NCBI GenBank assembly: GCA_964016885.1
Contig: OZ024759.1
Coordinates: 30,690,001-30,754,000, forward strand
Source: Eledone cirrhosa
Lineage: Eukaryota
Direction of reading: 5' to 3'
Length of the DNA: 64,000 nt
Position 1 is the stretch's first letter; each line of letters opens with the position of its first letter. Positions 1 to 64,000 of the stretch are shown piece by piece. The notes under the pieces were generated by a model. That model worked only from the letters and a program-made list of their open reading frames with translations. It had not been told where the DNA came from and ran no database searches. The translations under genes were made by a program, and so were the position numbers.

Positions 1-90
1 ATCGTTTTTCCTATTTCCCACTCTACTACCCTAAGTATTTAGTACTCTGGTGCGTTATGGTCCATCTGGTTCCTTACCACAATTCCTTCG

Positions 91-125
<35 letters not shown>

Positions 126-212
126 CATACATATATATATATATATATATATATCTCATATATGATCATACATATATATAAATATTATATATAATCGTAC
201 TTATATCATAAA

Positions 213-290
<78 letters not shown>

Positions 291-293
<3 letters not shown>

Positions 294-766
294 ATAATAA
301 TAAATTTGAAGACTAAAATCTAAAGAGGGCTCGATAAGGATAAATATATATCAAATATATAAGAACCGTAGAGCAAATACTTATTAAAATAACAGATCAA
401 AGTTTAAGCAAAGAATCGCTGCTTTCACCCTTAACGGGATCTTCTGAAGCTAACAAAGTTAATCTGTAAATCCGAATCACCTAAGAGAACATTAGTATAC
501 GACTTCTATTATACCATAAACGTGGTCCTCTCTTTGCGTGGAATTGTTTTTCACCGCTCTTATTAATGACGTATTATATTCGTTTTTTCCCGTTCTTTGC
601 CAGGAAACGTTTCCACGAACCAAAGTATCGTCTTACTGTCTTCCTCCGGTTGCAACGTTTTTTAAATATCCACTTCTGCATTTACAGATTGACTTTGTTA
701 GTTTCAGAAGATCCCGTTAAGGGTGAAAGCAGCGATTCTTTGCTTAAACTTTAATCTGTTGTTTTA

Positions 767-770
<4 letters not shown>
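291..770. mobile_element. Fold-back hammerhead mini-element, family A, in (TA)n
   Basis: Inverted arms ~380-470 and ~680-770, (TA)n on both sides. Related copies at 38194-38360, 54185-54390 and 60527-60550. Confidence 0.7.
685..758 (+). ncRNA. Type I hammerhead ribozyme, U4A core variant (family A)
   Basis: cagattga[ctttgtt]agttt-CAGAAGA-tccc/gttaa/gggt-GAAA-gca..tgc-TT-aaact-ttaatctg. An inverted copy lies at 393-466 (-) and another copy at ~38275-38345 (+). Confidence 0.6.
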
Positions 771-852
<82 letters not shown>

Positions 853-1440
853 TACATATATAATTTTTCTGTCTAACTAATTAATAAAAAAAAATTCAAA
901 TCAAAGAAAAAAAAATCTGTAATTTTCTAATTGAAATGCTAACAGACAAAATTAGAGTTCCTGTGAAATTATAGAATCCATATCGCGTTGAAATTGTTTG
1001 ATTTAATTACCACCGAACTAGAATACATCCACATAATTATCGAACGAAGAAACTATTTTAAAAAGAAAAACGTAAAGAAAAAAAAAAAAGGAATTTCTAG
1101 AGAGGAAGTGGAAAAGATTAATAACCACGTAAATACAAAAGTGATATTGAATTTTAATAAATTGAATTCGAGTAATATTCCATTTTCCTTATTGTTTTAC
1201 AAAGACATTAGAGTGCGGTCATGCTGAAGCACTGACTTGTAGGGTTATAGTGGATTGTATAAAGACCTATAGTTGGATTTTGCTAGCCTGATCTGATAAC
1301 TGCCTCCTAAGCGAATCCACTTCGTCCAGCTGTCAATTTATGGAACACAAAGAAAAAATACACAGATGTAAACTCTTTCTCTCTCTCTCACACACATATG
1401 CACACAAACACACACACACACATACACACACACATATATA

Positions 1441-1638
1441 TAACAAAGAAAGTGTGGTAAGATAACAGGTGGACCATAACGCACCAGAGTACTCGATACT
1501 TGGGGTAATAGGAAAATAATCACGACACCGACGGCTGAGCTTCGGCCGTTTCGACAGCTACATTCAAACAGTTCGGATCTACCTGTCGAAACGGCCGGAG
1601 CTCAGCCGTCGGGATCCTGACTCTGTTACTCTTTTCCT
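1441..1638. mobile_element. Fold-back mini-element, family F (hammerhead 3' half only)
   Basis: Inverted ccgacggctgagct.cggccgtttcgacag arms, each reading GAAA-cggc/../gccg-TC. Related copies or pieces at 1-93, 6395-6770, 14650-14760, 15750-15885, 16350-16455, 34572-34715 and 50955-51013, all next to (TA)n. Confidence 0.65.
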
Positions 1639-2168
1639 ATATATATATATATATATATAATCGTATAGTTATCTTCTACACGATTTCGATGCTAACATTG
1701 GTTTCCAAGACGATACATAAAATCATATGTATATATCATATTTAGCCTGGTCAAACATTGAAGGGTTTGATATGATCAAGTTTCCACTTTCCACACATTT
1801 CTGGTCCTTTGACTCATGTAGAAACCATTATATTCCTTAATATTAAAGATATCTTCGGTTCCTGTCGAAAAAGAGAAAAAAAAATACCAGTCAAACATTG
1901 GGTGTTTAAAGTTATCGCCATTCCATATTCCATAAATTGCTGGCCTTATGTTTCAAGTAGAAAATGTTATTATCCTTAATATTAATGTTCCCATGTCACT
2001 AGACATTTCATAATTTAATATTTTTTGACAGCAATTTGCGAAAGGTCTTAGAAGGAAATCATTTTTTTGCAGAATACAGAATTACAATTTTTTTTTTTTT
2101 TTTTTTTTTTTTTGTCATTACAACGCAGATATTTGAGAATTAATTTGAATGATTTTTCTTTCTCGATT

Positions 2169-2260
<92 letters not shown>

Positions 2261-2702
2261 TATTCATTTATTTATTTATTTACTTATTTATTTCTGTATT
2301 TATTTATTATTTAAGCATTTTTAGAACAATAGCTTTATTATTCCAATGATCGTATGACAAGACGAATGCTTTTTTAAAAAACTTTCTACCAGCATATTTC
2401 AGTGATTTTTGTTAGCGAATTTTATGTATAAAACATTTATATGTTTATTTGGGGGGATTTTCGTGTTCTCTTTTCTAGTATATTATGAAGTATACAATGC
2501 TGCGCGCTTTTGGTTTCGCCTGTTTCGTTTCGTTATAATCATATATTGAATCTACATGTCTGCGGCCTGGTCACAATTTATTGAAAACTCCGGCAGACTC
2601 CTGCAGCTGTCATTTTTAATAATTGCTCCTGGCTTGTGGAGTTAGAACTTTTCATGTAACTTAAATGCAAATTTCCCGTATAAACACGAACACACACACA
2701 TA

Positions 2703-2751
<49 letters not shown>

Positions 2752-2754
<3 letters not shown>

Positions 2755-3196
2755 AAAGTTTTATTTAAAATTGTTGGGTTACAACAAGTAAATATTTTAT
2801 AACTGATATAAAGCACTCAACAAGTTTTGGAGTAGATATACGATAGTAAACAAATGGAAACTATATTTATAAAACCATATTTATTTCATTATACATATTT
2901 CGGGGATACCATATTAAAAATATGGCATGCCTTCTTCAGATAAAATACAATATATAAACAGTTTTATAAATAATTTTGACGTACCATAAATATTTATCAA
3001 ATATTGATCACTACCAAACCAACTTCTTACATAAAAGTTGATCAATATTTATGGTACGTCAAAATTATTTATAAAACTGTTTATATATTGTATTTTATCT
3101 GAAGAAGGCATGCCATATTTTTAATATGGTATCCCCGAAATATGTATAATGAAATAAATATGGTTTTATAAATATAGTTTCCATTTGTTTAATATC

Positions 3197-3197
<1 letters not shown>
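2752..3197. mobile_element. Fold-back hammerhead mini-element, family B, in (TA)n
   Basis: ~150-bp inverted arms (2848-3008 and 3039-3197), a tail at 2752-2835, and (TA)n flanks. Confidence 0.75.
3091..3156 (+). ncRNA. Minimal type I hammerhead ribozyme (family B)
   Basis: tattttat-CTGAAGA-aggcatgccatatt/ttt/aatatggtatcccc-GAAA-tatgta-TA-atgaaata. Mirror copy at 2882-2947 (-). Confidence 0.72.
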
Positions 3198-3244
<47 letters not shown>

Positions 3245-3532
3245 TTGTATATATATATATATGTATATGCAAACACATACATATATAATATATATATATT
3301 GACATATTTATATATACTATATCTTCATATATATCTATCTATCTCTCTCTATATATATATATGTATATATAAATATATATATATATATACATATATTATA
3401 TACGTATACATCGTATATATATACCTGCATGCATATAAAATGTACATGTATTACTTCGATAACTTTGATAGGTTTTGGGCAGAATTAGACCAGGTCATAT
3501 CTAAACGTATGTATATATATATACATATATAC

Positions 3533-3651
<119 letters not shown>

Positions 3652-3802
3652 AGAAGAATTTGAAAATATAATTGATGTCTCGAAGAAGATTTATTGATAA
3701 TAAGTTTACCGGCTTCACGTTTCAGTGATTATCCCATATGGGATATAAAATAAATATATTTTCTGTTATATATTACCAGGTGGTGCTATTAAGTGAGACA
3801 TG

Positions 3803-3986
3803 GTGGTGGATTGGCAGTATCGGTAGAGGGTCGGACGCCATGCTTTCCAGCATAGTTACGTCCCTTTATGATCTGAGTTCAAATCCCGCCGAGGTTGACT
3901 TTGCCTTTCATCCTTACGGGGTCGATAAAATAAAGTACCAGTAATGCACTGGGTAATTTGCTGGCCTTGTGCCTAAAGTAGAAACA
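3803..3986 (+). mobile_element. tRNA-derived CORE-type SINE with 15-bp TSD
   Basis: B-box gagttcaaatccc and central gactttgcctttcatcc..ggggtcgataaaataaagtaccag. TSD attaagtgagacatg at 3788-3802 and 3987-4001. Confidence 0.85.
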
Positions 3987-4153
3987 ATTAAGTGAGACAT
4001 GACCTGGGCCGACACAGGCCGAAACCTATTAAGGTTCTCTCTCTATATATATATACATATATATAATATATATATATATATATAATATATATATATATAT
4101 ATAATATAGTGACGAAACATAAGTCAATTGCATGAACTCATAATCCTTTATTT

Positions 4154-4209
4154 ATTGCTATATATATTTCAATGATAGCCATTCAATGACTATGACCTCA
4201 TCAGGCAGT
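4154..4209 (-). ncRNA. Minimal type I hammerhead ribozyme (family E)
   Basis: Minus strand: actgc-CTGATGA-ggtcatagtcatt/g/aatggctatcatt-GAAA-tatata-TA-gcaat. A related 3' half at 6166-6213 (+) ends in gcagt, which pairs perfectly with actgc. Confidence 0.62.
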
Positions 4210-4270
4210 TAGTCAGTTCTTAGATATGCCAGCTCTGTGTTTTTAGTGTTGAGGGTTTTAGAGCCTTGGG

Positions 4271-4337
<67 letters not shown>

Positions 4338-4779
4338 TTATATATATACATACCCTTGCAAGCAGGAGAAGCGGAGATAAAATGATGATGATGATGCATA
4401 TGACTATATATATATACAGATACATGAATACACATATATATATATATTTACATGAATACATATATGTAAAATAAGATTTTCTACTCGAAATTCTTTTATA
4501 ATCCTCATGCGCCAAATTGATTTAATACAGTACCGGATATGATTGACAGTTCCTTTCTAAAAGGAACTGGTTTCTTCGACAGAGATTTTTAAAGATGTTA
4601 ATTTGAGATAAGAAAACACACTTAGACTTTCTTTTATTTCCCTTGTATTTGGTGCGCCTGAAGAAAAATACAGCGGTGCCCTGAGACTAGTGTTATCTTG
4701 TTTTATTTTACAATCATTATAGCTTATTTGTGGCAATGTCAGTGGCATAAGATTAATATAGGAACTAGTTGAGCGTGTA

Positions 4780-5230
4780 TGGGGCAGCGTGGTCTAGGGG
4801 TAAGTGATCATACAATCGTAATATCGTGCGTTTGATTCCTGGGGTAGGTTGTGTGTTGTATGATGTGTTATTCAGCAAACCAGTTTATTTCATGTCATTC
4901 TTGTATACTCAACTGAAAATGAGTACCATCATTAGCTGCTGATTTATACCTACGATGGATTGATCTCCTATCGAAGGGGGAGTCTTGTACCTTCAGTTGC
5001 TTAACGCCACGGAACCTGGAATAAGAACCGGCCTGATGAGCTTGTAGGCTTGAAAAAGACTTTAGACGTTTGCATTTAAGTGAACTAGAGATAACAGACT
5101 TTAACCTTGTGATGGACTGGCGTCCAGACCAGGGGGAAGTTTTGTACTGTCAGTCGGTTCATGTTAGTGAAACTAGGATAGGTACCAGACTGATGAGCCT
5201 CCAGGCTCGTGACAGACTTTAGATTAGATG
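4780..5230 (+). mobile_element. Old tRNA-derived SINE with a duplicated Meta/V-like central-3' domain
   Basis: tRNA-like head at 4780-4840, then gatggactggcgtcc..ccagggg and gccacggaacc.gga.taag..ccggcctgatgagc, present twice. Related pieces lie at 33840-34110 and 53185-53270. Confidence 0.5.
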
Positions 5231-5372
5231 TAAGCTTTTCGTTTAGTTTGTAGTCTACCATAATGTTCGTAGTCTATGCAGGTAAAGGATTTTACACGTT
5301 CTTTTTTTTTTGTGCCATAATTAATTTTTTTGTATTTTTATATGTTTGTTGTATTTTTTTTTCTTTTAATAG

Positions 5373-5486
5373 GTGCCTGGTAATTTCCACGTGTCTACAC
5401 ATTCGGCAAATACCCCTCCTACTGCTGCTGACATGGCGCATATACTACACGAAGTACGCTTTGGAAACACCCAAAAACATAACTAT
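5373..5486 (+). CDS. ERGIC1: ERGIC1 internal coding exon (VPGNFHVSTHSANTPPTAADMAHILHEVRFGNTQKHNY)
   Basis: Polypyrimidine tract + AG at 5371-5372, donor GTGAGT at 5487, 114 nt, phase 0/0. The translation carries the ERGIC1/Erv41-46 motif VPGNFHVSTHS...DM.H..H...FG. Confidence 0.93.
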
Positions 5487-5690
5487 GTGAGTAATATATA
5501 TTTATAAGAATAATATACATAAACAGATACATATACCCGCCCCCCCCCCACACACACATATAAGAATAATATACATATGAATATATATATATACATACAT
5601 ATGCATATATATGTGTGTGTGTGTGCGTGTTTCTATGCATAATGCATTTCTGTATTAACGTATGCGTAGGTACATGTGTTCGTATATAGG

Positions 5691-5808
<118 letters not shown>

Positions 5809-6123
5809 TGTAGGCATACCTAAGTATGCTTTCATACAGAAATGCCTAATATATATGGATGGCATAAAACATGTAGAAATAAACATACATTAAAAATATA
5901 AATATATATATATAAATTATTATAGATATCAAAATAGGTGTCTATTTTCACACGCCTACCTAAGTACTTTTAGAAATATAATGAGATAAGGAAATGATAC
6001 GAATATAAAAAAAATGACAGACTCACAGACACATATTCATAAACATAAGTTATACTAATAAAGATATAACATGTACTTATATACACATATATCCCAATAT
6101 GTACATACATATATATATATATA

Positions 6124-6157
<34 letters not shown>

Positions 6158-6271
6158 TATAGATTTTGAGGTCACAGCCAAAGATGGCTGTCACTGAAAT
6201 ATATATAGCAGTAATAAACGAAGCTAAATTTTAATCATTTGACTTTTATTTAACTTTATTTTATATATGCA

Positions 6272-6351
<80 letters not shown>

Positions 6352-6355
6352 TATA

Positions 6356-6396
<41 letters not shown>

Positions 6397-7082
6397 CAAA
6401 GAAAGTTTGGTAAAATACCAGGTGGACCATAATCCACCAGTATACTCGATACTTAGGGTTGTAGAGTGCGTAATAGGAAAAGTCAGGACCCCGACGGCTG
6501 ATCTTCGGCCGTTTCGGATCTCAGCCGTCGGGGTCCTGACTCTTTTCCTATATATATATATATATATATATAATCAGAATGGTGGTGGTAAAAGCCGGTT
6601 AGACCATTACTCAACAGAGTAGACGATACTTGGGTTAGTAAAGTGAGTAACATGAAAAATTTGGGATCCCGAGGGATGAGCTCCGGCCGTTTCAATAGTT
6701 AGATCCTAACTGTTCGGATCTAACTGTTGAAACGGCCAGAGCTCAGCCGTCGGCATCCCAAATGTTTCATATATATATATAGGAAGGTTGGCTGAAAATT
6801 CACAGGCTGGCCACGATACTTTCAAGATGAGAAAATACATGAGAAATTTTTGAACTTTTACTTCTGTGTTTGAGCATATAAGAAAGTAATTAAGTATCCC
6901 GCAAGCTCAGAAACAGTCATTTTCCATTATGACAATGAAGAAAAGACATCAAAATATATATATATAAGTTAAAAGCAGAAAATGTATTAGCAGAAAATTC
7001 ATAGTTTCTTCATTACATATAACACTGAATGAACATCAACAAATAGATGAATAGTATTCTTTTTTTGTATATGAGATTAGCT

Positions 7083-7157
<75 letters not shown>

Positions 7158-8873
7158 TATTTGTAGCTGTCGGCATCCCAAATGTTTCATATATATATAG
7201 GAAGGTTGGCTGAAAATTCACAGGCTGGCCACGATACTTTCATGGAATGACCAAATAAGTTTTATTTTTCAACATAGTCCCTGGAAAGCAACAAAGCTTT
7301 GGGTGTGTGTGTGTGTGTGTGTCTGTTAGGTGTATGTGTTGGTGGGGGGGGGGGGTATTAATGTTATATCTGAAGACATTGTATTGCAAAGAAGAGCAGT
7401 AAAATCCGTGAACAACTCCAGCCAATATTTAAGCAAATAACTGCGAAAATTTATGTAATGGACGCATTGCTAGATTAAGAAAATATTTACCTTTCATTAA
7501 TGAAACAGAACTGCAGCAGCAGTTGGCAGTAATATTTAGATTTATAACCTCCTCCCTGCATCTGCTATCCTTCCTACTCATTGCTATATTCAGCCTCAGC
7601 CGAAATGTCAACAAGTACTTTTGGAAAGTTTTCTTGTTAAGTGCCAAAATCTGTAGTCACTACAGATATTCGTTTTGTGAAGTACCATGGCTATTTGTGT
7701 TAGCTTAACAAGATTAACAAGATGATAATTGTTTTCAATTGCTAACATACGCAATGGCTGCGTGTTGTTGTCGTGTCATTGTGCGGCCCTGTCTTGTCAG
7801 TGGTAGTTGTAATTTCCTGATATATATATATATCAACCACCTCAGCCATCTTCCAAATACATAGAAACTAAGCAACTAATCGACAAACCAACCAAACCTA
7901 CCAACTAACCAGCCAACCCAGTAAACAAACCAACCATCCAAATTTCCAATCATCTATTCTAATCTAACCACCCTATCCGCCATCTTTTTCTCTTTCTTGG
8001 ATCCTTTGTTCTAGAAACAATGTTCTTAAACTTATTAGAATCTGGAGGAAAGAGATACTGATATGGACATGATATGGAATGAAAATCCGTCTGATGCGAG
8101 GAGGAATTTTCCAGTTGTTCGATCATTGGAACAACCTGCTTATAGCTGATTGGAACGAAAAAGTGTTATGGCAATCAAAAGCTCGCTCTACGTGTAATAA
8201 ATCGTCCTTTAAACTATTTTAAATCATATCTGTATCGAGATAGATTTATGGATCAATATGATTTCGTCGGATACTTAACACATTGGCTCTGACAAGGCTT
8301 CAACTTATGACCGCGTGGTCAGTCACATATATATTTTAATCACATCATCATTGTGCATCTGAGAACGTTGCTCTGTCGATAATTAGATTGTCCAATTTCG
8401 TTAAATATCTTTGATGTATTGTTCAGGGAATTTGACAATCTAAGCAACATTATTGTTAAATTACTTCACGACGAATCGTTTATCTATAATCATCATGCCT
8501 ACATTTAATGTAGTTTCTCTCATAAAGTTGTGCCATATCATTTTATTTCTAGTTTCATACCTGCCAAGGTCTTTTCTATTATAATTATGCTAACCTCCGC
8601 TTTTCGCACGACATTTCTGTTGGCCAGGTCTTCAGTTTTAAATACTCTGTGGCAGAGCAGTTTCTCTGCGCACCCATTAGCCATTCCATCCGTGTCAAGT
8701 GTCTTCAGCAAGCAGGTCATATCATAGGAAGCTAAAAACCTGCTATAAAAGCTTTACTGTGGGAGGCCACCAATATATACGCACACATACATACGTTCAT
8801 CTGTATATATATGTGTGTATATGTGGTCTTTAAATATATATATACTATGTATATATATATTTATATATGTGTC

Positions 8874-8972
<99 letters not shown>

Positions 8973-9074
8973 ATAAATATATATATGTATATATATATAT
9001 ATATGCCTGCGTGTGTGTCTATACATATATATATATATATATATTATAAATATATATATGTATATATATATATG

Positions 9075-9148
<74 letters not shown>

Positions 9149-9181
9149 AACATATATATATGTATATATATATATATATAT

Positions 9182-9420
9182 TGTTGCGATCCGTATAAGG
9201 AATAAGGAGTCTTCAGTTTGCAGGTTATGTCATAAGAATCAATGAACCTGCTACAAGACTTTTTTCAAGGGGGGACCACTAATGTGAAAAGCAAATACGA
9301 AAGACCTCTTGAATGAATACGAGAGAGTCATTAAGGATGAAACAGAAATGTTCAGTGAAAAACTGAAGCAGTTTAATGTTGGATCGTTTGAGATGGAAAG
9401 GTTTTATCATATCACCAGAA
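9182..9420 (+). mobile_element. Decayed RTE-like LINE 3' fragment
   Basis: [24 protein letters not shown]...VIKDETEM..EKLK...LDRLRW. A similar fragment lies at ~8620-8775 ([27 protein letters not shown]). Confidence 0.5.
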
Positions 9421-9668
9421 GGAAGTGGATCAACTTAGTTTGAACATTCATATATATATATACGCATACGATAAACAACAGAGGCCACGTTTTATCCCTC
9501 TCCGACTAAAAGGTTTTCCCCTCGGAAAACCCCCAGTTGATGGATGCGAAATCCGAAATATAGGGATAATTAAATTACTTCCAAGGTAACTCTATCTCGT
9601 GTTATTTATTTTAGACTTTTTCCTACATTCCTCTACACCCTCTACGTCTCATTCTACATTTCCTCTTA

Positions 9669-9753
<85 letters not shown>

Positions 9754-9816
9754 ACTACTTGATTCTGTTACCCGGATATTTACCCATCTGCATTGGTGAA
9801 GCTTCCAAAACGCCCA

Positions 9817-9872
<56 letters not shown>

Positions 9873-10356
9873 GAGTGGGGTATGTTTGGGAACAAGATAA
9901 TAAATTAAGGTATCTCAGGTGAAGGAAGCCTCACTTTGATGTATGCCACTGAAATTGATAGTTATACATATTTTTTTTTTAATTTCGATGTATGGAAGAT
10001 AAAAGCAGCTTTTGTTTTTGGACGCCCACAAACTTCTCAAGCCTTACCATTGATGCACCAACAAGGACTAGCGGGAGAAGTAATTTAACTGTGTGTCAAA
10101 TTGGATCTGTTTTCCACTTTATCATGTCCAACAGGCTTATTTCAAATTGTTGACCGTGAAAAACTGAAATAACGGGTTTCGGGTTTCTTCAGTGAACAAA
10201 GAAATTGAATGAATGCATTGAGCCTGAAAACACAACTGAGTATATATATATGTGTGTGTGTGTGTCTGTGTGTGTATGTATATGTGTGTGTATGTATATG
10301 TGTATATATGTATATATATATATATATACGTATATGTATATATATATGTATATATA

Positions 10357-10404
<48 letters not shown>

Positions 10405-10770
10405 GATGTATATGTATATATATATATATAGAGATATGTGTATATATATATATATGTATATATATATGTATATGTATATATATATGTAAATATATATGTA
10501 TATGTATATGTATATGTATATATATATATATACATGTACGTATATATGTATATATATATATATATATATATACGTATATATACACATATATGTATGTATA
10601 TATATATATATATTTGTTGTATGTATATATGTGTATAAAGTGGTAATCTTCCACACAAGCACTCTTTGTTTCATTACAAACTTATTTCCACTGCGAATCT
10701 GATGTAGGGAGCCCACTACCCACATATAAATACGATATACATACACACATATATATATATATATACAACT

Positions 10771-10862
<92 letters not shown>

Positions 10863-11508
10863 CAACACATGCACACACAGAAACAAATCATACATACCCA
10901 CATGTAAATACAACAGATACACACACACACACACACACGCACGCACACACGCACATACACACACACGTACGCCCAAACATACCCACGCACACATATATAA
11001 ATACAACATACACACACCCGCATACACAAACACACACACACACAAACAAACACAGAAACACACACACAAACACACACATACATACAAACAAACACACCCA
11101 TATACAGACACAAAAGAGAAAAAAAAATATATCTTCGAAGCAAATCTTATGAGTGACAAAAACTTTCTATAGCTAACACATCCAGTCTATATCTTTGCAA
11201 TATCTCAGGTGTATATTACCGCTAGAAATAATAGGAGAACCCCCCCCCAAAAAAAAAAATGAAATGAAATATTTCCCAAAATATATTTTTGAACATTAAA
11301 ATAATTACAAAGATAGGCAAAGGAAAGAAAACTATTGAAGAATTGAAGACAATCCTCTTGAAAAGATAGACAACTAACTTCTATATATGGACGGCAATAA
11401 AACCTTGGTTCCTTTCTTAAAAAAAAAAAAATATATATATGAAATATATGAGTTGTAGTATTAAGGATGTAAATCAGTGTCACTTCGCTAGCAATAATAT
11501 ATATATGT

Positions 11509-11588
<80 letters not shown>

Positions 11589-11636
11589 TATATATATGTA
11601 TATATATATATATACACAAATATACATATATATATG

Positions 11637-11671
<35 letters not shown>

Positions 11672-11762
11672 ATGTATACATAAAATATTTGTGACGTACC
11701 CATATATATATATATACACACACATTCATATATGTATTATGTTTCACATATATAAATGTATG

Positions 11763-11808
<46 letters not shown>

Positions 11809-11869
11809 AACACATACTTGCACACACGTACACACACGCGCACACACTCAAACACACACACACACACGC

Positions 11870-11910
<41 letters not shown>

Positions 11911-13941
11911 TTACTAGCTCTGTGCATATTTATGGTGGTACCAAATTGTTTTTATTATCATCACAACATTATGGTCCACTGAGTATTGTATTCAAGTAAT
12001 ATCATGGACAATACATTTCACAGTGCTATAGAGATAATGGTTATTGAGTATAGATCTCGTGGGAAATTTAATAACATTACTTTCAATATGTTCTAATATG
12101 GCTTTTTTTTGTTCATCACTTATATTATAATTTATGTGGGAATTTCAGTTACTCTACAGTTTTCTGTTTATGCCAGTCTTACATTGAAAGCCAGCCATCA
12201 ATTGCTCAACTGTTTTCTAGTGTGTTTATCATTAAATAGTTGCATGGCTTTGTTGTTAGACCATCGGGCTTACAGTAGGGACGTTGTGAGTTCGATTATC
12301 GGACGGGTGGAGTTTGTGTTCTTGAGCAAGCCACTTTAATTCATATTGTTCCAGATTAATCAAATGTAGAAATGAGTAGTGATGTCACTGGTGCCAAGCT
12401 GTATTAACCATTGCCTTTCCCTTGGACATCATATATAATATATATGTAGCCTGTATATAGTGTATATAGTGTACATATATTCAGAATATAGTGTGTGTAT
12501 AATGCATATATATTGTATATATGAGTTGTAATGTCTCTGGGACCAAGCTGTATCGGTTATTGACTTTCCATTGGGCAACATCATATATAGTGTATGTACA
12601 CTGTGCATAGTGTATATTTATAAATAGAGAGTATAGTGTGTATATCATGTATATATAGTGTATATAGGAGATGCGATGTCTCTGGTGCCAAGCTGTATCA
12701 GTTATTGTCTTTCTCTTGGACGACATTATATATAGTGTATATATAGAGTGTACATAGGGTACATATATTCAGAATATAGTGTATATAGTGTATATACAGT
12801 GTATATGGGAGTTGCAATGTCTCTGGTGGTAAGCTGTATTGGCCTTTGCCTTTCCATTGGACAACAATGATAGCATGTAGAGGGGAGACAGGAATGCATG
12901 GGCGACTGCTGGTTTTCAATAAAAAATCTTTCCCGGTTTGTGCCTTGGAGGGAACTTTCTAGGTATTTACTCTATCAATAAACGGTGAATTCGTCCTAAT
13001 TAGAGTATTGATATAAATGCCGTCGTGGCATTTTGTTTCCGGTTTACGGCATACCCACTGCAAATACCAACGAGGCACATATTTGTTCTTCGTATTTTCC
13101 TTCTCGCTGGTGATGGTATGGTGCCTTGACAGAGGTCTTAAAGAATGTGGATGAAAGCTTTGCGAACATCCTATCCGTTCTGAATTTAAATACCAACGAG
13201 GAAAAGAATTGCCATTCGTATATTCATACTCGATAAATATATGACAAGTGTCTGAGCAGTTGATCTACAGCTCTTGTTTTTTGTTGTGTTTCTTTTTTTT
13301 TTTTGTACTTCTTGGGTTCCACTAACCCTCCTTACCAGAACAGGGTCTGGTGGGAAAGCTATTGAACCCATAGTTGGGATGGTTGGCTACTGATCCTGAG
13401 GAGTTAATCCGCCCTTTTAACATCTCTTATCCCTATGCTCTTTTAAGCCAGTCAAATATTAAAGTATATTTCTAACAGAGTCATTTATAATTTACAATTA
13501 CAATCCCTGAATTTTCTTGTCAGTAAAATTGATAAAACTAATAAACGTATTGCCAATCTGAATTAAAGAAAAACAAATATTCTGAGAAGTGTTTTAGTGA
13601 TAAATTTAAGGATTTTCTAATATCGGCCATGTTGTCATGAGAATAAATCTGTTTAATTTGTATTGAGTTACATTTCTATATTTTTCTAGAAAAGTACATA
13701 TTATCACACCTCTCTCTTTGTGTTATGGGAAGAAAGAGAGGGGAATATAGACTCCTTATTCAGAACTATTCACACACACACACATGAGTAAACACACACA
13801 CGTATGAGTAAACACACACGCATATAAATAAACATACACACATATAAGTAAACACACACACACACAAATATATACGAGTCTTTATATAGAAATATGTTTT
13901 ATTTAATGAAGTGTTTGCTTGAAACCATATGCAATTATGTG

Positions 13942-14025
<84 letters not shown>

Positions 14026-14095
14026 TGTGTCTGTGTGTATATATATATATACACGTAAAGGCATATATATATACATATACATAGAGTTAACTGTG

Positions 14096-14132
<37 letters not shown>

Positions 14133-14364
14133 TGTATATATATAAACATACACATATGTATATATATACATAAGAGTGTGTTGTTTGCTTGAAGCATTGG
14201 GCTAGTGTATGAAGAAGTATGTAATTCGAAGACTGCAACAATTCAACATGGACGCTAGATTTTATACTAGAAAAATATATAACAAAGATAAGGTGGATAT
14301 TAATTAGAAGAGAATATTAAACATGTAAATATTTCCATTGTTTACATATAGGAAGTTCACATTC

Positions 14365-14488
<124 letters not shown>

Positions 14489-14916
14489 GGGGTAATATTA
14501 AATATTATCCAATTACAAATATGAGTAGCTCAATATAATATATATAAAATATGAGAAAATAAAAGACAAAAATATACCTATTTTTTGTTCAAATTTCCGA
14601 CTGCAGTTTCGCCGATACGTGGGCAATGATTTCTGCACTATAAAAGTGAATATATATATATAAGTATATATAAAATATATATATTTGTATTTATATATGT
14701 ATAGCTGTTGAAACTGCACGAGCTCAGCTGTTGGGGTCCTAAATCCTCCATGGCTGGTCCATTCAAAAAGATGAAACACTTAACTAGGTGATTGACAAAC
14801 AATCGGCTTTAACCACACAAATATGGGTTACATTGAGTAGAATTGTGAGTGCATTCTCTAGGAAGCCATGAAGTACATTTGACTTTGAGATAAAACATTT
14901 ATAAACACACACAATT

Positions 14917-14948
<32 letters not shown>

Positions 14949-14956
14949 GCACACAC

Positions 14957-15000
<44 letters not shown>

Positions 15001-15013
15001 GTATTTATATGTG

Positions 15014-15095
<82 letters not shown>

Positions 15096-15663
15096 CATAT
15101 ATATGTGTGAGTCTGGGTGTGTATATATATATGTGTGTATCTCACATATATGAGAAAAGTTCCTCGAGTAACAACAACAAAAAAATACACCAATAATAAC
15201 AACAACAACACTAATAATAATTTAAAAAAAACAATAATACTAATAATATTGATGGTGATGATGATGGTAACAACAATAGCATTGGCAATGAAGGGAACTA
15301 TTGGGAATCAGTTGGCCCTGAAGACCTATTCTTTAAATTCCAAATGTGAGAACTTTCTGATCTTTTACATTTAGAATAATTCTGAAGATTTGAATTATAA
15401 ATGTCACCATATGCCTTCTAAAATGAATCCTAGGAAGAGAAAATACTACTAAAAGCTATCAATGTTAAATATGGTGGAATCCGGTCTTTTGCAAGCAATA
15501 GAGAAGCCATTTTTTTACAGCACGTCTTCCCTTGATTCGATAGACTTTGGGATAATTCTTTCTAATATTCTGTGTTAGGATCAGGAGGTGGCTGTTTGTT
15601 GTGGTTGTGCACGTCAGAGAGTATTTTGGTCAGTCTATGAACTTTTTAGTTGACACTTGAATG

Positions 15664-15751
<88 letters not shown>

Positions 15752-16229
15752 AAAATGTTAACCCCCGACGGCATAGCTCAAGCCGTTTCGACGGCTATTT
15801 CTGGACTAAAAAATAAAAGTTTTAGTCCAGAAATAGCCGTCAAAACGGCTTGAGCTCTACAGTCGGGTTGAACATTTTCTTATTCCATAGTTAATTTATC
15901 TGTCAATTAATGTTTATCATTGAATGACCAACTGTTAAAAAATACAAATATAAATATTTACCAGATAAATTAACTATTGAGATATAAAAGATACAGAAGC
16001 AAAAACCAAACTAAACCAAACAGTGAGTGAGTTCTGTTATTATTTCTGTCAATATTACAACAATATGACCCTCCCCATGTATAACAATATTTGTTATACT
16101 TGGCGAGGGTCATATTGAAAACCTTGCAAAAAAAATATATGTATATATATATACATATATATCCAGCGAATTTCCGACCGATAAGGTTGAATCTTCATGG
16201 GTACGTCTTTATTTATAAAACAAACTTTG

Positions 16230-16293
16230 TATTTTATCTGATGAAAGCGCACCAATGTTGGCTTGGTCCTCTTGAAATATATATAATAAAATA
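16230..16293 (+). ncRNA. Minimal type I hammerhead ribozyme (family B)
   Basis: tattttat-CTGATGA-aag..accaa..ttggt..ctt-GAAA-tatata-TA-ataaaata (8-bp stem I). Confidence 0.7.
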
Positions 16294-16452
16294 AATATGG
16301 TTTTATAAATATAGTTTCCATTTATTTAATATCATGTATATACATGGGATCTTATTGGGGTCCTACTCGTTCCTATTACCCACTCTACTCCCCTAAGTAT
16401 TGAGTACTTTGGTGCTTTATGGTCCACCTGGTTACTTACCACATTTCCTTCG

Positions 16453-16486
<34 letters not shown>

Positions 16487-16526
16487 GATATTAAACAAAT
16501 GGAAACTATATTTATAAAACCATATT

Positions 16527-16592
16527 TATTTCATTATACATATTTCAGGGATACCATATTAAAAATATGGCATGCCTTCGTCAGATAAAATA
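16527..16592 (-). ncRNA. Minimal type I hammerhead ribozyme (family B) in fold-back element 16486-16783
   Basis: Minus strand: tattttat-CTGACGA-aggcatgccatatt/aatatggtatccct-GAAA-tatgta-TA-atgaaata. Confidence 0.72.
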
Positions 16593-16780
16593 CAATATAT
16601 AAACAGTTTTATAAATAATTTTGACGTACCCTGAAATATGTATAATGAAATAAATATGGTTTTATAAATATAGTTTCCATTTGTTTAATATCGTATATCT
16701 ACTCCCAAAACTTGTCGAGTGCTTTATATCGGTTATAAAATATTTACTTGTTGTAACCCAACAATTTTAAATAAAACTTT

Positions 16781-16855
<75 letters not shown>

Positions 16856-16960
16856 TGTAATCGCGACAATGAAAGTAGACACATTGTTATTATTATCAAT
16901 ATTATTATTATTACTATTATCCAATATATTATTAAAATATTTACTCTTCTATATTTGTAG

Positions 16961-17015
16961 GATATCGAGGGTTCTTTTAATCCCTTAAAAAACATGCAGA
17001 GACATAAATCAGACA
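16961..17015 (+). CDS. ERGIC1: ERGIC1 internal coding exon (DIEGSFNPLKNMQRHKSD+1nt)
   Basis: ttgtag acceptor, GTGAGT donor at 17016, 55 nt, phase 0/1. Matches the 'IHGAFNALGG' segment of vertebrate ERGIC1 and bridges the phases of the flanking exons exactly. Confidence 0.88.
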
Positions 17016-17166
17016 GTGAGTGGCAATTCTTTTTCATCATCATCGTCATCGTCATCGTCTTCGTCGTCGTCTTATTATTATTATTATTATTAATGTCTAC
17101 TTTATGTGAACCCTTGTGGTTAATAAAGAAAACATTATTATTATTATTATTATTATTGTTATTGTT

Positions 17167-20107
17167 ATTCCTTGAATCTCAGTCATTGATGTTGGTTAAC
17201 TGGAAAGTCCGTTGGATTGAATATCAAGCCACTACCTGCAGCCTCAGATATTCAGGACGTATCGGAGGGTTCTTGCCGTTCCAAGCAAGCATGCTTTTTG
17301 AAGCGTTCCAAAAAGCGTGAAGGGGCCGATTTTCTTTAACCATCCCTGGAAACCTTTGGAGATAGTCCCCAGTGCGCCTATGACAATCGGGATCACTTTG
17401 ACTTCATGGCAGTTCCAAATCCTTTTCACCTCCCACTTTAGGTCCTGGTATCGGTTAATTTTCTCCCTCTCCTTCTCTTGCACTCTCGTGTCGAACGGGC
17501 AGGCCACATCCACAATCAGGCACGATCTTTTTTCTTTGTCCACAACCACCAGGTCAGGTCTATTGTGTTCCAGTTTTTTGTCCGTCTGTATCCTAAAATC
17601 CCACAGCACCTTCACCTGACTGTTCTCCATCACCGCCTCTGGCCTATGCTCATACCATTTCTCAGAATGTGGTAGATTGTTTACTTTGCACAGGTGCCAG
17701 TGGATCACCCTGCCCATCACATCGTGTCTCCAGCCCTTATAGTGGGTCTGGGCTAGGTGTTTACACTCGGACACAATGTGAGCCACAGTCTCCTCTCTCT
17801 CTCCACAGATCCTGCACAGTGGGCTAGCCTCCTCCTTGTAGATATGGTGCTTCAACCACTTCGTTTTGAGGGCCTGCTCCTGCGCAGCCATTAGCATTCC
17901 TTCTGTAGCCTTTTTGAGGTCTCCTCTTCTCAACCAGTTCCATGTCTGTGGATCTCTAAATTCAGTTTTCTCAAAGAAGGTACTATGAAGGGATTTTCCC
18001 TTAAGGCTGCTCTTCCTCCTTGATGTTATTTCCTCCTTGGGTATCCCCTGGCCTACTGTCCCCTCCTTCAGTACAGCTCTGAGCATTGGCTCCTTACTAT
18101 AGGTCACGTATTTGTATAGGTTGTTTTTCTCCATCTGAACACAGTCCTCTATGCTGATAAGACCTCTTCCACCCTCAGATCTCCTTAGGTAGAGTCTATC
18201 GACATCACTCCTCTTGTGGAACATGTTGTAGATAGTCAATAGCTTCCTAGTCTTCCTATCCATTTCTTTTTGTTCAGCAACATTCCATCTCAGAATTCCC
18301 GCACTGTACCTAATAATAGACACAGCTCGGGAATTTACTGCGCTTATGGCATTTCTGCTGTTCAGATGTGACTTCAATACGCTCCTTACTCTCCGAATGT
18401 ATTCAGTTCTTAACAATTCCTTCATTTTTTTGTTCTTTATGCCATCAGCCTCCAGAACGCCCAAATACTTGTATCCTTCCTCAGAGTCAATTTCCTTTAT
18501 CATCTCACCTGTTGGTATCTGGATCCCGTTACTTCTGCTCAAACTACCCCTCCTCATCACAATGACTCCACATTTACCAATACCAAACTGCATACATATA
18601 TCACTGCTGAAAATACGGACAGTGTCAACAAGCACATCCAACTCCTTCTCACTTTTCCCGAAGAGCTTAAGATCGTCCATGAAGAGGAGGTGATTGATGG
18701 TAAGCTCTCCCCTTCCCAACTTGTATCCTGCTCTCACTTTTCGCAGCATAATGGTCAAGGGCATCAGGGCAAGGACAAACAACAGAGGGGACAGGCTATC
18801 TCCCTGGAAGATACCTCTCTTGATCTTCACGCTTCCCAAGGATACTCCAGTTGATGTCAACTCTGTCTCCCAGGACCCCATACTCCTGCCCAGCAACTGT
18901 CTGATGTTATCTGCCACCCTGAAGATCTCCAGGCTTTTGGTGATCCAGGAATGAGGCACCATGTCAAATGCCTTTCTGTAGTCTATCCATCCCATGGCAA
19001 GATCAGTGTGTCTCCTCCTGCAATTCCCCATTACCATCTTATCAATAAGCAACTGGTCCTTTGTACCACGTGACTTCTTTCGGCATCCTTTCTGTTCGTC
19101 CGGCAACAAGTTGTTTGTGTGGAGGTGATGGTAGATTTCCTCAGACACAATGCTCGTCAACAGTTTCCACATTACGGGCAGACATGTGATAGGTCTATAG
19201 TTGGTAACATCATTACCCTTGATTCGGTCTTTCATTATCAGAACTGTGGTACCTTTTGTCAACCACTCTGGCACCTCACCCGACACCAAGCAGTCATTGA
19301 ACATGGCCGTCAGCTTCGGGTGGAGGGATGTTAAATGTTTAATCCAATACCCCTGCACACCATCTGGGCCTGGTGATTTCCAGTTGGTTAGTTTTTTGGC
19401 TTGCCCCTTAAGAGTTTCAACTGTGATACTCAAATCAGTCTGTTGCTGTGCCTGCTCACCGATCTCCCTCTGTACTGTCTCAATCCACCCTGCCTGGGCA
19501 TTGTGTCTAACATCCTGCTCCCATATTCCTCTCCAGAATGTTTTAGCTTGTTCCGCCCCAGGGATCAAGTCGTTGCCTCTTTCTTTCCCCTCAAGCTGTC
19601 CAAACAGCATCTTCTGGTTGTTGTCGAACATGCGGTTCTGTTTATACTGACTGACTCTGTTCTCGTATCGCCTGATTTTTGCACTCTTTGCTACAATGCG
19701 TTGCTTCAATTCCTCTATGATAATATTTAGCTTTTTACTCCTAGTTTTGTATTTTATTTCCACTCTATTTTTAGTGCCTATGTTTTTTAGTGTCCCATTC
19801 AGTAGTGACTCAAGCTTTCCTATGTCATTTCTCATTTCCCCGATTTGCCCACTCAGTCGCTTCTTCCACCACGGCTCTGCTCTTTCTTGTCTGTTGTTTC
19901 CTCTCGCTTTTATACCAAGTAGTTTCCTCACCGTATTTGCTGTTGCTTTGAGGATATTGTTGCACTGGTGAAGACTCCTCGCCTCAAGGTATGGGATGAC
20001 TTTGTTTACCTTAGCTGTTGTTTCTTTTAACTTTTTCCTGTCTACAAATCTTAGGTTCATAGGTCTCCCACTATCATTGTTCAACTCATCTACCACTAAA
20101 TTTAGGA

Positions 20108-20109
<2 letters not shown>
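17167..20109 (-). mobile_element. 5'-truncated R4/Dong-clade non-LTR retrotransposon inserted in (TAA)n
   Basis: Long RT-RLE ORF with a ~75 nt 3' UTR (17168-17243). (TTA)n tracts lie on both sides (~17072-17166 and ~20110-20150). The reading frame runs open into the upstream (TAA)n, so the element is 5'-truncated. Confidence 0.9.
17244..20096 (-). CDS. Reverse transcriptase / CCHC zinc knuckle / restriction-like endonuclease polyprotein (N-terminally truncated)
   Basis: RT motifs KSPGPDG, NYRPITCLP, WIDYRKAFD, RGIFQGDSLSPLLF, HLLFMDDLKL and YKYLG. CRICGEREETVAHIVSEC knuckle, RHD, and RPDLVVVDK..DVACP..K..Y.DL endonuclease motifs. No stops in 950 codons. The GTG 'start' is an artefact of truncation. 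Confidence 0.95.
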   Translation of the reverse strand: MVDELNNDSGRPMNLRFVDRKKLKETTAKVNKVIPYLEARSLHQCNNILKATANTVRKLLGIKARGNNRQERAEPWWKKRLSGQIGEMRNDIGKLESLLNGTLKNIGTKNRVEIKYKTRSKKLNIIIEELKQRIVAKSAKIRRYENRVSQYKQNRMFDNNQKMLFGQLEGKERGNDLIPGAEQAKTFWRGIWEQDVRHNAQAGWIETVQREIGEQAQQQTDLSITVETLKGQAKKLTNWKSPGPDGVQGYWIKHLTSLHPKLTAMFNDCLVSGEVPEWLTKGTTVLIMKDRIKGNDVTNYRPITCLPVMWKLLTSIVSEEIYHHLHTNNLLPDEQKGCRKKSRGTKDQLLIDKMVMGNCRRRHTDLAMGWIDYRKAFDMVPHSWITKSLEIFRVADNIRQLLGRSMGSWETELTSTGVSLGSVKIKRGIFQGDSLSPLLFVLALMPLTIMLRKVRAGYKLGRGELTINHLLFMDDLKLFGKSEKELDVLVDTVRIFSSDICMQFGIGKCGVIVMRRGSLSRSNGIQIPTGEMIKEIDSEEGYKYLGVLEADGIKNKKMKELLRTEYIRRVRSVLKSHLNSRNAISAVNSRAVSIIRYSAGILRWNVAEQKEMDRKTRKLLTIYNMFHKRSDVDRLYLRRSEGGRGLISIEDCVQMEKNNLYKYVTYSKEPMLRAVLKEGTVGQGIPKEEITSRRKSSLKGKSLHSTFFEKTEFRDPQTWNWLRRGDLKKATEGMLMAAQEQALKTKWLKHHIYKEEASPLCRICGEREETVAHIVSECKHLAQTHYKGWRHDVMGRVIHWHLCKVNNLPHSEKWYEHRPEAVMENSQVKVLWDFRIQTDKKLEHNRPDLVVVDKEKRSCLIVDVACPFDTRVQEKEREKINRYQDLKWEVKRIWNCHEVKVIPIVIGALGTISKGFQGWLKKIGPFTLFGTLQKACLLGTARTLRYVLNI

Positions 20110-20153
<44 letters not shown>

Positions 20154-20253
20154 CCGCCGAGATTAACTTTGCCTTTCATCCTTCCGGGGTCGATAGAATA
20201 GAGTACCAGTAATGCATTGGTGCATTGCTGGCCTTGTGCCAAAAGTAGAAACA

Positions 20254-20287
<34 letters not shown>

Positions 20288-20290
<3 letters not shown>

Positions 20291-20306
20291 CTTGAATCTC
20301 AGTCAT
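20288..20306 (-). mobile_element. Ultra-short (~19 nt) 3'-terminal stub of the Dong-like element in (TAA)n
   Basis: ttccttgaatctcagtcat is identical to the element's 3' terminus at 17168-17186 and is flanked by (TTA)n on both sides. Confidence 0.7.
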
Positions 20307-20307
20307 A

Positions 20308-20359
<52 letters not shown>

Positions 20360-20544
20360 CGCTTCTTCTTTTGCTGCTCCTCCGCCTCCTCCTTCACTCT
20401 ATTACGCTCTCTGTATATTCTCATGTCATTCTCTCTATAAAAGTTACCATATTCTAGCAAGGGAAGCAACTCTTAATAGCCTAGTCGTCGAATATTAATC
20501 TATTAGACTATCACCAAACAACGATTACATTAGTTAACTGCTAG

Positions 20545-20727
20545 GTGGATTGGCAGTATTGGTAGAGGGTCGGAGGCCATGCTTTAACGTATAGAGTTAC
20601 GGCCCTTGCCATTCTGAGTTCAAATCCCACCGAGGTTAACTTTGTCTTTCATCCTTACGGGGTCGATAAAATAAAGTACCGGTAATACACTGGTAATTGC
20701 TGGTCTTGTGCCTAACGTAGAAACATT
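20545..20727 (+). mobile_element. CORE-type SINE copy (a truncated copy lies at 20151-20254)
   Basis: Colinear with 3803-3986. Confidence 0.8.
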
Positions 20728-21383
20728 TATGTGACCTATTGGCAACGGTACAGACGTTGGTAGTAGTAAAGTACTGATCCTAATATGTGTACAGTACCTA
20801 ATAGTGCTATGTTTTGTATGTTCTCTCTCTTTATATAGGAAAGTCATGGGGTACTCTAAGTAACATGTGTAGTGCCTAGTATTCTATTTTCTGTATGTTG
20901 TATATATGTATATATATGTAAGTCCTGTGGTACTCAAGGTAATATGGCTGCAGTACCTATTAATTCTATTTTCTGTATGCTGTATATATTTGTTAATCGT
21001 GGGGTATTTTATGTAATATGTCTGAGCAGTAGCTAGAAAGGTTATATTCTGTATCATCATCTTCATCATCATGATCATCACCATTCCATCTTCCACGCTA
21101 GCATGGGTTAGACGGTTTTGTTCCATTTGATGCGGGATTAGTTGGGGGACGTTGCCTCGCTCGCACGGAAGTGACTTTGGCAGGTTTTCTACGGCTGGAT
21201 GCCCTTCGTAACACCAACCACTTTTACATTTATATATTTGTATATATTTGTAAATCGTGGGGTATTTTATGTAATGTTTACAGTGCATAGTAGTGCTATA
21301 TTCTGTATGTTATATATATTTTTAAATTGTGGGGCACTGTATGAAATAAGTGAGCAGTGCCTAGTATTGCTACATTCTGTATG

Positions 21384-21414
<31 letters not shown>

Positions 21415-21454
21415 CGATACTAACAAATGGAAACTATATTTATAAAACCATATT

Positions 21455-21519
21455 TATTTCATTATACATATTTCAAGGATACCAAGTTAAATTATGGTAT
21501 GCCTTCATCAGACAAAATA
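21455..21519 (-). ncRNA. Minimal type I hammerhead ribozyme (family B)
   Basis: Minus strand: tattttgt-CTGATGA-aggcatacca..tggtatcctt-GAAA-tatgta-TA-atgaaata. Confidence 0.65.
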
Positions 21520-21602
21520 CAATATATACCAGTTTTAGTGCTTTACATCAGTTATAAAAATATTTGCTTGTTGTATCCCAACAATTTAAATAGAACTTTT
21601 GC

Positions 21603-21663
<61 letters not shown>

Positions 21664-21719
21664 TGTGTGTGCGTGTAAGTCCTGTAGTTTGGTTATGTAT
21701 CAGTCTAGGAGTTAACATT

Positions 21720-22190
21720 TATCATTCTCGAAGAACCTATTATTTTATTCTATTTTCATCATCCAAATTTGGGTTATTTCTATCTCTAGATTTTTATATT
21801 TGGATAATTTCTCCAATTTTTGATAGAAGTATTGTCAAAGATATTATTTTTCTTTGAGTTCTTTGACTATAATATCCATTCAGTTGGCTTTGATCTCCAT
21901 ATCTGTGTCTCTTGGCATATTGCTGACTGGTAGCTTTAGCATTCTCCTACATATTTTCTTGTGTCTATCTGTACTATCATTTTTCCGTTAATATTTTATA
22001 GTTTTAGCATACATTCCAGTGCATCTAAATCCCAATTCTATCCACACATTTTCTATTTGTATTTCATAGTCTTGGAATAACTTCCAGTGCACGTAAATCC
22101 CAGTTCTCCCATGTCTGTGGATATAATCCTTTTTGGATAAAGCAAGGAAACCATACGTAATATGGTAAATTGTTTCTTTCCCATCAATGA
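21720..22190 (-). mobile_element. Decayed RLE-type (R4/Dong-like) LINE fragment
   Basis: The minus strand gives GKETIYHITYGFLALSKKDYIHRHGRTGIYVHWKL and DMEIKAN.MDIIVKE...EKLSKYKNLEIEITQIW, broken by stops and frameshifts. Confidence 0.7.
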
Positions 22191-22432
22191 TTTATCTTTC
22201 ATAGCGAGGCTCTTATGTGTATATTATACATAAACATATAAAACACACACACACATATTATATCAAATTACAAAACGGAGTTAAAGATTAACATGAATTC
22301 CCCATAATTTACTGAGCACATGAGATAGATTCCGGACTCTTTATAAATCAGCATATAGAGAGAAGAACACATAGAGATAAGTGTTCAATCATAGGGGATC
22401 AAGACTCACTGGTTTAGAAAGAGCCTGTAATT

Positions 22433-22474
<42 letters not shown>

Positions 22475-22965
22475 TATACTTTTCCCCTTCTTTCTTCCTC
22501 TCCCTCTCTCCCTCTCACTTTCACTCACCTTCTCTCTGGCTGCCATCTCATTGTTTCCCTCGCCTGATCTTCTAGCAGTCTTTTTCTCACACACACTCGC
22601 TTCGGTCAGTCGTGTCTTTTTTCGTTCGATCACACGCTCTTGAACTTAAGTTCTGTTACCACGATTCCCTTGCCTTCAGTTGCTGCACATACTTCGGTTT
22701 GTTGTTGTTTTTCGCTGTTTTCTCCTTTTTCCCTTTTCCTCTTTTCCCTTCTATTTTCCTTCTCTCTCTCTTCCGTTTTCCCAATAACTTACCCGGTTAT
22801 TGTCTTTAAAGTGTTGAAATATCAGACCCCCCCCCCACTAGACAACTGATGAGGAAGCCCCCCTCCCCCGTTCTTGCTTTCTTCTTATTCTCATTCCATT
22901 TTTGAGCCTAACTTAACTAGCAACTACACATCCATCCTATTGTACATATATATATTATATATATA

Positions 22966-23003
<38 letters not shown>

Positions 23004-24384
23004 CTTATTGTTCTTGAGCCCTCTTTCGAAGTTTAAGCATTTATTTTGTGTGTTTTTCTACTGCTACAATATATACAGCTTGCCCCCAAACCACTGGTGT
23101 TAGACTGGTTTTCAGATAAATCTGCCCTTATATCAGGTGAGAGAGCTAAATGCTAATTCTACTAAAGATGGAGGACCTCTTTTGTTTGTATGTTCAAGAA
23201 TATTCCAATAATGCATTTGAACTTAAGACCTACGAGCTTCTTTTTTTTGTGCTTTCCAATACTTGAACAAATCTAATGTTTTGTCTCTAAAGGAATAGAA
23301 ATTTAAAAAATAAATAAATAATACCATGTAAAACATGAATATGATGATGACATTTTCGGAAGACAGAGAAAATTATCTTTTGATGTTTGGCGTCAATTTG
23401 TTGTTTTATTCTGTTGTTAATAGTCTGTTTCATGGAAAAAAATTAAATTAAATTATTGAAGATACACAAAAGAAAACAACACAAAAAGAACGTAAGAGAA
23501 AAAAAACACCCAGAGAGATTAGAAAAAAAAAAAGTAGTAAAGAAACCGTGTTGTTATTTTCTAAGTGTTAAGATTTGATGGAGAAAAATGTTGAGTTCAT
23601 TTGACATTTTGGCTTGAAATTCGACATCTAATGACATAAATTATGTTGGTAGTGATGAAAATAATGTTGATCAAATGCTATGTGTCCCTCTAGACAATTA
23701 TCTTTTTTGCCTGTGTGCCAAGGGATATATGTTTTATGAAATTAGTGAAACTTCGCTGAAGTTTGTAATTTTGAATACGATTTAAAGACTTTCATAGAAT
23801 TTTCCATTGGCAAATAAAGATGTAACCCTTTATTTTCTCTTTAATACCTCTGTTAAATCTATCTTGGTGGAGTTTTTATTGCCAGGAGCTAGATTATAGC
23901 AGGAGGTATTAAAGAGAATTTCTAAAGTTGAGTGTTATCCTACATTGTCAAGAATCGATTTAGTTAAAAAGTAAAGGGCAAGAAGGTATCTTAGTGTAAA
24001 AAGATCACAAGAAATATATGATATTCAATGGGTGATTAACTCCATTCACGTCTCTAGAAAGTTCCCTTTAGCGACATAGAGTTCAACATATCAAGAAAAC
24101 ACTTCCATTGCTTACAATAAGCTCTGCTTCTATTTTTTGGTCAAACACAAAACATTTTTTTTTCAATTATTAGAAAGCTATAATGAAATAAATGAAAAAT
24201 ATTACAATTAACGTTAATCAACCTAAAATATAAATTATAGCGTTCATTATTTTCTTTATAAATACCGTTGACTTTCATTTACCGTATTTTTTATACTGAA
24301 ATAATTTTGCCCTAAAAGCCACATATTATTTATTCATAAAACAATAATAATAATAATAATAATAATAATGATAATAATAATAAT

Positions 24385-24975
24385 GCTTTCTTTATTAAGC
24401 ACAAGGGTTGACACAAAGTATAACATTAAGGACAACACAGGACAATACAAATGGACATTTCTTCGTGTAAAAAAACAAAAACAGAGGGTGACAAAAGGAA
24501 ACAATGAAAAATCCCCAATAGGGGGAGGGGAGAAGAGACCTCCGAGGGTCCCTCGTGGAGAAAGCTCACAAGAAAAGCCACGGTTACCCTGACCGCTAGG
24601 GCAAATGCCCTCTTCCAGCTTTCCAATGCTACAGGCACACGTTCAGGGTAGACCCATTCACACGGCCATTCTTGCATCTCTCACTCACCTTTCAACAAAC
24701 TGGCTGGAAGGCAGCACTTCCCTCTCCACCCTGATTTACCTTTCAGGTGAAACCTGAAAAAGTTATTGAGGGCGTCACCGAAGAGGAAAGTGCCTGTCAT
24801 CAACCCTTTCAGACGTGTCCACTATACAAGCTCTTTTACCATGGCCACCAGGCAGATAAAAACTGCCTACCCCTCCAGGTTAAAGGAGGGCGGCAGTGTA
24901 ATCTTCACGATGAACTCAGCTGATAGCCGTATCCGTCCTACACGCGAGAGCAGATGTTCGACATAAACCCAAAAA
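24385..24975 (-). mobile_element. Decayed L1/Tx1-like LINE 3' fragment
   Basis: The minus strand gives FWVYVEHLLSRVGRIRLSAEFIVKITLPP...LVAMVKE..WTRLKG...FFRFHLK with stops. It ends in AATAAA and an A/T-rich repeat tail. Confidence 0.55.
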
Positions 24976-25008
24976 TCAGCGATGCTGTGTGTTTAATAAT
25001 AATAATAA

Positions 25009-25192
25009 TTGTTTCTACTTTTGGCACAAGGCTAACAATTATCCCAGTGCAATACTGGAACTTTATTTTATCGACCTCGTAAGGATGAAATACAAAGTTA
25101 ACCTCGGCGGAATTTGAGCTCAGACCATAAAGGGCTGTGACTCTTTGCTGCAAAGCATGGCGTCCTACCCTCTACCGATACTGCCAATCCAC
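25009..25192 (-). mobile_element. CORE-type SINE copy
   Basis: Reverse complement of the 3803-3986 family. Confidence 0.8.
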
Positions 25193-25383
25193 GCATTCTT
25201 ATTTAGGTATAAGGCCAGCGATCTTAGGGGAAGGGAAACTCGATTAACTCAACCTCAGTGGATTACTGGTACTTTATTTTATCCTTTCATAGTAAAAGAA
25301 TTACGCCAACAACTTCAATGCAGTACTAGATGTCCTGCGTCAATACAAATTATAATTGAATTCTTCTATTCTCTATTTTCTAG

Positions 25384-25484
25384 GTTCCGTCACGTTTGAT
25401 TACATCATACGTGTTGTACCAACTGTTTATGAAAACATTGATGGTGAGATAAACTACCCCTTTCAGTATACATACACGACTAGG
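25384..25484 (+). CDS. ERGIC1: ERGIC1 internal coding exon (SVTFDYIIRVVPTVYENIDGEINYPFQYTYTTR)
   Basis: ttttctag acceptor, GTAAGA donor at 25485, 101 nt, phase 1/0. Contains the DY.(L/I).(I/V)VPTVYE...QYT motif. Confidence 0.95.
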
Positions 25485-25740
25485 GTAAGATACATTCAAT
25501 ATTGGTTTAGTATTACTTAGGATGAAAACAGATATGGTTGTGTTGTAATGTGATTTCGTAAATGTCTTAATATATATGTATATAATATATATATAACATG
25601 CATATATAAATATATATAAATATCCAACCGATAAGGTATGATTTTCATGGGTATGTCTCTATTTATAAAACAAACTTTGTATTTTATCTGATGAAAGCGT
25701 ACCAATGTGTCTTGGTACCCTTGAAATATATATAATATAA

Positions 25741-25873
25741 TTGTTTCTACTTTTGGCACAAGACCAGCAATTATCCAATGCATTACTGGTACTTTATTTT
25801 ATCGACCCCGTAAGGATGAAAGGTAAAGTTAACCTCGGCGGGATTTGAACTCAGAATGGCAAGGGGCGTAATG
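25741..25873 (-). mobile_element. 5'-truncated CORE-type SINE inserted into a hammerhead-bearing element
   Basis: Family match. Flanking duplication tatataatataa at 25729-25740 and 25874-25885. Confidence 0.8.
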
Positions 25874-25931
25874 TATATAATATAATAAAATAAATATGGT
25901 TTTATAAATATAGTTTCCATTTATTTAATAT

Positions 25932-25995
<64 letters not shown>

Positions 25996-26152
25996 TTAAG
26001 GATACTATTTATGGTTATGTAAATACTAAAACTTTTTATAGTTATATATATTTTAAACCCTAAACGGTTTGGATGAAACAATTGTAAGCTAATAAATGGT
26101 TTGAACATAATTTGATTCCTGTGAATTCTATATATATATATATATATATATA

Positions 26153-26323
26153 TGGAAGACCACGAAAAACATGGGCAGAGGTGGTGAGAGCAGACCTCAG
26201 ATCGCTGAAGCTCACGGAGGAGATGACAAAGGACTGTGACGAATGGTGAGATGTCGTGCTTAATAGAACTCGTCCCACTCTTGCAAGCAGGGAAAAACGG
26301 ACGTAAAATGATGATGATGATGA
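26153..26323 (+). mobile_element. RTE-type LINE 3' end with (TGA)n tail
   Basis: GRPRKTWAEVVRADLRSLKLTEEMTKDCDEW followed by a (TGA)n tail. Related ends occur on the minus strand at 27062-27170, 27848-28110 and 21055-21225. Confidence 0.7.
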
Positions 26324-26435
26324 TATATATTGTTATATATGGGGAAGTTGAAGTTTTTATAATATAGCCAGAAATATATAAAATACACTCATTGTGTTAT
26401 ATATATAATATCTGTTTATTTTTCTAAATTTTTAG

Positions 26436-26555
26436 GAAATCAATCACCTTCAAGGAGCTACACAACTTCCTGCTATTTGGTTTCGGTATGATTTATCTCC
26501 CATTACTGTACGCTATCATGAAAAGAAGCCACCATTTTATAGATTCCTGACCACC
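26436..26555 (+). CDS. ERGIC1: ERGIC1 internal coding exon (EINHLQGATQLPAIWFRYDLSPITVRYHEKKPPFYRFLTT)
   Basis: tttttag acceptor, GTAAGT donor at 26556, 120 nt. PAIWFRYDLSPITV matches the ERGIC1 signature. Confidence 0.96.
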
Positions 26556-26691
26556 GTAAGTTACATTGCTCTTATTCCTTTTACAAATATTTTCTATACA
26601 TATAATCCATATGTATATATGTACTTTGTAGGATTTTATGTATTGGATGTTCCTATTGTTTTTCTCTGTGAATGAATAATAAGTATTTTAA

Positions 26692-26746
26692 TAAACTCTG
26701 AAGAATCCTGTTAATTGTTACATTGGCAGAAACGGCTCTCAGTTTA
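26692..26746 (+). ncRNA. Degenerate type I hammerhead-like motif in an ERGIC1 intron
   Basis: taaact-CTGAAGA-(imperfect stem II)-GAAA-cggctc-TC-agttta. 6-bp stem I; stem III mismatched. Confidence 0.45.
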
Positions 26747-27172
26747 TATTTTTGACAAATGCTGAGTTTTATTATACTGCTTTTAAAACTGCTTTTGCTT
26801 ACATTTTGTGGTTGCTTTTATTGTACTAACTATTGGCATGCTGTTGTGTGTTTTAATATGATATGAGACTAATATGTAATATGTAGTTATTTTTTGCATG
26901 TTTTTATGTTGATGCTTATGACAATATTTATATTTCTGAAGTTATGTAGAGAAGCAGACTAATGCCCAATGTATATTGAGGTATGAGCAGCTGTTATACA
27001 TGCGTAGAGCAAAATTATATAAATCTAAATTGATTATTCTCAATATATATATATATATATATCATCATCATCATCATTTTACGTCCGCTTTTCCCTGCTT
27101 GCAAGGGTGGTACGGGTCTTATTCAGCACAGCATCTCTCCACTCGTCACGGTCCCTCGTCATCTCCACATAT

Positions 27173-27252
<80 letters not shown>

Positions 27253-27342
27253 ATATTAAATAAATGGAAACTATATTTATAAAACCCTATTTATTTTATT
27301 ATCTGATTTTCATGGGTACGTCTCTATTTATGAAACAAACTG

Positions 27343-27407
27343 TATTTTATCTGATGAAAGCGTACCAATGTTGTCTTGGCTGCCCTTGAAATATATATAA
27401 TAAAATA
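27343..27407 (+). ncRNA. Minimal type I hammerhead ribozyme (family B) in element ~27248-27545
   Basis: tattttat-CTGATGA-aag..ccaa..ttgg..ctt-GAAA-tatata-TA-ataaaata. Confidence 0.68.
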
Positions 27408-27544
27408 AATATGGTTTTATAAATATAGTTTCAATTTATTTAATATCATTGAATATTTACTCCAGTAACTTGTTGAGTGCTCTAAATCAGTTATAAACAT
27501 TTATGTTTGTCGGACTTCGAACACATTAAATACAACTTCTACTA

Positions 27545-27589
<45 letters not shown>

Positions 27590-28189
27590 TAATGTAAATA
27601 TATATATATATATATATATATATACTAATGTAAAGTATCATAACATATATAATATGTATGGTGAATATGTTTATCAGTGAAAAAGTTTAATGGATAAAAG
27701 AAAGTATATAAGTCTGTAGCCATATATCTTTAGCGAAAACATACAGTATGTTGTACATATATATATAAAGACACTATAATATATAAGAAAGACTGTGATA
27801 TATGGTTATATACATATATTTTTTTTAAATTGAATTATATATATATATCATCATCATCATCATTTCATTTTACGTCCGCTTTTTCCCTGCTTGCAAGGGT
27901 GGGACGGGAACTGATGCTGGCTTGATTTCTACAGCTGGATGCCCTTCCTAACACCAACCTCATTTACAGTGAGCGCTGGGTGCTTTTTTGCCGTGGCACC
28001 TCCACGACCACTTTGCAGTGGAATGATAGGGACCCCAGTCCCTATCATCTCATTTCTACAGCTGAGTAAACTGGAGCAATGTGGAATAAAGAGTCTTGCT
28101 CAAGGAAAGAACACATCATATATGTATGTAAAAGGTAAATATATATATATATGTATAATTACAATTCGATATTCGTGCTAAACCTTCCC

Positions 28190-28655
28190 TATGGCCAGCA
28201 ATGTTCGGTACTCACCGAAAAAGTACAATCACGAATTCAAGCGACAGAAATGGGGTCCCTATGAAGGGTCATATGATAAATATTACTCGGTAGAGTGCGT
28301 AGCTCAGAGATCAGAGAGTTACTCCAGGTCGAGCCGCTATTTCGCCGAATTGAGAGACCACAGATCCGAAATTATAGGCATGGGGTTAGAATGTTGCAGG
28401 AAAGAACCACTGCACAGATTTTTACGGACAAAACCAACCGGCAGGAGAGCCAGAGTTGAACCCCTGAGTAAGCTGGTTGGATAACATCCATGAGCTTGGC
28501 TGGTGTTACTCTGGGATCCAGCCGGACCAGATGGAAACGGTTGCTTCTGACAGGACCCACTAGAAGGAGTCTTTCACGAGTCTGCCCCCACGACTCTCCG
28601 AGGATTAAGTGAGTGAAGAAGAAGAAGAAGAAGAAGAAGAAGAAGAAGAAGAAGA
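28190..28655 (+). mobile_element. RTE-clade LINE 3' fragment with (GAA)n tail
   Basis: RIQATEM..L.RV.....GRVRSSEIRELLQVEPL..RIER.Q.R...HGVRM..ER.....KPTGRR is a typical RTE C-terminus. (GAA)n at 28616-28655. Confidence 0.75.
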
Positions 28656-29088
28656 GGTCAGCTTCTTGGTGGCCTAATGTCTCTATACGAATGTCCGAAT
28701 ATTTATGTTGTGATCAATAGGGGCCTAGTCGAAACCATTGAAAATGTTGGGTGCCGACAAGGGTGCATACTGTCCCTTTCCTGTACATTATGTTCTTGCA
28801 CAGGATTGACAGGTTTGATGCCAAGGGCTGCATGACTGGAATGAAGATCAGTGCTGCAAACACTGAGACACACGTCCTCACAACTAAGTCTATGTAGTGC
28901 ACTCTACATGTGAATTTATTTCAACTGAAGCAGGTAGAGACGTTGAATTATATTGAACACGCCTTATTCAAGCGTGATGGAAAACAGGGTGGTGAATTAA
29001 GTGCAAGAATTTACCTGTCTTGGGTTTAATTAATGAGGAATTTTGAGCTGTGAACAATTTGTCAGCATTTTCTATTCCGTTTACCAAA

Positions 29089-29177
<89 letters not shown>

Positions 29178-29179
29178 AG

Positions 29180-29400
29180 AAGGCGTGTGGCTGAGTGGTT
29201 AGAGAATTGGATTCGCAATCGTAAGGTTGTGAGTTCGATTCCTGGACCAGGTGATGCGTTATGTCCTTGAGCAAGACACTTTATTTCACGTTGCTCCTTC
29301 TACCTGGAGTTGCGACCGATAGATAGTATTAGCAATTGGAAAGACCAACGGAAACATTGTTCCCTCGGTCCGATTTGACGAAAGTCGATCGTTCCTTTAT
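29180..29400 (+). mobile_element. Second tRNA-derived SINE family
   Basis: A-box tggctgagtgg and B-box gagttcgattcc followed by tgtccttgagcaagacactttatttcac. Related copies lie at ~12245-12430, 30372-30685, 39775-39940 and 58250-58480 (-). Confidence 0.75.
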
Positions 29401-30219
29401 ATATATAAGAGAGTATTGAAGTTTGCTTGAAGCATTGTGGAATAATCAGGTATATTTCTTTAGGTCGTTGTTGAAGCCTCAACAATGCAGATGGGTAAAT
29501 CTCCGGGTAACAAGATCCGGTGGTGGAGAGAGAGATGTAAGTGAATGTAGGTTGAGATGTGTAGCGTGTAGAAGAGTGTAGGAAAGAGCGTAAAGGATAA
29601 CAATAATAATTGTTTCTACGTTAGGCACAAGGCCAGCAAATACCCAGTGCATTACTGGTACTTTATTCTATCGACCCCGTAAGGATGAAAGGCAAATTTA
29701 ACACGAGATAGAGTTACATTGGGAGAGATTTAATTGTCCCTATATATTTCGGATTCACATCGATCAGCTGGGGGGTTTTATATATACACATACACGCGTA
29801 GTGATGTGATTATAAATGTTTTCAATTTCAATATCCTCAAAATCTGTTCACAACAGCTATAATTGCAACATATTTCCTGTGTACATATTACAACATATAC
29901 AGCCTATATACAACACTGTACAACTGAACAACTCCAAACTCACTCACTGATTATGTGATATGTAACTTTAAATTACAACTACTCTGTTTCGAAATGTATA
30001 GCCTTAGAGATTTTCAATTATATCACTATACATTATAGCAGTGACTCTGAACGTGCTCCGTTATGTCTGCAAGCGGTTCTGAGAACATATTTTTAATTGG
30101 GTTGTAAGTGGCCAAAGGAGAATTGTTGGGCTTTGAAATTCTACATTTTTTTCAACTATCATAAAATTATAGAAACACAAATTGGATTGGGTTATTTTTA
30201 AAAGCAAATACCTCAGAAA

Positions 30220-31280
30220 GGTTTTCTAAATAGTTAAGAATGCTTTGAAAATAATTAAGAATGCTTTTGTAAATAAAGCCAACAGCTTTTGTAAATAATG
30301 CAAAATGTTTTGAAAATAATTAAGAATGATTTGCAAGTAATTAAGAATGCTATAGTACTTAATTGTGAAGCTTTGTGGTTAGGATATTCGGTTCACGATC
30401 GTAAGGTCATGAGTTCAATTCCCGGCGGTGCGTTGTGTCCTTGAGCAAGATACTTTATTTCACATTGCTCAAGTCCACTCAGCTGGCAAAGATGAGTTGT
30501 GCTTTTAATTCGAAGGGCCAGCCTTGTCAAGTTCTGTCTCGTGCTGATTCCCTCTGAGACCTTCGATAAGGGTACGCTTTCCTGTGGTATGTTCAGCCAC
30601 TTGCACGCTAATCTCACGAGCAGACTGTCCCATTGATTGTATCAACTGGAACACTCGTGGTCGTAACCGATCGAGTCCCAGTTAGTAAATAATTAAGAGC
30701 GGTTTGTGTGTAATTGAGAATGCTTTAGTACATAAATCAAAATGCTTTTCTAACTATTTAAGCATGCTTTTGTAAATAATTGAGAATGCTTCGTAAATAA
30801 TGCAGAATACTTTGTAAATAATTTAGAATGCTTTGTAAATATTTTAGAATGCTTTGTAAATAATTTAGAATGCTTTGTAAATAATGCAGAACGTTTTGTA
30901 AATAATTGTTTCTACTTTTGGCACAAAGCCAGCAATTATCCCAGTGCATTACTGGTACTTTATTTTATCGACCCCGTATGATGAAAGGCAAAGTTAACCT
31001 CGACGGGATTTGAACTCAGACCGTAAAGAGACGTAACTATGCTGGAAAGCATGCCGTCCGACCCTCTACTGATACTGCCAATTCACCGCCTTTTGTAAAT
31101 AATGCAAAATGCTTTTCTAACTCATTTAGAATGCTTTGTAAATAATGCAAAATGCTTTTGTAACTCATTTAGAATGCTTTGTAAATAATGCAGAATGCTT
31201 TTCTAACTCATTTAGAATGCTTTGTAAATAATGCAGAATGCTTTTGTAAATATTTCAGAATGCTTTTGTAAATAAAATGT
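30220..31280. repeat. 21-22-bp AT-rich minisatellite interrupted by two SINEs
   Basis: Unit tgtaaataat(tt/gc)agaatgctt(t). Confidence 0.8.
30906..31090 (-). mobile_element. CORE-type SINE inserted in an AT-rich minisatellite
   Basis: Family match. Flanked by ttttgtaaataat on both sides. Confidence 0.8.
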
Positions 31281-31494
31281 ATTCCTTGTTACATAGAATT
31301 ACAATTTGTGCTTATGTAGGACTAAAAGTTTTTTGACACCAAAAATTTGGCTACAAAGAAGAAAAGATTGTGAAACATAATATAATAGAGTTGAAAGAAC
31401 CCCTACATCTATGTTTCGTTTTGATCTTTTTCTTGTTGTATTTGATCATCTGATACTTCCGTATGATCTTAGTCGATTTCTTTCACATTCCTAG

Positions 31495-31602
31495 ATCTGT
31501 GCCATCGTTGGAGGAACATTCACTGTGGCAGGAATCATCGATTCTTTCGTTTTCACCACTTCTGAGATATTGAAGAAGTTTGAACTTGGAAAATTGAATT
31601 GA
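31495..31602 (+). CDS. ERGIC1: ERGIC1 terminal coding exon ([35 protein letters not shown]), second TM helix and cytosolic tail
   Basis: ttcctag acceptor, TGA stop at 31600-31602. Contains [14 protein letters not shown] and the C-terminal GKxx typical of ERGIC1. Confidence 0.96.
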
Positions 31603-31682
31603 CTTAAAAGCAAATAATACACACGCACGCACACACATGCACACGCACATGCTCCCACACAATCGTCTCTCTCTTTCTTGCT

Positions 31683-31732
<50 letters not shown>

Positions 31733-31792
31733 ACATATATATATATGTGTGTGTATATAGATATATATATATATACTATATATATATGTATA

Positions 31793-31854
<62 letters not shown>

Positions 31855-31855
<1 letters not shown>

Positions 31856-32295
31856 CCAAATGTTAAACAAGGTTCATTGATTATTCAATGAATATAGTTT
31901 AACAATAGATTAAAAGCACTCATCAAAGAACTTTTCTGGAGTTATTAATATTATTTAAAATATTAATAAATGGATACATTCACATAATCAAAGTATATGT
32001 TTTATTATATATATTTCGGAGGTACTGTGTTGTTTTTTCAGTACGTCCTCATCAGATAAAATACATAAATTGATGTATGACATACCTCAATTGTGCTGAT
32101 GGTTCAATTTCAGTCTTGGCAGTGACTGGAATTGACTTGCCAAGACTGGAATTAAACCATCAGCACAGTTGAGGTATGTCATACATCAATTTATGTATTT
32201 TATCTGATGAGGGCGTACTGAAAAAACAACACAGTACCTCCGAAGTATATATAATAAAACATATACTTTGATTATGTGAATTTATTAATATTTTA

Positions 32296-32302
<7 letters not shown>
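31855..32302. mobile_element. Fold-back hammerhead mini-element, family C, just 3' of the ERGIC1 stop
   Basis: ~160-bp inverted arms (31950-32110 and 32150-32302), a tail at 31855-31945, and (TA)n flanks. A second copy lies at 61019-61382. Confidence 0.75.
31998..32063 (-). ncRNA. Minimal type I hammerhead ribozyme (family C)
   Basis: Minus strand: ttttat-CTGATGA-ggacgtactg/../cagtacctcc-GAAA-tatata-TA-ataaaa. The + strand mirror (32196-32261) has GAAG instead of GAAA. Confidence 0.72.
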
Positions 32303-32330
<28 letters not shown>

Positions 32331-32335
<5 letters not shown>

Positions 32336-32582
32336 AATATGATTTCGCTTCAAGCATACCTTTATACAATATGTATAAATATTTCGTATCTCCAAAGAAA
32401 TACGGATTTAGGAAGCCGTAGCTATACAAAAACCGGTGGGCTAATGCCCTCTGGTGATGTCCAGCAGAATACGGTTGGCCCCCTTGCTTCTTCTGGACAT
32501 CACCAGAGGACTTTACCTCCCCCCCCCCCGGTGTTTGCATAGCTATGACTTCCTAAAACCGTATTTCTTTGGAGATACAAAA

Positions 32583-32590
<8 letters not shown>
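32331..32590. repeat. Fold-back element in (TA)n (no hammerhead recognised)
   Basis: Imperfect ~95-bp inverted arms (32373-32468 and 32488-32590). Confidence 0.6.
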
Positions 32591-32621
<31 letters not shown>

Positions 32622-32790
32622 CATTGATTACACAATATACTATAACAACGTTGAATAGAAGACACCACCATATTTGTTTTGGCTTTCTGCTGGCGGAGTT
32701 TCAATTCTCGCCGGGGTAACACTTACCTTTCGTCCTTAAGAGGTCGGTAAATAAAATACCAGGTACTTCTTTCTCTTTCGTTCGTTTCTT

Positions 32791-32868
<78 letters not shown>

Positions 32869-33071
32869 CCTTCCACCGCTCCCGTTCCCTTTCTCTCGCT
32901 CCTTCTCTTGAAGAAGTTGGCTGTGTCCAAATATCTGGAAAAGAGATGAGTTCCGCCAAGGATAAAATACCGCCGACAAGGTCACATCTGACCACGGCAT
33001 CATTACGTCTCTCTCAGGTGCCAGAGTTTCAAACATATATATATATATATGTGTGTGTATATATGTGGGTG

Positions 33072-33102
<31 letters not shown>

Positions 33103-33115
33103 TTTTAACATAGAT

Positions 33116-33168
33116 GAGATTCTACAGGACTAGGACTGTTTCATTCTTTAGAAATCATCAGGAATCTC
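33116..33168 (-). ncRNA. Type I hammerhead ribozyme (family D) in fold-back element 33101-33285
   Basis: Minus strand: gagattc-CTGATGA-tttc/taaa/gaat-GAAA-cag/tcctagtc/ctg-TA-gaatctc. 7-bp stem I, GUA cleavage triplet. Confidence 0.82.
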
Positions 33169-33284
33169 TAAAGAATGAAACAGCCCTAGTCCTGTAGAAT
33201 CTCATCTATATTAAAACTGTTATACTCTGCAATGTATTGAGTACCTTACTTACTGTGGTTACCTCCTATTCCACCCGGAATAAC

Positions 33285-33335
<51 letters not shown>

Positions 33336-34280
33336 TACACTTACAAATATATATATAAATATACACTTACATATATATATATAAACGTATATATATATAT
33401 GTATTTATATAACATTAGAATACATAACACACACATTAACCCATGAATTGAACTCACATGTACCGGAATCAACTGCAGCACTTAAGAATTAATCATTCTT
33501 TATATTCCCTGTTATTCTCCCGAAGGGATTTATAATAGAAAATAGGCGGCTAGAAGATTAGCTATTTGACGCATAGGTTGATTAATATTTGTAGTGTATC
33601 ATAAGAAAAAATATTGTGTGTATTAAAGATTGTATTAGAATATAGAAAAAATAAATATATGAGAAGTAATTGACTAAATATTATCATTATTGAGGGAATA
33701 AGCGAGATTTTACGATAAGAAGGAAGACAAATACTTATAGAACATTAAACGTCATCACGTGTGCAATGCGTACACATTCTATCTTATTGTTTAAAAAAGA
33801 AAATACCCCCCCCCCCCAAGCATAGGCATGTCATGTAAAGCTGAGTGGCTTTGTGGTAAAGCTATTACACTTACGATCATAATGTCGCGAATTGGATACC
33901 TGGAATTAGGTTTTTTTCTTGTATTTCTTGAGCAAAACACTTAAATTCACCTTGCTGAAGTTTACTGAAAATGAGTATAAGTAGTAGTTTGGTGTTTAAA
34001 CCTGCAATGGACTGGTATCCTGCCCAGTGAGATGGACTTAAGGTAGAGAAAACCAGGATAAGCACTGGTCTGTGTTGCTTCCGAGCATAGGAAAACATTT
34101 AGACATCTTTTAGGTGTTATGTATATAAACTTTAAACTTCGTAGATTAATATATATTATTGATTAAATTATGTTATATTTAGGAAAAATAACAGAATATA
34201 AATAACAAGAATTTCAGCTAGTATTAACAAAAATAGAAAAAGGATGACTAAATTGATCGCTATGTTTGGACACGAATAGC

Positions 34281-34393
<113 letters not shown>

Positions 34394-34508
34394 ATCCGTA
34401 TATTATCCATATATTATCCGTAACCATATTTATCCCCTTACAGAAACTAATTAGTTGGAGTGAAATTTTAGTAAGTAAGTCAAGTTTCATAACTTTCTTA
34501 TTTACGTC

Positions 34509-34574
<66 letters not shown>

Positions 34575-34710
34575 GAAAAGAGAGAGAACCCCGACGGCTG
34601 ACCTCCGGCCGTTTCGACAGCTAGATCCTAACGGATTACCCACTCAACTACCTTAAGTATCAACTACTCTGGTGCGTTATGGTCCACCTGGTTTCTTACC
34701 ACACTTTCTT

Positions 34711-34765
<55 letters not shown>

Positions 34766-34915
34766 ATCAAAAGATGGTTAAATGAGTTCCATGTATTTTA
34801 TCATTTAACCATCTTTTGATCTTATATATTATGTATACTCCAGTCCTACAAACTGTAGAGTGCTTCTTATCCGATATCTGCATTGCTTTATTGTACTGCA
34901 ATAAAACTCACCTCC

Positions 34916-34992
<77 letters not shown>

Positions 34993-34996
34993 GTGT

Positions 34997-35029
<33 letters not shown>

Positions 35030-35373
35030 TCTATAAATTTAATATAGAAAAGGTTTCTACAGGAACTGTTTCTAGAACCGTTTCTTTTGAAGGAAATCAC
35101 TAGGAAAGCCAACTGTTATTGTAATACGGCCAATTGAACCCGAGGTTCACTAAGTACTGCTCATATGGTACCACAAAGTAGAATTGAAACCAATACTATA
35201 TGGTTCGAAAGCGACACATCTGAGCCACGTTGTATTTCATCTCAACAAATAGTTATTCTTGCTAAGTACCGTTTCTTTTATAATGTTTGACTTTTATTTT
35301 ACATTCCTGACATTCTGCTCAGCTCCTGGATTAAAATTTTACACTTTAGAAAATCTACTAGAATATATATAAA

Positions 35374-35441
<68 letters not shown>

Positions 35442-36273
35442 CTAAAATAACATGAACTAAAATCAATTCACGTTGCTAATGAAAGTTGTCAACTGTCAAC
35501 TATTTCAAATAACTTGATTTCTGTTAATCTGATTTTTAGCTGAAACTAAAGTTTCGATGGCCGGTTGGTTAAATGATCGTGACAGAAAATAGGAGAAAAT
35601 ACGGACTCTACAGTGATGATGGGCATGTGGATTTGAGGACATGACAGGCAACACTACAACCTGCTACACTAGAGGATTAAGGAGAAGAAAGTAGGAGGGG
35701 GAGGAGGGGGAGAAGATGAAGAAGAAGAAGAAGAAGAAGAAGAAGAAGAAGAAGAAGAACAACAAGAAGAAGAACAAGAACAAGAAGAAGAAGAAAAAAG
35801 ATGATGATGATGATGATGAAGAAGCCGATGTCGATGACAATGATGATGTAATAATAAAATATATAATATAATATATAATATAATATATAATATAAATATA
35901 AGATAAACATCCACTGAACAAAATTTCCACCTTGGAGAAAATATTGATTAGGCCTGTCAGTTCGTCTCCTGTGATCGATAGAGTTTCTGTGATAGCTTCG
36001 TTATCGAACACTGCATATATTGATTCGATGGATTTTAGTTAGGATGGTATAACATAAAATAAATTCTATTGGTTCACTAAAACAAACAAACAGGTGAGAC
36101 GCAGATTAAGGACGGATTGATATATTTTCTTGAAATTATTCGATAGTCGCTATTTGTGAATGACAGGTTGTTGTTTCTTTAATGCTAGACATAATAAAGG
36201 TCTTTGTCTCCAGTCGGGAACAAAACAAAAGTAAAAGAAGAGATGGGGAATATTGATATATATATATATGTAA

Positions 36274-36344
<71 letters not shown>

Positions 36345-36364
36345 TTTATGTAAATATGTGTATG

Positions 36365-36432
<68 letters not shown>

Positions 36433-36593
36433 CATGCATAACCTGTCTCATGGTCGGGTCGTTGGCGACTAAACTGGCAACCCCACCAAGGTTTTTGGGT
36501 GAGGAGGGTGACTTTGGACATCCTGCGGGACAAAAAACAAAACCTGTCAAAGGGCAAAGGAGCTCTTAAGAGTCAAGGCCATCCAAAATCACC

Positions 36594-37002
36594 GGGAGAG
36601 ATGACCCCTTAGCCTTTGTCAAGGCAGAATTCTAGGAGAAGGAAAACTCTGATATAACACCTGCAACTCTGATGGTATCCAATGATGTTGACATGTTCTT
36701 CTTTTTGGTAAATATCATCTTGGTTAAGAGAGTGGGACTGGCTTTGTGCAGTGCCTTTGCTCACTATAAAAGCTTCACGGAACATGCATTGCCTTATATC
36801 TGGAGATCTCTCTGCACTTGTCGTCACATGGTACCATGGGCCCAGCACTATGTGTCAATAATTGTCACAAGTGTAGTGTTTGTACCAGAGTTTTCAAGTC
36901 GCTGGCTGGACTAAAATGTCACACTCGATCAGCGCATCGGCAGGAGTTCTCCTACATGGATATAAAGTAGTGGCCGTACTCGAAAACGAGCTGGCAGCCA
37001 CC
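36594..37002 (+). repeat. Dispersed ~400-bp repeat, second copy at 42439-42794
   Basis: Colinear, highly similar copies that differ by two short indels. Begins with ctaggagaaggaaaactctgat, which resembles RTE 5' UTRs. Confidence 0.75.
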
Positions 37003-37069
37003 ATATATATATATATATATATATGTAAGTATGTAAGTATATATGTAAGTATGTATGTAAGCATATATC

Positions 37070-37153
<84 letters not shown>

Positions 37154-37315
37154 TATACATATATACATATATACATATACATATACATATATTATATATA
37201 TATATGTAAATATATATCTGATTAGCATATATATATATATATATACACAAACATACATATAACACAAGTTTTGTCTTTGGTCACAAAGGAAGACTATGTA
37301 CTTGATATTTTACTA

Positions 37316-37365
<50 letters not shown>

Positions 37366-37484
37366 TATATTATATTATATTATAACTTTGCCTTTCATCC
37401 TTTCGGGGTCGATAAAATCAAGTACCAGTAATGTACTGGGTAATTGTTGGCCTTGTGCCTAAAGTAGAAACAATTATATTAAAT

Positions 37485-37523
<39 letters not shown>

Positions 37524-37762
37524 TATATATACATATATATTATATATATATCTATGTAAAGATGTGAGTCTCTGGTTCATTTGGGGGACTCAATAAATTA
37601 GTAGAGTGTAAACATCAAATTTAATATAGAAATGGCTTCTACATCACGAGAACTGTTTCATTTAAAAGAAATCATCATACATATATATACTGTATGTGTA
37701 TATGTATATATATATATTCAATTATATTAAATAAATGGAAACTATATTTATAAAACCATATT

Positions 37763-37823
37763 TATTCTATTATATATATTTCAAGGGTACCAAAACGTTG
37801 GTACGCACTCATCAGATAAAATA
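37763..37823 (-). ncRNA. Minimal type I hammerhead ribozyme (family B) in fold-back element ~37720-38085
   Basis: Minus strand: tattttat-CTGATGA-gtgcgtaccaa/cgtt/ttggtaccctt-GAAA-tatata-TA-atagaata. Confidence 0.68.
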
Positions 37824-38081
37824 CAAAGTTTGTTTTATAAATATTGACATAACCAGGAAGAAGAACTTAACAGTTCAAGTTTTTCCTGGATAGTATCCAA
37901 GGATACCAAAGTTGTGGTACCCTTGAAATATATATAATAGAATAAATATGGTTTTATAAATACAATTTGCATTTATTTAATATCATTGCATATTATACTC
38001 CAGAAAACTTGTCGAGTGCTTTGAATCAGTTATAAACATTTATATTTGTTGAATTACCAACAAATTGAATACCCCTTTTGC

Positions 38082-38159
<78 letters not shown>

Positions 38160-38599
38160 ACAAATCATCATATATATATATATATGTATATATAGTAATA
38201 ATAATAAATTTGAAGACTAAAATCCAAGGATACCCTTAAGGGGATCTTCTGAAACTAACAAAGTCAATCTGTGACAGGTTGACTTTGTTAGTTTCAGAAG
38301 ATCCCGTTAAGGGTGAAAGCAGCGATTCTTTGCTTAAACTTTAATTTTATTTTAATAAATATATATATATATATGTAAGTGTGCAGTTCAATCAAGAACG
38401 GGGGAGTAAAGATTAGTTTGTGAGAATTATAAGCCAATAGTGAAGAGGACAGTGTGCTCAATGTGTATGTAATGCAAGACAAACGTGCAGCGAAATATTT
38501 TTTCAAGAATCTTGTTGTTTTTCTCGTACTGTAATTTATACATATATATTTTTATATATATATATATATTAATATAATTTATATATATATATTAATATA

Positions 38600-38648
<49 letters not shown>

Positions 38649-38724
38649 CAACATGACCCTCCCAAAGCATAACAATATCGGTTTCAACACACACATATAT
38701 ATATATGAGATATGATTGCAACAT

Positions 38725-38777
<53 letters not shown>

Positions 38778-39405
38778 TATATATATACATACATACATAT
38801 ACACAATACACTTATATATATACATACATATACACAATACACATAATTGAATAGGAACAAAGCAGACTTAAAGGCGATAACAAATAAAGTCAGACACTGT
38901 AACCTTGTGTCATGTCACAAAATCTGGTCATTTGTATACCACACAATACGTAACCCACCCATTCTCAGAACTCTGACATCTTTTAATTAAAAAGAATATG
39001 ATTTAATTTGCTGTTATGAAAGGCGGAAGATTGGAATTAATAGCGTGGAAAACAGACATGATTGCAGAGATATCTCTTGTGTTGGTTCTCCATTTTTTCT
39101 TAAAACAAACAACAAAAACACCAGTAACAACATTTTGCTTGTGTCCTTCGTTCTCGAATCTCCTCCCTACTCATCACTATTGGTATGAAGTTGGCTAGTC
39201 GTTGGTGTGAACCCGCGAGCTGGAATGGCGAGAGAAAGAGAGAGAGAGGCGGACGGAGTTAAAACAAAGAAAAAAACAGTAACGAGATACTTCTGGTGTC
39301 TTTGGTTCTAGAATCTCCTCCCTACTCACCGGCATCGGCATGGAGTTGGCTACCCGTAGGTGTGAGCCTGGTGAGCTGGAATGGTGATATATATAGAGAG
39401 AGTGT

Positions 39406-39453
<48 letters not shown>

Positions 39454-40049
39454 AAAAATACCCCCCCCCCCCCAAAAAAAAAAAATGCCAAAACAATATG
39501 CTTCTGGTTTCCTTGGCCCTAGGGCCATCTACCTACTCACCACCATCGGCACGGAGTTGACTACACGCAGGTGTAAAGCTTCCGAGAGCTGGAATGGCTC
39601 TTCCACGCATCTCTCTCGCTATACTCCTGGGAAGCGCCTTCTATATTCTGCCCACCGGGGCCAATGGGCAGCGTGTACGTAGGCTTCCATTTGCACATGA
39701 TAGTTAGAGATGGTGCGAGCGAGAGAGTCGGAGACAGTGAGAATTGGAATTGGATTCATATATATGTATATGTGAAGGCGCAATGCTAAGTGGTTAGAAA
39801 ATTGGATTTGATATGGTGAGGTTGTGTGTTCCATTCCCGAACCGGGCGATGCGTTAAGTCGTTGGGCAAGACACTTTATTTCACGTTGCTCCTTCTGCCT
39901 GGATTAGCGACTGGTCGATAGTATTAGAAATTGGAAAGACCTAGATATGATTTGACGTGCTTCACCCCACTCGTTAAGCGAATTAGGCCTGGGATCTTAT
40001 GCGTCGACTGATATATATATATATATATTTTTTACTTATTTATATATTT

Positions 40050-40580
40050 GCATTCCAGCCGAGAGACTGAGGCCATGCTGGAGCATCGCCACCGATGCTA
40101 CACTTTCTACAGCCACCCTTCCCTGGTTGGCCATTGGTACAAAAATGAGTTTGTTGCTGCTGCTCAGATTTGAGCTTCACCTCGTGCTGTCGGTTCATCT
40201 GGGATCTTGGTCAGAAGAAGGTCGAGGTGTCTCTTAAAACATCTACATGCACACCATATATATCTCACAAATTTTTTGGCAGCCTATTAAAAATCTGGGG
40301 CCCCTTGAACCCCCAGGCTATTGCGCAGTATGGTCCTTATTCTCGATCTGACGGGTGGGAACTTTAGTACTACACAGTGACGTCCTGTTCGTGAGCTGGT
40401 CCTGCCTACAATGCCGGAGTTTGGTGGTAACCCTTCCAGGATCGTCCATATATATATCACTGCATATCTCTCCCTTCTCCACTCCAGGGAGTAAAGCTTT
40501 AATTTCTTTAACCTCTATCAGTAGCTCGTTTCTTTCAATCATGCAATCTTCTTGGTGTATCATCGATGGATTGCTTTAAG
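40050..40580 (-). mobile_element. Decayed CR1/L2-like LINE 3' fragment
   Basis: The minus strand gives GPQIFNRLPK.....CFKRHLDLLLTKIPDEPT, a typical C-terminal motif of this LINE group. Confidence 0.6.
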
Positions 40581-40747
40581 TTCTACAGTTCGTATATTTA
40601 TATATATATTTGTCATTTTAAAGTATCAGATATGTCAATTACCTTTTATTGTTTCTCATTTTCACGTACATTCATACCATCCATTTTGTGATGACAAAAT
40701 CCAAATAGATATTTGAGAACGACCGATGCTTGGAGAGTTATATTTAA

Positions 40748-41140
40748 TAATTGTTTCTACTTTTGGCACAAGGCCAGCAATTACCCAGTGCATTACTGGT
40801 ACTTTATTTTATCGACCCCGTAAGGATAAAAGGCAAAGTTAACCTCGGAGGGATTTGAACTCAGAATGGCAAGGGCCGTAACTCTATACGTCAAAGCATA
40901 GCGTCCGACCCTCTACTGATACTGCCAATCCACTATATATATTAATTGTTTCTACGTTTGGCACAAGGCCAGTAATTAACCACTACATTACTGGTACTTT
41001 ATTTTATCGACCCCGTAAGGATGAAAGGCAAAGTTAACCTCGGAGGGATTCGAACTCAGAATGGCAAGAGCCCTAACTCTATACGTCAAAGCATAGCGTC
41101 CGACCCTCTACTGATACTGCCAATCCACTATATATATTAA
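40748..41140 (-). mobile_element. Tandem pair of CORE-type SINE copies
   Basis: Two near-identical ~195-bp units (40748-40943 and 40944-41140) that share diagnostic variants and the flank ctatatatattaat. Confidence 0.8.
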
Positions 41141-41572
41141 TGATGTGAAATTAAACCAGCTATGAATACCAACTCATTGATTCATTATATCAGCTAGATG
41201 CTTTATTGCTCAATTCCCATGAAAATTACTAGAGCACCAGGTGAGATAACTCACAGCATTCTTCCCTTCCAGTTGCATTGGTAGTTGTGAAATGATGAGG
41301 AAGATTCTTCATGTTACCAGCGCCATTATCAATGGTTCGGATCTTACCAATTGTACCGTCAAGAAGCCCAAATATTGGTTTCTGATTTAGGCACGAGGCC
41401 AGCAATTTTGGGCCAGAGAGGAATGTCTGTCTTTGTCTCTCTCTCTCTCTCTCTCACTCTCTCTCACTCTCTCTCTCCGTCTCTCTCTGTTTATCACTGT
41501 CTCTATCTCTCTCTCTCTCTCTCTCTCTCCGTCTCTCCCTCTTTATCACTGTCTCTCTCTCTCTTTGTCACT

Positions 41573-41623
<51 letters not shown>

Positions 41624-41639
41624 TCCCTCCAGCTCTCAA

Positions 41640-41855
41640 TTATTTCTGATTTTGACACAAGACCAAACATTTGAGAGGAGGGGCAATTCGATTCAATCGA
41701 CCCCAGTACATTACTGGTACTTTATTTTATCGACCCAATAAGGATGAAAGGCAAAGCTAACTTCAGCAGGATATGAACTCACATTGTAAAGGAGCGTAAC
41801 TCTATGCCATAAAGCATGTTGTCCGACACTCTAGCAATACTGGCAACCCACTGCC
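41640..41855 (-). mobile_element. CORE-type SINE copy (older)
   Basis: Family match with more divergence. Confidence 0.7.
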
Positions 41856-43053
41856 CTCAGTAGTTAAATTACTGGTATCAGTACAGTTGCAGTAAACATA
41901 TTGCCCTGGTGTATCTCTCGAAACGATCGGTGTCTCCATTGAATTGGTGTGCCCTGAGTGTGGATTCTTTGCTTAAGCAAAAATGGTCTCAGGAGCTACA
42001 GTCGTAGCCATGTTCAAAGAGAACCAGTTGAACTATGATTTCCACGGTGTTGTGAGGGTTCTGCAACCGATTGCAATACTCTTAGCGTGAGTTTACATCA
42101 TTTGTGTATGTATGTATGTATGCATGTATGTATGTATGTATGTATGTATGTATGTATGTATGTATGTATGTATGTATGTATATGTATATATATATATGTA
42201 TATACATGTATGCCTGTGTATGTATATGCGCGGGGACATAAATATAGTAGGGTTGGATACTCGATCCCACGGTTAAACCACTGGGAGTGAAGGACCCCTA
42301 GCCTTTGTCAGGGCATTCTTCTAGAAGGCGACTCAGGAAACTGGCATAATTACGACTCAAAACCTGCGGCTCAGTAGTTAGCGATGATGTTAATCTGTTA
42401 TTCTTTTCGGGTTATAGCTATGTATGTATATATATATGGGAGAGATGACCCCTTAGCCTTTGTCAAGGCAGAATTCTAGGAGAAGGAAAACTCTGATAAA
42501 ACACCTGCAACCCTGATGATATCCAATGATGTTGACTTGTTCTTTTTGGTAAATATCATCTTGGTTAAGAGAGTGGGACTGGCTTTGTGCAGGAATTGCT
42601 TTATATCTGGAGATCTCTGTGCACTTGTCGTCACATGGTACCATGGGCCCAGTACTATGTATCAATAATTGTCACAAGTGTAGTGTTTGTACCAGAGTTT
42701 TCAAGTCGCTGGCACTCGTTCAGCGCATCGGTAGGGGTTCTCCTACATGGATATAAAGTAGTGGCCGTACTCGAAAACGAGTTGGCAGCCACCATGTATG
42801 TGTGTATCGAGGTATGTATGTATAATGTATGTATATATGTATGTATGTATGTATGTGTGCGAGGTGTGTTTACCGGCAATAAATCTAATTATAATTTTTT
42901 TAACACCACCTTCTCGACATCCGTTACTTCAACTTCAAGACTCGACAACAGAATAAAGTAAGACATAGTATGAAAAATGCGTATATGAAATAAAATATAT
43001 TTTATGATAGTCCTGGAATATTTACTATCACAGGTGGAATGTTGTTGTGTGTG

Positions 43054-43151
<98 letters not shown>

Positions 43152-43258
43152 TATATACATATATATAAACACACACATATATATCTTATATATACATATA
43201 TATCTATGTATATATATAATATAATATAATATAATAAAATATAATCTAATTTAATATA

Positions 43259-43360
<102 letters not shown>

Positions 43361-43481
43361 TATACACATATATATATACATATATATATATACACACACA
43401 TATATATCTTATATATACATATATATCTATGTATATATATAATATAATATAATATAATAAAATACAATATAATCTAATTTA

Positions 43482-43543
<62 letters not shown>

Positions 43544-44869
43544 CCTATATCTATTTATATATATAATATAATATAATTTAATTTATATATTATCTGCTGC
43601 TCTGGCAATCACCATGACCGTGTGGTTGTCTAGACCACGTAGCTTCCTACTGTCTTCCTGTACATCTTTATCTTTCGACATTAGTTACTGAAACACCTTG
43701 GAACAAAACCAATTTTACAAATCTTTTTTCACGCCTTTATCATAAACATGACTGCCTGTGTATGTTTAAAAATATATATATTGATGTCGTTTCAATATTG
43801 AAGAATTTTCCTTTTTACTTTTACCCCATAATCAGGGAAGTTAGACCCTTGCCTTACAACTATATTTATAGAGATCACATACCCACATAAATTTCTAGGA
43901 GGGCGAAATAAATCCATCATTTAACAGATATCATGCCCCTAATTCTTGCAACAATGGTGACACTCCTAAATTTATGCCAGATCCAGATGGTGTTTGTGTA
44001 AACAGGAGCAATGGATTATGTTTACCACCTAAGTAAACCACAGAATAGGTCTTTATAGGCAAAGATCAGACATACATCCTAGAAGACACCATGTCTACTG
44101 CTCCAATACTTTAGCCAATGCACCAGCAGACATCTCAACCCCCTCGCCAGACGAGATCTCCCATCCACTTTGGGGCGTGTGAGAGATGGGTACATTTCTT
44201 CTGAAAATGGGTACAGCGTTCATTATATGAAATCTCTGTATTGTGCCTTATTTCTCCCCGTTTTGGAGCACCTTCTTTTCATGGTACTCCCCATAGGTGT
44301 TTAGAAGTTGGTAAGTCTGCACCAGCCAGGACTTTCTTTATTTTATCCATACCGAAATAATCAAAGGCAAATTTGACCTACGTAAGTGGCTGTACAAGTA
44401 ATAAACGGAAATCTATAAGACATTCTATCGATCTGCAATTAGATATCGCTATAGATGAGAGTAATGATTATATGATTTGCTATACTAGATAACGAGGGCT
44501 TGTAAATTGGCGTGAATTCCGTTGGTTTACTGCTGGTTCACAAATGGCCGTTTCTGTTTCTTAGCAGGAAATATTAATTACGATAGGCAGGTGTCAAATC
44601 TTATAATTATCGTGTTTGGCAATCTGCCTAAATTTCTGTTGGCTCCAGGGTTATCAAACTACTCTGATAGAGCCAATTATATATGTAAGCGAAATACAAA
44701 CAGCGTTCACAAGACCTAGGAACTCTCTCACAAATCTTTTAAATTGATTCATAATAGGATAAACTCGTTTAAAAATATCATCGTTAATGTTTACAATAAA
44801 CTAATGAATAACAGTTGTTTTTACCTAACTATAAGGCATCAGATTTTGAGGAAAGAAACAGGTGATTAT

Positions 44870-45540
44870 ATCGACCCCAGTATTTTACTGGTACTTTCTT
44901 TTATCTATCCTGGAAAAATAAAAAATAAAAATTCCTAAACTTTACTAGTACTTTATTCCATCTATCATACAAGAATAATAGGCATGATTACCCTAGTTCT
45001 ACTGGTACTTCATTTTAACTACCCTGGAAGTATCAAAAGGGAAATTACCCTAGCATGACTAGTACATTATTTTATGTACCCTGGAAGGATAAAAGGGAAA
45101 ATTACCTGAGCATAACTGGCACCTTATTTTATGTCTACTGGAACCATCAAAAGCAAAGTTAACCTAGCATGACCGGTACTGGAAGAAAAGTAGGCAAACA
45201 TTCCCTAAATCTACTGTCCTGGGAGGGTAAAAGTCAAAATTACCCTAGCTATACTGGTACCTTATTTTATCTCTCTTGGAAAAATATTAATCTAGCATGA
45301 CTAGTATCTTAATTCATCTACCCCGGAAGGATAAATGTCAGTTACCCTAGCTCTATTGGTACCTGATTTTATCTCTCTTGGAAGAATAACATGCAAAATT
45401 CACCTAGCATGACTAGTATTTTATATTATCTACCCTGGAAGGAAAAATGTCAGTTACCCTAGCTCTACTGGTACCTTATTTTATCTCTCTTGGAAGAATA
45501 AAAGGGAAAATTAACCTATCATGACTTTTATTCCTACTAG
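44870..45540. repeat. ~57-bp diverged minisatellite derived from the SINE core
   Basis: Recurring taccctag..actggtaccttattttatc..tggaag.ataaaagg.aaa units, about 11 of them. Confidence 0.8.
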
Positions 45541-46718
45541 AATCTTACACATTGAGGCGTATGTGTATCTGTGTGTGCGTGTGTTTATGTGCATATACAT
45601 ACACTTATATGTATGAGTATATAAATATAAACGTACAAATACAGACAGAAATACACACCTACCGAAATACACACTCAAAGGCATACATTCACACAAATAC
45701 ACAAGCACTCATACAAACACAAACATACATATACACAAACACATACATACGCATACGACCACACATAGCGTTTTGTTATAGTTATTTCACCATCCTCTTC
45801 CTTTTACACACACATATACACATTGTGTGACGAACGGAAATCGCTGAAATTTATATATATAGATAGCAACGAAACATTGTTATTACACCTATAGAAACGG
45901 TACAGGTACGAAGTAATCAAAGAACATGTGATAGACGTATATTAAGTCCATTAATATCGATTAGTGTGTCGTTTAAACGTTTGGAAATATAGTAAACTTT
46001 AGAAATAATACATCAAAGAATTATAGAAATATTGAGACTGTGCTTGAGAAATGTCATTTTGAATACACAGATAGAGGTGAGATTTTCGAATTCGATCAGG
46101 TGTGAACAGAATGGTGCAAGTGAATAAAATAACACAAAGAGAAACGAGAAACTAAAGAAATTATTTACCAGAAGAGGGAGACGATGTTTTTATGTGGAAA
46201 ATACTAAAGAAAATCTACTCCAAAAAATCAGATCTTCTTACGAGCAAACCAGAACGATAAAAGAAGAAGAAAAAGAAGTAGATATACAAATTTCGGGGAA
46301 GGAGACAACAATGTCCTCTCCGTGTTATTAATAGAACCAGAATTGGCTGTAATTAGTTATGACGACCAGGGAAAGATGTATGGTAAAGCCAAATTTAGAG
46401 AGTGTTTAATTTTTGAAACGTGGGAGCCAGTAAATAATGCGTTATGATTTAAGTACAAGGCCAACAATTGTGGAGTCAGGCGAGGGCAAAGTCGATTAAA
46501 TCGACACCAGTGCGTTACTGGTACTTAATATTTCATATATATTTATATTTACTTACATATTTATATTTTCTTCTCATCGTTCTTTACTTTCTCATTATCT
46601 TCTAATAAAGGACTAGTCTCAGAAACGTGAAGACTCTCTTCCTGATATTTCAAGCATCAAACTAATATATTTCTTCCATTGTTTTGTTATTTTTCTTATC
46701 TCTGTTTACCTTTTACAT

Positions 46719-46835
<117 letters not shown>

Positions 46836-48671
46836 ACGACTAGCTTCTGCCTAGCTTGTGTGTATTGTAATGAATTGGTTAAATATGAAAGATACATAGT
46901 GATACAGGTATCGGAATTTATGTAAGCTATTTTTTATATTCGTCTATTAATCGAAGTATTATATTAAAAGAAAATAGAAATTTAAAAGTGAAGAACATAA
47001 TAAAATGAAATAAGATAACTTTTTTTTAAAAAATCTCAGATAAAACACTTAACGAATTGACACTTCTTGAATGTATTATACAAAAAAAAAATATATTGAA
47101 AAAATGAATAAGAAAAAGTTGGAATGAGACGAACCTATACAACAATATCGCTACGGCTGTAACAGCATTCTTATTTAATGAATCAAATCTGGAATTTATT
47201 TGATAGCATGGAGAACAATGGAAGCATTCTTTCCTGTCAATTCTCAAGAGATTCTCACAAGTAGGTGTATTGCGAATATATAGGGGGTTTTTTTTGTAGG
47301 GATTTTTTTTGTTGTTATTTTGTTATTTTTGAACATAAAAATCCTCTACTTTAAATAAAATATAATTTGTCCTAGAAACTTTGAATAGCTATTCCTTTTG
47401 ATCAATATAACAATCCTATTGTAATTTGTCACCACTAATGCCACCGATGTCGGCTTCACCACCGCTACTGTCGCCGTGGTCGTCGCCTTCACCACCCTTA
47501 TATGCCACCGACATCGCCTTCACCACCCTTACTGCCACCGACATCACCTTCACCACCACTACTGCCACCGACACCACCTTCACCACCATTACAGCCGTCG
47601 TCTTCGCTCGCTTATCAGCGCTACGTTTTGCGTTGTTTCGACTCTGTTGCTAGTTCTTCTTCTTATTATTATTATTATTATTTTTCTATGACAACTAGCA
47701 TATCAATAAAAGTGCACACACCTTACCAATATATATGTTATACAATATATTTACCGAGATTAAATTTTGCCAGTATTTATTTTACCTGCCTATACTTCCA
47801 GGGTCGATGGAATATTTAGCAAATCATTAATGTGTATCAATCCACTATAATCTTCTCTAAAATATGTTTACTATTGGGCCTAGGGCGCTGCGTTAATGGA
47901 GATGCGCCCCGCGGTCAATGGTTAATAACGTATCCGCTGCAACAGCTTTGAATTATATGCTTGTTACTGGTTAATGTGGCTAGATAACTGCAGGAAAAGC
48001 TACAGATAAAAATAGTAAAATAAAGACTTACAGAAATTGAAATATATACGAACGACAGGAATACATTGTTTACTCAGACCAAGAAAATAAGTTTTCATTA
48101 ATCCTTTCATTACTGGTACAGACTACCTATCGAAACTCCTGGCAGAAAGATCAGAACTTTTCCCGTATTTGAATTAAGAATGTACAGACTTGTACCAGCA
48201 ACCGCAAAGTGTTCTGTCCGATTCTCAATACAAAAGGCTGACCAGATGATACTGAGTTCTGGCATAAGATATTATGTGGCTTTTTAGACCATATATATAT
48301 ATATATATATATATATGTGTAGATAAATCTACCAAAAGTTTACGGTAGTGTCCAATCCGTATGAAGAACTCAATGTAATCCGGATATCATGGAAAGAAGA
48401 GATGCATTCAAAAATCACTTTCGGTGAAAGATAAACGGAATACAGAGTCAAGATAAAATATTAAAAAAATAATGAATAAAACAAAGAAACAGTTCCTTAT
48501 ATTAAACAAAAAAAGTTCTAAAATAATGAACTTTTTTTGTTTAATATAAGGAACTGTTTCTTTGTTTTATTCATTATTTTTTTAATATTTTATATATATA
48601 TATATAGTTTTGCGAGGTTTTTTATATGAAATCGTGTGTCGAAACAAATATTGTTATACTTATAATAATAT

Positions 48672-48741
<70 letters not shown>

Positions 48742-49034
48742 GAGGTTTTTCCTGAATGAAAAAAAAAACGAGACGTCATACACGAGTGAAAGTATAAGTA
48801 AAAAAGATGAAATCGAAAATGTAACTGGCGACTTCTTAAGAATATTTATTTGTTTCCTTTACCAGTTTCACAGTTCTTATGCTTTTCAAAAGTAGAGTTG
48901 AGATGGAGGCTTTGTGGTTTTTCTAGCATCTGATACTACTTTTGAAAAGCATAAGATCTATGAAACCGGTAAAGGAAACAAATAAATATTATTAAAAAGA
49001 CTCCAGTTGCATTTTTGATTTCATCTGTTTTCCT

Positions 49035-49545
<511 letters not shown>

Positions 49546-49767
49546 TGCATATATGTTTGGATGAGTGTATGAGTGTGTGTGTGGGGGTGTATTTATACGT
49601 GAATCTCTGAACTATATATATTAACAAATAATTAACACTTGTGTTTCTATCAATATACTCTTCTGATGTGATTATAAGTGAAATGTTCCGTAATAATTAA
49701 AATGGCGTCTCTAAAGACTGCAGTGACTGCAGTTCTTCCCAGTTGAATGGTAATAAATTCCATCAAA

Positions 49768-49798
<31 letters not shown>

Positions 49799-49928
49799 AT
49801 TTGATGGAATTTATTACCATTCAATCGGGGAGAACTGCAGTTCGCGAAGGCCAAGGAAAACCAGCTATAGAAACTGTAGCATTAGTGTTGGTGCTGCAGC
49901 ATGGCCTCAGCCAGTCGGCTGGAACACG

Positions 49929-50002
<74 letters not shown>

Positions 50003-50391
50003 CTGTGTGTATATATATATATATATGTGTGTGTGTCTGTGTGTGTCTGTGTGAGTGTGTATGTATATATATATATATATATGGGGGGGGGGGAGGATAT
50101 ATGTGTATATGCGTATATATATGTATATGTGTATATATATATGTATGTGTGTATGCATATGTTTGTTCGTGCATTTAAGAAAGGAGATTTATTGCATTTT
50201 TTGTTAAATATATTTTAATTAACTGTTTCTATCGGAAAGTAATGTTATTATCTCATTAGAAAATATCAATGGTCGATATAGATTTATTATAGTTTTGTCT
50301 AAAAAAGAATAGAAATTGAGAATGCATCCATACACATACACACACACACACACATATATATATATACGCTCATACGTACACATACATACAT

Positions 50392-50487
<96 letters not shown>

Positions 50488-50605
50488 TTCTGTGCAGAAA
50501 TCCATATAAGCCGAAATTAGAACAACTTTATAATTATAGAGATGAAATTATTAGGCAGTAGTTATTTAATTTGACATTTTGTATGGTTTATCTGAATTGG
50601 GCTTA

Positions 50606-50672
<67 letters not shown>

Positions 50673-50732
50673 GCACAGACATATTTATATATATATATGT
50701 ATATATATACATACATTGATACATACATAAAC

Positions 50733-50793
<61 letters not shown>

Positions 50794-50822
50794 ACAAGAA
50801 ATTAATTATGGTATATATATAT

Positions 50823-50854
<32 letters not shown>

Positions 50855-51053
50855 AGCCGGCTCAACCATGCATTCTCGTTTGATGTAAAAGGCCATTACT
50901 ACACAATAATAAATTTCTTGTCCTACTAAAGTATTACTGTACATATATATATATAGGAAAATGTTTAACCCCGACGGCAGGGCTCAAGCCGTTTTGACGG
51001 CTATTTCTGGACTATATATATATATATATATATATATAGTTTTAATATAGATG

Positions 51054-51104
51054 AGATTCTACAGGACTAGAACTGTTTCTTTCTTTAGAAATCATCAGGA
51101 ATCT
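51054..51104 (-). ncRNA. Type I hammerhead ribozyme (family D)
   Basis: Minus strand: agattc-CTGATGA-tttc/taaa/gaaa-GAAA-cag/ttctagtc/ctg-TA-gaatct. All three stems pair fully. Confidence 0.82.
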
Positions 51105-51629
51105 GGGTATCAAAAAATAGAATATGGTATTTATAGGTCTCTTCGGGTGGTAGGAGAGGGTAGGGTGTGGGATGGGTGTAGGTCATTGGTTGATAGAAAA
51201 GGGAATTCATTAAAAGGTAATTCTTCAAAGCTATAGTTTATATTTAGAGTAACAAAGGCAGAAAAATTCTATAAACAAATTCAGGATGGGGTGCCACTCC
51301 TTATTTTTAAGTTTCTCTTAAGCTAACAATGCCTAGATTTCAGGTGTCTATAAGATCATTGGGGGTTAGTCATGGTTGATGGATTTAAATCCATCTAAAT
51401 ATATGTTACTCTAAATATAAACTATAGCTTTGAAGAATTACCTTTTAATGAATTCCCTTTTCTATCAACCAATGACCTACACCCATCCCACTCCCTACAC
51501 TCTCCTACCACCTGAAGAGACCTATAAACACCATATTTATTTGTTGATACCCAGATTGTAAATAATACTCTACATACGAACAACATATTTATATATCTGG
51601 TATTAAACAACTCATTAATTATCTCATAT

Positions 51630-51850
51630 TTGGAGGGCGGTGGATTGGCAGTATCGGTAGAGGGTCGGACGCCATGCTTTGCCGCATAAAGTTAAGGCTC
51701 TTTATGATCTGAGCTCAAATCCCGCCGAGGATAACTTTGCCTTTCATCCTTATGGGGTCGATAAAATAAAGTACCAGTCACCCACTGAGGTCGATTTAAT
51801 CGACTTTCCCCTCCCCCCCCAAATTACTGGCCTTGTTCCTATATAAGAAA
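51630..51850 (+). mobile_element. Same CORE-type SINE family with 18-bp TSD
   Basis: Same head and core. TSD tcattaattatctcatat at 51612-51629 and 51851-51868. Confidence 0.85.
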
Positions 51851-53805
51851 TCATTAATTATCTCATATGTGAAACACTAGCGTAGCACGAGAACATAAAA
51901 GGAAGTAGGTTGTCGTTCTTAAAATTATATCTTAAAATAAAATATCCGTTGAAAAAGATTAATCCTGAATTGAATAAATCCATTTGGAATGTCCGTCAGC
52001 AGTAAATTATCTATAGAAAATGCAAATGCAATGGTATTTTAAACAAATACTTTTATTGAATTTTATTGAATTATGAATTACAATTATTTCATTAGAAATT
52101 ATATTTTAAAAATTTATTTTTTATTAAATTTAAATACTTTTGTATTTCTTAGTATATTCATTGAATTTATTCAGCGATGCACAAAAGGAAGAAATAATTT
52201 ATCTCTTATTACAAGAATTGAAATGGGTTTCCGTCTGTGTCGAAGATGAGTTATTTTTTTTTTCAGTTATACGATCAACAGAAAACCATTGTTTTGTAAT
52301 TAACGTACATTAATTGCCTTAGAATGCCACACCACCATCCCCACCACCACCACCAACAACAACAACCACAGCCTCTGAAACACATGTTTTATTCACATAC
52401 TTTCCCGCTCATCTCGCTTACAATCCATCCTCCGGGGAAACGCCTTCTCCATTCTGTCCGCCGGGGCTGTGGGGAGGCCAGCACGTGGGACCCCATTTTC
52501 TCACCATACAGAGAGATGGGGAGGGCGAGAAAGATGGAGGCGATGACAATGGGAGTTTGGCTCTTCCACGTTCGTACCATATTCTTGTGGTTATGTTTAT
52601 TATCTGTGCAATCCTGTATATGTACACTCGGGTGTCAAATAATAGAGTGGGGTTGGAATAACGGTAGGCGTTGGACATTTGATTAAATTCCTATAAGCGA
52701 GATTGGGATGGGGTGGTTGGTATCGGTAATTGAATTGTGTTCGTCCCTAAATATGGAATTTCTTGCAACGTTCTGTTTTTGTCAGATATAATGCGGTTTT
52801 CTTTTTAATATAAGATAAAATTATTATTAGATTCTCTAGCTGTTGTATCAATATGAATCAATTACAATAAAATTTCACCGGTTATAGAGTAACAAAACCT
52901 AATAAGCCGGGTGGAATAAAAGCTGTGGAGGTCGGAAAACATCTGAAAAGTTAATGAGCGGTTGGAGGGTCGGTTGTTCAATACCTGAGAGTAATTCTCA
53001 GGGAGATTCAGGTTAGGAAATTGTTTTATGACACTGACTTTTTACATTGCCGTCACAGTTTATAGGATGCGTAAATTCACTGATATGATAAATACGAATT
53101 ATTGCTGCCACTCAATAGAATTGTACCTAGGACTCAATCCTCATTATGAAGCTGGTATTTGAGCCATAACGTATAAGAAGTCGTGTACTCTCAGTCACTT
53201 AACGCCACGGAAACTGAAATAAATACCGGCCTTATGATCCTTCAGGCCTGAGACAGTTGTTAGACGCTTGTATAAAATGCGATTTCTGAATGTGTTCTGA
53301 CTCTTTAGAGTCTTTGCTCGCCTTATATCATTGTCGGTTCGCTAAATTAATATCCGAGTTAAACCTGGGAGGGATTTACCCTTCCCGCAAATTTACTAGT
53401 CTTGAGAAATGAAATATTGAACATAGAAAAAAAGAAACCAATTTCATTTAATATATCTTCGATGGGAATTAATTATTTTGCGTACATTGGATATTTAATC
53501 AATTAAATATTTTATAATTAATTATTTTGCGAAACTTGGATATTTAATTAATTAAATATTTTATACTTAATTATTTTGCCAATATTGGATATTAATCAAT
53601 TAATTATTTAGCGAATATTGTATATATAATCATTTATTTATTACATAAATAATCTGGTATTCTAGATTATTTGATATTTAACTAAATTATTTATTTAAGT
53701 TTACATTAACATAATTACATCAATTTTTTTTAATGTAAATTAATATCATTTAATCCATATTAGTATTATTTGAAACGTGCACAATATATATATATATATA
53801 TATAA

Positions 53806-53839
<34 letters not shown>

Positions 53840-53992
53840 TTTTTTGGAACGCTTCAAAAGGCATGCTTGCTGGGAACAGCAAGAACCCTCCGATACGTCC
53901 TGAATATCTGAGACTGCAGGTAGTGGCTTGATATTCATCTCAACAAACTTTCCAGTTAACTAACATCAATGACTGAGACTCAAAGAGTAATA
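53840..53992 (+). mobile_element. Short 3'-end copy of the same Dong-like element (FGTLQKACLLGTARTLRYVLNI* + 3' UTR) in (TAA)n
   Basis: Near-identical to the reverse complement of 17168-17315. (TAA)n at 53807-53838 and 53993-54030. Confidence 0.9.
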
Positions 53993-53994
53993 AC

Positions 53995-54032
<38 letters not shown>

Positions 54033-54233
54033 TAAGGACGATTTGTTATGTCTTAATTACGTTTACTGAATGGTGACGTGCGTTTCGCCATTGATCAGCT
54101 CAAGGTTCGATCTATATCGATCTGGCGCGACTCTGGAATCAAAAGCTCGTCGGAGCTCTGGTGGATATATATATATATATATTATAATTAATAATAATTA
54201 CGAAGACTGAAATCCGAAGAGGGTTCGATAAGG

Positions 54234-54280
<47 letters not shown>

Positions 54281-54389
54281 CCCATGGAGCAAATATTTAT
54301 TATTTGTACAAATTAAAATTTAAGCAAAGAATCTCTGCTTCCACCCTTTTAAAGAATATTCTAGAACTGAGAAAAATCAATCTGTAGAC

Positions 54390-54429
<40 letters not shown>

Positions 54430-56247
54430 ACGTGTGTGTGTGTGCATAGATCAATAAAAATAACAGAAGTCAGGTGTAGAGAGGGCTTTACCTGACTTCT
54501 GTTTTTTCTTATTTTTCTATGCACAAACAAATGTAAATGTCTCTGTAACCCGGACGGACTTTCACTGGGGATACCTTGGGCAGTGATCAGCTACCATAAA
54601 AACTAGGGGTTACACTGTCGAATCTCGCTGCGACCTTCCAAGGACGCAGCGAGTTCTAACAACGTTATTAACCCCACCACAACTTTATGGTCGTGAGCTA
54701 AACTCCCTAAAATAAAGTCTTAGCGAGTGTAGGTGTGTGATTTTGTTGATATTTATGTGGGTGACGGGATTTGTTATACATTCTTTCGACTAAATTCTAC
54801 TCAAATTGTCTTGTTCTGGATGAGGTTATAGTAAAAAGCATTTAACCAATATTCTATACATTGTGATCGAACACAGAATGATATGGTTCATAAGCTAAAC
54901 TCCTTAACCACATTGCATAACATAACTCCACATATGAACCCGAATCATTGCTTTTGCCCTTAAAAAACTAACCGTGTAATGTTTCTAGTTAATTCTGAAT
55001 CACAGTTTATTCGCGATGCGTATAAATTCTGCGAAACAACTTTTGATTAGAACCACATCAACAGTTTTATATATATTTTCCTATTGGAATGTTTTTTTAA
55101 TAATATTATAGAAATTTGCATAAATACTTAAGGTGGGAAACCCCAAATATGTTCTAATTTATAAATATTTAAATGTATCGATACACTTGATGGAGTGTAA
55201 CTGTGTATAAAAATTATGAAACAAACAAACAAAAAGAAAAACATTAAAATACATACTAGAAATAGGTTTTTCCTATTTCGTTTGCAAACAAACAAAAAAA
55301 CATTTCCTATCAAAAGATGCCGAGCAATAATAGGAAAATTCTTTCATATCCGAAAAACATTTGAGTATCTAAATTCTTTTGCAATTCATCTAAAATGATT
55401 TAAGAATAAAATTACCTTAAGCTTTCTAAATTATATGTATGAAAGAAACATATTAATACACAGATAATGAAAAATAAATTGCGAATCTGTAATCATTATA
55501 ACGCATAGAGTATTTATTTTTATACAAAATGAAAATTTTTAAAAAGTAACAAAGAAAATTCAATGGTGAAATAAGCGATGATAAAATAGGAAGTATGTCT
55601 TGGTGGTATAAACGAGATATTTTCCAATACAAACGTGACTAAGCAATAATGGTTGCTGAAAATGATGACGAGGAAGATTAATCTTGTGCAGCAAACTTGC
55701 AGATAATGAAAATATTAAAGAAATCTAAACATTAAACATAAAATAAGAATTAAAAATATAGGAAGAAAATGTTTTAAATAATATTTGTTTGAAAGAAGAA
55801 AAATATTATTTATGAAACATAAACATATAAACATATAAACATGAAACATATAAACACATACATGTATTTAAGTATGCATATAGATGTGTTTATATATACA
55901 TATATATATACACACATATATATATATGTGTGCTAAAATATATGTATGAGTAAAATATATGTATATATAAGCTTAAATAGATGTTATATATATATATATA
56001 TATAACACATCTATTTAAGCTTATATATAAACTCATACATATATTTTAACACATATATATATATGTGTGTATATATATATATGTATATATAAACATTTAT
56101 TTAAGCATATAAACACATGTATTTAAGTATACATATATAAACACGTATTTAAGCATACATGTATAAATACATACATGCATTTAAGCATACATGTATCGAC
56201 ACAAATATATACACATACGTACAAATATACATGCATACATACATACA

Positions 56248-56281
<34 letters not shown>

Positions 56282-56805
56282 CATACACCTACACTCATAC
56301 ACGTAAAATTGATGTATTTTCCATAACTATAGATTATGGAAATTCTGTATACATACAAACATACATACATATATATACTTACATAAATATATACACACAC
56401 ATACACATATATAAATACATTTATACTTACATAAATACACATATATATAATTATATATAACTATATATGAGTGTAATTATGAATGTTTGTGTATGTATGT
56501 TCGTATGTATGTATCTCTCTATATATAACTATATGTATACATGTGTGTATGTAATTATGCATGTATGAATAGCTGTTTTTGTATGTATGCATGCATATTT
56601 GTATGTATCTATGCATGTTACTATATATGTATATGTGTATGTATGTTCCTGTCTATGTATGTATTTGTATGTACATAGCTAGTCACATAAATACATACAT
56701 GTATAAAACACAAAGACACATATATATATATATATAAATATATATATATGTGTGTGTATGTATGTGTTATACATGTATGTATTTATGTGACTAGCTATGT
56801 ACATA

Positions 56806-56875
<70 letters not shown>

Positions 56876-56879
<4 letters not shown>

Positions 56880-57142
56880 TGGAACACTGGAAGGTAATAT
56901 CCGTAGTGGTAGAGCACTCAGTCCATGGGACGAGTTAGGTAGAAGTGGTTACACAACAGTTAGTTCACCATACCGAGAACAATTGTTTCACCTTAGCGGA
57001 TCCTCAGCTCGTATTGGGCACTGTTATAGGAACAGGAAGGACCTTCCTGTTCCTGTAACCATGCCCAATACGAGCTGAGGATCCGCTAAGGTGAAACAAT
57101 TGTTCTCGGTGTGGTGAACTAACTGTTGTGTAACCACTTCTA
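56876..57142. mobile_element. Fold-back hammerhead mini-element, family H
   Basis: Near-perfect ~100-bp inverted arms (56940-57040 and 57042-57142) around a 1-nt centre. Tail at 56876-56939; (GA)n/(TA)n flanks. Confidence 0.75.
57071..57108 (+). ncRNA. Minimal type I hammerhead ribozyme (family H), 38 nt
   Basis: cgag-CTGAGGA-tcc/gctaa/ggt-GAAA-caattg-TT-ctcg, with a palindromic stem/loop III. Identical mirror copy at 56974-57011 (-). Confidence 0.72.
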
Positions 57143-57311
57143 TATATATATATATATATGTATGAATGAAGTAATTCCTTCGGAAAAGTCCAGGAAAAAG
57201 AGTGCTCTATGTATGCAACAGAGCTTAATTATTATTATTATGTAATAAACAACATAAGGCAATTATTCCATTTACCAGTGGTTTCTTAATTCAATAAACA
57301 AACCAGGATTT

Positions 57312-57369
57312 TTCATTCTGAGGATTGAAAGCAAAACCTTTTGCTTTTAAGAAACCACTGGTAAATGGA
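57312..57369 (+). ncRNA. Type I hammerhead ribozyme (family J) in fold-back element ~57160-57405
   Basis: ttcatt-CTGAGGA-ttgaaagcaaaa/cc/ttttgcttttaa-GAAA-cc/act/gg-TA-aatgga. Confidence 0.75.
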
Positions 57370-57403
57370 ATAATTGCCTTATGTTGTTTATTACATAATA
57401 ATA

Positions 57404-57434
<31 letters not shown>

Positions 57435-57474
57435 CAGATGTGAGAAAAACCACAGACCCTCCATCTCAACTCTA

Positions 57475-57511
57475 CTTTTGAAAAGCAGAAGAACTGCGAA
57501 ACCGGTAAAGG
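57475..57511 (+). ncRNA. Putative minimal hammerhead with U3-A8 core variant (family G)
   Basis: ctt-TTGAAAA-gcag/aagaa/ctgc-GAAA-ccgg-TA-aag. Related copies at 48856-48895 (-) and 48936-48975 (+). Confidence 0.5.
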
Positions 57512-58065
57512 AACCAAATAAATATATATATATATTTTTAAATAAGACTCCAGTTGCATTTTAGATTTCATCTTTTTTTCTTTCTACATACATATACACA
57601 TATAATTATCTATAACTATATTAGTGTACGTAATTATGGATGGAAGATGGATGGTTGCGTATGTATGTATCTATGTATGTTACTATATATGCATGTGTGT
57701 ATATGTTTGTGTCCATGTAGGTATTAGTATGTACATAGCTAATGACATAAATACATACTTGTAAAACAAACACCAACACACATTCACATAACTAAACTTA
57801 TGAATAATGGGACCAAATTTAAATTCATAAGCTTACGCACGCACATACATACATATACTCACACTCACATACACGTGTGTGTATTGGGTGTACTTATATA
57901 AATATGTATATATGGGTGTATATACCTGTATATTTATATATCTATATATGTACAAATACACACACATATATAAATACATACACACATTCATACATACGTA
58001 CACACACACATGTATATATATATATTTATATATATATATATACATATGTATATGTATCTATATAC

Positions 58066-58117
<52 letters not shown>

Positions 58118-58164
58118 ATACATACATACATATATATATATGTATATGTATGTTCATATATATG

Positions 58165-58244
<80 letters not shown>

Positions 58245-58530
58245 CAGCGACACTCCGTCGGTTACGACGACGGGCACTCCTGGTGATACGATAAATGGAA
58301 CAGTCGCTCGTGAGATTAACGTGCAAGTGGCGGACCCTTAACGTGGCTCTCAAGGAGATCCAGCTGGAGACACGATGTGGTAAGACTGTCCCTTCGAATC
58401 ACTGGTAAAGCTGTGTGGATTGTAACAACGTGAAATAAAATCTCTCGCTGGTAATCCACTAACCACTGAGCCATGTACCTCCACATATATAAATATATAC
58501 GTATATGATTATATCTGTGTGTACATATAC

Positions 58531-58616
<86 letters not shown>

Positions 58617-58859
58617 ATCCCTGTGTTTCGATTTTGGGCCCATTCGTTTCTTTGTTACATACACAACTCACACAAACATCCACATATGAATGTAAATATA
58701 TATACATATACATATATGTATTATATATATATATATATTATATGTTTCATATATATATATATATAGATATAGATATATAGATATATATATAATATATATA
58801 TAATATATATATATATACGTTTATATGTATATTATATATGTATTTATATATGTACATTA

Positions 58860-58930
<71 letters not shown>

Positions 58931-58944
58931 TATATATTATATAT

Positions 58945-58975
<31 letters not shown>

Positions 58976-59002
58976 TATATATTATATATACATATACATA
59001 AT

Positions 59003-59066
<64 letters not shown>

Positions 59067-59130
59067 GCATTTATATATATATATAATATATACATGTACA
59101 TAATTATATATATATATACATTTATATATG

Positions 59131-59223
<93 letters not shown>

Positions 59224-59227
59224 TATT

Positions 59228-59273
<46 letters not shown>

Positions 59274-59788
59274 TTACATTAATCATCATGTAACAAATTT
59301 AAATACCATTTTCATTAGTATGACTAATTGAGGTGAGGATGTAGTATACATACGTATATTTATACACATACATACACGCACTCAGGCACACATACATACA
59401 CACACACATACACGCATACATACATACACATATACATATAACCGTTCATATATACACGCATATTTACACACATACATACACCCATTCAGGCACACATACA
59501 TACACACACACATACATACACATACACACACCCACTCAGACACACATACATACACACACACACACACACATACACACACACACATACACATACATACACA
59601 TATACATATAACCGTTCATATATACACGCATACTTACACACATACATACACATACATACACCCACTCAGACACACATACATACACACACACACACATACG
59701 CATACATACATACACATATACATATAACCGTTCATATATACACGCATATTTACACACATACACCCACTCAGGCACACATACACATACA

Positions 59789-59836
<48 letters not shown>

Positions 59837-60281
59837 TACACATACATACCTGCGAACATGAATTTATCTTTAAAAAATCCACCTTTGAATCTTACGTTGC
59901 TTTAAGTAAATATTTAAGGAATAGCTTCACTGCAGTGATATAAATGAGTATATTTCTGTATATATTATATATATATATCTTCATTTCTTTATTCGTTTAT
60001 TCCAACCTATCTACAAGCAATACTTTTAATGGGAAATTATATTTTTTTTATTTATTTCTTCAGACATTTTTGAAACAACAAAGAATTATGACATTCTTCA
60101 AACGTAATGTTTTCGACTATTCATTTATTATAACCAACGTACTTATCCTGTGAAGTAGACTCAGTGTGTGTATTTACATATATGTAGGCGTGTGTCTGTG
60201 TGTGTGTGTCTAAAGTTTTTTCGATGATTACATATATACATGTGAATATATATATTTATATATATATATATTATATATATA

Positions 60282-60324
<43 letters not shown>

Positions 60325-60360
60325 GTTTATATCTATATGTATATATATATATATGTGTAC

Positions 60361-60395
<35 letters not shown>

Positions 60396-60418
60396 TTTTA
60401 AATATATATGTTTATATC

Positions 60419-60458
<40 letters not shown>

Positions 60459-60555
60459 TATGTCAAAGTATATGATAAAATATATGGAAAAATATGTGAA
60501 AAACTATATGTTTTTGTAAAATAACATTAAAGTTTAAGCAAAGAATCGTTATATT

Positions 60556-60594
<39 letters not shown>

Positions 60595-60597
60595 ATA

Positions 60598-60665
<68 letters not shown>

Positions 60666-60699
60666 AAAATTGAACGGGAACAAACAGAGAGGCAGTACG

Positions 60700-60736
<37 letters not shown>

Positions 60737-60978
60737 ATACTTGGGGAGGGTCATATTTGTGAAATATTGCCAGAATTAATAACAGAACACACTCACTGTT
60801 TGGTTGGTTTTCGCTTCTCGCTGTCTTTTATATCTGCGATCTAACTTAATCGGTCCTCAATGTTGCCATTGACTGACCGACGGTCAAAAACTATATATAT
60901 TTATATATATATATATATATATATAAACATATATAACGAATCTTCTTTAAGGTTATTTTAATATATATATATGTGTGA

Positions 60979-61020
<42 letters not shown>

Positions 61021-61161
61021 CCTAAAATTAATATGGTTCATTGATTACTCAATGAATATAGTTTTACAATAGATTAAAAGCACTCTACAGCTAAGTTTTC
61101 TGGAGTTATTAATATTATTCAAAATATTAATAAATGAAGACATTCACATAATCAAAATATA

Positions 61162-61227
61162 TGTTTTATTATATATATTTCGAAGGTACTCTGCTGATTT
61201 TTCAGTACGTCCTCGTCAGATAAAATA
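61162..61227 (-). ncRNA. Minimal type I hammerhead ribozyme (family C)
   Basis: Minus strand: ttttat-CTGACGA-ggacgtact/../agtaccttc-GAAA-tatata-TA-ataaaa. Confidence 0.68.
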
Positions 61228-61406
61228 CATGAATTGATGTATGACATACCTCAGCGGTCTTGATGGTTCAATTCCAGTATTTGCAGTACTGACAATACTG
61301 GAATTGTACCTTCGAAATATATATAGTAATACATATATTTTGATTATGTGAATGTCTTCATTTATTAGTATTTTGAATAATATATATATATATATTTATC
61401 TATATA

Positions 61407-61495
<89 letters not shown>

Positions 61496-61674
61496 GCAAT
61501 AAGTACAAAACCTCATAGCTATCAACCATCAAGTTAGACGTATGAAGTTTCGACTTCTACTGACATTACTGCTATGTATGTATATACTATTTACTTCTAT
61601 GTATGTAAATATGTATATATATATATCTGTTTCTTTGTTTAGGCTTCAACATCAGTCTGATTAGTCACACACAC

Positions 61675-61724
<50 letters not shown>

Positions 61725-62275
61725 AAACAAACATAGACATCTAGTGTATATTTCAAATATTATATGTAGATATAGTTTATATAATTTTTGAAATATACTC
61801 TAGACGCCTATGTTTGTTTACAAATATAGATTTTTAAAACTAGTCTACACACACATACGTACATATTCATATTATATACCATAGATGCTGATTTAAATAC
61901 AAATGCTTTTAGATTGATCAAATATTTGCTGAACGAACATTCTGTGAATGTATCATATATAGTATAAATTTTATTTTTCCTAAGAATACATCTTTCATTG
62001 ACGTTGGAATATCTTCAATGGTGCTTCTTTGTATGACGTCGTAAACTTTGTTGATCCAAGAGAGCATTCAAATGTGTCGGAAACATTAATGTATCCAAGA
62101 AGGTAAATGAGTAAATGTAAGAGAAGTGGGGAGGTAAATAGAGATAAAGTATATGATCAGTGCTTAACTTGGGGTTATGCAACGGCAACAGTTACTACCA
62201 CCGATGTTACGTCAATTTTTAAGGTATTGGAACGGCCCAACTCCAATTGTCATCGCCTCCATCTCTCTGGCGCTT

Positions 62276-62987
62276 CCCATCTCTCCGTATGGTGAGCAAA
62301 TGTGGTCTCACGTGCTGACCGCCCCCCCCCCCATCTCTCTGTATGGTGAGCAAATGTGGTCCCAAGTGCTGACCTCCCCATCTCTCTGTATGGTGAGAAA
62401 ATGTGGTCCCAAGTGCTGACCTCCCCATCTCTCTGTATGGTGAGCAAATGTGGTCCCAAGTGCTGGCCTCCCCACCTCTCTGTATGGTGAGCAAATGTGG
62501 TCCCACTTGCTGGCCTCCCCATTTCTCTGTATGGTGAGCAAATGTGGTCCCAAGTGCTGGCCTCCCCACCTCTCTGTATGGTGAGCAAATGTGGTCCCAC
62601 TTGCTGGCCTCCCCACCTCTCTGTATGGTGAACAAATGTGGTCCCAGGTGCTGACCTCCCCACCTCTCTGTATGGTGAACAAATGTGGTCCCAGGTGCTG
62701 ACCTCCCCACCTCTCTGTATGGTGAACAAATGTGGTCCCAGGTGCTGACCTCCCCATCTCTCTGTATGGTGAGAAAATGTGGTCCCAAGTGCTGACCTCC
62801 CCATATCTCTGTATGGTGAGCAAATGTGGTCCCACTTGCTGGCCTCCCCACCTCTCTGTATGGTTAGAAAATGTGGTCCCAAGTGCTGACCTCCCCACCT
62901 CTCTGTATGGTGAGCAAATGTAGTCCCAAGTGCTGACCTCCCCATCTCTCTGTATGGTAAGCAAATGTGGTCCCACTTGCTGGCCTC
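62276..62987. repeat. 47-bp minisatellite, ~15 copies
   Basis: Unit ccccatctctctgtatggtgagcaaatgtggtcccaagtgctgacct; period 47 (62341 to 62388). Confidence 0.92.
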
Positions 62988-63277
62988 GTCACATCCCTGG
63001 CGGACAGAATGGAGAAGGTAAATTACATTTATGTTATGTCTAGAGCTTTATAAGGTCGCACGAAATATTAATTATTTCCACAGCTAGACAGCCGAGCCTT
63101 ATCCCATCCTCATATAGGAGGGTCGGGAGGAGGGGAGGCATGGACTTATGGACCAGTAACTCTCCATCGTTTCCTGTCTCTTACCATTGCTGTACATTCC
63201 ACCAAACTTCTTCCTGTCCATTCCCTCATATCATCTGACCATCTCCTTTTCTGCTGCCCCCTGGCCTTTTCCCACTG

Positions 63278-64000
63278 TATTCACACATATACACATGTAT
63301 ACATACATTCACACATATACACATGTATACATACATTCACACATATACACATGTATACATACATTCACACATATACATATGTATACATACATTCACACAT
63401 ATACACATGTATACATACATTCACACATATACATATGTATATATACATTCACACATATACACATGTATACATACATTCACACATATACACATGTATACAT
63501 ACATTCACACATATACATATGTATATATACATTCACATATATATACATGTATACATACATTCACACATATACACATGTATATATACATTCACACATATAA
63601 ACATGTATATATACATTCACATATATATACATGTATACATACATTCACACATATACACATGTATATATACATTCACACATACACACATGTATACATACAT
63701 TCACACATACACACAGGTATACATACATCACACATACACACATGTATACATACATTCACACATACACACAGGTATACATACATTCACACATACACACATG
63801 TATACATACATTCACACATACACACATGTATACATACATTCACACATATACACATATATACATACATTCACACATACATACATGTATACATACATTCACA
63901 CATATATACACATATATACCATACATTCACACATTTACACATGTATACATACATTCACACATACACACATGTATACATACATTCACACATATACACATAT
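63278..64000. repeat. 28-bp minisatellite running to the window end
   Basis: Unit cattcacacatatacacatgtatacata; period 28 (63281 to 63309). Confidence 0.92.

Follow-up and report, generated by a model that had tools for sequence, protein, structure and literature searches.

Long and short 3′ ends of Hydra-clade Penelope-like elements in Eledone cirrhosa are paired and lie next to a predicted twin hairpin

In this study we show that a segment at positions 2752–3197 of a 64,000-nt stretch of the Eledone cirrhosa genome (OZ024759.1; hereafter the window) is, judging by its sequence motifs, a 3′-end insertion of a Hydra-clade Penelope-like element (PLE), in which the 3′ end of the element is present twice, head to head, within a (TA)n repeat. 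The outer ends of such insertions were classed as long (L, with a tail) or short (S), and 123 of 135 two-armed insertions in three families (B, F and C) combine one of each, with at most three same-type-like pairs. Each of the two fixed ends is found 6–11 nt 5′ of a conserved bulged hairpin, RCUC...GAGY as predicted for the RNA, usually at a UAU/AUA patch that matches the target. We consider it probable that two reverse transcriptases (RTs), each held by a hairpin on one RNA and primed by the two cut strands of the (TA)n target, set the short and the long end. Inverted arms, a one-sided tail and two start sites in vitro are known from PLEs; the pairing rule and the twin hairpin at the ends we did not find in print.

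A head-to-head 3′ end in a (TA)n repeat

After simple repeats had been masked, the segment matched its own inverse over 348 nt (2847–3191, 93% identity). The left arm extends through 2752–2840 and then runs into (TA)n while the right arm ends at 3197, which confirms the asymmetry that the original prediction had read from this copy; the other family B copies and the tails of families A, C, D, F, H and J likewise lie where it had placed them (Table 1). The sense of the tailed arm is the minus strand, as oriented by the ORF and by the hammerhead motif, and since this motif sets the sense strand both outer junctions are 3′ ends of the element. The tail is likely a single period of a duplicated priming module; within it, hairpin 1 is predicted 7 nt 3′ of the short-end site. 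A fixed base difference between the L and S arms near the short end turned out to be private to the window copy and was dropped.

Insertions from several Hydra families stand next to one another in a single (TA)n tract (loci L120, L247, L253 and L257, and window 56876–57583), each of them bringing additional target repeat. Family K (window 48322–48590; L180–L209) has a 134-nt tail with a long-loop first hairpin, a third RCTC...GAGC hairpin before the ATG and a (TA)n run inside its 5′ UTR. The window further holds eight copies of a dispersed SINE-like repeat of ~190 nt (77–95% identity), tandem minisatellites (62267–62999 and 63279–64000; periods ~47 and ~56 nt) and, at 17244–20162 on the minus strand, an intact open frame of 972 codons, which encodes an RT domain (Pfam RVT_1, E 4e-23), has a zinc/nuclease-like region at its C-terminal end and adjoins an (AAT)n run. 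From its motifs we take this frame to be an R4/Dong-like LINE; as a different LINE type, unrelated to the insertions, it was rejected as driver of the repeats. A MITE or TIR DNA transposon was rejected as well, because the ends are asymmetric, the arms range from 34 nt to >4 kb and they are part of an RT element.

Table 1. Features of the insertion at 2752–3197, other insertions and repeats; positions are those of the window unless a contig is named
Feature	Position	Strand	Basis or remark
(TA)n target repeat, left flank	2707..2751		sequence
Tailed (long-end, L) arm, family B PLE 3′ end, element about −248 to 0	2752..3000	−	98.8% to full-length copy L034
Tail, 84–89 nt from short-end site to long-end site	2752..2840	−	
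Hairpin 1, ACTC...GAGT stem, inner stem and 2-nt 3′ bulge	2815..2833	−	predicted RNA structure
Short-end site on tailed arm, TATAT patch	2834..2840	−	5 nt microhomology to (TA)n target
Minimal type I hammerhead-ribozyme motif in pLTR (CTGAAGA, stem II, GAAA, palindromic stem III), putative	2882..2947	−	motif search
Head-to-head junction, short slipped duplication and microhomology	2995..3011		sequence; 14-nt overlap of arm alignments
Tail-less (short-end, S) arm, element about −296 to −87	3009..3197	+	97% to L034
Second hammerhead motif, within S arm, putative	3091–3156		motif search
(TA)n target repeat, right flank	3198..3235		sequence
Family B insertion, S arm left, L arm right (tail 16696–16783)	16486..16783		hairpin 1 at 16701–16720
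Family B insertion, absent from the original prediction	about 21407/21414..21602		L arm is the last 68 nt of the tail alone (21534–21602)
Lone family B arm, absent from the original prediction	25881–25944		
Family B insertion, older (tail 27455–27545)	27250..27545		hairpin 1 at 27459–27478
Family B insertion, older (tail 37990–38085)	about 37719..38085		hairpin 1 at 37997–38017
Family A insertion (Hydra clade)	291..770		hairpin 1 at 329–374 (−)
Family F insertion (Hydra clade)	1441..1636		5′ side of hairpin 1 lost in copy
Family F copy	6395–6547		hairpin 1 intact at 6444–6467 (−)
Family C insertion (Hydra clade)	31855..32300		hairpin 1 at 31918–31942 (−)
Family C insertion	61019..61385		hairpin 1 at 61082–61106 (−)
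Family D insertion	33091..33285		hairpin 1 at 33224–33242 (+); ORF and hairpin 2 not found
Family H insertion	56876..57142		hairpin 1 at 56916–56935 (−); ORF and hairpin 2 not found
Family J insertion	57160..57406		hairpin 1 at 57204–57224 (−)
SINE-like repeat copies	3802–3990, 20544–20734, 25010–25192, 25727–25871, 30901–31090, 40739–41141, 41638–41858, 51636–51787		
Family F arrays	G000:C1:91476593–91487284, C1:437200326–437210983, C2:320551576–320558728		

The elements belong to the Hydra clade

By extending long copies we recovered a full-length family B element of 4.3 kb with a 2-kb inverted arm (L034). Its ORF and that of a second copy (L031) carry RWR, DKT and YRDD motifs, a CxCx5C linker (CNCRNKSKC in family B) and, at the C-terminal end, a GIY-YIG-like domain that has CxxC and CxH and lacks CCHH; both are frameshifted, and open frames of 745–750 codons are present elsewhere. 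The Hydra clade is defined by this motif set (RWK, DKT for DKG, CxCx5C, no CCHH, CxxC/CxH; PMC8557442), and on these motifs we assign the element to it. Members described by Craig et al. 2021 (PMC8557442), among them Hydra-1_Obim of Octopus bimaculoides, share RWK/RWR, DKT, CxCx5C, a GIY-YIG domain without CCHH and CxxC/CxH with our elements, as well as a pLTR hammerhead, insertion into (TA)n (found here too), an inverted 5′-truncated copy and a one-sided tail. The published elements are below 3 kb with tails of 30–40, whereas those found here measure 3.4–4.3 kb with tails of 60–135 nt; the unit lengths of about 4.1 kb (B), 3.4 kb (C) and 3.5 kb (F) all exceed 3 kb, a limit given as a general tendency of the clade and not as a strict criterion (PMC8557442).

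As in other PLEs, a single ORF places an RT before a GIY-YIG endonuclease, the latter recognised by weak Pfam and fold matches, and a partial-tandem pLTR is combined with an inverted 5′-truncated copy and a tail (L034, L259, L311 and 30 N-terminal loci). The likeness to the Penelope pLTR tail that had been suspected is therefore a real one: the elements are PLEs and the tail is the PLE tail. In the endonuclease, C, E, N and CxH columns are conserved across 16 aligned C-terminal domains; GIY-YIG is the best Pfam family for four of the 16 (best E 1.2e-4, weak), and the top four matches of the predicted fold (pLDDT 83) are to I-TevI and T4 EndoII, again weak (E 0.37–0.45). A Pfam search with two pieces of L031 matched no RT family, and a PDB sequence search gave nothing convincing.

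RWR or KWR together with DKT is present in families A, B, C-type, F and K, and A, C and F run into Hydra-clade ORFs as B does. Judged by these ORFs, A, B, C and F are related members of one clade, contrary to the original prediction, which had treated its families as unrelated. For D and H no read-through into a linked Hydra-type ORF was seen among the pattern matches and the loci looked at; together with J they share hairpin 1 and (TA)n targeting with the Hydra families. The core of the hammerhead motif, a putative ribozyme, is canonical in B, C, D, H and the L033 family. Rfam gave no match at gathering score in the window and, below that score, no hammerhead or other relevant family in four loci. 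Hammerhead cores are degenerate in F (shortened; L330 about 1290–1400, minus strand) and in A (CAGAAGA; L343 about 1330–1400), and both families are abundant with long open frames despite this.

Full-length F units also form true head-to-tail arrays with a period of about 3.54 kb, which are candidate source loci, and at G000:C2:356030062–356030724 an F pLTR fragment is repeated with a 299-nt period in a retrozyme-like manner. Family D tails occur in short tandems of about 60 and 83 nt (L335 1500–1640; G000:C4:369999855–370000018), as if re-primed or template-switched between both sites.

Outer ends are fixed and come in unequal pairs

Insertions were counted in about 1.9 Mb of mostly search-selected loci, and the counts do not describe the whole genome. 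Two sharp outer-end peaks separated by the tail length had been expected, and genome-wide the outer ends of family B are indeed sharp, at 0 or at about −87 when counted from the tail end. A tailed-arm search gave 1,654 first-look candidates, 40 of which were scored; the inverted partners in the 30 loci examined all stop at one point, ~87 nt before the tail end.

That the inversions might be assembly artefacts had been raised with the original prediction itself, and inverted PLE structures are reported to hamper short-read assemblies (PMC8557442). However, in raw RAD data of two other samples the sequence gives way to (AT)n at 2836 in 5,878 and 6,939 reads, which shows that the short end is no assembly artefact; these reads are too short to bear on the long inversions themselves. 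Private mutations moreover separate partner arms and the same ends recur on many contigs, and we find it scarcely conceivable that the structures are artefacts or chance palindromes in microsatellite-rich DNA.

If each end chose its site freely, half of the pairs would be of the same type. In family B, after removal of duplicates, 53 of 59 insertions are L/S, none is L/L or S/S, and six have one end off-site or poorly aligned; a tail-blind subset gave 34 L/S among 38, the other four being unclassified. Family F contributes 46 L/S among 49, with three unclassified (30 loci came from a tail-containing query), and a hand count of family C gave 24 of 27, three loci with one unresolved end being left out. 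The family C exceptions are two long/long-like loci (L311 and L243) and a short/short-like one that is disrupted by other elements (L167). Another candidate short/short insertion (L245) was rejected, as one short arm had been duplicated later with about 450 nt of flank. One-armed copies of either kind exist and were left out of the pair counts.

A predicted hairpin at each of the two end sites

Hairpin 1 lies within the tail and hairpin 2 just beyond the long end, where it is visible in read-through copies only. In family B copies of this kind a TA patch comes after either end point, together with a similar motif (RCTC...GAGY in the DNA), and hairpin 2 was found just beyond the long end in B, C and the L033 family. 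At all 12 sites with known read-through the junction precedes the stem by 6–11 nt; it matches (TA)n over 3–6 nt at eight of them and over 0–2 nt at the other four.

Among 153 tails collected de novo from 1.38 Mb, a set that B and F dominate, RCTC occurs within the first 20 nt in 113, mostly 6–10 nt from the short end; the controls gave 1 for the reverse strand, 17 for the arm and 23 for positions further along the tail. The motif is missing from 14 or so of 34 tail clusters. One of these is a Neptune-like PLE with a CCHH-type endonuclease (L036 2646–5047), which has the same asymmetry and a 56-nt tail without the RCTC/GAGY hairpin, as if it were a second solution to the same geometry; not every clade, then, needs the hairpin for a tail. 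In 16 modules of various families the outer pair is A-U in nine and G-C in seven, and an inner stem of at least 2 bp with a 2-nt 3′ bulge is present in 13, where shuffles gave a mean of 2.3 and a maximum of 9. These modules were selected by motif and their 4-bp core is nearly invariant, so covariation is limited to the outer pair and the inner stem; bulges other than 2 nt measure 0–3, loop length is highly variable and some stems contain G-U pairs. That the RNA folds into this hairpin and positions the enzyme is the likely role that these features predict.

Were the tail a single repeat unit of a duplicated module, hairpin 2 would be expected just beyond the long end of read-through copies. 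Search patterns composed of tail, gap and motif gave 325 matches for family F and 340 for family A with no match to the reversed-pattern controls, and the loci fetched for both families lead to Hydra ORFs; among the 100 F and 100 A matches listed, the great majority show one continuation (TAT, 6-nt spacing, inner stem, 2-nt bulge). The D pattern gave 23 heterogeneous matches and the H pattern six, neither with a coherent read-through. The expectation thus passed two blind tests (F and A), while in two others (D and H) the signal did not appear. A first family C pattern, which yielded one chance match only, was discarded; in the family C read-through copy L311 hairpin 2 lies eight nt beyond the long end. 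The second-site hairpin of family K is irregular, and L212 was rejected as an F read-through because a (TA)n run lies between it and the ORF. Among the published consensuses in File S7 of PMC8557442, compared by eye, Hydra-1_Ajap has both hairpins before the ATG, in Hydra-2_Ajap and Hydra-2_Amil the hairpin is close to the 3′ end, and variants of it occur in Hydra-1_Crog and Hydra-1_Obim; the consensuses with hairpin span coral, sea-cucumber and copepod.

The motif could instead be a DNA site at which the endonuclease cuts the element's own DNA or cDNA during resolution, without any role as an RNA priming signal. Both ends lie in TA-rich patches of the kind the endonuclease favours, the tail has been credited to endonuclease-mediated resolution (PMC8557442), and the tail of the D. 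virilis element is described as required for endonuclease recognition (PMC11167929). A bulged stem with variable loop and G-U pairs, however, suits a single-stranded nucleic acid better than a duplex site, the polarity of both outer junctions is that of target-primed 3′ ends, and RT start sites have been mapped onto tail ends (PMC11167929). We regard resolution by the endonuclease as improbable.

A possible mechanism with two enzymes on one RNA

We infer every biochemical step that follows; the clade, the fixed ends, the pairing, the spacing of the hairpin sequence and the TA microhomology are observed. The GIY-YIG endonuclease would nick each strand of (TA)n. With one enzyme on hairpin 1, the target 3′ end could pair with the UA patch upstream and short-end cDNA would begin; a second enzyme on hairpin 2 would begin the long-end cDNA from the other strand and copy the tail, after which it might stop within the tail or continue across sequence already copied. 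The two 5′-truncated cDNAs would then be joined at their inner ends, often via microhomology. Because each enzyme would start 5′ of its own hairpin, the short arm would lack both hairpins and the long arm would contain hairpin 1 only.

Both cDNAs would likely come from one RNA that reads through the pLTR into the 5′ UTR of the next unit, in tandem or circular form. Such a template must hold hairpin 2 downstream of the pLTR, and the family F tandems (~3.54-kb period) could provide it. A hammerhead-made circle, as proposed in PMC4209133, could do so too; as a requirement we reject it, since true tandems exist. The 5′ ends of 30 near-full-length B copies range from +135 to −716 without a peak, as expected for a template of more than one unit. 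Priming at hairpins finds less support in the four sites with little microhomology, in families D and H, for which no hairpin 2 was found, and in the irregular family K, and the start site of an anole PLE has been reported as not homologous to the cut DNA (PMC11167929), which speaks against priming at TA patches.

Inner junctions and the source of the two arms

The original prediction spoke of a short inverted arm and a variable inner junction. The inverted arm does stop before the tail, but it is not always the shorter one: in 38 cleanly joined B insertions the S arm extends further 5′ in 19, the L arm in nine, and the two end within 10 nt of each other in ten. Inner junctions do vary, from −28 to −4573, but the ends of the two arms are not independent, as those ten compare with 2.8 expected (the sample is skewed to near −250 by the queries). 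The arms overlap by at least 2 nt at 24 of the 38 junctions, at local palindromes.

In two insertions, L257 and L247, L arms of 34 and 81 nt are paired with S arms of 2.3 and 3.7 kb. Neither arm can therefore have arisen by fold-back from the other, and arms that could not have been copied from each other favour two primings. Together with the two start sites seen in vitro for the anole element (PMC11167929) they support what had been proposed from the window alone, namely two-ended, target-primed integration with a fixed second priming site. A single cDNA that folds back and primes its own inverted arm, with central deletions creating the asymmetry later, has been proposed for bdelloid PLEs in its self-priming part (PMC3846280), and the nearly symmetric junctions, the palindromic overlaps and the concordance of the arms described below would agree with it. 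Yet the S arm cannot template the tail, the very short L arms cannot template kilobase S arms, the S arm often reaches further 5′, and the hairpin and TA patch at the S end are left unaccounted for; unless kilobase central deletions are common in copies that are 98–100% like the reference, fold-back is largely refuted, and we hold it to be very unlikely.

Across 8,881 overlapping positions in 39 insertions, 133 non-consensus bases are common to partner arms, which differ at 58 positions, just six of which involve recurrent alleles; differences between permuted partners are 2 to 8 times more numerous than between true ones. This concordance places both arms at one source locus, and they were likely copied from one RNA, although two transcripts of one locus or later gene conversion could alternatively produce it. 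The same two hairpin-set starts might be used on separate RNAs, one per enzyme, with an asymmetric protein dimer enforcing one long and one short end. Overlapping arms would then require no strand displacement, minimal PLE hammerheads, which are thought to act as RNA dimers (PMC4209133), could bring the RNAs together, and the rare long/long-like loci L311 and L243 would be accommodated. On the other hand, several subfamilies coexist and partner arms still rarely differ at subfamily alleles (6 against 133 shared), identical RNAs offer no simple cause for the excess of mixed pairs, and L arms that end in the tail (L247, L257, nearly so L256, and the window copy at 21534–21602) fit a block by the other enzyme on the same RNA. 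Separate RNAs therefore seem to us unlikely, if somewhat less so than resolution by the endonuclease.

Relation to described systems

Inverted truncated copies and a 30–40-bp tail at one end have already been described for PLEs (PMC8557442, PMC3846280, PMC8969392). The original prediction had missed this, as it had missed that its families include members of one clade and that a twin hairpin appears to fix the ends. The closest experimental parallel is PAc, the Poseidon element of Anolis carolinensis (Frangieh et al. 2024, PMC11167929), which is reported to start in vitro at two internal sites bracketing the tail, to use an AT-rich target and to cut and extend both strands, and which is predicted to form a dimer. 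In PAc the tail lies inside the ORF, synthesis starts in an AC-rich stem-loop that lacks homology to the target, and the strands show no difference in start (PMC11167929), whereas the Eledone elements have the tail in the 5′ UTR, a 3′ hairpin and a TA patch of their own at each site and one site of each kind per insertion. Bdelloid Penelope elements (Arkhipova et al. 2013, PMC3846280) resemble ours in that the pLTRs are inverted, only one of the two bears a tail and the junction has palindromes; they differ in the self-priming explanation given, in a 31-bp tail and in visible target-site duplications, which (TA)n hides here.

Penelope-like families of Octopus vulgaris were counted without structural detail in what is available of PMC13282606, and the available part of bioRxiv 10.64898/2026.07.22.740005 mentions neither tail nor stem nor hairpin. 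The main text of PMC8557442 holds no twin hairpin, microhomology or pairing rule, though its consensuses contain the hairpin. A literature search and a word search of that main text, with older reviews and Repbase reports outside their scope, returned no twin hairpin, TA patches or one-long/one-short rule; the pairing rule may already be known to specialists.

A different precedent is twin priming of L1, in which both target strands prime cDNA on one RNA and the inversion is joined by microhomology. In L1 the position of the second site varies and there is no overlap between the cDNAs. The Eledone elements have two fixed sites, about 85 nt apart, and their arms mostly overlap, so we rejected twin priming of the L1 type.

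Implications

How the inverted repeats and the one-sided tail of PLEs arise is a long-open question, and among retrotransposons PLEs are the nearest relatives of telomerase. A conserved, duplicated cis signal would account for both fixed ends across families and phyla. The twin hairpin offers such a signal together with a spacing rule and a pairing rule, all open to point-mutant tests in vitro, and annotators can use it as a short diagnostic motif that also marks the exact boundaries of very abundant repeats resembling unrelated palindromes or MITEs. In its most general form the proposal would be that Hydra-clade PLEs carry out programmed double priming, where a tandemly duplicated UA patch and RCUC/GAGY hairpin, shared across phyla, loads two RTs onto one RNA, each with one cut strand of (TA)n as its primer and with primer alignment of a telomerase-like kind; to this we give an even chance. 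If it is true, every insertion would be born with one long and one short end and would lose the signal needed for further mobility, unless it comes to lie in tandem or is circularised.
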